From positions 30,194,001-30,258,000 of the forward strand of contig OX597818.1 of assembly GCA_951406725.2 (NCBI GenBank): a stretch of DNA of 64,000 nt, written 5' to 3'. The stretch is from Octopus vulgaris (lineage: Eukaryota). The translations under genes and the position numbers were made by a program. Shown here one piece after another: positions 1-64,000 of this stretch. Every line of letters starts with the position of its first letter. Position 1 is the stretch's first letter. The notes beneath the pieces were generated by a model. The model made no database searches. It saw only the letters and a program-made list of their open reading frames with translations, and was not told where the DNA came from.

Positions 1-410
1 CATTCATCATCATCATCATCGTCATTACTGTTTAACGTCCGTTTTCCATGCTAGCATGGGTTGGACGGTTTTGACTGAGAGCTGGCTGCACCAGGCTCCA
101 GTCTTGATCTGGCAGAGTTTCTACAGTTGGATGCCCTTCCTAACACCAACCACTCCGAGAGTGTAGTGGGTGCTTTTTACGTGCCACCTGCACGGGGGCC
201 AGTCAGGCGGTACTGGCAATGACCTCGCTTAAATCTCTTTACACGTGCCACCGATACAGGTGCCAGTGAAGCAACGTTGGTAATGATCACGCTCGAATGG
301 TGCCCTTTTACGTGCCATGGGTACAGTAGCCAGTTGGCTGCTCTGGCAACGATCATGCTCGGATGGTGTTCTTGGCACCCTACTAGCACAGGCATAAGTG
401 TCAGTAAAGC
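1..410 (-). mobile_element. Retroposon with (GAT)n 3' tail (family C, SINE/RTE-tail type)
   Basis: (CAT)n followed by gtttaacgtccgttttccatgctagcatgggttggac; the same sequence recurs at 5860-6008, 36548-36807 and 62281-62800, with internal cacgtaaaaagcacc-type repeats. Confidence 0.75.
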
Positions 411-504
411 ATTATATATGTAAATTCAGTTTATCCATTTCATATAGGATCTCAGTAGTAATGGGTTTAGAGGCAGTGTCTTCATAAGCATTTAAATAAA
501 GTTC

Positions 505-555
505 TTCATGCTGATGAAAACCTAATGTGGGATTGAAACTAGTGTGGTCAAACCC
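505..555 (+). ncRNA. Degenerate type I hammerhead ribozyme motif
   Basis: CTGATGA (511-517), aaacc/ggatt stem II, GAAAC, then GTC; stem I is not intact. Confidence 0.4.
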
Positions 556-796
556 TTTTTTTCTGTCCATGAAATACAGCATATAAAGTCGATGTGTTTA
601 CATTTACCTTATAATACAATATTGATCAAAACTCTGTAGGAAAGCATTAAAGCAAAAGACATTTAATACACCAGTAATTTACTTATTTTCATCCACTCTG
701 AAGTATCTGTATGTTGGCAAACAAATTGTGCCCTGCACAACTTGTTGAAGCATTTATATGATAAACAGTTGTAAAATGCTGTATTTTCCTGGTATC

Positions 797-1003
797 TAGC
801 TATTTGCAGAATCATTAGCATGCTGGGCAAAATGCTTAGTGGCATTTTGTCTGTCTTTACATTCTGAGTTCATATTCCACTGAGGTCAACTTTGCCTTTC
901 ATCCTTTGAGGATCAATAAATAAAGTACCAGTTGAACTTTGGGATTGATGTAATCGACTTTGCTTTTATCCCAAACTTTCTGGCCTTGTGCTAAAATTTG
1001 AAA
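797..1003 (+). mobile_element. tRNA-derived SINE (family B), diverged
   Basis: Homologous to the reverse complement of 8586-8814 (gcagaatc.ttagca..ctgggcaaaatgcttag...gactttgcctttcatcc). Confidence 0.7.
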
Positions 1004-1026
1004 TTATTATTATTATTATTATTATT

Positions 1027-1580
1027 GAGTGAGAGAGCAGTGCATGCCATCAAAGTGACACTGGGGTAAAATATACAAAGCCCAGTATACCCATTATGAC
1101 TACCCGTCTGATAAGGGTACACCAGGCACATGCATCAGAACCATATGTGCGCGACATGGTGATCTCATATCAAGATAAACAGCGCATGACCTTGCAGGTG
1201 GGGCCCAGTTAAAATTTTCTTCTGGTTGAATAACCCATCCCGCTCAAAAGGTCTCTGAATAAGGGTCGTTTAAGGATGTTGAACAAACCACCCATGTTTT
1301 CAAAGGTGAATTATCTAAACCTCTAAGAATTCCTTTCAACACATGGCTATGATGCTCACACACTACTTCTGCTCATGATCAGAGATGCACATATCGCCAG
1401 CCACTAAAGGACATGCTCAACTGGTTATGGTCAAACAACTGACAAGCAAATCTGTGGTATTGAGCAGAATATTTGCTGTAGCTCATCTTTTATATCAAGA
1501 CAAAACAATGTACATGACAACACTTCCAATCAGTTAAGATCAGAAGCCACAAGAGCCACTGCCTGGTACTGCATTAGGGC
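1027..1580. mobile_element. Interspersed repeat inserted in an (ATT)n microsatellite
   Basis: Complex ~550 bp segment bounded on both sides by (ATT)n tracts (1003-1026 and 1583-1649). Confidence 0.45.
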
Positions 1581-1595
1581 ATATTATTTTTATTG

Positions 1596-1649
<54 letters not shown>

Positions 1650-3034
1650 GGGTAGTGGATTGATAGAGCCATTAGAACATTGAACAAAATATCTTGCAGT
1701 TTTTATTCTAGCACTTTGTGTTTTGAGTTCAAATCCTGCTTTTATCACCCCATTGTTGATAAAATAGAGTACCAGTAAATTGACTAACCTTAAATTTCTG
1801 GCCTTATTGTGCCTATGTTATAAATGATTATCCTTAGTGAGTAGTTCTAGTCTCTCTATATGAGTAATCTTCAAGACTCACTGTAAACTTTGTAGTTTAT
1901 AAATTTATTTTCTTCCAGAGACTTTTTGCTGCTTTATCTGAAAATAATCAACAGCTGTCTCTGATGTGTTATTGGAACCACTTTGACTATTTTTGCCATA
2001 CTGTTTGGATATTTATCTATAATCTTTTAATACCCAAGATATATTAAGAGTAATTTGCTACTGATCTTCTCCACTTATAAGAATAAAGAAATTGAAATAG
2101 ATGAAACCATATTTACTAAAGAATTTTACATTTTGAATGAAAAATATCAATTTCCTTTCACTTCTTTGATTGAGTCAAAGCTGTACAAAAATAGTGTAAC
2201 AATATTCCATTACATTTTATGATAGTGATGAGATGATGGTTGCTGAAGTTCTGACTAAAAACATTTCTACTGACACTGCACCAGATTTTCTCTATCCAGT
2301 TCCATTACAGCACATTCTTTTCCTTTGGTAAAAAAAAAAAAAAAATTAAATTTTAAAAAAATGAAGAGGAAGAAGGTCTTGGCATATTTTAATAGTATTG
2401 CCAAGCTTCGAAATTGACAGAATTTTTGTTAAGAAAAATACTCAGAGCAGAGTATCTCTTTCTGTTTTACACATGCACACACGTGCATACATGCGCACAC
2501 ACAAACACACACATACACACACAGTTATGGGTATAGATGCAGATATTGATAGATGTGTGTGTGTGTGTGTGAATAGTAAATTTTTTTTTAATGCTAATTT
2601 TGGAAATAAAATGACATTTTAAGTACCACTCTTCTTCTGTAAGATATTCCAGATCTGCCTGTACTGTGAATTATCCTAGTTCTCCATGTATTAAAAAACT
2701 AAATCGACTGAAAGCACTTTTGTTCAAATGTTCTTATGGTTATATTGATTTCTTATCACGGCATAAAAGAGTTGCAACTGGATGATAGAATGCTGGTCTG
2801 TTGGTGAAAGGGTCAGTGGTTTTGATCCAGTTATTAATGTTATACTATGTCCCTAGCAGAGACTTAGTTCTTAATTACTCAACTCACTAACCTTAAATAG
2901 GTACCATGTTGCAGTATAGCCCACTAGTATAAGTAGAAATACAGTGTGCGATTAATAAGTGTTTCAGTAACTCAACTGTACTTATGTGTTTAGCTTGGAG
3001 AAGGTGGTATCAATTATACTCACTTGCCACCACC

Positions 3035-3068
<34 letters not shown>

Positions 3069-3243
3069 TCATCATCATTTTAGTGTCTACTTTCCCATGC
3101 TTGCATGGGTTAGCTGAAATTTATTAATGCAGATTTTTCATGGCCACTCACATTTTCATGGAAAATTGGAAACAAACACACAATTTTTGTTTGATGGTGA
3201 TGTTCGTTTACAATCATCATGCTTTGTAAGGCAAGGTGACAAA

Positions 3244-3280
<37 letters not shown>

Positions 3281-4916
3281 GCATTAGAAAGGACATCTGG
3301 TCATATACACCATGTAAAAACAGACAATAGAGCTTGGTACAACCCTACAGTTTACCAGTTCTTGTCAAACTGTCCAACCCATGCCAGCATGGACAATGGA
3401 TGTTAAATGACGATGATGATGATAATGATGAGGGACTTCTGTCACTTTCTGTTTTACCAAGTCTATTCAGAAAGCTTTGGATGGCCCAGAGTTATAGTAG
3501 AAGACACTTGTCCAAGTTACCATGCAGTTGGATTAACCTGATGCCATGTGGTTGGGAAGCAGACCTCTTTATTATGCACTTTGAAAACAGTCATCACAGC
3601 TACATGCAATGGCCTTGTAGACTATAAAAAAAGTCTTTTACATATGAAATTTTTTAAAAAATTGCAAGATAATAACCCTTTCTACTATAGGTATGAGGTC
3701 TGAAATTTTGGGAGAGGGCAATAGCTGATACATTGACCCCAGTGCTTGACTGGTACTTATTTCATTGACCGTGAAAGGATGAAAGGTAAAGTTGACCTTG
3801 ACAAAATTTGAACTCAATTTGCAAGAAAATAATAATATACATGACTGAACTTATTTTCTCCCTTGGTCTTCATAGGGTCTTCACCTTCTGCAGGTTCCTC
3901 CCACTTGGACCATTTGGCACTTCTAACTTCCAATACCAATGCAGTAATCTCTCTTACACACTACAATCAATTCATCTTATACCCAGTTTTTTTTTCCTCA
4001 GTTCTTTTGTACATTAATTTTATACATCCATTTCTACATCTAATATTGCACTTAGCACACAAGCATCAACTAAGTAATAGAAGCTACTAACAACTTCTAG
4101 GGAGTATTTAAGATATTTGAAGGAATTAATTTTATGGGTGATTTACTAACAATGACTTCTTCACTTCTGCTACATATATACAAAGTCATTCTATGTCCGT
4201 CTGCCTGTGAGTGCAGGCATGGCTCAGTGGTTAAGAAGTTTGCATTGTGCAGCACATTGGACAAGCATCTTCTGCCATAGCCACAGTCTGGCCAATACCT
4301 TGTGAGTAAAATTCAATAGACAGAAATTGTGGAACACCATATATATATATATATCATCATCATCATCATTATTTAATGCCCATCTTCCATACTGGCATGA
4401 GTTGGACAGTTTGACAAGCTAGAGGACAGCACCAAGTGCCACCATCTGTTTTGACATGGTTTTTATGGTTAGATGCCCTTCCTAAGACCAACCACTTTAC
4501 AGAGTGAACTGGGTGCTTTTTACATTGCACCAGCACTTGAAAGTTCTGCTTTGGCATGGTTTTTACAGCTGGATGCCCTTACAAATACCAACCACTTTAC
4601 AGAGTGGACTTGATGCTTTTTATATGGCATCAGCACTGGCAAGGTTACCAAGTAACTTGCAAGAGAGTACTGGTGGTATATATATGTATATATATACATG
4701 TGTGTGTGTGTGTGTGTGTGTGTTCGCGCGCATGTGTGTGTGTGTTGTGTGTGTGTTCGCGCGCGCGTGTGTGTGTGTGTGTCGCGCGCGCGTGTGTGTG
4801 TGTGTGTGTGTGTGCATGTGTGCGTGTATCATCAGTGGATCATATATCTGAAAAAGAAACCCTCTAAATGTTAGAGTAGTAATGTTTTTACATGAAGTTA
4901 AAAATATGTCTTGTCA

Positions 4917-4980
4917 TAGAGTGACCACTGGTTTTGCATCCATAAAGCACTTAGCTTTATAGAGAACTCATCAGATTCCA
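4917..4980 (-). ncRNA. Type I hammerhead ribozyme (decayed) at the 3' end of a PLE fragment
   Basis: Minus strand reads gaat CTGATGA gttc tctataaagc taagt gctttatgga tgc aAAA ccagtgg TC actc; GAAA is mutated to AAAA. A related copy lies at 60111-60181. Confidence 0.6.
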
Positions 4981-5239
4981 ATGGCTGGAGGCATATAAAC
5001 TCTCTTCAAACTGGAGGTAGAAAACCGTTATGGTCAGTTAATTTGTAAACAAAAGAATAATATACACTGTCTGAGCCTTAAATAAGATGGTTTATCATAC
5101 TAAGACCAGTCCAGTCAGCAAATCTTGTGGACCTAAAGGGCAAACAGGAAATCTCCACCCTTAGGTTGGTTCCAGTCAGCAAGCACTTTTTACAGTTCTA
5201 ATCAGTGAACAAGGAACCCCACACCTGCAGCAGGTAGCA

Positions 5240-5790
5240 TTTGAAATAGAGGCAGGAACTATAGATCCTGCATCTTGAGTTTAAGAGAGACCTCAGGTCC
5301 AGTGAGTCTTTGAGGATCTTTTCCCACTCTGCTAATCAAAGCTTGCATCATATGCTCCCATTTTTATAGGAGCCTTGTTGCTCTATGATTCTCCATTTAA
5401 TTTCATATGGAATTCCTTCATCTTTAACCCTTTCAATACCAACCTGACTGAAACTGCATCTGGCTCTTTAGTACAAATGTCTTGTTTTCATAAGTTCTGA
5501 ATTAAAATCTTCCACCAAACTTTAGTCCCAATTTATGTTCCTAACACTAGCTTAATGATAACTAAGTTATTTTACTAAATTCTTTGTTATATTTAAAATT
5601 AATTGAAAGAAACATAGAGCATCTCAAAAGAAATATGGTAACAAAAGGATTAAGGCACCACACATGGCTGGCCAGGGGCATGATGTAACATCTTTCCTGA
5701 ACTCTAAAAGAGGACCTGTGGTTGTACAGGCACTGCTTAAAGGCAGTTATGGCTGACCCAATGTATCTCAAAACATGAGTGCTGGTTGTG
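5240..5790 (-). pseudogene. Penelope-like (Naiad-type) GIY-YIG endonuclease fragment, split by a MITE
   Basis: RYIGSAITAFKQCLYNHRSSF...LASHVWCL|KDEGIPYEIKWRIIEQQGSYKNGSI*CKL*LAEWEKIL...LLNSR aligns with the EN at 47505-47921; the frame is restored when the TTAA MITE is removed. Confidence 0.8.
5424..5653. mobile_element. piggyBac-type MITE (TTAA target duplication)
   Basis: TTAA-CCCTTT...AAAGGA-TTAA ends; inverted homolog at 17126-17344. Confidence 0.8.
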
Positions 5791-5859
5791 TTCTTACCTC
5801 ACTCTATGACCGGACATATATTTAACTTCATATGCATGTGTGTGTGTATATATATATAT

Positions 5860-6008
5860 ATTGGAAGGGCATCCAGCTGTAGAAACACTGCCAGATCAGA
5901 CTGGGCCTGGTGCAGCCTCCTGGCTTCCCAGACCCCAGTCGAACCATCTAACCTATGCTTGCATGGAAAGCGGACGTTAAACGATGATGATGATGATGAT
6001 GATGATGA
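5860..6008 (+). mobile_element. Family C retroposon 3' end with (GAT)n tail
   Basis: ggaagggcatccagctgtagaaacactgccagatcagac...ggacgttaaacgatgatgat. Confidence 0.75.
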
Positions 6009-6046
6009 TATATATATATATAATCTGTAACTTAATGTAATAAAGT

Positions 6047-6119
6047 GTTTTCTGATGATGGTTGAACATCTAAATGTACTAGGAATACCTATTGCAGAGC
6101 TTCAAACATGTGTAGAAAC
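6047..6119 (+). ncRNA. Degenerate type I hammerhead ribozyme motif
   Basis: gtttt CTGATGA ...long stem II... cAAA catgtg TA gaaac: stem I gtttt/gaaac, near-palindromic stem III, follows a (TA)n tract. Confidence 0.45.
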
Positions 6120-8585
6120 TTTATTATAAACTTGTGTTTATCCTTATTTCTCTTTTGTACGTGTATGTTTGTATCTCCAAAAGTGAGGGATCCCAAGCTG
6201 ATGTCTCAGCATCCTTCTAGGAAAGGGACACTTTGATGTAAAATCTACTGTTGCATATTCAGCTGTAGAAACCAAGCCCAAATTTGCTAAGCCGTCCAAC
6301 CCATGTCAGCATGGAAAAACACATTAAATGTTGATGATGATGATCATGATGAAACATATATAACTGGTTTACCAAATGGTAGTTCAGTCCAACTGAGTTT
6401 ATCTCTCTTTACTCCAAGGACAATGTACATTTTGTTTCTAAAGAGGTCAATAATAATTTACCAAATGTCAAAGCATTAAAGTCAATATAATCAACTAAAA
6501 TATTGGTAGACAGTAACCCAGCATGGTTAAGTTCATTGAATGAAACTAGTAAAAGAATAAAAGAATAAATGATAAGAGTCTTTCTGGAAGTTTTTTCTAA
6601 TACAAATAAACTTGTGTAACTGTTATCGATTGCATGGAACTTGAGCAACTATATATTTCTCAATAAAGGTACCTTTGCAGTCAATTTAGAATTTTTATTT
6701 AAGGAATGGGCAAAACTCATGAGGAAGTCTTATGTCAGCACAGGAATCACAGGCTGCTGTTATCACTTCTCAAATTAATAGATTAAATTTTACTAGAGTA
6801 CTAAACTATTTGAGCAACTAAAATCTCTCCTCTCTGACAGTTTGCATTGGACTAAATGCCTTTCAGTTTTTAGTTTTGTCCCTCTTTATTCTGTGTTAAT
6901 ATCTTACCAAGACCTCTGTGACTGAAAAGTGAGTACCAATAAATTGATTCAATTCATCATATCTGCTCTTTTGGTTTATTGTGTCTCAATAAGAAACATT
7001 AATTTCTTTCACTTAAGTGTCATTTAAAAAAATGTACTTGTTTAAGGGACACTACAACTAATTCTACTGGAATGTCATAGTAAATTATGTCTCGAAATAC
7101 CTTTCTAGAATTTGGAAAGTTCTAAATTCTGAAACACATTTAGCCCTAAGCATTCCATATAAAATATTCTAATAAAATATCTGAAATATAACACTGGAGA
7201 ATTTGTGTTTGTGAACTGCTAATAGTAGTTAAATCAAATTGTTGATTGCATATAAAACTCAAGCTATGTATTGTCTACTAGAAAAATAAAGTTATAAAGA
7301 AAAAAACAATTAGATGAAGAGAAAATCTTTTTAGAAACAAGTATTTTAACGTTTCATATGGCAAGTATGTTTGAGCAAGAAACTGCAGGAGTATCTCATT
7401 TAAAATATAGTTTCACTTTGTTTCAAATACATATAATTTCACCTATATTATTTTTGAAAAGAGCAATGGATTGGTAAAATCAGCAGAGTAAAGGATGAAA
7501 TTCCTAATAATATTCAGATGCATACCTTTATGTGAGTTCAAATTCTGCTATGGTTGGCTTTACATTTCATCCTTCTGGGCATGATAAGATAGCTACCAGT
7601 TGATCTAACTGAATGTATCCATTCTCTCAATTTGAGGCCTTGTGCCCATGTTAGAAATATCTTTCAGAACAAAAGAAAATAATGACACCCCCTTTCCCTG
7701 AAATATAAAATAAAATATTTCTAAGTTTCAAGATTATACTTTTGAGCTTATACTTTTGAGCTTTATATTGTTTGTTACAATTTTTCAAATAAACATTATT
7801 TATCTGTCTCTTTGCTTGGTTGTTTATCTGCATGTCTGTCTGTGCTTCTGAATACCAGTGTGTCATGGATATTAGTGTATCTGTCTTCCTAGCTATATAT
7901 CTACAAGTCAGAAAATTTTCTGAGATAACAGCACACGCATTTTCATTACACCATGTAACGGAAGTTGACTTTTTCCATTTATTCTTTCACTGTAAACACT
8001 TAATATCATAGCTCCATATAATTCATAATTTATATAAACATTTGTTGAGTACTTTTCTGAAAAATCTTCACTAATTCTAAGTATGATGTATCATATAAAG
8101 TACACATATTTTGTTATTCACTATGTGTTCCCCTAGGAAGTTAATTCCATGTTGAGCAACTTCATTTAGTTGGATATGGAATGCGCTTGTTTTTGTCATA
8201 TTAATTTGTTTCAGGACATTTTACAGCTAACCTCCTGTGATTGATAGTTTTATACTACTAGCTACAGAAAGATTCTACCTTTTTTTTTTATATCACCTGA
8301 TAAGAGATAAAAGTTCTCAAAACATCATTCTGTTGCAGAAGACTTGCCACAAGTTAACATTATACATATTTCTTTAATATCATGTTGTGTATCAGAAGTT
8401 GACTATTTCCTGTTATTCTTTCATTATAAACTTCTTATTGTAACCCCAAATAATTCATTATTTATTTCCTAATTTATATTCATTGAATGCATGCTAGTAA
8501 ATATTAGAATATCAGTGTGTGTGTGTGTGTGTGTCTGTGTGTGTTTGTGTGTGTTTATCCATATCTAACATATGAAATATATCTG

Positions 8586-8814
8586 TTTCTTTATTGCCCA
8601 CAAGGGGTTAAACATAGGGGGGACAAACAAGGACAGACAAATGGATTAAGTCGATTACATCGACCCCAGTGCGTAACTGGTACTTAATTTATTGACCCCG
8701 AAAGGATGAAAGGCAAAGTCGACCTCGGCGGAATTTGAACTCAGAACGCAACGACAGACGCAATACCACTAAGCATTTCGCCCGGTGTGCTAACATTTCT
8801 GCCAGCTCGCCGCC
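8586..8814 (-). mobile_element. tRNA-derived SINE (family B), full length with 16-bp TSD
   Basis: Head ggcggcgagctggcagaaatgttagc with a B-box-like gagttcaaattcc; perfect TSD atatgaaatatatctg at 8570-8585 and 8815-8830. Confidence 0.9.
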
Positions 8815-9510
8815 ATATGAAATATATCTGCCTGTCTATCTATCTGGGTAGTTATTTTTATATCTGACTCTCTAAGTAGCATTATAAAATATCTTGCAAG
8901 CTTAAAATCACAAAAGGTGATGCTTAATTCCACGAGTAGTAGGGTGTTACTAAGCTTAGTTGATTAGCACAGTGGCCAGGGTTAACTTTAGGTAGTGAGT
9001 GCTGCTTCATTGACTCCCAACTTGGATATCAGCCAATCGTTATTTGCTGTTTCCAATTGGCAGTTACTGCACCATAATTAAATCCCCATTCCCTGGCACC
9101 TTATTCTCTACCTTATCTCCACCTCTGTTCTCCTTACTTTAACAATATCATTTTGGAAATGAACTATTTCCAGTTTATCCTTTACATGCTTGTCCCCAAT
9201 TTTCAATCGCTTCATTCATTAACATTATTTTTGCATTTGTTCAATGATTTTGAATTTACTCCTCTTTATTTTCTTTTTTGTCTTTCCCTTACATTTCCCT
9301 TGTCTCTTAAGATTTTTCCTTTCTTGTTCAGTCCCATAGTAGATTTATTATTCACCATCACCAACCCCAGCATATTTCTTTGCTTTTCTCATTGTTACTC
9401 TCTTTCTCCCATTCCCATTTTCTTCTTTCATTGCTTTTATTGTTTCTCTCCCTTCCTCCCCCCTCTCTCTTCTTTTTTCTCTCCATACCTTTTCTATCAT
9501 GGTGCCTCAA

Positions 9511-9511
<1 letters not shown>

Positions 9512-9570
<59 letters not shown>
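9512..9570. repeat. (CA)n microsatellite
   Basis: Direct read. Confidence 0.95.
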
Positions 9571-12500
9571 TCGCTCACACAAGCATGCATAAATTTACTT
9601 AATTTGTATAATTTTTAAAAAAGCATGGTTTTTCCTTTTATATTTCCTGCTTTATGTTCAATATTTTCTTTTTGTTTCTTTTACATTTTGTTGACTGAAT
9701 TCTTTTAGATTTTCATTTATAGAAAAAAAATATAGAGTGGGTTAACAACTTGAAAAGATAGTGAGGTAATAAGGTCATTTTGTGAGCAAAAGAAATTGGT
9801 TATAAAGTTATGCAGATGCAATAAGAATGGGTGATGTGGTTTTGGGTGGTGAACCAGTGGTAGGTCATTGACTGAAGAGAAGTGAACCAAAAAAAAAAAA
9901 CATACTAAGAACTGAGGTCACATTAATTGGATTAAATCTTAAATTGATAGGATTTACGGAAGAAATTAGAAAAGTCAAGGATAGATGAAAAGAAGTTTTC
10001 GTGCAGACATATCCAACTTAAAAGTTAATGGTATTGGCAATTATTGAAGTAGTGTAATGACAATAGGCTAATGAAGAAGGCCTCTAAGTAGTTACTCATC
10101 CTCCAAGAAATAGCAGCCTAGCATCCCTAAAAGGGGCACACGCATTGGATAATATAGTCTCTGATGCATTAGGTCTGAAAAAAAGATGTGATGATCATTG
10201 ATTGAAATGCTTTTTATCATAGTCCATATGTAAAACTTTTTGGAGAGAAAAAAAATGAAGGTGCAAAGTGAAAAAAATAACATTGGTTGTAAATAGCAAC
10301 ATTGCTGGAGAGAAAGAATTTTGTTTTCATATTGACTATTGCTACCCCTTTTGAAGTTTTACAATTACTTAATGAGGTATGGGTTTATGCGAAGGTTTTC
10401 TTTAGAAGTCATTTTGTTTATTGTTTTAGTGTTTCCCTTTGACATATTATTTTAACATTTCTTTTGAAATGTTCTGAGTTATGATCTTGTACAGTGTTGA
10501 ATGACCAATTTTGGATAATGCTGTCCATTATAAAGTGCCGGAGATGATAAGGTGCAGGGAAGACAAAGCAGCTGTAGCTGGGGAAAAGTTTTGGTATCAC
10601 TAATGTAAATAAGTTGGATGTTAGAAGAATGTCATGGATACAAAACTGTACTAAAAGATATTATAAGAGAGACTGCAGGGAAACCAGCCAGTTTCAATGG
10701 AGCTGAATCCATTGTAATTACAATATAGAATATAAAGTAAAGTACATGATGTATTTACATAAAAATGTAGGAGGGTTAAATAAGATTTCTTATCTATCTG
10801 TGCTAACTATGAGTATGAAATTGATTTTGATAATAAACATTCCACCAACATATAAATACTACAGGAGGTAGATTACATCTAAAATTTATATTAAATTTTT
10901 TTTTAAAGAATTTTGCTATTGACTTGTTTTGTAAACGTAATATAATATATAATGGTTATTCTCTGCATGAAGACAAGAAAAGAAAAGAACAGTCTGCCAT
11001 GTTTTTAGAGCATAACACATCTTTACATCCTTCATACATACAGAATTTGATAAAATTATTCAACAAAGTGAAAACTGGGATTGCAATTTTACAGTAATAT
11101 TGAAATTGAGAAGCAATTAGTTTTTCAAAAAAATTCATAGTAACTGCCACTGGTAGAGTTAAATGCTAATAATATTGGTGCCACAAGCTTATTGGAAAAT
11201 TATAGGAATTAAGCATTAATTTTGTAGCCATTTTATCTATTTGCCAAGATGTTAGATAAATATTTTTGGTTTCCATTTCTCATTATAGATTTTGCTGCTT
11301 TATCATACTATTCTCTGCAGCCATTTGCAGTTCACCATATATTGATATTCCATGATATTTATTTGAATTTGTGTTTTATTTATGCATTTACTTTCTCTTC
11401 CAAGAAGCCTGCTTAAGAATGAAATAGATATCAGTGCAATAAAGCATGCAGTGAGCTAGTTTGGTCTAGTTGGTAAAGAACTAAACTACAGAGTCAGGAG
11501 AATTGATTCATTTACAACTCCATTAGTGAGTTTTAGTTATCACCAATTTGGAAAAATTTATGTGTGAGAATGGTTAGTTGGATGTTAGTTTGTGAAACCA
11601 AATAATATCCCAAATATAGCTGAGTTTTCATTCTCTGGTACCAGTATATTTGTTAGTTAATCTTTTTAGGATGTTTGAGTCTAGTATGTTTTTGGTTTTT
11701 GTTTTACATTCCATCTATGTTGCCTGTCATGTTTTTGGTATCATTATTTGTTCAAGCTATTTGTTAAAGCATTTAATTCTAATAAAATTTTGAGGGGAAA
11801 TATCTAAGTCTTTTATTATAAGATTGGGGTGTTTCATTGACACAACTTTGTTGGTTTGATTGTAGAGCAATAGCTATTAGTTTTATGTAACATTTCTCTT
11901 TAGTTCACAAATTTTGTGGCTGAAAAAAATAAATGAGTTGACTTTGGACAGTCAAAGAATCTTGAGTTTAGACTGATTTTTCTGTGGTGTGAGTGGATTT
12001 TTCATGAAAGTAAGTAACAGAGGCATATATAAACACAGTGGTCCTTTACACTCTGATTTCAAATCTTTCTGTGGTTGAGCTTGCCATTCATCCTTCTGGA
12101 ATGAATAAAATAAAGAACTAGTTAAGTACTGTGTTGAATAATTGATTCTACCCCTCCATTCAAATTTATGTTAGAAATCAATATTAAAGTTGGTGGAGAT
12201 GTGATTAGTTATGAACCAGATTGTGCAACTGAAATTCAAAAAGGAAAATAGTTTCTTTCTGTGGTGTGCTGAATGAAAATAATTTTTATCTTCCAAATAA
12301 TCTAATTATTACAATTAGGTGATGATTAAAATTGACCTATTGATATCAGTGAGGGTTAGTTTTTAGACTTTGAAAGTCAGGATTTTGTCTATTGCAGAAA
12401 CTGCATATTTGTTAATTGATCTTTTTCAGGGTGCTTGACTTATAGTTTTTTAAGTAATTTCTTTTAGATACCATTCTAACTATTAAATACTTGATAAATA

Positions 12501-12596
12501 TAGTAAGTGTAGCACCTGTCTTTTCTTAGTCAGTGTTTAGTGAGGTGCAAGGTGATGGCTCTAGTCATGAAAACTGAAAAAACCCCATACAGACAC

Positions 12597-12755
12597 AGGC
12601 ATGGTTGTGTAGTAAGAAGCTTGCTTCCCAACCACATGGTTCCAGGTCCAGTCCCACTGCATGGCACCTTGAGTGAGTGTCTTCTATAGTTTTGTAGTTT
12701 TAGGCTAACCAAAGCCTTGTGTGTGGATTTGGTAGACAGAAACTGAAAGAACATC

Positions 12756-12790
<35 letters not shown>

Positions 12791-12798
12791 TGCATCTA

Positions 12799-12853
<55 letters not shown>

Positions 12854-13037
12854 GTATATATTTATGTGTCTGTGTTTGTCCCCCCACCATTGCTTGACAA
12901 CAGATTTTGGTGTGCTTATGTTCCCATAACTTAATGGTTTGGCAAAAGAGACCAATAAAATAAGTACTAGGCTTACAAGGAGTGAGTCCTGGGGTTGATT
13001 TCTTCAACTAAAGAAACAAGTAAAAGAAAGTAAAAGA
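12597..13037 (+). mobile_element. tRNA-derived SINE (family A, CORE-like, Octopus OR-type)
   Basis: ggcatggttgtgtagtaagaagcttgcttcccaaccacatggttcc...ccttg...internal TA/TG tract...gaaacaagtaaaagaaag tail. Confidence 0.8.
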
Positions 13038-15516
13038 ATGTGTGTGTGTGTGCCCTTATCTAGACATCACGTGATGGATTTAAGTGGAACCATCATCATA
13101 CAAACATGATATTCATTGCCACTCTTCCATGAAAAACATATCTAGCTATGGAGAAAATGTTACCTTACTTGGTAACAGGTATGGGTTGGCAACAGGAAGA
13201 GCATACAACCATAGAAAAATTTGCCTCAAACAATTCCATCTGACTTACACAAGCATAAAAACTGGATGTTAAATGATGATGATAACAAACATATCCTGAA
13301 AAAAAATTGTCTATTATATTTTCAGTCATTTCAGAATGGTTGAATGCAAATTATAGTTGCTGCTAGAGGTAATTTGTCTACAACTGGCAAATTGATGTCT
13401 AATCAATTGTTAGATTTGGATGGTCAGAGTATTTAGTTTTATTTTACATAATAGAAATATAGTATCAGTCTAGAGAGCTGATGGAAATAGTATGCTGGTC
13501 ATTGCTTTTCTCTGTTCCTTCTTAACTTTTCTTTCTCCATTTCGTGAGCTAACTGAGTCTTCTGGTTATCTCTTTTGTGATTAATCTTTAAAACTAACAT
13601 TTTTATAATAAATGAGTAGTTTTTTTTTACCTTTAATTTTTCTATTTTCTCCTTTTCTCTTTTTTTTGTCAAAACTGAACATTTATATTCTTTTCCTTAA
13701 TAATTTATTTTTTCAATTTTCTTATTTCTCTGTTTTCCATTCCATTTTACTTTTTATTTCCTATTTATTCCCTTTTTCACTCTTCTATTTGTTTCATCCT
13801 ATCCAATAGCCCTTCAGCCATGTCCTGCCCAAATAGTCCACCTTGTTATATGTTCAAACCAGACAGATCTAGCCTCTTACACCTTCTCTACAATATCATT
13901 CTTAAAATAAACAGTCACATCATCAAAATACTGAAGCTTCAAGATAATGTGTAATTAATTCAAAACTGAATAAATTTCAAGATAATGCATAATTAATTCA
14001 AAACTATGAATTAATATTACATTTGACAGAATAATCTGAATGCTACAGGGCTAAATTGAGCTTCTCCTTGCCACTCACCGTGTCTTTACTATTCAGTCAC
14101 AGTGTATCTTGGCAAACATTATCCATTGTGTCCTTCTCTGTGACTTGAAAGAGAGATTTCTAGCAGACCAAGCAACCACATGGTTGCTCTTTGGCTGGAA
14201 ATATGCTATTGTTGTTGTTGTTTTGTTCTAAGCCAAACCTGATTAAGCAGACATGACCAAAAGCAGTTCAAATGTGATTATCCTATCTTTTCTTCCTACT
14301 TATAAGGGCTTAAGGATCACATTATCCTAGAGCTTTTTAAAAATGGCATGGTCTGTTTTGAGGGAGATTTTACTGCTATTACTAGCAGATCAAGTAATTA
14401 CACAGAGGCTCCTTCATTAGTTTGTATTACTGTTATTTATCATGTTGTTAGATCTAATAAAGCTTGTATGAAACATGATTGCTCCTAGCTGGTTTTATAA
14501 ACAACTACAGTAAAACATGTATAATTGGTATTAGTCTTGTTTGAACCTAAAATAATGCATCCAGTTGAATATTTTAATGTCTTTACATTTTCCTGTACTT
14601 TATGTATGGAAAATAATTATCAATTAATATTTAACCTTTTCACAAATAAGAGTTGTAATATAGTTAATACCTTGTGGGGTTTTTTTTGGGGGGGGGGCGT
14701 CTTTATTTTTTTTGTTATAAAGTTAACTATATATGTAAGCACTAGTAGATTTTTGGCTAAGTCTTATCCATTACCAGATTTACAATTATAAAGGGATAAA
14801 ATTAGCCAATCCGAATAGAGGGTGGAACAGGAAAATTTTGAATTGACGCCATAAACTGCTTTCCTTTTATATTCAGATGTTTTCATAGCTGCTGGAAGAA
14901 AATTTTTGCAAAATAATAGGAACTTTCAGTGATTTGTAATTAGGATTTGGCAAAATTGCTATTGCTCTGTTATCTTTAGTTAATCATGTATCAATATGTC
15001 TGAACCATAATAGATGGCTGTTTTCATCTAGGAAACACCTATGTGGTTGCTCAACGAGCTAAAAATAGCAACCTTTTCTTCCTCAAATTACATCTTACCA
15101 TCCTAGATATACAAAACGTTGTCCTAAATATTCAAAAGTATTCTCTTAGAAACTGGGATGAATATGGTTGGAATGCCTTTGATCATAGATTAGGGTTAAC
15201 TTGGAGCTACACAACAATAGCTACTATGTTATTTTATAAGTTAAAAATCATGATATTTTGGAATTTTTCTTGGTGAATGACATAGAAGTAAGCTTCTGGT
15301 GAAATAAGCCTGTAATTTGGTTTCAACATTGGAACTATTTAAATTCACTTTATACTAATAAAGAATTTGAAAGAGTCAAGATCACCACAACATCCCATTT
15401 CCATCATCTTAAAATATAGTCTTTCTGAGCAGGTCATACAACCATGAAGAGAACCTATTCATGGTTACCTGACCTGATAAAAATTGATGGATGGCTGAAT
15501 AAATAAGTGCTTGACT

Positions 15517-16218
15517 ATATATTGTGTACTGCCATAGTAACCCAAGTTTGCTTTTATATTAAAACAAGTTCCCTTGAGAAAGGCATGGACACCACATTGC
15601 ATTTAATCATATCTTCACTGATATGTATGAGCCAACAAGGGAAACATCTAAGTGGTTGCTAATCTGCAAAAAATAGGAACCAAATTACCATCTAAGTAGC
15701 ATCCAGCCTCTTACACATAACTTACAATGTAATTCTAGCTTGGTCAGGCAGTTTCGCTTAAATGGTAAAGCATTCCAACTGGGTATTGGAGGCTGTGTGT
15801 TCGATCCTCATGGCTGGGTGCCAGCAAAAATTTTAGGTGCAGGAGTGGCTGTGTGGTAAGTAGCTTACTTACCAACCACATGGTTCTGGGTTCAGTTCCA
15901 CTGTGTGGCACCTTCGGCAATTCTCTTCTACTATAGCCTCAGGCAGACCAAAGCCTTGTGAATAGATTTGGTAGACAGAAACCATCTGGATGCTACTTTA
16001 TGTATGCAATTATATTTGTAAGGACCAACAGGATATCCTCTACATTTTATATGAACCTACTTAGAATCCAAAGGAGTTGTGTGTGTTTTTGTTAGTGCCT
16101 GAGTTTTTTATTTATTTTGTTGTGCTCATTATTTCAAAACCTGTGACAGCAATAGAAAAGATCCAGCAAGGAGTCTTAAATTTGATTCATTGTGAAAAAT
16201 TACATCAAAAGCCAAATA
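15517..16218 (+). repeat. Local duplication of 18817-19229 containing an inverted copy of 16625-16904
   Basis: 15517-15695 and 15993-16218 match 18817-19229; 15701-15981 is the reverse complement of 16625-16904. Confidence 0.9.
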
Positions 16219-16392
16219 GATGAATAAAAATGTAGATAAGCAAAGAGATGGGTATTTTGGCACATTGACAGGGTGTATATAATTAGCCCTTTAACATTCA
16301 GATTATACTGTCAAATGAAATGCTTATTTATTAACATTGATTTAAATTAATTATACACTATCTTGTAGCTTTGAGATTTTAATAATAGGATT

Positions 16393-16770
16393 CTTGTACT
16401 CTTTTACTTGTTTCAGTCATTTGACTGTGGCAATGCTGGAGCACCACCTTTAGTCAAGCAAATCGACCCCAGGACTTATTCTTTGTAAGCCTAGTACTTA
16501 TTCTATCAGACACTTTTGCCAAACCGCTAAGTTACGGGGACGTAAACACACCAGCATCGGTTATCAAGTGATGTTGGGGGGACAAACACAGACACATGCA
16601 TATATATGACAGGCTTCTTTCAGTTTCTGTCTACCAAATTTATTCACAAGGCTTTGATCTGCCCGAGGCTATAGTAGAAGACACTTGCCCAAGGTGCCAC
16701 GCAGTGGAACTGAACCCAGAACCATGTGGTTGGTAAGCAAGCTACTTACCACACAGCCACTCCTGTGCCT
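16393..16770 (-). mobile_element. Family A SINE
   Basis: Reverse complement of the family A consensus (ctcttttacttgtttcagtc...cacacagccactcctg). Confidence 0.9.
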
Positions 16771-16781
16771 AAAATTTTTGC

Positions 16782-16862
16782 TGGCACCCAACCATGAGGA
16801 TTGAACACATAGCCTCCAATACCCGGTCGGAATGCTCTACCATTTGAATGAAACTTCCTGAC
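16782..16862 (-). pseudogene. tRNA-like pseudogene or SINE head
   Basis: A-box-like tcaaatggtagagc, short tccga/ttgga stem, B-box-like gttcaatcc, ends in gcca; the acceptor stem does not pair. Copy at 15742-15822 (+). Confidence 0.45.
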
Positions 16863-17125
16863 CAAGCTAGAATTACATTGTAAGTTAGGTGTAAGAGGCT
16901 GGATCTAGGCAGTTTGAACATAAAACAAGGTAGAATATCTGAGCTGAATATGGTCAGTTTAAATGCTACAATGGCTTTCTAAAGAAGAAAGGACCAGCCT
17001 ATAGTAACTTGAAGCAACTAATATTATCATTATTCTTGGAAAATTTCTACCTCTTCAAGAGAAGTTTAAGTAGGTTAAAAGGAATAAAATAAAAACTTTT
17101 AAAAATTTCTGTTTGTTCTGATGAC

Positions 17126-17344
17126 TTAACCCTTTCATTACTGTATTTATTTTGAGATGCTCTGTGTTTCTTTCAAATATAACAAAGAATTTAGTAAAAT
17201 AATTTAGTTATCATTAAGCTAATGTCAGGAACAGAAATTGTGACTTAGGTTTGGTAGAAGATTTTAATTTAAAACTTATGAAAACATGACATTTGTACTC
17301 AGAGCTAGAGCCGGTTTCAGCCGGGTTGATAACAAAAGGGTTAA
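17126..17344. mobile_element. piggyBac-type MITE (TTAA TSD)
   Basis: TTAA-CCCTTT...AAAGGG-TTAA; the terminal ~50 bp are repeated exactly at 17727-17777. Confidence 0.85.
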
Positions 17345-19478
17345 TAGTAGCTGGGGTGTACTTATCAATTTGTATCATTTTTGTCCCCAGTTACTGAGGT
17401 AGCACAATCATATAAATAGAAGAAAATAATGTAACTTTGTGCAAAGAAAACTATTCTTCAATTTTTCACTCTTTCATGACTAAATTTTTAATGAAATGCT
17501 TCACATACATTTCAATCAATTTTGAAAATAACCAAGAAATTTAGTAAAATATATTAAGTTAGGAAAAAAAAAAGGATTCTTGCATAAATTATCATGGAAG
17601 GTTTTAAATTAAATATGAACATTTTAGAATGAGAGATTTAGTTTCAAAAGGATTAATATGCACAAGCAGTTGCAAAGCTGACATTTTCAAAATGATCATG
17701 ATTATGATGATAATGAGGATGATGGTTGTACTCAGAGCTAGAGCCGGTTTCAGCCGGGTTGATAACAAAAGGGTTAATGATTTTGGTCTAAAGAAATAAA
17801 CTGAAGTAAATATTTAAAAAATCAACTTTTTAGATATCACATTTAATCATGTTTATAGCTTTTAAACCATTTTTAAAAAACTGAATCTCTTACATAAATG
17901 GTAGATGCAATCAGGCAATGAATACCAAATATAAGCATTTTATAAGTTATGCATATATTTGGAGGTATAAAAAAGATGCTGCAATAGGCTCTTGATAACT
18001 TGTCTCATTCAACAATATCATCATCATCATCATCATCATCATCATTTAATGTATACTCTCCCTGCTGGCACAGGTTAGACAGACTGTAAACCCCAATATT
18101 GCACAAGCATCAAAAATCCAAAGCCACAGCACTACATCATTACTATTTTATACCTAAAACTTTCACACTCTCTTCAAATTGCTACCTTTCATGATGACCA
18201 CTCCTATTTCACATTCTATTACAAAGTTTAGACTTTCTCCCCAGAGTAAGAAAATACTTCAGCTTTTAATGGTTACTATTCTTCTAAAGGTCATAATACT
18301 TACTTTAAAGTATTAATCACATATCTAGAATGATGCATTCAATGTACAAAGACTGATTGCCTGATTGCAAATCTTAAAACTGCCAAAATTCCTTCTACTT
18401 TCCCAACTTTAAACTGTATACTCTCACTGTCTATTGTGCCATATCTACAATAGTTTTATACTCCTTTGACTTCATGGATTGTAATTACCTTTATCTAAAC
18501 CACTTTCTTGGACAAGGTAGTCCTACTTAAACAATGTAAGAAAAATTATGATATAGTTATGACTAGAACACTTCAATTATATGCTTGATTGTCCTGGGAC
18601 TGAATAACAACTTCTTTGCAACAGCTCTAACTGAACCATAAACAGTATTAACTTCACCCAGTTATCATTATACTTATCCAAGATAAGGGACAGAACACAG
18701 TTATTCTCCCTCTTCTCCACTTTCTCAGCTATCTCACACTAATAACTAAGGGCAAACAAAATCAAAGATATGTTCCTAAGTAAAGCAAATATTAATAACG
18801 GTTCCAGTAGTCATCATATATTGTGTACTGTCATAGTAACCCAAGTTTGCTTTTATATTAAAACAAGTTTCCTTGAGAAAGGCATGAACACCACATTGCA
18901 TTTAATCATATCTTCACTGATATGTATAAGCCAACAAGGGAAACATCTAAGTAGTAGCTAATCTGCAAAAAATAGGAACCAAATGACCATCTAATTACAC
19001 CCTACTACTTTATATATGCAATTATATTTGTAAGGACCAACAGGATATCCTCTACATCTTATATCAACCTACTTAGAATCCAAAGGAGTTGTGTGTGTTT
19101 TTGTTAGTGCCTGAGTTTTTTTTTTATTTTGTTGTGCTCATTATTTCAAAATCTGTGACAGCAATAGAAAAGATCCAGCAAGGGATCTTAAATTAGATTC
19201 ATTGTGAAAAATTACATCAAAAACCAAATTTGAGACTTTTCACTTAATTTTAAAATTTCAAAATCTGTGTCAACAGAAAAGTCTCAGGAAGACAGAAAGA
19301 CAATCAAGTATGCATGCATCCCTCTTTGTTTGTACAAATGCATACATGTATATTCTTAAAATGGTGAACTAGTTGCAATGCATACGTATCAATCAACTTC
19401 ACCATCTTTTAGTCCATATATTGAACACACTAAATATCCTTATGCTATTTAAAATACACACATGCATCCACACACGTG

Positions 19479-19482
<4 letters not shown>

Positions 19483-19547
<65 letters not shown>
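19483..19547. repeat. (CA)n microsatellite
   Basis: Direct read. Confidence 0.95.
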
Positions 19548-19549
<2 letters not shown>

Positions 19550-21169
19550 ATATTATAATATTCTAATATTTACTAGAGTACACTCTTTTCCCCTCTGGCA
19601 TTGATTTCTAACATTGATTCTGTAAAAACTAAACTGTCTGAAGAAAACTGACAGAACAAGATAATGGTGTCAAAGAAAGAAAATTAGAATAAAATGAAGA
19701 GAAATCAGAAGTGAGAAAATGGTTATTGCTTCAAGGAATTAGGAAATTCAACTCTGATAATGGTAAATTGTTTTATGCAATTAGAAAATGTACCATCCTT
19801 ATTGCCACTACTGCCATCATTATTGAAGTCACTGTCATCAATGTCTCTTTCTTACATGTTCTAATCTTCAAGGCATAACATTCGAAGGTCAGATCTTACA
19901 AACTAATCCTAAATCTTCTTTAAACTACTTAAGCCTGTATACACTCTAAATCTAGCTTCAATATGCTATTTATTCACATTGCATGTCCTTACCAATCATT
20001 ATAAGTAACACTAAATCTTATCTTTAACTTACTTGATTTCAGCCTTGTCTTTCAAATCCTCATTGTACATCCAGAATAAAAGACTTCCAAGCCCTTATTT
20101 TATTCTTTATTTTCTTTTCCAAAAATAGTAAACCTCCTTTTTAATGTAGTAGGGTATTATATGAGAGAGATTTGTCTATTGTTTCAAAGCAATTCATGTA
20201 ACCACATAAAGATCACTTATTGGCTTCAACTCTCTTTTTATCATAGATTTGCACATATGTGTGTCATCTGAAAATGCTGATGTCAACAATCAATAAATGG
20301 ACCATACACTTTTTTACTTATTTTCCATGGTTACAGCTTTAACTCTCAAATTCAAATTTTCATTAAAAAATGACATCATGATCAATTTCTTAGCTGTTGC
20401 ATCGAATCCTCTGTTTCCATCACTGAAGGATTCCTAAATCCTTCAATTTTACCTCCAATTCCATAATGTCTCCTTCTGTCATGTCTAAGGTGGACGAGCA
20501 AATAAAGAAGTTTCAATGTAGTCATTTGAATTGCAAGAAATGACCACTGAATCTCATCCAATGGTTCACCCTGCAGTCATAAAAAGGATACACTGGATAA
20601 TCTAGTGTAGGGTACACTATTTATTAAAAGAAAATAAAAAACTAGATGATCATGGTTTGAATATCTTTACTTATAGGTCTGTTTGCTTGATCAGAGCCAA
20701 CTTGGAACTAACTCATCATAAGTAAGGCAAGATTTAAACATTAAAATAATGTTAAAATATTGTGATATTTATGAAGCAGATAGCAAATAATTCAGCCCAA
20801 CTTCTTTTTCATACCTCTAATTCTTAACAAAAAAGAATAAAACTTTGAAAAAAACAAAGTTACAAACTTTTTGCATGCTGAGAAGATATGCTATTATTTG
20901 AAATAACAGATTGCTAGTTAGCCTTAGAACATACAGTTTAACACTATCACATCAGTCAAAGCAGTGTCTTTGGATTGATTTGCATCACATTACTGACCCT
21001 ACCATCTCTTAAACACCCCCCAGCTCTTCCTTTTTAAATACCTGTCAATTCTTCCATTAACTGCAGTTTACTCACAGAATATAAAGTTTGAGAATGTGTG
21101 CAGTGGTGGTGGGGTATTTTTTTTATTTTTATTTTATTTATTTATTAGTAATATTTTTGGGGGGAGAAA

Positions 21170-22380
21170 TTTTCTGTTGCTGTCATAGATTTTGAAATTT
21201 TAAAATTAAGTGGAAATTTTGGTATATTGATGAAATTTCTTCTGTTGAACAACTAATGGACAGAATCACAAAAAAAAAGAGATCAAGAGTACAATGATAG
21301 GTCTATCTTTCAATCACCTTATTTGTACACTTGAATTACAACTTTCCTCATTTCTTTCACCAGTTTGATTGCTTGCATCCCTCTTATTACCCTCATAAGG
21401 GTAATTCTTCATCCAAAGAATAAATATCATCACTAATTTCTTTATCTGAAACAAGTCTAGGCATTGCTTGTTTACCGGACAAAGTGCTGAGTTTGTTCCA
21501 CACTTGTTTCATTGAAAAAAATCCGTTTCTTTTTTCTTTTTCTTTTTCAATTAAAAGTGAAAATAAACAAAAGCTATAGGAACAACATTAAGTCATGAAT
21601 ATTCTTCACTTTATAGCTGCAATGTGATCGTTGTCTGTTTTTAGCATTTTATCTTCTTTTTCTACCGCTTTAATGGAAATCCAGTAGAGATTATATTTAG
21701 GCTATTCTTGCCATATGGGAAACATGACACAACAGTGATTAGTGAATAAATAAAGTTATGTAAATAATTTAAAAAGGAAAAAAAAATTATCAATGATTTT
21801 TTTTTTTGTGAAAAATTACAAAAAACAAACCGTATGTTATATTCTAGTAATATTTCAGTTTATGAAAACCATTTGAAAATTTATTTTTCCAAAATTATGA
21901 AAATGAGATAACAAAATTGCAAACAAAATCTGAGATGATAGCAAACAGAAAGAGATCCTCTGTTTCTCAAAACTACAGGCAAAAATGATGAAAATAAGAT
22001 AACAAAAGTTCAGAAAACAGACAAAAAGAAAATACATGATGTTGTCGTCATCGTCGTGGCTTGTACAGCAGACTACAGCTTCACTTGTTACTATGGAAAC
22101 AGGCACCAATCTGTCTAGCTTTTGATTGGTTAAAACTTACCAAAATTTCCAAAATTTAAAACCTGTTAACTTTTTATTTGTAATTTATGGTAAAATGAAT
22201 TTCATTTCCATAATTAACATACAAAACGAAATCAGCACACCAGATTTGAAAACAATTGGATCAAAATTGATGGAATTATTGAAAAGTGAAAGTCAAACAG
22301 AAAAGATCCTAAATGAATTACATTTCTGTAATTAGCATAAAAAATTAAAAGAAATAGAAATCTGTGACAGCAACAGAAAA
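21170..22380. mobile_element. Putative non-autonomous DNA transposon with ~23-bp inverted ends
   Basis: ttttctgttgctgtcatagattt (21170) versus aaatctgtgacagcaacagaaaa (22358-22380); the same motif occurs at about 16140, 19150 and 19260. Confidence 0.45.
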
Positions 22381-23339
22381 GATCTAAAGCTATAAATGTG
22401 AGCATGTAGAATATTGTCTATTTGCTATTATTTATAGCTTTCCACCACCAAAACAATATATTACATATTTTGTACAATCTTGGCTTCTAATCAATCTAGA
22501 AACTCAAGTATGCTGACCCTTTGTATTCTGGGCCAAGCTATGCAGTAAAGCTTCAAAATAGCACTCAGCGTTATAGAAATGTAAATAACAAGGGTAACTG
22601 AGAAACATTGTCATCATATTTGTGACATAGTTATATGACATAGTAGCAAGTACATGTTCACAGTTAAATTTTTTGCCTAAATAGGCACATATCGGCTCAT
22701 ACATTGTGTTTACTACAAGTAGTAACATGACCTGGTCATGTGATGGTTGAGTCCATCTAGCTTTACATGGACTGTCCATTCCATCATGTGATAGACCAGC
22801 CGAGCGTAGGAAATTTATGTCTATCCGTTATGAGCCCACCATCAGCTATTTAAGGAGAGTCTTCCCACTATTTCTTTAGTGAGGTGAGTTGCACAGTCAA
22901 ATTCAGGTCTCAGCAGAGCAAGTTTATTTTCACAGGTAGTCTTTGACATGTACATTTTTCTCTGTCTTCCAGCAGAAGTTGTTTTGTATTTGTTTTCCTG
23001 TTATACACAACATATGTCATGTACCAACTGCCTGAGAATCATTGTGTATATTTGCTGACAATATCATATTTCATGATGTATCTCAACAGCTTTGCCATGT
23101 TAATGCTCTTTAATGGGTTGAATAAATCATTGCATTTAGTCTTCCTGGTTTTCTGTTTCTTCCTTTATCTACATACACACATATATTGGAACTCAAACCA
23201 GCTTTATCCATCAATGCAACTTCAACCATTAAAACATAATTCATGCTGCAAGCCTTTTGGGCTTATAATGAAAAAAATGGCTTAGTTATCAGACTGAGTT
23301 ATAAACCCTATATACAGAATTTACTATGTCTATATTGCT

Positions 23340-25300
23340 CAAGAATATTCTTTTAAAGATCTTCATCACTGTTTTCAGTGTCATTTTTTATATTACTGTC
23401 AATGCTTTTTTCTCAATCATTTCCACTTACAAGTCATGTCTTCAGCATGAACACCTCTGGATATACAATGGGCTTACACTAATATGTTATCAACTTTACA
23501 ACAACCATTGTAGTGTGGTCATTCTGATAATAACTATATTTAAGTGGATAAAACAGATATTGCCACATCATGTAGTGCTCAGCACTAACCCTGCTCTGCA
23601 TGCTAACATGTTCAATGTGCTCTTCAAGGAAATTAACTGGAGGAGACCACTTCTTCTTTTCTGCCAGATATTTGCAAAATAGATGCTACTTTAGTTCAGT
23701 GATATTTGTTATATGGATACCCCTGTCTTGGTAATGCATTAAACAAAGTCAACCATTGTAACCTTTATCTCCTGTTATGTCACCTTTCTGTTAATTTCAT
23801 TTGTGGTGAGATAATGACCCTGTCAACCTTCCTGTTCTGGTTAAACCACTGAGTTTTGCCTTAAACTACTAGGTTTTGTCTAGAGAATCTTCCATCATTG
23901 CTCAAAAAAATTTGTGGAATATGGCTAACATTGTTGTCTTGTTTCATCCCAGTATACCCCAGATTGACTTAGTCTCTAGAACACTTGATACCAAGCATCA
24001 CAATGTGTTTGCAGAAAGATTGTTGTAGTGTTCTGCAACAGCTAGAACCAAGACATCAATATTTGGACTGAAGAAGACCATTCATATTTCAGGACGGCAC
24101 TGTGATGCAGCTGCCCTGGTTGATAATCAATGTATCAGTTCCCTTCCTCATATCTATTATCTTCAAACTATTGCTTTCTGTTCTGTGAAGGAAAGAGATC
24201 TATTTGTTTCTTGTACCTGATGTCTTGATGAGCAGAATCTGTGGATTCTCTTAGGTGTTTTGTCTGGAATGTCTATGTTGCTTGCTTGCATCAGCTTTTA
24301 GATTTTAAAAGTATTTATGATGTGCTGATATAATGTCAGTGCTAATTGGGCAACATTCCTGCACCACATCTGTTTGCAAATTTCCTGTGAAAACCAAATT
24401 CCAACATATATTGCAGTACAAACCTAGTAGAATGTCCTTTGCTATTCTTGGTAACTGTGTCTAACTATTTCTTCTCATTATTTAAGTTCATAAGAGTTTT
24501 GCATATTAATTTTGTTGTTTTATGTAACATATAGGCATAGGAATGGCTGTGTGGTAAGTAACTTGCTTACGAACCACGTGGTTCCGGGTTCAGTCCCACT
24601 GCATGGCACCTTGGGCAAGTGTCTTCTACCATAGCCTCAGGCCAACCAAAGCATTGTGAGTGGATTTGGTAGATGGAAACTGAAAGAAGCCCGTTGTATA
24701 TATGTATGTATATGTGTGTATATGTTTGTGTGTCTGTATCCCCCCCCCCCAACATCATTTGACAACCGATGCTGGTGTGTCTACGTCCCCGTAACTTAGT
24801 GGTTTGGCAAAAGTGTCCGATTGAATAAGTACTAAGTTTACAAAGAATTAGTCCTGGGGGTCAATTTGCTCGACTAAAGGCGGTGCTCCAGCATGGCCAC
24901 AGTCACATGACTGAAACAAGTAAAAGACTAAAAGAGTAAAAAGAGTATATCTTTTTGTACATCTCATCCACATAGTCTCGAATCATATCTTCCTCACTGA
25001 CTTCAGAGCAGTAAAGAACAGATGGTAAATTTTAATGAATCTTATCCTATAGCCTTTGTTTTATCAGCATTGGTATAGGTTTTTGTGCCTCCCCACATAT
25101 TCCAGGTATAGATATATGTTAATTTTTCTATGAAATCTATGAGGAAATATACTGAATTTTAAATTTGTATATCAATGAGATTGACCAAGTTGATAAACCA
25201 TGACATCTGCAGGGGTAGGTCTGCTGTTATGGATTTGACTTTATCATTAGCATGATCTCTGAAGATAGGAACATAAATTGTATCCAGTACAGCTTGTGAT
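23340..25300 (-). pseudogene. Ancient Academ (AcademX-like, XPG/PIN nuclease plus Cys-rich C-terminus) transposon remnant
   Basis: Frameshifted minus-strand translation gives, in order, YEE..DTLII, FSPNIDVLVLAV, LAIFH..GRFSR, ELK*HLFCKYLAE..PP..LEEHIEHVSMQSRV, then a decayed Cys cluster and acidic tail; interrupted by a SINE at 24534-24946. Confidence 0.55.
24534..24946 (+). mobile_element. Family A SINE, full length
   Basis: ggcataggaatggctgtgtggtaag...ccttgggcaagtgtc...gaaacaagtaaaagactaaaagag. Confidence 0.9.
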
Positions 25301-25479
25301 ATCTGATATCTAATATCTGGACATCTACAGTGATGTTGCATTACTTAATATTGGAAGTTTCAAGTGCTTGCCTGAATGCTTTCCCCAAGTGGAAAGTAGT
25401 TCTCTGCACATTTGTTTGAATTTGAATCATATATATATGTAAACTTATGAATTAAAAACAGCTCTAGTAATGTAAATAT

Positions 25480-25828
25480 TATTGGTCGCACATTCACAAT
25501 GTATGCGTTTTGTTTATATGCCAAATTTGCTGTGTGATAACATCCAGGAAATGCTCTCTTCATAACACCAATTGTTAAAGAATACCAAATGTCCCAGACC
25601 AGATGAGACAACTCGCCTTGGATGCTGAGAATATTATTGATAAGCTACAATAATGATAAAATATCACCATCTACTATTCTTGGAATCTGAGGTGGATAGT
25701 CTCACCAGGTCTGAGACATTTAGTGTTCTTTAACACTCTGTCATGTAGAAGGCATTCCTTGGATGTTATCCTGTGGCAAATTTGGTATATAAACAAAACT
25801 ACATATACTATGTAAATGTGACTGATAC
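25480..25828. repeat. Old fold-back (palindromic) element with ~150-bp imperfect arms
   Basis: ttttgtttatatgccaaatttgc..gataacatcca..ttaaagaa versus ttctttaa..tggatgttatc..gcaaatttggtatataaacaaaa. Confidence 0.75.
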
Positions 25829-26370
25829 TGTGTGTTTGTGTGTGTGTGGGTGTGTCTAATGTCTTTGGTATTTGAAACTTTTTGGAGGTATGATTAGTCA
25901 ATGGAAAATTTCAATACCTACGATGTTCCAATTTATACTGTCTATGCATTGATGCCTACTAGAGTAATGATTGAGAAAGTTTATGTATGTGTATGTGTAA
26001 GAGAGAGAGAGAGAGACAGACAGATAGAGAGAAAGAGAGGGAGAGAGAATTAGAGTGGTTCAGAGAGAGCTGAAGAAAGGGGGATGAGAGAAAAATTAAA
26101 GAGAACCGAAGGAGAAAGAAAAACAGAAAATTTCACCAAATAAATTTACTACATTTCTATATCTCACACTAACAATCCTACTCAACTACCACTCTGTTAC
26201 AACTATCAGTCTTTCAACTAATCTTCTCTTGTGTATATCCCAAAGGAATTTTGGAGCCAGTATGTTTCACTTTATGCATTGTTCTGGGATGATTTTGGAG
26301 ATATGTCCAAGATTTGAAAAAGATTTATTGAGAAATAGTGATACTGTTTTGAGACAAACATTGACAATTG

Positions 26371-26403
<33 letters not shown>

Positions 26404-27292
26404 TGTATGTATGTATGTATACACTTACTTGCACATGCACACACACACACACACACTTGTATGTGTGCATATGTATGTATTTATCCATTTGTTAACATAC
26501 TTGTATGCCTTTTTATTCATGTGTCTCAGACTGTACATGAGTGTATTTTTCTGTTGTCTGTATACAGTCTTTGTGTTTGCATCATAAAACTATAGAATAT
26601 AAATACAGTACAATGCAAAACTTCTCTTCCTCAACAATTTATAAACACTGAGAATAGCATATTTCATTTTTGTGTTTTACTGTGTCCTGTCAAAGCTGTA
26701 TATAGCAGATTTGAGCTACAAGTAGAAGATTCTTCATTCACACTCTCTCAATAACCTAAATTATCTCAATCTCACTGAAAGTCTGTACCACTAGGTAGTG
26801 TCATTTGAGCTGGTGCAATTTTCTACTGAGTTCAGCATGGATATAAACTTGTTAGGAAAGTATTCTGATTTCTCACTAGATACATCATGAAACTTATTCA
26901 TCAAATGCCTCTCTACTACTCATTGGATTATGGTAATCTTTACTACTGCTGCTTTTTGATGTGGTATTGCTTTATTGAACTACCAACCCTCAATGTTCTC
27001 AAGAATTAAAAGACCAAGAACACTGTATCATGACAAACAGCAGTGGCTGTGTGTGTGTGTGCGTAAAAAGGTTGAATTAGATTTGTCCTTTAATTTGGAG
27101 GTTTCCAAAAAAAGATTTCTAATATTGATTCTTCATATTTTTGCTGGTAGCTTACTGGCATAAATTTGTGAATATGAAAATAATACTTGTCTATGGTGTG
27201 TTGTGAATTTATGGCAAGAAATCTCATAAAAATCAACAATTTTGTTAAAAACCAAGAGAAGATGTTAAAATATACAAGAGAATTATAATTCA

Positions 27293-27391
27293 TGCAGACA
27301 ATCATTTTGTACAGCGATATAAAAATCATGCAAATTCATGGTTGAATAGAATTAATTAAATTAATTATATATCACTGTACTCTTCAGTGCA
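27293..27391 (-). ncRNA. Type I hammerhead ribozyme, long stem II (GAAA decayed)
   Basis: tgca CTGAAGA gtacagtgatata...atatcgctgtac aAAA tgattg TC tgca. Confidence 0.65.
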
Positions 27392-27639
27392 AGAAGTATA
27401 AACAAAATTTTTACAAAGGACTTGAGAAAGATAATAGCAGAATAGGATCTAGGAGATTCATATTTATCCTTATAGAAAAAAGAGATGTGAGTCCAGTTAG
27501 GTATTAACTAAAACTAAAGGCTGTAATGGTTAATACCTAACTGGACTCACATCTCTTTTTCTCATAAATATGAATCTCCTAGATCCTATTCTGCTATTTC
27601 CTTTCTCAAGTCCTTTGTAAAAATTTTGTTTATACTTCT

Positions 27640-27757
27640 TGCACTGAATAGTAGAGTGATATATAATAAATTTAATTTAATTTAATTAATTTTATTAATT
27701 CTATTCAACCATAAATTTGCATGATTTTTATATCGCTGTACGAAACAATCATCTGCA
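27640..27757 (+). ncRNA. Type I hammerhead ribozyme, long stem II (core decayed)
   Basis: tgca CTGAAtA gtagagtgatata...tatatcgctgtac GAAA caatca TC tgca. Confidence 0.6.
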
Positions 27758-27989
27758 TGAATTAAAATTCTCTTATATATTTTAACATTTTTCTCTTCTC
27801 CATTTTTAACAAAATTGTTGAGTTTTATGAGATTTCTTTCCATAAATTCGCAACACACCATATATATATATAACCAAGGAAGACCACCACTGGCTATTAA
27901 GAGCATTGTACACTCAGACAAATTTATACATTCTACTTTTGGCCTCACTGGTAACTCATGAGCCCAGCTCTTAATAAACATACACATGC

Positions 27990-28540
27990 AGACCAAGCTT
28001 CCCTTATTCACTAGTCTTGATTTCTGCTGGGGACACTTTACACAAACAAGTTCACAATATAGCATCTGCTTAGAGATCTTTTGATCATTCATCTGAACAA
28101 GGTGTCCGGTCCAATGTAAATGGTGCTAGTGTGCCATTGCCTCAATGCTCAGGATGTCAGCTTCCCTTAAGACCTCTGTATCTGTAGTCTAAATGAACCA
28201 GCCAACACTCAGAATGTGTCTCAAACATCTCTGATGGAAGCACTCAAGGACCCGTTTATGATGCCTGTAAAGGGTTCGTGTCTCACATGAACAAAGGAGC
28301 AACATCAGCACACTCACAATACAGCAACTTTTGTTCACTTTGTGATGCCATTTTGGGACCAGATATGAGACTCAAGAGCCCTGAAGGAATCAGTTGCCTT
28401 CTGAAACCTTAAAGATATTTCATCAATCAAGGTGCAAACATAGCTGAGAGTGCTGCCCAGGTAGAAAAACTTGTCTATTACTTTCAGTACTGTTCCTTCA
28501 ACTAAGATGGTTTTGCATATGGGTTTCCTGGCACAGGCTA
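27990..28540 (-). mobile_element. RTE-clade LINE ORF C-terminal fragment
   Basis: KFFYLGSTL...FHQRCLRHIL...TEVLREADILSIEAM...HWTGHLVQMNDQKISKQMLYCEL (RTE/BovB-type motifs), with frameshifts. Confidence 0.8.
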
Positions 28541-29740
28541 GAAAATTTCAACAATCTTGTCTAGGCAGTAGATATCTTGCCTTATCTTGTCTCTGAATCA
28601 TGTCAATAGGGTGAAAAGGGTTTATGAGGTGTTGTGCAAGCCTTATTTGACTTAATATTTTGCAAAAGCATTGCTCACATTTTGCAGGTGGTGTCCTCTA
28701 GTGTGCCAACAGAAATTTGTCCATATGATTGCATTTGCTGAAATTTTCTGATCTGGAACTAAGTAGTGCAGTGGAATTCTTAGATCTAAAAAGAATGTGT
28801 GATCTTTCAGCTATGCATAAAGTTGCATTTCTTAAATCCATTTACATATGGCATGGATTTCTCTATGATTCTACATTTGATTGTATGTGGTGTGCAGTTG
28901 GTCTTCAAACTCCATATGTGGGTTTACTTTTGTAAAGGACACCACCCATTCCAGATTGAGCAGCAGTCTCACAGACTTTGAACCCCTCTCCAGTGAATTA
29001 TTCTACTGTAACTAGTTTAATTATGGTATCTACAGTCAAAGGAGACATAATTCTAATTTTCTTTTCTTTTTCCATTTTTATTCACCCTTCCACATTCTGC
29101 ATCAGCCTTGTTTTTTTTCCTGTGGTTTCTCATGTACCAGCATCCCGATTTTCAAATAGAACAGACCATGTGCTCTGAGCCCGAAGATTACCTGGAGACA
29201 CAAAGCACATTATAAAAGCCTACCTAATCACATGTCTTCACAGCAAGTAACTATTAGCAGCTTTTATCTTTATGCTGTGTATATTAAATGTTTATTTCTC
29301 ATTAGATGGAGTACTTTTTTTTTATATAGATAAAATTCATTGAGCTTAGTGGCTAATGTATGTAAGAACATTACACAAATCATTCAGTTGATGAGTTGAA
29401 AATGAAATGTGTGTTGGTACAAGTTTGCAGTTGATAAAAAGATTTCATAGCAGTAAATAAATTATAGAATAAAAACATTAAGTGCATCTCTTGTAGAATG
29501 TAAACAGAATTTATCATACTACATCATGAGATTCTGATTGTGATAAAATGTCTTTTCAAAGTGCCTGGTGTTAATGATTATTGGACATTGTTTACAAGAG
29601 AGACTCAGTCATGCAGGTATGTAGGTTAACAATATGCAGGAGGATTCATGTTTCATAGAAATATGCTGGGTGTAGATTGAAGAATGTGTCAGGGTCTAGT
29701 TGGGTAGACTGAGTACCACTTGAATTTTATTTACAATAGA

Positions 29741-29970
29741 CTTAAGTTAAGTTAAGTTAATTTTTTTGGCTCATGGAGTTATGTACAAGGAGGGTGTTCA
29801 TGCAAAGAGTTCAGGCCATTTCTGGTCAAGAGAGACTTTGAACCGAGCGGTCGTCGGCATCTTCACTATCTCGTCCGGCAGCTTATTCCACGGATCCACA
29901 ACCTGGACAGAGAAAGCCCCTCTCCTTCGATTGAGATGAAATCGTCGCAGATAGAGCTTTTCGGAGTGGT
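29741..29970 (-). mobile_element. CR1-type LINE 3' end with (TTAAC)n tail
   Basis: HSEKLYLRRFHLNRRRGAFSVQVVDPWNKLPDEIV...FKVSLDQKW. Confidence 0.8.
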
Positions 29971-32532
29971 GGGCCTATTTTGCCTGTTAGTTTCCTTTTT
30001 CTTTTTCTTTGGTTAGATTCAGTACTATTCACAGGTTAATCTTCAAATATTATATCATGTAGTATGAGATCAACTGGAGTTATGCTGATTGCAGTATGAT
30101 GAGGTTAATTGATGTTGATTGCATGCAGACCCATACAATCCCATATTAGCTCAGAAGTCTAACTATTAAATTTATGTAGAAGATTATAGTCATAGTTGTT
30201 TTGTTGGAGTGGATTAATTAAGCTGGATATTCATTTATTCATCTATTTAGTTGCTAATTTATTAAAAGTTGTTTTTCTTTTTTGTGACTTTGTCAACACC
30301 AAGTCATTATGCAGATGTCTGTAATATTGGGGGAGTTATGCCTCATGAAAGAGACACTTATTTTAACTTCATGTAAAGTAGGTATTTTGTTACAGATATT
30401 TGTGGTAAAAAAAATCCTGCCTCTTACAGTTGTATGATTATGTGAAGTATGTGCATGGGAGAGTACCTAAATGCATTTTATCACTGCATTTTATTTTTCA
30501 AGTTCAAGCATCTATTAAATAAGTATTGACTTTCAAATGAAAGTAGTATTGATCTCATCTATCTTATTCACATCAGATCAACTTAAACAGTTAGCATAGT
30601 GTTTCTGCTAAAAATTCCAGACACAAGAAAAGGTAACTGTTTGATTTCTGTTTGCAACAGATTTTCTTGACTCTCTCTTCCTGAAGTAAATGCCGTTAAA
30701 AAAAAAAACTCATCAACTGGAGCATAAAACTTGGATCTTGCTGTTCTGGAAAATTTGTATTGGTTACATATCATTTAACTAATGTCTTGTAGCCTTGGTA
30801 ATCATAGAGTTGCTTTTTGCTTTTTTATTTTGTTTTTTGTTGTTTTTTTTTTTTGTTTTTTTACTTTTCTATGTTTCTTTTTCTGCTATCAGTGATCTTT
30901 CAGATGACTGTTCTAGTTATATGCTAAAGTAATCTATTTCTATTCAACATGAAAATCAAGAATCCATTTCTTTTTATACCTTTATATGGATGAAATGATT
31001 CTTTTTGATATTTGCATATAAATTGTCTATGCACACTGTCTTACTGCTGGTTGATCTTGGTAATTCCACCAGTCAATCATGTTACTGATTTTCAAGCAGG
31101 CAAATTTATGCAAGTTAAATAATGTATGTTGGCCTTGGGCCACAGCCAAATAACTGTAGCAGATTTTGAAATCAAGACATTTGTAGTCAATAGTTCACTT
31201 CAGCAACTCTACTTCTGACATGAGTGATTTTTTTTTTAGATACCTGACAAACAAGAAGCAGCTACTCAACTTCAAAAAGTCAAGGAATCACAATGACTAA
31301 CTAAGCAAATGTCAAACCACCTTGATGAAGTGTTCTGGATTTGTGTATTCTCACTTGAAGCATCTTGTGCTTTGCACAAGACACTAAAATTCTCCTGGCC
31401 TACTTACATGGCAATAGAATTAGAAATTAATGTAGAAACAACAAACTAATAATAAAATTGAAAGAATTATAGAGGAGGGGATATCAAGGGACTCTTTCAA
31501 CACAAAAACAAATGAGTTAATTGGTGACTAACATACTTAACATAGCGGACCAAAAAAATTAATCAAAATTCCACATAGTGAGAAAGGAAATGTTTAACTT
31601 AATGCTGACAAAGGCAGGTAACGGAAACAACTCCAAAATCGAATTAAAAATTAAATGTCAAATGCAGAGGAGAATGAGTCTGATATTTGGCAAGTGCAGT
31701 GATACCTCTGGACATGCTTCTTAGATTTCTTCTTAGATTTATTTCCTATTACATGTCACCACATTCAATATTTAATTACTTTAGAATCTAGGAGTTGTTG
31801 CCTTTACTTTTCTTAACCAGAATTAGTTGTTTTCCTCCTCCTCTATGTATATAATTTTAATTTATCAAAAATTACTGTGTTCACTACATTAAGTATTTTC
31901 AAACAAAAATAAAGGCAAGAAAAAAGGCTAAAAATGTGGTTGGTTTGGGATAGACAACACATATCATTTTATTATTTTCAGTCATTGGATTGTAACTGTC
32001 TTGAAGCATCTCCTTTTAGCCTCCAGTGATCATTTTATAAACTTGAGAAGAATGAAAGTTAGGAAAGTAGAGCTTTATACTTTAATAAAAAAAAAAGAAA
32101 TCTTTTTCTCCTTTTCTAAAACTTACTAGGCCTATGTGTGTTTAAATGACTGCCTGACAAAAATTAATAGATATGTTATAACCAGAAAAATATTATGTAT
32201 AATTAATAAAAGTGTCAGTGTCCAAGGATGTGGCACCAATAACATCATCACCATCATAACATTCATTCACTTTTTCATGTTTGCATGGGTTGGACTGAGA
32301 TTACTGAGGCAGATTTTTCTTCAGCCAGATGCCCTTCTTGTCACCAACCCTTATCAGTTTCCAAGCAGGTAATATTTTCCCATGACCAGACATGTTCTTG
32401 CACAATATTAGAAATGAGTGACACTACTTGAATGACAGTGACAGTCATTTAGGAGGCAAAAAAACATATACACACTCACACATACATATATGTACACACA
32501 CACGCAAACATCTATATATATATATATATATA

Positions 32533-35500
32533 ATAAATATTAGGGAATAAATCCAAATTTACAGGGAAAAAAAATCAGATTTAGGATTAAATCCAATTTT
32601 ATAGTAAAATATTATAAAATATTATTAGAGACAAAACCACTATTTTGCAAAACAAACAAGGAAAGACTTAATCAATACATAAAATTTTAATAAATAGTCA
32701 AAAAAACCGCCACTACAATCGTTTCTTGTCTTGATCGACAATCTTCAGGTGGACTTCCAATCTAAAATATCAATATTTTAAAATATAAAAATAATAATTT
32801 TAAAATAATTAAAGTATGAATGAAAAAATATAAATATATAATCCATATATAACCTATATATAATCCATATATAATCAATATATAAACAATATATAAACTA
32901 AAATAAACCTATCAACAATTAAATATAAAATATAAAATATAAAATATAAAACAAAACAAAAAAATAATAATAATATAATAATAAACTATATATACACCCA
33001 TACACATATACCTAATTATATATAACCATATCTAACTACATACACTAAATCACACACCTATATATATATCCCTATACATACACATAAAAACGTCTAGGCA
33101 ACTATAAATAAATAAAATAGCTAAATACTTCAACACAATACTTATTCATACTCCCACACACACACACATACAACCCACATTCACGCTCTAGAAAACGGAC
33201 ATCACTCAAAATTATGAACGGAGAAATGGAATAAATGGAATTAAAAATTATATTCACTTGGTAAAACGAACACTACTTAAAAATTATGAATGAAACAATG
33301 CAATAAAACAACAGACATCGCAAATAGACACAAATTACTACGAATTCCTTAACAAACCCACCATGATAAACCAAAACTCATAAAAACATATAATGATAAA
33401 ATCTCCCTTTACTAAACTCTATAACATACCTATATAGCAATCCCCCTAACCTAAACATTCACACACAAATACACACACGTAAACCACACACCCACGACAT
33501 ATACAAATACCCACACCACTTACACATACCAATACATACATATAAACCTCAACATATACTCCAAAAACCCACTCAACCCCACACAGACAAAAAAACACAA
33601 AAATTATGAATGGATTCTTTTATAAAACTACCATGATAATCTAAAACTCACAAAACAGAAATGATAAAACCTCCCTTTACTAAACACTATAACATACTTA
33701 TATAGCAATCCCTTTAACCTATACATTCACACACAAATACACACACATAAACCACACACCCATAACAAATACAAACACCCACCCCACTCACACACACCCA
33801 CAAGTACATATAAGCCTCAACATATACACCAAACAAAATTACTTTACCAAGGAACTTAACATATGTATAAAAAGTATAACCGCTCTGGAAACGAACATCT
33901 CTAAATTAATGAATGGAGAAATGGAATAAATGGAATTAAAAATAATATTCACGTGGCAAAACGAACACCACTCAAAAATTATGAATGAAACAATGTAATA
34001 AAACAACCAACATCGAAAATAGACAAATTACCACGAATTCCCCAAAAAAACCATGATAAACCAAAACTCTTAAAAACATATAACGATAAAATCTCCCTTT
34101 GCTAAACTCTATAACAAACCTATATAACAATCCCCCTAACCTAAACATTCACACACAAATACACACACATAAACCTCAGACCCACGACTTATACACATAC
34201 CTATACTAACTTATAAACCTCAATATACACCAAAACCCACTCCCTCCCCACACAGACAAATTAACACATACATCCCAAAACCTAAATAACAAACCCATAT
34301 ACACATTCACACACAAACACACACACACGCAAAACACACACACACAACAGATACATATACTCCCTCACATATACCCATATACATACTCACTAAACTCGAT
34401 ATATACAACAATATTTACACACCCACACTCATACAGATAAATAAATTATACAACTAAAAACTCACACACAATCTCATATACATAAACACTCCTATGAAAA
34501 CAACATTAAATACATCGTAATTAACCAGAATATCAAAAATAACAATATGACATAAGGATAAATAAAATACATACTTACAAGTCAGTTTCAAATTATGAAG
34601 TGAAATTAAATTCTTAGCCGTTAAAAAAATCAAACCAAAATTACGTTACCATAGAAATAACTTATGTTAAAAAAAGAATACGCGCCATGGAAAGTAAACG
34701 TCATTTAAATTATGAATGGAGAAATAGAATAAATGGAACTAAAAACTATATCCACGTGGCAAACCAACACTACTTAAAAAAATTTATTATGAATGGATTC
34801 TTTAAAAAACTACCATGAAAAATCATTATATACATTTATGAGCTTTAGCTCACCTTAGCAACTCTAACAAACAACTTGCAGTAACCCAAACCTATTCTCG
34901 ATGCCTACCTCACTACTACACTATTCCATTCACAATTCCAAGCAACGCTAGTCCACCACCCGGTTACAATTCCCAACTCCACCCATTCATTCACAATTTC
35001 AACGACGTCCGCCTCCACAGCGCTACATATAAGCCTCAACATATACACCGGAGATTCACTTTCACATCCGTGCGGATGGGTGAGAGTATACATTGAGTGT
35101 AGTGATGGGGCTCCCATTACTATACACATTTATACCTGTGTAGTAGTCTCCATGTGTATATTCACGCACGGGTATAAATGCAGGGGGTACACGCGCACGT
35201 CATTTGCGTGTACCCCCTCACATGTACATATGCATGCTATTTGGGCTCGATATATGCAACAATGTAATCGCGCCCGCATACATGCATATGGGCGAGTTGC
35301 ACAATCAAAAAACGCACACGTGTGTGTGTGCGTTCCCTGGTTGTGCAATTCACCCATCTGGGTGTGAGTGGGTGTAAGCGTATCGCTGTGGATGTCGAGC
35401 TTGATACGTATGTATATGAGTGTGTATTGGGGGGTTGTACGTATTTATTGTGTGCATGTGCTTCACGCACGTGCGTCCATGTATGGATGAATATATTGGG

Positions 35501-36540
35501 ATTGCTATGTGGGTGTAAATTGGGTATGGAGGGGGAGTTTTGTCATTGTATGGGTGTGGGTTTCATTTGTGATGGTGGTTAGTTGGTGATTTTTGGTATG
35601 TTCTGTATATTTGGGTTAGTTATGTATTATTCTAGTGTGTATAATTGTATACATATGATTGGTGTGAGTGGGATTACGCCCATTTTTGGGGATGTATGTG
35701 TTTATTTATCCGTGTGGGGCGGGAGTGGCCGTTAGGTGTATATGTTGAGGCTCACATGCAATTCCAGGTACAGCGAATGAAGTGGGCACTTATATTTGTT
35801 ATGGGTGTGTGTACTTTATTATAACAGACAATACCCAAATAAAATCTGTCAATTCAACATACCAAATAAAAAACAAAAAACAAAGGGATCATAAACATTC
35901 ACACATACATACAAAACTCAATAAAAACACCACTAAATAACACCCATCAACATATAAATATATCCTCCAAAATACATATAACAAATGCATAATAAAAATA
36001 CATAATAAAATAAAATAAAAATAAAAAAATAAAAAAATAAAAAAATATATAAATAAAGAAAATAAAAAAATCTAATATAAATTATTAAAGTTTTAACATA
36101 CCATAAACTGTTAAATTAATATACATTAAAAATGAACTAATTAAAACAAAGAAATATCAATAAAGACTAACTATAATTAAAACCTAGACAACATAACCAA
36201 AAATATATTAACTAAACTAATTTAAACTAAACTAAAGTAACCTAAAAGGGAACTATTATTGCTATTTATCATGAAACTTATTATATAGGTAAAGTAACTT
36301 ATGTCTGCATTTTATTTTGCGCTCTTCACCAGTATTAAGTAAATTATCATACTTATAAAATAAAATTTCTTTAAACTCATTAGAGCATAAATAACAACAA
36401 TTAGCTCCTATAGTATATGATTTAGTTTTACAAATTATTTCCCAAATTAAACTATAATTAATATTTAGTGATTTAAGACTCCAAATGTACTTACTAAGTC
36501 CGGTTGAGTTGATTAAGTTTTTATTTTTAAAAGAATTCAT
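32533..36540 (-). mobile_element. 5'-truncated Penelope-like element: EN C-terminus, ~3.5 kb repeat-built 3' region, terminal hammerhead
   Basis: (TA)n on both sides; 36262-36540 encodes NSFKNKNLINSTGLSKYIWSLK...WEII...SY...CCYLCSNE...LLN...KCRHK; HHR at 32710-32752; the terminal tail is repeated at 58712-58870. Confidence 0.8.
32710..32752 (-). ncRNA. Minimal type I hammerhead ribozyme, apparently intact
   Basis: ccac CTGAAGA ttgtc gatcaa gacaa GAAA cgattg TA gtgg: stem I ccac/gtgg, stem II ttgtc/gacaa, near-palindromic short stem III, GUA cleavage triplet. Confidence 0.85.
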
Positions 36541-36547
36541 ATATATA

Positions 36548-36807
36548 TCAGCCTCGCCTGGCCCCCGTGCCGGTGGCACGTAAAAAGCACCATCCAATCA
36601 TGGCCGTTTGCCAGCCCCGTCTGGCACGTAAAAAGCACCCACTACACTCATGGAGTGGTTGGCGTTAGGAAGGGCATCCAGCCGTAGAAACACTGCCAGA
36701 TCAGACTGCGCCTGGTGCAGCCTTCTGGCCTTCCAGACCCCAGTTGCACCGTCCAACCCATGCCAGCATGGAAAGCGGACGCTAAACGATGATGATGATG
36801 ATGATGA
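36548..36807 (+). mobile_element. Family C retroposon 3' portion with (GAT)n tail
   Basis: ggcacgtaaaaagcacc repeats...ggcgttaggaagggcatccagccgtag...gatgatgat. Confidence 0.8.
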
Positions 36808-37936
36808 TATATATATAGGGAAATGTGTTGTTGAAAATGCACCTAAATTTCAAAAACACGTAATTGTTTAAAACACATTTATTTACATATATACCAAACT
36901 AGTTTCAACAATATGTTTTGTTTGTTTTTTTTATCAATGGTAAAAGTTTAAAATTATGAATTAGAAAAACATCTTTAAAAGTTTCAATGTTGGAAAATTA
37001 AAATGTTTCAATGTTGACAAATCAACATGTTCAAAACAGATACATTTAGCATTATGAATTAGGAGGACAGGTGCAAGTTTGAATGTTCATAGCAGTTAAT
37101 AACATTAAAACTGTATATCAATTTGTTTAAATGTACAGTTTATTAATGTTAGTGGTAATCGACAAGGCATACTGAGTTAAGAGGGAAAACAACAAGGGAG
37201 AAATGAAAATAGTAAAAAAAAAGGGAATTTGGTTTACAGTTTCTCTGATCCTCTTTCCTTAAACGCTTTCTAATCCAATGAAATTTTACAAACACCAGTT
37301 GCTGATGTCACCTAACTCCAGACCAATCAAAACCGAACTTCAGCAAATACAACGAAATGACCCTTTAAGAGAACCAACCAACCCGAATTCGTTTACACAT
37401 AGTTCTTGCTTTAAATCTCATAGTATTTGTCTTGGACCATGTCTTGAATGTACTATATTATAATAGGAATTATATATTTCTTTTTAACCGTTTTGTGAGT
37501 AAATCATCATCATCATTTAATGTTTGCTTTCCATGCTGGCATGGGTAGGACAGTTTGACAGAAGCCTGCACCAAACTTCTGCAACTGTTTTAGCAGGTTT
37601 TTATATCTGGATGCCCTACCTAATACCCACCACTCAGAAGAATGGACTTACTACTTTTTACATGGCACAAGCACAGGCGAGGTCAGTTTTGGAAAGGTTT
37701 TTACAGTTGGATGCCCTTCCAAATGCCAACCACTTTACAGTGTGGACTGGGTGCTTTAAGTGGCACCTGCACTGACAGGGTCACCAGGTACTTGCAATAC
37801 AAAATAATCTCCTTTGAGAAGGGAGGGGCCATTGTACATATTCTAGAAACTGACTCCGATGATTAAATTGTCAGGGCATCTCAAACTGTTACCTCAATCT
37901 CTTTACACTTAAGTTGTTAATAAAATATCAGCTCAA

Positions 37937-38150
37937 GGCAGTGAGCTGGCAGAATTGTTAGCATGCTTGGGAAAGTGCTTAGTGGTATTTCATTCACCTT
38001 TATCATCTGAGTTCACATTTTGCTGAGATCATCTTTGCCTTTCATCCTGTCTGGGTCAATAAAATAAGGACCAGTTGAGCACTGGGGTTGATGTAATTAG
38101 CTTACCTCCTCCCTCAAAGTTGCTGGTCTTGTGCCAAAATTTGAAACTAA
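37937..38150 (+). mobile_element. Family B SINE, diverged
   Basis: ggcagtgagctggcagaattgttagca...ctttgcctttcatcc...actggggttgatgtaat. Confidence 0.7.
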
Positions 38151-38599
38151 TATAATATAAGTGCATATCACTTAGGTTGATGAGGGAAGGGTGACCTCCC
38201 TTTGCAAATACCATAAGGGCACAGAAAGTGTGCCTAAAGCCAGCTGGAGACGATGTTCTCCTGGGGCTACAAGCTACAGTAACACCCATCCTTAGTGGTT
38301 AGCCATATTGAGATGGCAAGTATACCTCACATTGTCGTGCGGTTACTGTTTATACCTCGTTCAGAGATTTATTTTTACTAAGCAAATTTTATATAAGAAA
38401 TGAAAAAATTTATTGAATATGATATTCTTTTATCAAATGTTATATATATAATACAATACCACATTAAAATATACATCCCAAACCAAAGAAAACACAAACA
38501 TGACAGAGACAAAGAGGAAAAAGAAAGAAAACAAACATCAGTTCAACCGTAAGTGCTTTAATTGGTTACATATCACAAACTTCAACAGAACCTACCAAA

Positions 38600-39035
38600 G
38601 CAAGCCAACATGCTCACAGCATTACCATGGGCAATGGTGAGGTTAAGGATTTGGAACAACTAAGACCCTTACAAGCATTACTTGACACGTTGGTAAGGTG
38701 AGTTGGCAACGATGACAAAAATGTTGCTGTTAGTGGCCCAGCTCCTCCAAACATCTCAAATGTCTGAGGCTGGAAGAAATAGTTCACTGACAAGTCCCAA
38801 TACTTAAGGATTTTGTTCTGTTCAGGTAAGGAAGCAGTGACCCGCCCATTCACTGCAGCATCCAGAATGTGGGAGGCAGCAAAGGAGTCAAAGACTGTGG
38901 TGTCCTAGATGAGGCACCTACCTCTTACCCAGTGACAAAGGATAAGACCATCTGATCCTTTCCCATCACTTTTGGGTAATCCCACCAGCTCCAGAACTGA
39001 AGGGATATTAACCTGAGCCAGGGCCTGCTTAATGA
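38600..39035 (-). pseudogene. CRE-clade non-LTR retrotransposon, restriction-like endonuclease fragment
   Basis: IIKQALAQVNIPSVLELVGLPKSDGKGSDGLILCHWVRGRCLI*DTTVFDSFAASH...EQNKILKY...FFQPQTFEMFGGAG...IAHGNAVSML, matching the LEPxGL..DGKRPDG..W..G...WD..K..KY..ETxG..QRGNA pattern. Confidence 0.75.
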
Positions 39036-40244
39036 TTCAGTTCTTTTATCAACCTCCCAAGGATGAAAAACAATATTGACTCTGACAGCTGGATGAATTC
39101 AAATTATGTAAATCATTTAGTTCAGTTACCTGTCATATCTGTGAACTTGCCACTCATAAATATTTATATCTCACATAATCATGAATTTCCAGATTTATTG
39201 AGGAAAGAAAATGAGAGATTGTGTGGTAATAATGTTTTTGCTTTGTTTTTTTCTCAAGAGCTATACTGACTATTCTGTGGCAGTTCTATATCCTCTGTGA
39301 CGATGGTTTTGCATGTAAATGTTGATTTCTAATGTAGGCACAAGGTTCCTGTCTTTGTAAATATTAACCTCAACCATAAATGTTAATATTCAACATAGAT
39401 TTGAAAACTGCAGCAAAATCCTACCAGATCCCAAGATGGAAATTATTGGCGTCATTTCATCTCTATTTCTGGCAAAAATATTTTTAGTTTAGATTTTTAT
39501 TAAGAATTCTGTCATTCTACTGCATTTTGCTAAATCATCAAATTCCACTTAGAAAATAAGAAGACTACAAAAATAACTATCAATGCTTGGAGACACTTTA
39601 GGATGTCTTCCTGTCCTCTCTTTGTTTAGGATTAAATATAATTCCCTTATTGATTCAGGAATTAAAATGTTCTGATTCTTGTTAAATATATAATCTCCAT
39701 ATTTTAATTTTAATAGCGTTTTTTGTCTCTTTAGAAAAACAAAAACACACACATACGCACACACCTTCTCTCTCTCTCTCAACTACTTATATACACATGC
39801 ACTCATATTTATAGCTTATTGCTTTTTAAATACTTGATAAATATTTCATGCTATAAATATAATGTCAGATTTTCTGCTTTGGAGAATTGCTGTTGTTTAT
39901 TCTTTTAATTTCCTGCTTCATGTTTTAAAATATCTCACTAATGTCTATTACATTTGGCATTGGTAGTCATCCTGGTGTGATGCTACAGTTTTTGCAAGCA
40001 TACAGTCTAATTTCTTACAACCATTTCACTTACGTTGCTATTGATATTAGGAAATTTATGAACATTTCAACTCCTCACTTGCCCTTTTTAAAGAATTAAA
40101 CGTTAAGGACCAAAGGGATATATTCTGGGACTATCTGCTTGAAAGTCTTGTATTCAAATCCATTGCTGCTCTTTTGGCAGTGTGCATAATTCTAGGTGTC
40201 AAACTTTCGAGGGAATGTTGCCTGAAATAAAACTAGTAATAAAG

Positions 40245-40577
40245 GTAAAGACCCCCTTTGTTCATGAATGACCATTGAATTGCACCCAGAAAGTTACCCT
40301 CTGCGGCACAACTCCAGGCAAGGTTGTTTATGGAAGATCAGCAGTTACCCATGCATACCAGTCTTCCCTCTCCATACCATCAATGTTATCCAAAGGGAAG
40401 GGAAAGGGTGATGCAGCTTGGCACCAGTGACATTGCAACTCATTTCTAAAGCTGAGTGAACTGGAGTAACATGAAATAAAGTGCTTTGCTCAGGAACTCA
40501 ACTCACAGCCTGGTCCAAGAATCAAACTCACTACCTTGTGATTGCTAGCCTGACACTCTATCCACTGAGCTATGCAC
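40245..40577 (-). mobile_element. tRNA-derived SINE (separate family)
   Basis: Minus-strand head gcatagctcagtggatagagtg...gagtttgattc, followed by a gagcaaagcactttattt domain. Confidence 0.65.
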
Positions 40578-40640
40578 TTGACTTTAGGAGACACTGGCAG
40601 TCAGAGTGTAGTGTTATTTGGGTAAAAATGGAAATAATAT

Positions 40641-41041
40641 TCTTTTACTTGTTTCAGTCAGTTGACTGCGGCCATGCTGGAGCACCGCCTTAGTCGAGCA
40701 ACTCAACCCCGGGACTTATTCTTTGTAAGCTCAGTACTTATTCTATCAGTCTCTTTTGCCGAACCGCTAAGTGATGGGGACATAAACACACCAGCATCGG
40801 TTGTCAAGCAATGCTAGGGGACAAACACATACACACAAACACATACACATACACACACATATATATATACATATATACGACAGGCTTCTTTCAGTTTCCG
40901 TCTACCAAATCCACTCACAAGGCATTGGTCGGCCCGAGGCTATAGCAGAAGACACTTGCCCAAGATGCCACGCAGTGGGACTGAACCCGGAACCATGTGG
41001 TTGGTTAGCAAGCTCCTTACCACACAGCCACTCCTGCGCCT
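40641..41041 (-). mobile_element. Family A SINE, full length
   Basis: Nearly identical to 49690-50092. Confidence 0.9.
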
Positions 41042-41420
41042 ATTATATCTGTTATATAAAATCCGTTCTGTCTCTCTGTGTGTGTGTCTTCTAGGATCTC
41101 GGGCTTCCTCCATCCGATTGTGCTCAGATTTGATATATAGATATCGATGGTATCAGGACGTGAATAAGTCTTGAAAAAATTACAAAAATCGATTCCAGGT
41201 GAGAATGCGATCGATAAAGCCATGGGAACGTGCATTTGTAAAATCGTTTTTCATGGAATAGAAAAAAGTCTATCTTTATTTCTTCTTTTGCTGGTGTCTC
41301 AAATTTAGGTTAAATCAGTGTTTCTCAAAGGGGAGGCCTATGGGACAGTCGGACAAGTTGTTTTGAGAAAATTTGGTTTAAATGTTTGACAATTCAGCAC
41401 CGTCCATTAGTGTTTTGCTC

Positions 41421-41462
<42 letters not shown>

Positions 41463-41722
41463 TAAAGTCAAAGAAAAAATATATATGAAATACCTTCATT
41501 CTGCTTGGTATGTTGATGTTAAAAATATATCCAGCAGGTTAATGTGTGTGTGTGTGTGTGTGCGTGTGCATGTGCAAGTGTGTGTGCATGTATGTATGTG
41601 TGAGTGTGTGTGTACCTGTGTGTCTATTGTCAAGTTTCACTTGGGTACAAGTTTTATTTTTTATTGAATAGGGGGCTTACATGCATATACACTTACCCAA
41701 CCCCACACAGTCTATTTTATTT

Positions 41723-42025
41723 CACCATCATCACGTCATCACGTGACCGACCAGTCCATCAGATGTAGTTACACATCGCTGGTCACAATGCATTCGCATT
41801 GTTTTAGCCTTCGAATGATGCCACCCCGCTGGCTAAGCGAGCAGGCCAACAGAAGAAAGAGTGGTGAAAGAGTACAGCAGGGATCACCACCCCCTGCCGG
41901 AGCCTCATGGAGCTTTTTAGGTGTTTTCACTCAATAAACACTCACAACGCCCGGTCTGGGAATCGAAACCGCGATCCTACGACCGCGAGTCCGCTGCCCT
42001 AACCACTAGGCTATTGCGCCTCCAC
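41723..42025 (-). mobile_element. tRNA-derived SINE with 11-bp TSD
   Basis: Head ggcgcaatagcctagtggttagggcagcggactcgcggtcgtaggatcgcggtttcgattccc; TSD ctattttattt at 41712-41722 and 42026-42036. Confidence 0.85.
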
Positions 42026-42349
42026 CTATTTTATTTATACCATTTATTCTTTTTTTTTTTGTCAGTGAACAGGTCGCAGTCTCAAAGCGACGAAAATATT
42101 TTGACAAACTAAATTTAAATGTTGAAGTGAATCTAACGGTTTTGTGTGTTTCTTAAATGGCTTATAAACACCTTCCACGCTGCAATTGTTTTTGTTCCAG
42201 CACACTATCTCAGATCAAGTCACTCGCTATGCAAGTACATCTCCATAATTTATTCTTATGTTTGTCAGACAATCAGAGAAATCATCTTGATTAGTATACT
42301 GTTTTAAAATGAAAATTCCCAGTTTAGATACTAGCAAAAACAAGTGGCT

Positions 42350-42500
42350 GAAATTGGCTTCCTCCAAAGGATCTCTGGAGAACATTACTCAATAGGGTGA
42401 ATAGCTCAGAGATCAGGGAGTCTCTTCAGGTCAAGCTGCTACTTCTCTGCATTGAGACGGCGCAGCTCTCATACTATGGACATGTCAAGAGAAAGAATTA
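42350..42500 (+). mobile_element. RTE-clade LINE fragment
   Basis: GFLQRISG/TLLNRVNSSEIRESLQVKLLLLCIETAQLSYYGHVKR. Confidence 0.65.
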
Positions 42501-42720
42501 CAAGACCTAGGATTAGACCATGAACAAGATGGTCAGATTAATATTCATAGTTTCAGTTGGTCTGGTTTGGGAATCCAGTGAGAAAGTTAATGATGGCTAT
42601 TTGTGATAGGACCCTATGAAGGAGGTACATGAGGACTCTGCCTCAGGAATAGTAAGTGAAGAAGATAGATGGACAGATGCTTTAGATTCAAGATCTTGAA
42701 TATCAGTCCAAAAATATTGA

Positions 42721-43099
42721 CTCTTTTACTCTTTTACTTGTTTCAGTCATTTATATATATCTATATATAAAGGCTGGAACACCGCCTTTAGTCAAGCAAA
42801 TCGACCAAGACTTATTCTTTGTAAGCCTAGTATTTATTCTATCGGTCTCTTTTGCCGAACCGCTAAGTTACAGGGACGTAAACACACCAGCATCAGTTAT
42901 CAAGCAATGTGGTGGGGAGGGACAAACACAGACACACAAACACACACACATACATACATATATATATATACACACATATACATTTATACGACGGGCTTCT
43001 TTCAGTTTCTGTCTACCAAATCCACTCACAAGTCTTTGGTCAGCCCAAGGCTATAGTAGAAGACACTTGCCCAAGGTACCACACAGCCACTCCTGTGCC
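42721..43099 (-). mobile_element. Family A SINE with internal deletions
   Basis: Matches family A; lacks part of the head. Confidence 0.85.
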
Positions 43100-44036
43100 T
43101 TTGATGTCTGTGAAGTTTATACATGGTCAAGAGCTCAAAATGTACTATTTTTGTTACTGTACTCAAGGACTGCAGTTCTGTTTTTCCTAATCTGATTTCC
43201 TCATTCATGTGATTAATAGTAAGAAAAACAGTTACCCTCAAAACTATGCAAATATTTAATTTTTGGTGAACCATCTTATGCATGTTAGCATAGAAAATGG
43301 ATTTAAAACAGTTTGAAGTTTGCCATTATGTTGTGCTCTTGAGCAAGTTACATAGCTCTACCTGTTCTATTTTGTCTATCTGTTTACCTGAGCAGTTGTA
43401 GTGCACCTGAGCACTGTATACAAAAGGTTCATTATATATATTACATAAAACAAATTCTGTACCCTACTTTATGGTTGAATGTCTGATGGAAGAAAGCATG
43501 ACCAGTTTCTGCAACAAAATCATGGTCACTGGTTGTAGTTATTGCCAGTACCATGCATCATCAGGGTCACTGCCGGGGTCATGTAAATGACACTTACCTG
43601 TGAATCATAGTCATGTTCATTGCTGGTGTCATGTAAATGGCACCCATGCTGGTGGCACATAAAAGTACCTATTACACTCCTGAATATTTCTCCCAGCATT
43701 CACTAATTTCCTCTTGTTCTGGTCTAACAACCCTCCATGTTTGTTTTTGTTCAGTTTCCTTGTACATCTCCACTGTCCTTGTTTTGTTCCCAACTTTGAC
43801 CTTCCATAAATCCTAAATTTTATTTTAGAATTTATGAGAGCATCTGTCTTTGAAGACTCATATTGTCATTGAATGCTCAAAATGAGGAGTAGATAGACAG
43901 CTGACAACTGATGAAGGGTCGTTTCTCTGTGTTTACTTGTCCTGTTTTCCATTTTTTTCTCTCGTTTACATATTTAACTCATTTGTCTATGTATTTCTTA
44001 TTGTTTACACAGCTAGTGACGTCCTGTACCCATATA

Positions 44037-44076
<40 letters not shown>

Positions 44077-44157
44077 TCCCGGGTTGATTCGGGGTTAACC
44101 ACAGTAAATAAGGTACTCAATACATAGCAGAGTAAAATTAATTTATTATATAGAAGG

Positions 44158-44208
44158 AGCTTCTACAGGACTAGAACTGTTTCATTCAAGAGAAATCATC
44201 AGGAAGCT
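44158..44208 (-). ncRNA. Type I hammerhead ribozyme, apparently intact
   Basis: agcttc CTGATGA tttc tctt gaat GAAA cag ttctagtc ctg TA gaagct: 6-bp stem I, acag/ctgt stem III with a ctag palindrome in the loop, GUA site; ~85 nt from a (TA)n tract. Confidence 0.85.
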
Positions 44209-44416
44209 AGTTAACAAGAATTGTATTGGCATTTATACATTTAGGCAGGTTTAAAGGGGTGGTGGTGGGGGACTTTTTGGGGGTAGGCATAGCGCAAAAA
44301 TATCATACTTGGGGGAGTGGTCAAGGAGTCAGTGGTAAATTAGATAAAAGAATAAATAAAAGAATAAAAAAAATATATAGAAGAATAGAGTTTTAGGTAA
44401 ATAAGGAGATTCTCAC

Positions 44417-44732
44417 TTATACATATACACATATGTATATATATACACACACACACACATATACACATATACATACACACATACATACACACACACACAT
44501 ATACATATACATACATATATATACATACATACATACACATACATATATATATATATATATATACATATATATACATATATATGCATATACATATACACAC
44601 ACACATGTATATATACACACACGACCACACATACATATACACACAAAAATATATACATACACACACATACACATACACACATACACACACATATCCACAT
44701 ACACACATGCACACACAAGTCCCTATATACAC

Positions 44733-44779
<47 letters not shown>

Positions 44780-45369
44780 TATACATATGTGTACCTATAC
44801 ATACCTACACATACACACATATACATACAAATACAAACCCATTCCCTAATTTTAATTTTATTATCTTCATTTATTACTTTTGTTATCTTTGACCGCTGGT
44901 CACAAGCATCTTGGCTACGACAGCAAGTCCATTTATCTTTCTACTTGAACACAAGCACTCACTCACGCACGCACACTCATTAGCATGCACACTCACTCAT
45001 TCGTACACTCATACACATACACGCATGCACGCGTTATATTCATACATACATACATCTACATACATTCACATATATACACATACGTACGCGTACCTACAGA
45101 TTCATGTCTACACGCTTAGAAGACTAGTCCATACATATACACCAATAAATATATATACACACATACATATACAAATACATACATACAAATATACATACAT
45201 ATATATATAATATATATACACGTATATATACATACATACACCCATACATACATACACCCATACATACATACATATATACACATACACACACCCACACATA
45301 TACATATACATACATATACGCGCATACATACACATACATATACATACATATACACATACACATATACTC

Positions 45370-45405
<36 letters not shown>

Positions 45406-45772
45406 ATACATGTACATACATACATATACATATACACACACACACATACATACACATATACACATACACACACATACACATATACATGCGTACCCATACG
45501 CACACACACACACGCGCGCATCCATATATACACATAAGTACACACATGCGTAAAAGTATACATATATCTATACATATGCTTACACATACACACACACACA
45601 CGCGCCTCCTTATGTTCATATACTTACATGCATACTCAAAAAATAAATAATAAAATATATGTACGTGCAGTTATTCATATACATACATGCACACTCAAAA
45701 AATAAATAATAAATATTAAGTATATATACATGCAGTTACCTATTATACAGGCGGATACATACATATAAACTT

Positions 45773-45826
<54 letters not shown>

Positions 45827-45949
45827 CTTACACATATGTACATATACATACACACATACATAACTCTACGTACCTACATATACATAAACACACGAGCGTA
45901 CACGTATATGTACATATACACATACACACACACACACATACATACATAC

Positions 45950-46016
<67 letters not shown>

Positions 46017-46073
46017 TATACATACACACACATACACATACACACACATATATATATACATACATATATATAC

Positions 46074-46124
<51 letters not shown>

Positions 46125-46324
46125 TACACATATACACACACACACACACATATATATATATACACACACACACATACATATACATACACACATATACATA
46201 TACATATATATATATATATACACATACACACACAACACATGTGTGCATACATACATACATACTCATACACACACACACACTTACACATACATATATACAC
46301 ACACCTACACACATATATATATAT

Positions 46325-46369
<45 letters not shown>

Positions 46370-46809
46370 TATACACACACATATTCACATATATATACAT
46401 ATACATATATATATATACCCACACATACACATACACACATATATATACATATATACATACATATACACACATACTCACGCACACACATATATATACATAC
46501 ATACACATACACATACATATATATATATATACATATATATACACATGCACATACGTATAACTCTACATACCTACATATACATATATATATATACACACAC
46601 ACATACATATACATATATACATATATACATATATATACACATATATATATACCCATCTACAATCTGTATATACACACACATACATGCACATACACATAAC
46701 TCTACATACCTACATATACATCGACATACTCACGTACACTTATATATATATATATACATATACACACACATATACATATATATATATATATAAATATATA
46801 TATACACAC

Positions 46810-46840
<31 letters not shown>

Positions 46841-46843
46841 TAC

Positions 46844-46908
<65 letters not shown>
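44417..46908. repeat. ~2.5 kb compound (TA)/(CA)/(TACA) microsatellite field with higher-order repeats
   Basis: Direct read; the motif ataactctac.tacctacatatacat recurs at about 45860, 46557 and 46696. Confidence 0.9.
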
Positions 46909-46910
<2 letters not shown>

Positions 46911-47352
46911 ACAATTGAGGGTAAAGTTAATTAGTTATTAATCAATTTCACCAAGTATTCAGTATGTAAAAGGACCATTATATTTGAGTAAACATTGTCT
47001 GAGAGAAATTTTCTTTAAGTAGTGGAAATGGCTAAAAAACTTATTTGGCTGCTATTTCTAGAAAGTTCAGTATGTGGCAAAGTAATTTATTTTACTAAGC
47101 CCTAATTATATAATATTTTATATATACATACACATATATACACACATACATATACACATACATATGCATACACACATATATACATATATACACACACACA
47201 TACATATATATTTTTTTTTTTTCTTTATATATTTTTTTACATACATACACACACACATAATACATGCGTATATTCCTACTATACCCATACATTTCTATAC
47301 ATATATACGATACACATATACACAAGCGTACACATACAATATGTGAAAGGTC

Positions 47353-49042
47353 TTAGGAGAAAAGGTAATCAGGGGTGCTAGGGGAACGGTGGGATTGGGG
47401 GGGTTTGGGGGGGGTGTCATCAATCTGGTTGCCGGGTAGGTCTATAGTTCTTGTAGTTTGCATAATTCTTATGCATGCAATTTGGGGAGTGTTCTGAGAT
47501 CTTGTTAAGGAAGAGGGCCTTTGGCGAACAAGATCTCTAGGCTCTCCGAAATGCAAAGGTCACAGCAGGTATGGCCTCCTGTGTACGAACGCGCCTTCTG
47601 TAGTAGTTTCCACTTGGTCTTGAAGGGGATGGAGTTCCTTTTAAGGTACCAGATGTGGGCGGCGAGGATAGTTTGGTTGGATTTATCCGGTCGCCGGAAC
47701 GAGTGTGTGTGGGCGTACCAATGAGTCTTAAAGCTGTTTGACGTCATTCCGATGTAGGATTTTCTTTTATCATCAGGGCCTGATCTTACCTCGCATGTAT
47801 ATACTAGGTCCCTCTGTAGGCAGTTGTTGTTGAGGGGGCAGGTGGTTTTATCAGGGCAGTTGCAATTGCTATCGGACGTTGGATGGGCCTCAGAAAAAGT
47901 AGATATATTAAGTTTTTTCACATTGTTGTTGGCTAGGTTCCTGGCTAGATTGGGCGTGGTAGAGTAGGAGAGTCTAATAGTGTTCTTATTTAGGATAGTG
48001 TAGTACTTATGTTGGGTGGGGAAGTGTTTCTGTAGGAGAGTGAAGAAGATTTTAGCTACAGGTGTAGCGACCTCACGGTTGAAGGGGGGTTGTACCAGCT
48101 AATGTGTCTTCGTCTATTTTTCCTGGGTTGGCGTGGGGCTATACTAGTATAGGTAATCCTATCTTTAAAGCCACTGCGGGCCAGGGCCTCGTTGTAATAG
48201 GGGGCTGCGGCCTTAAAGATGTCTTCCGTGGCGGACAGGCTAGAAATTCTAATTGAGACACTTTTTACTAGGTTATCTAATATATTTTTGGGGTGGTTGG
48301 AATTAATGTCTATATATCTAAGGGATTCATTTGGTTTGTGGTACAGGTAATAAAGTGAGGTTTTTAAGTCGAGGGTGACGTCGAGGAAGTTAGCTTTGGT
48401 TAAGTTGGATTCTAAGGTAATCTTAAGGCCTAAGTTTTTAAAGAAGGTGTAAAGATTTTTCCGGAACCCATCCGTGGTCCTGGGGTTTATTTTGTGGAGG
48501 GCGAAAAGGCCGTCATCGTGGTAAAGACCACCGGAGAGGCCTGTGAATAGGGTTTTCAGCCTATGGAGGATGAAAAGGCCCACTAGGTCACTTATTTCAG
48601 CCGAGTCGCTAGCACCCATGCTGACGTCGAAGGGGGTCACAGATTTTTTGTTGATCCAGTGGGATCCGTCATGGAAAAGAAAAGTCTTACGTGCGTGGAG
48701 GATCACATCTTGCTCGGCCTCGGTGATGGTGGAGGACCTCCTGGCGAAGTTAATCGCGTCGATCAGCAAGCTCTCCGATATGGAGGCGTAGTAATCCTCG
48801 ATATCCAGTTGTAGGAATCGGGTGTTGCTTTTGTCAGGTAAATCCCGGAACCAGGTTATTGCCTCGGAGGTCCTATTCCAGAGTGGAAGGGTGAAGCTTC
48901 ACGCATTTTTGGTAAAATCCTGTCCAGGATCTTCTTGCTGACGGATCCGATGTCAGACTTGGTTGGGTTAATCAGTCGGACCGACGGTTTATTTTCGAAA
49001 TGGTCTTTGTGGTCTTTCAGGGTGAAGTGTGGGGACTTCACC

Positions 49043-49047
<5 letters not shown>
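47353..49047 (-). pseudogene. Penelope-like retroelement (Naiad-type) RT plus GIY-YIG endonuclease, 5'-truncated and frameshifted
   Basis: [64 protein letters not shown], linker CNCPDKTTCPLNNNC, LVYTC...SYIG, CCDLC; the 5' end abuts (TA)n at 49047. Confidence 0.92.
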
Positions 49048-49082
<35 letters not shown>

Positions 49083-49083
<1 letters not shown>

Positions 49084-49403
49084 GGTTAAGTAATTGAGAT
49101 TCTAGTGAATTCTAAAGAATTCACATGAATATGGTCCTTAACTAGGATGCACCGGGAATCTATATGGTGTTAACCATACGACAAATGGGGTGATTACAAA
49201 TAGGAAAAAAGCAACAAGAATGGATTAAAATCTCGGTACGATCGTTTCGTACGAGGACATCTTTAATAAGCTACAAAAAATGCAGTGAATACAGAGTACG
49301 AGCCATCTGTATTCACTGCAGTTTTTGTAGCTTATTAAAGATGTCCTTGTACGAAACAATCGTACCGAGATTTTAATCCATTCTTGTTGCTTTTTTCCTA
49401 TTT
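49083..49403. mobile_element. Fold-back PLE-tail remnant between (TA)n tracts
   Basis: 49198-49295 is inverted at 49306-49403; each arm carries the HHR 3' half gtacGAAAc(g/a)atcgTAccgaga. Confidence 0.75.
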
Positions 49404-49404
49404 A

Positions 49405-49487
<83 letters not shown>

Positions 49488-49676
49488 TGTTTATTATTAT
49501 TATTTAATTGAATGCCATGCATCCATTTCCAAGTGTATATATATATATTTATATATATATGGGGAGGGGAGGGTATTTGTGTTTCTCCCCCCACTATCGC
49601 TTGACAACTGATGTTGGTGTACTTATGTCCCCGTAACTTAGCACTTCGGCAAAAAGAGACCAATAGAATAAGTACT

Positions 49677-50092
49677 CTTTTACTCATTTACTCTTTTACT
49701 TGTTTCAATCATTTGACTGCGGCCATGCTGGAGCACCGCCTTTAGTCGAGCAAATCAACCCCGGGACTTATTCTTTGTAAGCCCAGTACTTATTCTATCA
49801 GTCTCTTTTGCCGAACCGCTAAGTGACGGGGACGTAAACACACCAGCATCGGTTGTCAAGCAGTGCTAGAGGGACAAACACAGACACACAAACACACACA
49901 CATACATATACATATATATACATATATACGACAAGCTTCTTTCAGTTTCCGTCTACCAAATCCACTCACAAGGCATTGGTTGGCCCGGGGCTATAGCAGA
50001 AGACACTTGCCCAAGATGCCACGCAGTGGGACTGAACCCGGAACCAAGTGGTTGGTTAGCAAGCTACTTACCACACAGCCACTCCTGCGCCT
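49677..50092 (-). mobile_element. Family A SINE nested head-to-tail inside an opposite-strand family A SINE (49555-49676 plus 50096-50208)
   Basis: The outer copy is interrupted at gaataagtact|aagtattagacttacaaag, with taagta duplicated. Confidence 0.85.
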
Positions 50093-53000
50093 ATGTAAGT
50101 ATTAGACTTACAAAGAATAAGTCCTGGGGTTGATTTGTTCGACTAAAGGCAGTGCTCCAGCATGGCTGCAGTCAAATGACTGAAACAAGTAAAAGAATAA
50201 AAGAGAATAGAAACTATTACAGATTAGTGACTGGAGAAAGAATGAGATTAAAGACCGAGTCTCAAGGAATACAGTTTTCATGATGTGAGTTGGTGACAGT
50301 GGCATTTTTTACCCCAACTCTTTTTATATCTTTTATTTATATCTAAACATTTCATTCCAGTATGTGGTTATAGATATTATTATCTAATTTGGGAGCTGTA
50401 GATATATTAGTGTGGGAAAATGGAAGGTGGTGGGTAATATTGGTATTTACTTGACTGAATTATTTCTGGTAGCCAATACTTTCCGAATTATTAACATCTT
50501 GTGAATGTGTGTGTGAGTGTGTGTGTGTGTGTGTGTGGTGCACGCGTGTGTGTGTGTGCATGTATGTGTTTGTTCATGTCAGAGTGTGTGTATGTATGTG
50601 TATGGATATGTGTGTGTGTGTGTGCATGTGTATTGTATGTGTGTATGTTTTCTGTTTGACAAAGTGTATCGGTCAATCAAGTCTCTGATTATTTTCGTAT
50701 ACGCATGAAACTAAGGACACTGAAACCCTGCAGTTACAAATTGAAATGTTTGAGTTCAAAACAAACCTAGAGAAACATACTACATGCATAACAATGGGAC
50801 CCAAACCTGAAAAACGAATGAAGTCTAGATTTATCAAAACAATGTATCAAATAAAAACACACAAGCTGAGGTCAGTCATTTGAAACATTTTAAAGTTGGC
50901 AGAGATTAGAAGATCCTATCTGTGCAGATACTTCTATATCTGGTAGGAAGATACTTTAAGAAGTGAGGAAGTGATTACATGTATTCATGCAGTAAATAAC
51001 TCAGTGAAACGGAAGATAGATGGTTATAAGAGATTAACTTGTGTAGGCTGTAATTTTGACTACATATACTGCTGCTGCTATTATACAGTCTGTTTGTTAA
51101 TGTTACTGTTATTGTTGCTGTTACTTCTTGTTTTGTTGATACTGATTCTACAGCCATTCAAGTGAATTTAGTTTGACGAAAATGAACAAAACAATTGCTA
51201 TTGAAAATCTGGAAAGATTTCTTTTGACAATTTTATCATTACTTCATTGACACAAACTATTGAACAAACTAAGAATTTCTATTTAAAAAAATACTCTTGG
51301 AAAATGATTTTGCACCAGAATACCCTGAACCTGAAATAATGCTGCACTATTTCTTATAATGTTCTTTTTCAATGCTACAATAAAATTACACTTCTGCCTC
51401 ATATTTCTCTTCAGGAATATTTTTGAAGAGTCTAAATAATATGACTGTTTGTTTCTCAGAAGGACTCTCATCTTTGGATTTTTATAAATATCTTCTTCAA
51501 ATGCCTGAATTTTCCAAACCAATTAAATATATTTGTGACATGACTATAATCACAACAATAATGATAATAATGATGATTTTGCTTAGGATAATGGTGTCAA
51601 TGTGGATTTTCTCCCCTCCATGCACACGCAAGCATGTATCTGACTCATACACTGTTCACTTTCCAGACATTTGTACATTACTGCATATGCTTTATATGCA
51701 CTTTTGACAAGTTGTGGTGCACCTGAGCACTGTATACAATAATTTCATTATTACATGATAATGATGCTGGTGAGGATAATTATGTTGATGAGGGTAATGA
51801 TCATAATCATGTTTGTTATCATGATTATAATTATCATCATTACTGCCCTCCTCCTCATCATCGTCGTCATCGTCATTGTCATTTTCTCATATTAAAGAAA
51901 GCTTTGTGAGTTAAATTCAGTAGAGAGATGTATGGAAGCCTATCAGAGGAACCATCCCTGTTCTTGGGTGATAGGATTTAACTCGGTATCTGCTGTAATA
52001 CTATCACCTTTTCCTTGGACCCATCGTGGAGTCCAGTGTATTACAAGCATTCAGGACACTAGTTTCCAATCTCATGGTAACTTCTTCCATTCACCCCATC
52101 AGTCTCAAAAGTCTTTGAAAGAGTTGTGTGTATTGTCATTCCTTTTCTGAGTAGACTAAAAAACAAACAGTTACAACACTAACAACAATAAAGCATCCAT
52201 TTATTGAAATGAAAAACAGATAAAGCAACAAATTTGATGCTGAGTCTTCAACTTTATCACAGTAACTTTTTAATGTGGGTGTGGTTGCAACAATGTAGTC
52301 TGAAATATTTAAGTGCTATCAAGTTTAATCTACATTTAATGAGCTAATGTGGGAACCCCTATGCAGTTGTTTGAATGTCTAAAAATAGCAGCCATACCTC
52401 CTATGTACCATGATCTTAAAAATTGAAGGACACATTGTGCAGTGTAGTCACTGATGTACAAGGGAGGAAGGGGGTCATGTTGATGACAAGGGAAAAAGGG
52501 GGTCATGTTTTCAAGAGATTTGATTATAGTATAAGTCTACTTGATCAGAACTGATCTGGGTTAAACAAAAACAGCAATGTATATTTGACAGAAACCTGTA
52601 ATTTTAACCAACACAAACTAGTTAAGAGAGAAGCTGATATGAAATGTGTACCAGTAAATTTGTTTGCTCAAGTCCTTACTTCAATCCAAACCATGTGACC
52701 AAGATATTTTGTTTTATGTTCAATACATGCTCTTTGATGTGGCAATTTTAAGCCAACCATATAAATGTTGCTGTTTTTTATATTAACTGCACAAATGTCC
52801 TACTCATGTTCAGCTTTGAGTCCATACTCCTTGGTGCAGTCTATAGAAGACAGTTTGTTCCTTGGGCATTTTTTACTTAAGCCCGTTGCCCTCTATGGAG
52901 CATATGCTATTAAGAACTTTTCACCATTGTTCTTGACTCTGAACTTATTTTCTGCTTCTCTCCAGGTGAATCAGTATCCTACCTCCAATTATTTTTAAGG

Positions 53001-53632
53001 CTTCCTCTCTTCTGACTTCCTTATGAGTTCCAGATATGTTTCCCTGAAAGAAGGCTTTCTTCTCCCAGGTCTTATTGGTTTTTAATTTTCATTGATGCTT
53101 CAGTAACTTTGCTTTTTTCCTGGGTAGAGGTGTTGGCCCTATGCAAACTCTGTTTTTTTTTCTACCTTTTGGAAGAGGTGGTCCATATTAGCCTGACCTC
53201 TCCTTCGATCTGTTCACCATGGGTGGCCCTAACACTGGCACAGTTCTCAGAGTAACTGAGGCATACAAACCACTATGCCACAACAAGAACTGGACCTTGT
53301 GGTAGATAAATATTTGTAGTTTTATAGAATTTGGTCCAGTTCACACAAGAAAACCTTGTCTGTGTTCTCTTCTGAGCCCTTGGTACTCAATTTAGTTTAC
53401 ATACAGTGTAGACACATCTTTATTGAGTTACAAATCAAAGCAACTTGAACCAGTCTATACAAGAAATGACTTCATGTGCAGCTGTGAGCCATACTTCTAA
53501 GTTCAGCTGTGCCAGTTTGTCCAGTGCATGCCAACATATTTTAATGCATGCTGACTTGTTTAATACAGGCCATTATGAAAAATAGAATTTTAAATTTGAT
53601 TGACTGATGCTACAATTTTGGTAATATATATA

Positions 53633-54833
53633 TTGGGCCATCCCATAAATAATGCAGATTTTTTATACTTTTTTTATTTTTCAAAATTAAGATAAACAAA
53701 GTTCTTTTTTAATCTGAAATATACTCTCCTTCATTTTCTATAATATTCTGCCAAATATCTGGTAGATTTTCAAGGTCCCTCTTCCAGAATTCAGTTGTCT
53801 ATGACAAAAGATACTCCTCCAGTACTGTTCTGACCTCATCTACAGAATTCACATTTTTCCCATCCAAATGATTTTGAAGACTGTGGAATAAATGATAATC
53901 ATATGTGGCAGTGTCCGGCAAATATGGTGGGTGGGGCATCGTTTCCCATTCAAACTGCTCCAGCCTTTGGAATGTCTGAATGTGGCCAAGCATTATCCTG
54001 ATGGAAGAACACCGTTCGTCTTAAAACTAAAGATGGTCATTTTTATTCTAGCACTGACTTAAGCCACTCAAGCTGCACACAGTAGATCTCCTTTGTTATC
54101 ATTTGGTTTGGGTTTAAAAGTTCAAAGTGAACTAAACCTTTCCTATCCCACCAAACAGATCACAATACCTTGTGGGTGAAGATCTTCTGTAGCCTGAGGT
54201 GCCAATGTTTCTCCTTTCCCTACTGACTATCTTCAGTACTTGACATTTTTATAGAGTACCCATTTCTCATTACCAGTTACTATTTGGTTCAAAATAGATT
54301 CATTCATGAGACGTAACAGCTGTGTGCGATTAGACTCAGAAAGTTTGTGAGGAACCCATTGACCCAATTTGCTGACTTTTCCAATGGCACGGAGGTGTTG
54401 ATGAATGGTTGAATGACCAAATCCATATCTGATAGTTCCTCAATAGTTACAATGGGACTTTGTTCCACCAGTGTTTGCAGGACATCCTCATCGAGTTCTA
54501 TGGATCTTCCAGGATGAGGCTCATTATCTAGGCTGTAGTTTCTGGCTTGAAATTTCTGGAACCACCGTTGACACTGGCTTACATTTATTGTCCAATCCCC
54601 ATATACTGCATTAATATTCCATGCACTTTCCATTGCTTTGTCACTTCCATTATAGCTTTGAAAAAATAACTATTAAAATCAAACTACACTCTTCAAAATT
54701 TGCACTAAGAATAAGACCAAAGTAAAATTACTACCTACTTTTTAGCAAGTTGATGCAGGTAGTTTATCCCATCTCCCTCCGATTTTTAGTTCATGCAACT
54801 GAAAAAACTGCATTATTTATAGGATGACACAAA
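53633..54833 (-). mobile_element. Mariner (D,D34D) transposon, full-length but with a pseudogenised transposase
   Basis: ~28-bp TIRs ttgggccatcccataaataatgcag / ctgcattatttataggatgacacaa in a TA context; QRWFQKF, VTGNEKWVLY, HQDNAWPH and HPPYLPDTATYDYHLF motifs. Confidence 0.92.
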
Positions 54834-54870
54834 TATATATATATGTGCATATATATATATATATATATAT

Positions 54871-56180
54871 AAGAAGAAAAGGGATTAAAATATCCAGGTG
54901 GATATCAATAAAGCACTCAGTATTAAATAAATTTAGTTAACTATATCAAACTATCAGACACCAACAATTGCAAGTAGAAAAAGCAGCCAAAGTAATATGA
55001 ATGAAAAACATCATATCTTTAATTGGTGATTCTACCATACAATAATGATGATTTGGCTGAAATTATAGCAGTACATAATAAACAGAGAATTAGGGCAACT
55101 CAAAAGCTATAAACAAGAGTAGAATCAATAGTGTGAATTGTGAAATTAACACTATTGATAATTTTCCTGACCTAGATTTTAATAAAACAATACTGACTCT
55201 GATTATACAGTTAAATTAACACCTAGTTTTAATATTAATTTTAATATTAATAATAATAATCCTGTTTGAAACCTGATTCTGGGAGGAGGATTAGTAGTAA
55301 TTCTTTTAACTATGAGTACCAAATGCAAGTGAATAAATGCCTGTGTAATTTTAAAAACAAAATATTTGTCCTTTGGAAAATCAGTGTTTAAGGAAGAATA
55401 TAGTGTATCAATGCAAGGTAATAGCAGCAGATCATAAGTATTATTACATAGGTCTGTCTGCTACAATTTGGAAATCTAAATTTCATAATCATTTTCATTC
55501 ATATATGCATAGAAGAAAATGTAATTCTACAAATCATAGTAAATGCATTTGAGATTTAAAAGATAAAAACATTAAGTACAATTTAAAGAGGTCCATTATT
55601 AGTTATGCACCATCATACAATATTAGTAATTCCAAATGAGATCTTTACCTTGAAGAAATGTAATATATAATTACTTCTAAATAAATATTATTAAATCGTG
55701 ATGGTAATTTTACATTGAAATGTTGTCACAAATTTAGAAAAGTGTTTAAATATTTCAATTCTTAATTATAATTTGCTTTTCATATAATATAAAAAGCATA
55801 ATTTTTCTAAAAATATTTAATAGATAATTAATTGTGACAGAATCTCTATGTTTATAACTGCCACAATGTAGAATTCATGTATTAATTTTTTAATTCTTTT
55901 ATTCACTAACATCACCAAAAGTTGAATACCAAATTAGCTTTTCTTAGAATATTATATTTCTTCTTAACATTATTTTTGTTTTATGTTTTTGTCTACTAGA
56001 GATATTTTCTTAGTTCACTTTGAATTTAATCAATTTTGGATTGCCTTGATAACGTTGTGTAAACGTATATTTTTTGATATCTAAATATCTAGATACAACA
56101 GAAACAATTCTCAGTATTGTATAGGGGAATCACCAATTTTAAAGATATGATTTTCTCCATTCGTATTTTTGTTGTTATAC
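54871..56180 (+). pseudogene. Decayed PLE: GIY-YIG endonuclease (55338-55740) with an inverted copy of its 3' tail at the 5' end
   Basis: ICPLENQCLRKNIVYQCKV...YYYIGLSATIWKSKFHNHFHSY...NST..SKCI*DLK...SY...K*DLYLEE...LLNRD...KCCHKF; 54993-55050 is the reverse complement of about 56110-56168. Confidence 0.8.
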
Positions 56181-56240
56181 ATATGTTTGTATGTATGTAT
56201 ATATGTGTATGTATTATTTTTAAACAAGAATGTTGTTGAC

Positions 56241-56286
56241 AGTGACTTTGAAGTTTCAGCCAGCTAAGCCATCATCAGAATACATT
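56241..56286 (-). ncRNA. Degenerate hammerhead motif at the 3' end of a further decayed PLE (to about 56800)
   Basis: CTGATGA tggcttagctggct GAAA cttcaaag TC; stem III actt/aagt is intact, stem I is poor. Confidence 0.5.
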
Positions 56287-57171
56287 AAAGTTAGTCTTGC
56301 CTTTATACAGTCCCTGTTGAGTTAAAAATCTTTCTTTGGTGTGTGGTTTTGAGTGGAATGGTAATTAAGCATTTAGGGTTGGTTGTTATGGAGAGATGTT
56401 TTGTAGAAATTTTTATTGATTAAATTTGTGGTTATGTTATTGTTTAGAGTTTATTCTTGAATGTAGAACTTTGTTTACAAGTATGTAGGCATTTCTCTTT
56501 TGCTAGGTAGGTCCAAGATGTGACAGTATTTTTGTTGCTTTTGGTATTAGTGGATTTAATCCTTTTGCTTTGACACTGAAAAGGTCAAGGTCCAGTATTT
56601 AGGCCCTTAGTAATTGGGTAACTCAACTTTTTTTTTTTTGCAAAAGAACATATGCAGGTGGTAAGGTTTGGTTGGTCATTTCTTTACTTGTTGTTATTTA
56701 GGGATTTTCTTGTTTTCACTTGTGAGGTAGGGGTTATTAGTCAAGTATGTCATGGCTTTGTTCGTATAGAAAATTGTTCCTCTTGTGCTTTGATGTTTAC
56801 AAAAGTATTTGAGTAAAGGTTGTGTGTGTGTAATATATATTTATATAGATATATATATAGTTTACTACTCTGTTATTGGTAAAATCAACAAAAAAAGTAC
56901 TCCATCCAGTGAAAGATAAATATCATTTAATAAACACAGGATTTACTATAAGCTTTGTACCCAAATAGTACAGTAATTAGATGGGCTTGTATAGTGTCAT
57001 GTACTATTCTGCAGTTGTTCCTAACAATTGCAGTAGCTCACTTATAAATCTTGTTTTTATTAAATGGTGTGTGTGTGTACTATCTATATAGTATTATAAT
57101 CTTATAACAGCCAATTTGTGTTACTGATTGGTTTTGTAGTAAAAACTTCTGTCTTAGAATGGAAGAATAAT

Positions 57172-57399
57172 TTAACCTTTTAGCATTCAGATTATCCCGT
57201 CAAATGTAATGTTTATTTAGTGACATTGTTTTGAATTAATTATGCATTACCTCACAGCTTTGAAATTTTAATGATGTTATTGTTTATTTTTAGAATGACA
57301 CTCTAGGATAGAGGCAAGAGGCTAAATCAGGCTTGTTTGAACATAAAACAGGTAGAATAATTGGGACAAACATGGTCAGTTTATATGCTGGAGGGTTAA
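57172..57399. mobile_element. Second TTAA-flanked MITE family
   Basis: TTAA-CCTTTTAGCAT...ATGCTGGAGGG-TTAA; relatives at 13807-14053 and 16283-16970 (split by a SINE). Confidence 0.7.
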
Positions 57400-57617
57400 T
57401 ATTCATCAGACATGGCTGATCAGAAAAGAGAGGCTTAGGTTCTTTGGTACTGGAGATTTGAAATATCACATCTGGTTGACCAGTCACAGAGAGGCTGCAA
57501 AAACAAAAAACAACAACAACAAAAACTAGTACGGGGAAACAGTCAAAAAGCAAGGTCACCTTTAGCCCCATCAAAGTTATATTTCTTAGACTGGTCTTTT
57601 TAGTTATTGCCTTGTAG

Positions 57618-57690
57618 GCCAGAGTAACTGTTCCAGTGCATCTCTCTTGCCATACTCTGAGTCTGCTGGGACTCTGGGGTGGTATGAATT
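57618..57690 (+). CDS. Candidate 73-nt internal exon of an unidentified gene
   Basis: ttgtag|...|gtaaga; open in two frames; (G)QSNCSSASLLPYSESAGTLGWYE(L) is phase-compatible with 60612-60647. Confidence 0.4.
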
Positions 57691-58560
57691 GTAAGAAATT
57701 GTACATTTCACTCCTAAATGTAAAGTTACTCCATATAAACAACTTTGAACTGTTATACAATTACACAACCACATAGATTGATCAGCACCCTTGTTGTAAC
57801 TATCTCCTATCAGTTTGTGTAAATGAGGAAGGATGAAGGAGTAAGGGTGAAATAGAGAAGACAAGGGAGAGAGAGGTGGGCAAGGGTGTTTTAAAGCCAA
57901 CATATGTGGGCGTGTATTTGTGGGTGGGCGTTTTATGGTGAAGAAGATACATATGGCTGAAAGGAGAGAAAATAAGATGAGAAAGATAGAGAGAGAAGAT
58001 AAGGGGTTTCTTTTTGATTAAGTGGAGAAAGGGGGAATATTTACATACCACATATTCATTCTCTTTCTTCATCCAGTCAAAAAGAAATCCCTCCCATTTT
58101 CCCTGCTCCTCCTACTTTATACCCCTCCCCCACTTCATCTCTCCATCTTCCCTCATTACCCTTTCTACTGCACCCTCTTATCATAAAATGTTATTTTTCT
58201 TCCCCAGAGCTCCATCTCTCTTTCTCTTAATCACCCTCTTTACCTCATCATTTACACCTCCTCCAGAAAAAAACCACTTCCACACTCACATTTGTAATGG
58301 TGGAAAAAAATTGCCACTTGAAGCTGGCTCATAGTGGTAATGACTTAAAAGAACAGTCCAAGGGATAGGGCTAGAGCCAAGCTATTCTTCTCTGATCAAC
58401 TATGTCTGATGAGTATTAAATTATTATTTCATTCTAGGAAGAATTTTCAATATGAAACCATACAGTATTGTATATTGGCTTTTATAACACTAAATTTATA
58501 ATATTGTGTAAATAATATAGCCATGCTATTACCTATCTTCCATTTCCTTCATCAATTATA

Positions 58561-58870
58561 TATATTATATTAAATTAGAGATAAAACCACTATTAGGCAA
58601 ATCAAACAATGAAAAACTGAAGCCAATACATAAAATTAATTCATTTATATTATTTTACTCATTATCTTTTATTAAACTTTTAATACTTTTGATATATATT
58701 TAAAATAATATAAATTAATTTTATGTATTGGCTTAAGTTTTTCATTGTTTGATTTTCCTAATAGTGGTTTTATCTCTAATTTAATATAATATAATATTTT
58801 ACTATAAAATTGGATTCAATCCTAAATCTGATTTTTCCCTGTAAGTTTGGATTTATTCTCTAATATCTTA
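58561..58870 (+). mobile_element. Terminal tail of the 32533-36540 PLE family with an inverted partial duplicate
   Basis: 58712-58870 is the reverse complement of about 32535-32690; 58561-58641 is an inverted copy of 58712-58793; (TA)n flanks. Confidence 0.85.
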
Positions 58871-58930
58871 TTATATATATATATATAATAAATATATATA
58901 TACTTTATTTAAAGCAGCAGAAAATTCAAC

Positions 58931-58978
58931 AAAACCTGTTACTCTGAGTTTCCCCGTTGCCGTTCATCGGACAGTTTT
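58931..58978 (-). ncRNA. Minimal type I hammerhead ribozyme (CCGAUGA core variant)
   Basis: aaactgt CCGATGA acg gcaa cggg GAAA ctcagag TA acaggttt. Confidence 0.7.
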
Positions 58979-59179
58979 TGCTAGAATGGAACTGATATGT
59001 CAATTCTATCCAGACTATTACAAATGCTACACCTTTAAAAATGGACTTGTTTGATTAGCCCTTTAGAAATAACGGTCAATTTTCGAGCGATAAACAAAAA
59101 TGATCTCAAATATATATATATATAAAAATTATAGAAATTATAAAATTCGAGGAAAAACCTTACATTGAATAAAATACAT

Positions 59180-59184
59180 AAATA

Positions 59185-59220
<36 letters not shown>

Positions 59221-59246
59221 TGTATGTATGTATGTATGTATGTATG

Positions 59247-59305
<59 letters not shown>

Positions 59306-59331
59306 ATATATATATATATATATACATAAAA

Positions 59332-59379
<48 letters not shown>

Positions 59380-59383
59380 GCAT

Positions 59384-59462
<79 letters not shown>

Positions 59463-59463
59463 T
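59180..59463. repeat. Compound (TATG)n/(TA)n/(CA)n microsatellite
   Basis: Direct read. Confidence 0.95.
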
Positions 59464-59689
59464 CAAAGGTAAAAAATACAACAAATGGAAATCAAAACAT
59501 AGCAAGCAGGAAAAGGATGATAGCACAACAATAGCAAACAGGACAAAACAAGATACACAGATCATTTGCTGCCAATTGCTTCTTCAGTTGGAGTATAGGA
59601 AAAGAATTCCTTCAAAGGAGTGTGTAAAACATCCAGTTCACGGGTATGTCGGTTCATTGCCACATAAATATGGGTGTAATATAAATTAC

Positions 59690-60066
59690 AAACAATAAAT
59701 TAAACCGAGAGATACAATTGTCAATCCAATAATTTATTTATATCATAATATAGCATAATATACTATGAATATAATATAATATAATATCATATAATATAAC
59801 ATAAACAATTATTTAAACAACTAAAAAAGCCATCAAGGAATTTCGTCTATCTTCTTACCATTACCCTGTTGTGATTAATATATAAGGGAATTGAAGTGTT
59901 TATATATCAAAATATGTGTATAAGTTGAAACAAATTGTTGGCTTTTTTGGTTGTTTAAATAATTGTTTATGTTATATTATATTATATTCATAGTATATTA
60001 TGTTATATTATGATATAAATATATTATCGGATTGTCAATTATATCTCTCTATTTAATTTATTGTTT
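59690..60066. repeat. Inverted repeat with ~130-bp arms ending at (TA)n
   Basis: 59690-59832 versus 59939-60066 (ataaacaattatttaaacaac.aaaaaagcca / tggctttttt.gttgtttaaataattgtttat). Confidence 0.85.
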
Positions 60067-60110
60067 ATATATATATATATATTTGCATGCAGTTAAATAT
60101 AAGTCTGGTC

Positions 60111-60181
60111 ATAGAGTGACCAATGGTTTTTCATCCATAAAGCGCTAAGCTTTATGGATGTGAAAGCATTCATCACTCTAT
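60111..60181 (-). ncRNA. Decayed copy of the 4917-4980 hammerhead
   Basis: tagagtgacca.tggttt..catccataaagc..ta.gctttat is shared with 4917-4960. Confidence 0.5.
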
Positions 60182-60279
60182 ATCTGGACATATATTTAAC
60201 TGAATGTAAATACATTACTACTCTATTCTTTAGAGTGTGCTTCTGTTTTGGATATATGATCCACAGCCGAGATATATGC

Positions 60280-60337
<58 letters not shown>

Positions 60338-60611
60338 ATGTATATGCATATATGCCAGTGCATGTGTATGTATGAGTGTACATACACACACATATATATA
60401 TGTACATATGTATTTGTGCATGCATATATCTATGCATAAACATACACACACGCACACACCACATGCTTGTGTGCAAGCACGTGTGCATATAAATATACAT
60501 AAATATGGGGCCTATTTATTTCTGTTCTTTGTTGTACCCAGCTGAACTATTATATTACAATGTTGGGCTGGTATGAATTGTTTTCATTGAGAAATCTATC
60601 CATTTTTCCAG

Positions 60612-60647
60612 ATGGCTGGAGACGGCTAGCGTTAATAAAAAGGAAAG
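60612..60647 (+). CDS. Candidate 36-nt internal exon
   Basis: tttttccag|ATGGCTGGAG...GGAAAG|gtatgt; reads WLETASVNKKE in phase with 57618-57690. Confidence 0.4.
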
Positions 60648-60880
60648 GTATGTGTGTAAATATTTTCAGCATGGCCAGTTTAAACTGGACACTCAGTTGA
60701 ACATTATTTCTATAAATAGACACTCTATGCACTTTTTTCTGCACTTGTTATTTTTTTAATACCTTTTGCTTTTCAATTTCTATACGACTAGCAAAAAGCA
60801 CTTGATGCAATCATACAACACATCTATCATATCTAGTTCATCTAATTACAATGATTTGTAACATTTTGATAATAATTATC

Positions 60881-60940
60881 ATCCTCTAATTGCCACAAAT
60901 ATTGGCAGTGATCTGCCAATATTTGTAGCAATTAGAGGAT
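60881..60940. repeat. Near-perfect 28-bp-arm hairpin
   Basis: atcctctaattgccacaaatattggcag tgat ctgccaatatttgtagcaattagaggat (1 mismatch). Confidence 0.9.
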
Positions 60941-62280
60941 TGAGTTGGTTGAAATAATAGAGTGTGGGAAGGGAAGAAACTAAATGTTTTTACAATATCT
61001 AATTTTATTCTTCCTTATTCAGATTTTAAATCCTTTAGGGTTGATTTTGTATTGTTTTTTATCTTATCCTTTACAAAATTGTTAAAATAGACACCCGTAA
61101 TATAATATCAACTTAAAGAATAATCAATCAAACACCTATTCTGCAACAGTTGTCCTTTTGCCTAAAGGCAGTTTCAGTATTAGAGATAAGTATTAGCTCT
61201 GTGATTGAGCTTATGATCAACTTATGATTCTTGAGTTCTTAAGAAAAACTTAAATGTTCTCTTCTTTCGTAATTCAGATGTTTTGTTTAAGAAATCAATA
61301 TGATAACTTGTATTATTTTCTTCACAGTTCTGCAGATTATCACCATTACAGATATTACTTTTACAAATACTTAAAAAATAAAGTATGAAAAAAGAGTGCC
61401 ACTGATATTTTTAAAAGTGGTGTCACAAAATGGCTGCATTCCAGTGACTAAAGCAAGTAAAAGAGAAAAGATAAAAATCATGCCTGCAAGGAATCTTTGG
61501 AGAGTTATAGTAGTGTGGGGAACTCTTGAGTATAACCACCTAATACATGTCACATCATTAAAGGTTCTAACAAGAAGAGCAGAACTGTGGAGCCAAAGTG
61601 GATCTATGAGTCTTACAAATCCTGAGCCAAATCTATTTTTTTCACCTCCAGTAAAAATACGTAGCCGCCAAATTCCCACCAAAATTCATCCAGCTGTTTA
61701 AAAAAAAAAATTACATTGAATAAATCAGTGCTATCATCATCATCATCATCATTATTTTATGTCTCCTTTCCATAGTGACATAGGTTGGGCAGTTTGTCAG
61801 GGTCCTAGTCTTATTTGGAGTTATTGCTCTGAAAGGTTGGTCAGAGGATCAAGTCTTGCTTGTACATCCCATTTTTGGCACGATTTTTTTGACTGAACAC
61901 CCTTCATAGCACCAGCCACTTTGCAGTCTCATGAACACACTTTATGTTTGCTTGTTCATCTGCTACTTTACAGGATATTCTAGTGTATTTTATCTAATGA
62001 AAAAACAAAGCAGGACTATCATGATGTGGGATTCCTTTGATCATAGGTCTGTTGATCAAAGTTGACTTCAGGCTAAACAACAATATAAGCCTGGCATCCA
62101 GAAGAGCCTTCTTTGACCACATCAGACTGACCAGCCACCATAATAACACCTAGTCCTCTTCTGTGTCTTGATTTTGGTAAAGAGCAATATTAATTAGCCT
62201 TGCTTAACTACCATAATCTACTATAGACTACTACTGATTGTTAAATGGTTGCAGCAAAGTAAATTGGCTACCAGTTGCTT

Positions 62281-62800
62281 TCATCATCATCATCATCATC
62301 ATCGTTTAACGTCTGCTTTCCATGCTGGCATGGGTTAGACGATTTGACTGAGGTCTGGCGTACCAGATGGCTGCACCAGACTCCAATCTGATCTGGCAGT
62401 GTTTCTACAGCTGGATGCCCTTCTTAACGCCAACCACTCTGAGAGTGTAGTGGGTACTTTTACGTGCCACCAGCACAAGGGCCACTTTGGTGGTACTGGC
62501 AACAGCCACGCCCAAATTGTGCTTTTTACATGCCACCTGCTCAGGCGCCAGTCCAGCGGCACTGGTGACGACCTCGCTCAAATATTTCACATGCCACCAG
62601 CACATGTGCTAGTAAGGTGACGCGATAATGATCACACTTGAATGGTGTGCTTAACGTGCCATTGGCACGAAGGCCAGCTTGTTGCTCTGGCAATGATCTC
62701 ACTCGTATGGTACTCTTAGCACTCCACTAGCAACAGATGCCAGTCACCAAGTTTGATTTCAATTTCGATTTCACTTGCCTCAACAGGTCTTTGCAAGCAG
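62281..62800 (-). mobile_element. Family C retroposon with (GAT)n tail
   Basis: Homologous to 1-410. Confidence 0.8.
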
Positions 62801-63917
62801 CCTCAAATAGACTTCTTGATCAAATAGACTTCTGATCAGAAGTAGTCATGCCATATTTTGTCCTCTTTTCTCAGGGAAGTGCACCTTGGACTGCATTTCC
62901 CAGTATGTTCATTTTTAAAGATAGTCGGGTGTGATTTGAGGGGGATTTGACAGTTATTTGTAAAAGATCAGCTGGCCATGTATGGGCTCATTCAATGACT
63001 ACTTTGTATCATAGATGTACTTGAGGGTACTGCTAATTAGAGCCATTGAATAAGATTAGCTTTATGTCATATGTACTTGAGTACAGCAGACTAGGCCCAT
63101 TAATCAATATTACTTTTGCGAGATTCAGCTTTTCTTTTTTTTTCCTTCCTAAATAAAGTAAAATCAGACTCTCAATTAGACATGAAAATCAGACAAAAAT
63201 CTAATTTAATCATGTAGTGATTTTGTAAACAGATGAACTGACAAAAGAAAGTGGTTGTTGTTGGTCTATGATAAAAGCTCTTCAGACCATCCCCATAGTT
63301 TAGCATCTCAGGAATGTATTATCCAATGTGTCTTTACATTTTTAAGATGGTTGGGTACAATTTGAAAGAAATTTGGCTGCTTCCTTTAGTAGAGTCAATG
63401 ACCTCATACTGGCTAGAAAATGTGGTTCTTTGCAATGGCAAATTTATATGAAGCCAGAGCTGTCTGTGTCTTTTATTTGATATTTGTTTTGGCAATCATG
63501 TTACTGAAATGAATGCTTCTCTTACTATTTTCTTACACTTTGTTATTAGAATATGCCAATTTTTTAGCAAATGAACGGGATTTACTGAAGTAATTGATGT
63601 TGTCTTAAATTTGATACAAAATGATTCTATTTTTTATATTATATGAGAATCTTGGTCATTAATTTGTATTTTCTAACTTGATATCATTTATATTAAATAA
63701 ACATGACAATATCATTCATAGTATTGTGCTTAAAACAAATGTATTGTTTTCTTTTTTCCTTATGATTATATCTTATTTCATTTTTAAGAAATCCTGAAAA
63801 ATCACAGTAGTGTTTTTGTTTACATACATATACACAAATACATGCATGCAATGCACACATGCATACATACGTACATACATACATACATACATACATACAT
63901 ACATACATACATACATA

Positions 63918-64000
63918 CGCTGAGAGTTGCTGAAGCATGGAACAAACTGCCGGCATCAGTTGTTAGTTGTCGGAGCACTGCATCCTTCAAAACTTCCATG
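63918..64000 (+). mobile_element. CR1-type LINE 3' ORF fragment (runs off the window)
   Basis: LRVAEAWNKLPASVVSCRSTASFKTSM. Confidence 0.75.

Follow-up and report, generated by a model that had tools for sequence, protein, structure and literature searches.

A hairpin in the trailer of a young, autonomous Penelope-like retroelement of Octopus vulgaris has about half of the adenosines in its paired stretches replaced by G, on the strand that was the sense strand when the changes arose, and in all likelihood these changes are ADAR edits of germ-line RNA that reverse transcription fixed in the genome over more than one round. The patterns are read directly from alignments of genomic copies, and what we infer from them is that the enzyme was ADAR, that it acted on RNA and that it did so in the germ line. 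A-to-I editing is usually deemed non-heritable, whereas edits in this active retroelement lineage appear to have reached the germ line on two occasions or more. The hairpin block was flipped in the course of this history, which provides a built-in control, in that the edited strand changes along with the transcribed strand.

Results

The element that carries the hairpin

The window, by which we mean the whole stretch of 64,000 nucleotides that was analysed (contig OX597818.1, positions 30,194,001 to 30,258,000, from an assembly of 2.8 Gb), contains a copy of the element with the following features.

32510..36542, minus strand: copy of an autonomous Penelope-like retroelement, 5'-truncated, with (TA)n on either side
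36262..36542, minus strand: C-terminal end of the endonuclease ORF, from the reading of the ORF end and the open frames of relatives
35833..36261, minus strand: proximal trailer, an unpaired internal control
34280..34470, minus strand: unpaired unit copy with which the original prediction compared the hairpin, close to the hairpin-less state
32710..32752, minus strand: minimal hammerhead-like core near the element 3' end, from a core pattern scan

The ORF ends at 36542-36262 on the minus strand, and minus is therefore the sense strand and the strand of the element RNA. The trailer of this copy is ~3.7 kb long, and the copy matches one with a full ORF at 98%, colinear across trailer bases 1-3755. 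Among relatives (150 scored of 13,256 candidates) open frames reach 862 aa. The ORF of one of them, L064 (841 aa), has RT-like and C-terminal GIY-YIG-like motifs when read by eye; its atlas neighbours at 0.95-0.98 carry GIY-YIG, RVT_1 and HTH_animal on some members, and scans of the element ORF returned no Pfam families and no PDB hits. By these motifs and neighbours, the family has the single ORF of EN+ Penelope-like elements, with an RT followed by a C-terminal GIY-YIG endonuclease, and it shares with them 5'-truncated, tandem and inverted insertions at microsatellites.

The putative hammerhead-like core recurs in 75 of the 113 trailers scanned; it had no Rfam hammerhead match, and its single-strand fold is not significant (z = 0.16). 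Four Rfam matches with E values of 0.02-0.93, far below gathering scores, were taken as chance. The plus strand is nearly free of G across ~32800-36250, with the exception of 35000-35800. Elsewhere in the window, 58717-58893 matches the element 3' end (32510-32686) at 88% in the opposite orientation and is another remnant of the family.

The hairpin and the types of copies

The fold-back that had been predicted near 35320 has its centre at 35319/35320, and of the outer pair proposed for it (35031-35049 with 35735-35752), 35032-35049 pairs without mismatch with 35735-35752, its reverse complement (18/18). All three pairs of unpaired and paired sequences quoted in the original prediction are present, at 34391/35242, 34418/35269 and 34437/35288. 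Its remark that the paired copy differs from the unpaired one mostly by A>G agrees with the left arm, which has 56 A>G, 1 G>A, 23 C>T and 12 T>C, and the mixed polarity that it saw between the arms is also real: 48 G/A and 42 T/C columns are G-U compatible on plus, and 15 and 19 go the other way. When both strands were folded, 34950-35830 scored well below 20 shuffles, with z = -10.4 for the plus and z = -7.1 for the minus strand.

The hairpin is not private to the window copy, since all 40 scored matches (of 502 candidates) have it at 95-100%, and 63 distinct hairpin blocks were found among the fetched loci. The history of the block was reconstructed from 120 larger loci of the family. Type A are hairpin-less copies, nine of which (93-98% endonuclease identity) served as the outgroup. 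Type B (L082, L221-L224, L229 and L230) is colinear with type A plus an added fold-back of ~430 bp per arm. In the window form, the type-B block is present as its reverse complement at 82-94% identity, with a deletion of ~130 nt that is common to all flipped copies and already found in one type-B copy, L230. The features of the block are as follows.

34822..35811, no strand: block inverted relative to the type-B precursors, equal to L082 trailer 1463-2593 less the ~130 nt deletion
35020..35319, plus strand: left arm of hairpin 1, the old inverted arm, in which the first-round edits read A>G on plus
35320..35752, no strand: right arm of hairpin 1, with first-round A>G on plus overlaid by second-round T>C on plus (that is, sense A>G)
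34822..35019, minus strand: arm of hairpin 2, made by the flip, with second-round edits only
34625..34797, minus strand: partner arm of hairpin 2, with 6/47 sense A>G and 5/38 T>C on plus

The type-B orientation accounts for 7 of the 63 distinct blocks, which are set apart in the tree, and the flipped form is widespread, with a nearly unchanged ORF. By parsimony, the order would be type A, type B and then the flipped form. The unpaired copy in the window matches the hairpin-less outgroup, which makes the hairpin the derived state.

A type-A copy, L090 (G000:C3, near 101.457 Mb), contains at trailer 731-1624 a perfect palindrome of 896 nt with 0 mismatches, which is a candidate for an unedited, newborn fold-back. 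Inverted pairs of young copies, L008/L025 (G000:C18, near 73.185 Mb) and L235 (G000:C1, near 148.54 Mb), are potentially very long duplexes that would suit a further round of editing.

Changes that preceded the flip

Changes of the first round were polarised by comparing type-B copies with the nine type-A copies on the element sense strand. In L082, A>G affects 74/137 sense adenosines of the inverted arm and 34/64 of the direct arm; L222 has 79 and 33 such changes in the two arms, and L224 has 77 and 33, and no other type of change exceeds 5. Sense T>C is absent from the type-B arms (0/65 and 0/138), and sense G>A numbers 0-2 per arm, so that the clustered sense G>A expected of APOBEC was not found. 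Outside the arms, five unpaired stretches of L082 have a single A>G among 620 adenosines (Fisher p = 4e-77), and the ORF end has 0/327. The changes are thus restricted to the duplex, in both of its arms (108/201 inside versus 1/620 outside), with some leakage into other unit copies. It should be noted that the control of 620 adenosines comes from L082 alone and leaves out its third unit copy. The corresponding rows of L222 and L224 were dropped because they anchored onto the direct arm, and the distal row of L222 was unused because of poor anchoring (6/158 A>G amid many other mismatches).

Compared arm against arm on the sense strand, the type-B hairpins have 162 G-U versus 3 A.C oppositions. 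In 70 of the 159 type-A adenosine columns, all seven type-B copies have G, a pattern that points to a single founder burst to which further changes were added later. As the block was flipped after this round, the old sense A>G now reads A>G on the plus strand of the window, where 35097-35319 shows A>G at 40/95 and T>C at 1/44 relative to the nine type-A copies. The A>G that the original prediction read on the plus strand holds, with one correction: as minus is the sense strand, these changes are antisense to the RNA of today and, at face value, on the wrong strand for ADAR. The ADAR option works only with a step that the prediction had no means of seeing, in which the block had the other orientation when it was edited and was inverted afterwards.

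Changes that followed the flip

The flip had two consequences for the new sense RNA. It turned G-U pairs into A.C mismatches, of which the basal flipped copy L070 has 86, and it set the formerly direct stretch 34822-35019 opposite a downstream twin, creating the second hairpin. When the window copy is compared with the type-B rows, sense A>G stands at 88/432 in the block and its partner versus 0/95 upstream, in the unpaired proximal trailer 35833..36261, and T>C at 1/257. In the right arm of hairpin 1, sense A>G rises from 0/188 in the basal flipped copy to 21/187 in the window, and 35320-35632 carries both layers on plus, with A>G at 27/64 and T>C at 18/138. In the arm of hairpin 2, it rises from 29/96 to 49/96, and on plus this arm has only T>C (37/85; A>G 0/49). 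Across the flipped copies (18 tabulated of 42 aligned) the A>G load forms a gradient that rises from basal to derived copies, of 0, 5-15 and 18-22 of ~188 in the right arm, and of 29, 32-42 and 43-50 of 96 in hairpin 2.

The controls remain close to type A: on plus, the proximal trailer has T>C at 2/87 and A>G at 1/187, and the unpaired unit copy at 34280..34470 has A>G at 0/83 and T>C at 4/33. The mixed polarity in the window thus results from old A>G on plus combined with new T>C on plus after the flip. A>G is the dominant change, it lies on the transcribed strand, and the strand follows the flip. The rounds are read from differences between extant copies and from columns on which the outgroup agrees, and the second round takes together all changes after the flip.

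Neighbour context and the ADAR reading

ADARs share a depletion of 5' G, and in invertebrates they favour a 3' A, as described in PMC5625713. In the first round, A>G rates by 5' neighbour were 52/80 for U, 26/43 for A, 15/39 for C and 4/14 for G (U/A versus C/G, p = 0.0009); in the second they were 27/96, 39/131, 15/145 and 3/31 in the same order (p = 4e-6). These counts treat sites as independent, and depletion of 5' G alone is marginal in the first round (p = 0.05, with few G sites). The rates with a 3' A (28/43 and 32/128 in the two rounds) are at or near the top. The neighbour check called for by the original prediction therefore favours U and A over C and G on the 5' side, and not CpG. 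After the flip, adenosines opposite C changed somewhat more often than those opposite U (18/108 versus 7/85, p = 0.09). Matches to the adenosine-deaminase domain (PF02137) were found at four loci of the genome.

Outgroup polarisation, restriction to the duplex, strand and neighbour context all support the prediction's first option, ADAR-edited RNA written back into DNA. The outcomes it had named as refuting, namely equal substitution spectra inside and outside the hairpin or CpG decay alone, were looked for, and neither occurred. Among 8 of 24 listed runs, guessed to be RNA and available as assembled contigs, the sequence is present in runs labelled with four organisms; such contigs cannot separate editing from paralogues and were given no weight on either side. 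One of them (run X6, organism B, guessed RNA) runs on from a loose end at window position 34965 into a partner unit with ~7 A>G in 30 letters on plus, which may stem from an edited transcript or from a genomic copy that carries edits.

Some observations count against the ADAR reading. The excess of private A>G that single young copies have in the block is slight (26 over 350 A columns, versus T>C at 14 over 287, and A>G at 8 over 160 outside), and no single copy showed a large private burst, the highest numbers being 6 and 5; the newest insertions thus came without large fresh bursts. In addition, A>G beyond the mapped arms amounts to 8/65 in the third unit copy of L082, 4/73 in q1661-2000 and 16/156 at 'unpaired' adenosines of the block, for which long-range pairing with other unit copies may account. 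In a reduced cluster screen of 84 trailers, A/G runs occurred in 27 and 18 loci versus C/T runs in 4 and 1. We discounted these as independent editing events, because (TA)n/(TG)n tracts, located at or past element ends, hold many of them. Folds rich in G-U near trailer base 660 of older subfamilies are expected from the G/T-rich composition and were given no evidential value. In L117, L144, L148 and L158, which belong to older subfamilies, trailer 550-850 consists of self-complementary (TA)n broken by TG on the sense strand, with A/G runs that differ between copies, and such tracts would fit editing of AU hairpins.

Alternative explanations

The alternative to which we give most weight, while regarding it as improbable, is a DNA- or polymerase-level cause tied to retrotransposition, either an adenine deaminase acting on folded sense-strand DNA or misincorporation by the RT in hairpins. 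A sequence by itself cannot tell RNA from sense-strand DNA, and model substrates have been reported in which ADARs edit the DNA of RNA:DNA hybrids where a dA-C mismatch is present (PMC12925331). However, editing of first-strand cDNA would read as sense T>C, which the type-B arms lack altogether, and the load of 50%, confined to one type of change with a U/A preference on the 5' side, suits ADAR. We know of no polymerase with such a spectrum. In addition, genomic palindromes alone do not show the bias: the palindrome of L090 has 0 mismatches, and those of L080, L155 and L097 have mismatches without a G-U bias, from which it follows that a DNA palindrome does not by itself gain A>G polarity.

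The G-rich arms could also have arisen by CpG decay, by GC-biased repair or conversion between the arms, or by selection for stable pairing, and this we consider very improbable. It is true that changes after the flip restore pairing, with A.C mismatches decreasing from 86 in L070 to 55 in the window and the sense-strand fold going from -125 to -202 kcal/mol. Yet the first round went in the opposite direction, making A-U pairs into weaker G-U pairs, whereas GC-biased repair would have yielded T>C alongside A>G on one strand, where T>C is near zero. Regarding CpG, C precedes just 15 of the 97 first-round sites, and such sites change less often than others. Least probable of all is the second option of the original prediction, that unpaired copies lost C on the sense strand by C->U/T change while the protected duplex kept the older state. 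The trailers of all subfamilies are indeed poor in C on the sense strand (TG exceeds CA in 89/101), and the C>T that followed the flip, which outnumbers G>A, is somewhat rarer in C-G pairs (6/96) than at mismatched or unpaired C (29/200; p = 0.05). However, the A state is common to nine hairpin-less copies and to the unpaired copy in the window, which has no A>G on plus; both arms differ from one outgroup unit at sites of opposite polarity, which loss in the outgroup cannot give; and the arm of hairpin 2 gained sense G in the recent history of the family. Loss of C is thereby refuted as the cause of the contrast, and persists only as a weaker second bias.

Discussion

A proposed history

ADAR editing of element RNA could have produced the present hairpins as follows. 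A type-A trailer would have gained an inverted duplication of ~430 bp, giving type B; the alignment displays the duplication, and parsimony gives the order. The inverted piece most likely arose in the manner in which Penelope insertions often form inverted, truncated copies (PMC8557442), and it would then have been transcribed within the element. The duplex RNA was probably hyper-edited, mostly in a single founder burst, and then retrotransposed, the RT of the element reading inosine as G so that the edits entered DNA. This step accounts for the observed pattern if an ADAR acted at the RNA stage. The flip of the block, visible in the alignments, next placed A.C mismatches on the new sense strand and formed the second hairpin, after which successive masters gained new sense A>G in both hairpins; the gradient among copies is observed, and editing is its presumed mechanism. 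Finally, the flipped form spread widely with an almost unchanged ORF. As the ORF is unpaired and was spared, the lineage stayed active.

Comparison with known systems

ADAR-type A-to-G hypermutation has been described in avian retroviruses, namely Rous-associated virus as well as avian leukosis virus (Felder 1994; Hajjar and Linial 1995; cited in PMC12925331). As in our case, about half of the adenosines of an inverted repeat became G through reverse transcription (PMC12925331). Unlike in those viruses, the changes here are found in a cellular, non-viral retroelement, are fixed in inherited DNA, were amplified across many chromosomes, and were followed by re-editing after the change of strand. 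Editing of LTR retrotransposon DNA by APOBEC (Knisbacher and Levanon, PMC4866542) is similar in that the genomic copies of retroelements carry clustered, strand-biased changes made by a deaminase of the host, and it was reported as absent in 19 invertebrate genomes. It differs in giving sense G>A, derived from C-to-U in cDNA and not tied to a duplex, whereas here sense A>G lies in paired arms.

Porath et al. (PMC5625713) reported that dsRNA derived from repeats is hyper-edited across Metazoa, with octopus and frog showing the strongest signal. Their data and ours have in common inverted repeats with dense A-to-I clusters and a depletion of 5' G; their changes, however, are in RNA compared with an unedited genome, while ours sit in the genome. 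Craig et al. (PMC8557442) described canonical EN+ Penelope-like elements that carry hammerheads and form pseudo-LTR structures, both tandem and inverted; these elements resemble the present family in the single ORF with RT and C-terminal GIY-YIG, in 5' truncation, in inverted pieces beside tandem ones and in microsatellite targets. Here, unlike in those elements, an active lineage has taken the inverted piece permanently into its trailer, in edited form. A count of the term 'RNA editing' in that article gave 0. A literature search, for which subscription journals and supplements were outside the scope, returned no report of ADAR edits fixed in Penelope-like or other non-LTR copies, and the precedent found was in retroviruses only. 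The contribution of this window is the flip, with the edited strand switching along with the transcribed strand.

Implications

If this reading is true, ADAR meets retrotransposon RNA in the germ-line or early embryonic cells of a heavily editing animal, heavily edited RNA can still retrotranspose provided that the ORF is spared, and the genomic copies are a record of past ADAR specificity. The edits also provide a barcode for which parts of complex Penelope insertions derive from one RNA, a question that bears on the transposition cycle of these elements. In practical terms, such copies would confound both the calling of RNA editing and the dating of repeats.

The sense strand carries a further bias, C>T, which has no ADAR explanation. 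After the flip, it amounts to 38/305 versus 3/124 for G>A and is weaker than A>G; in the ORF, it is 4/152 versus 0/235, and in the distal trailer, where C is scarce, it is not evident (0/47). It is not linked to CpG, it climbs along the lineage as A>G levels off, and it has erased some of the old edits, 68 G remaining of ~86. A broader view, about which we lean slightly towards doubt, is that active Penelope-like lineages have in ADAR a standing source of heritable mutation in the germ line: duplexes formed by inverted pieces would be hyper-edited and fixed and, together with sense C>T, this ratchet could have given the whole superfamily its trailers rich in G/T and poor in C, and with them the TA-to-TG microsatellite mosaics.

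Other elements in the window

A second, different Penelope-like element is located at 47505-49040 (minus strand) and 44400-47300, its RT and endonuclease frames being split by a frameshift. Its trailer is likewise poor in G on plus, with a long TA/TG mosaic on its sense strand. An open frame at 54304-54669 (minus strand) is a candidate for the N-terminal part of a mariner-type transposase.
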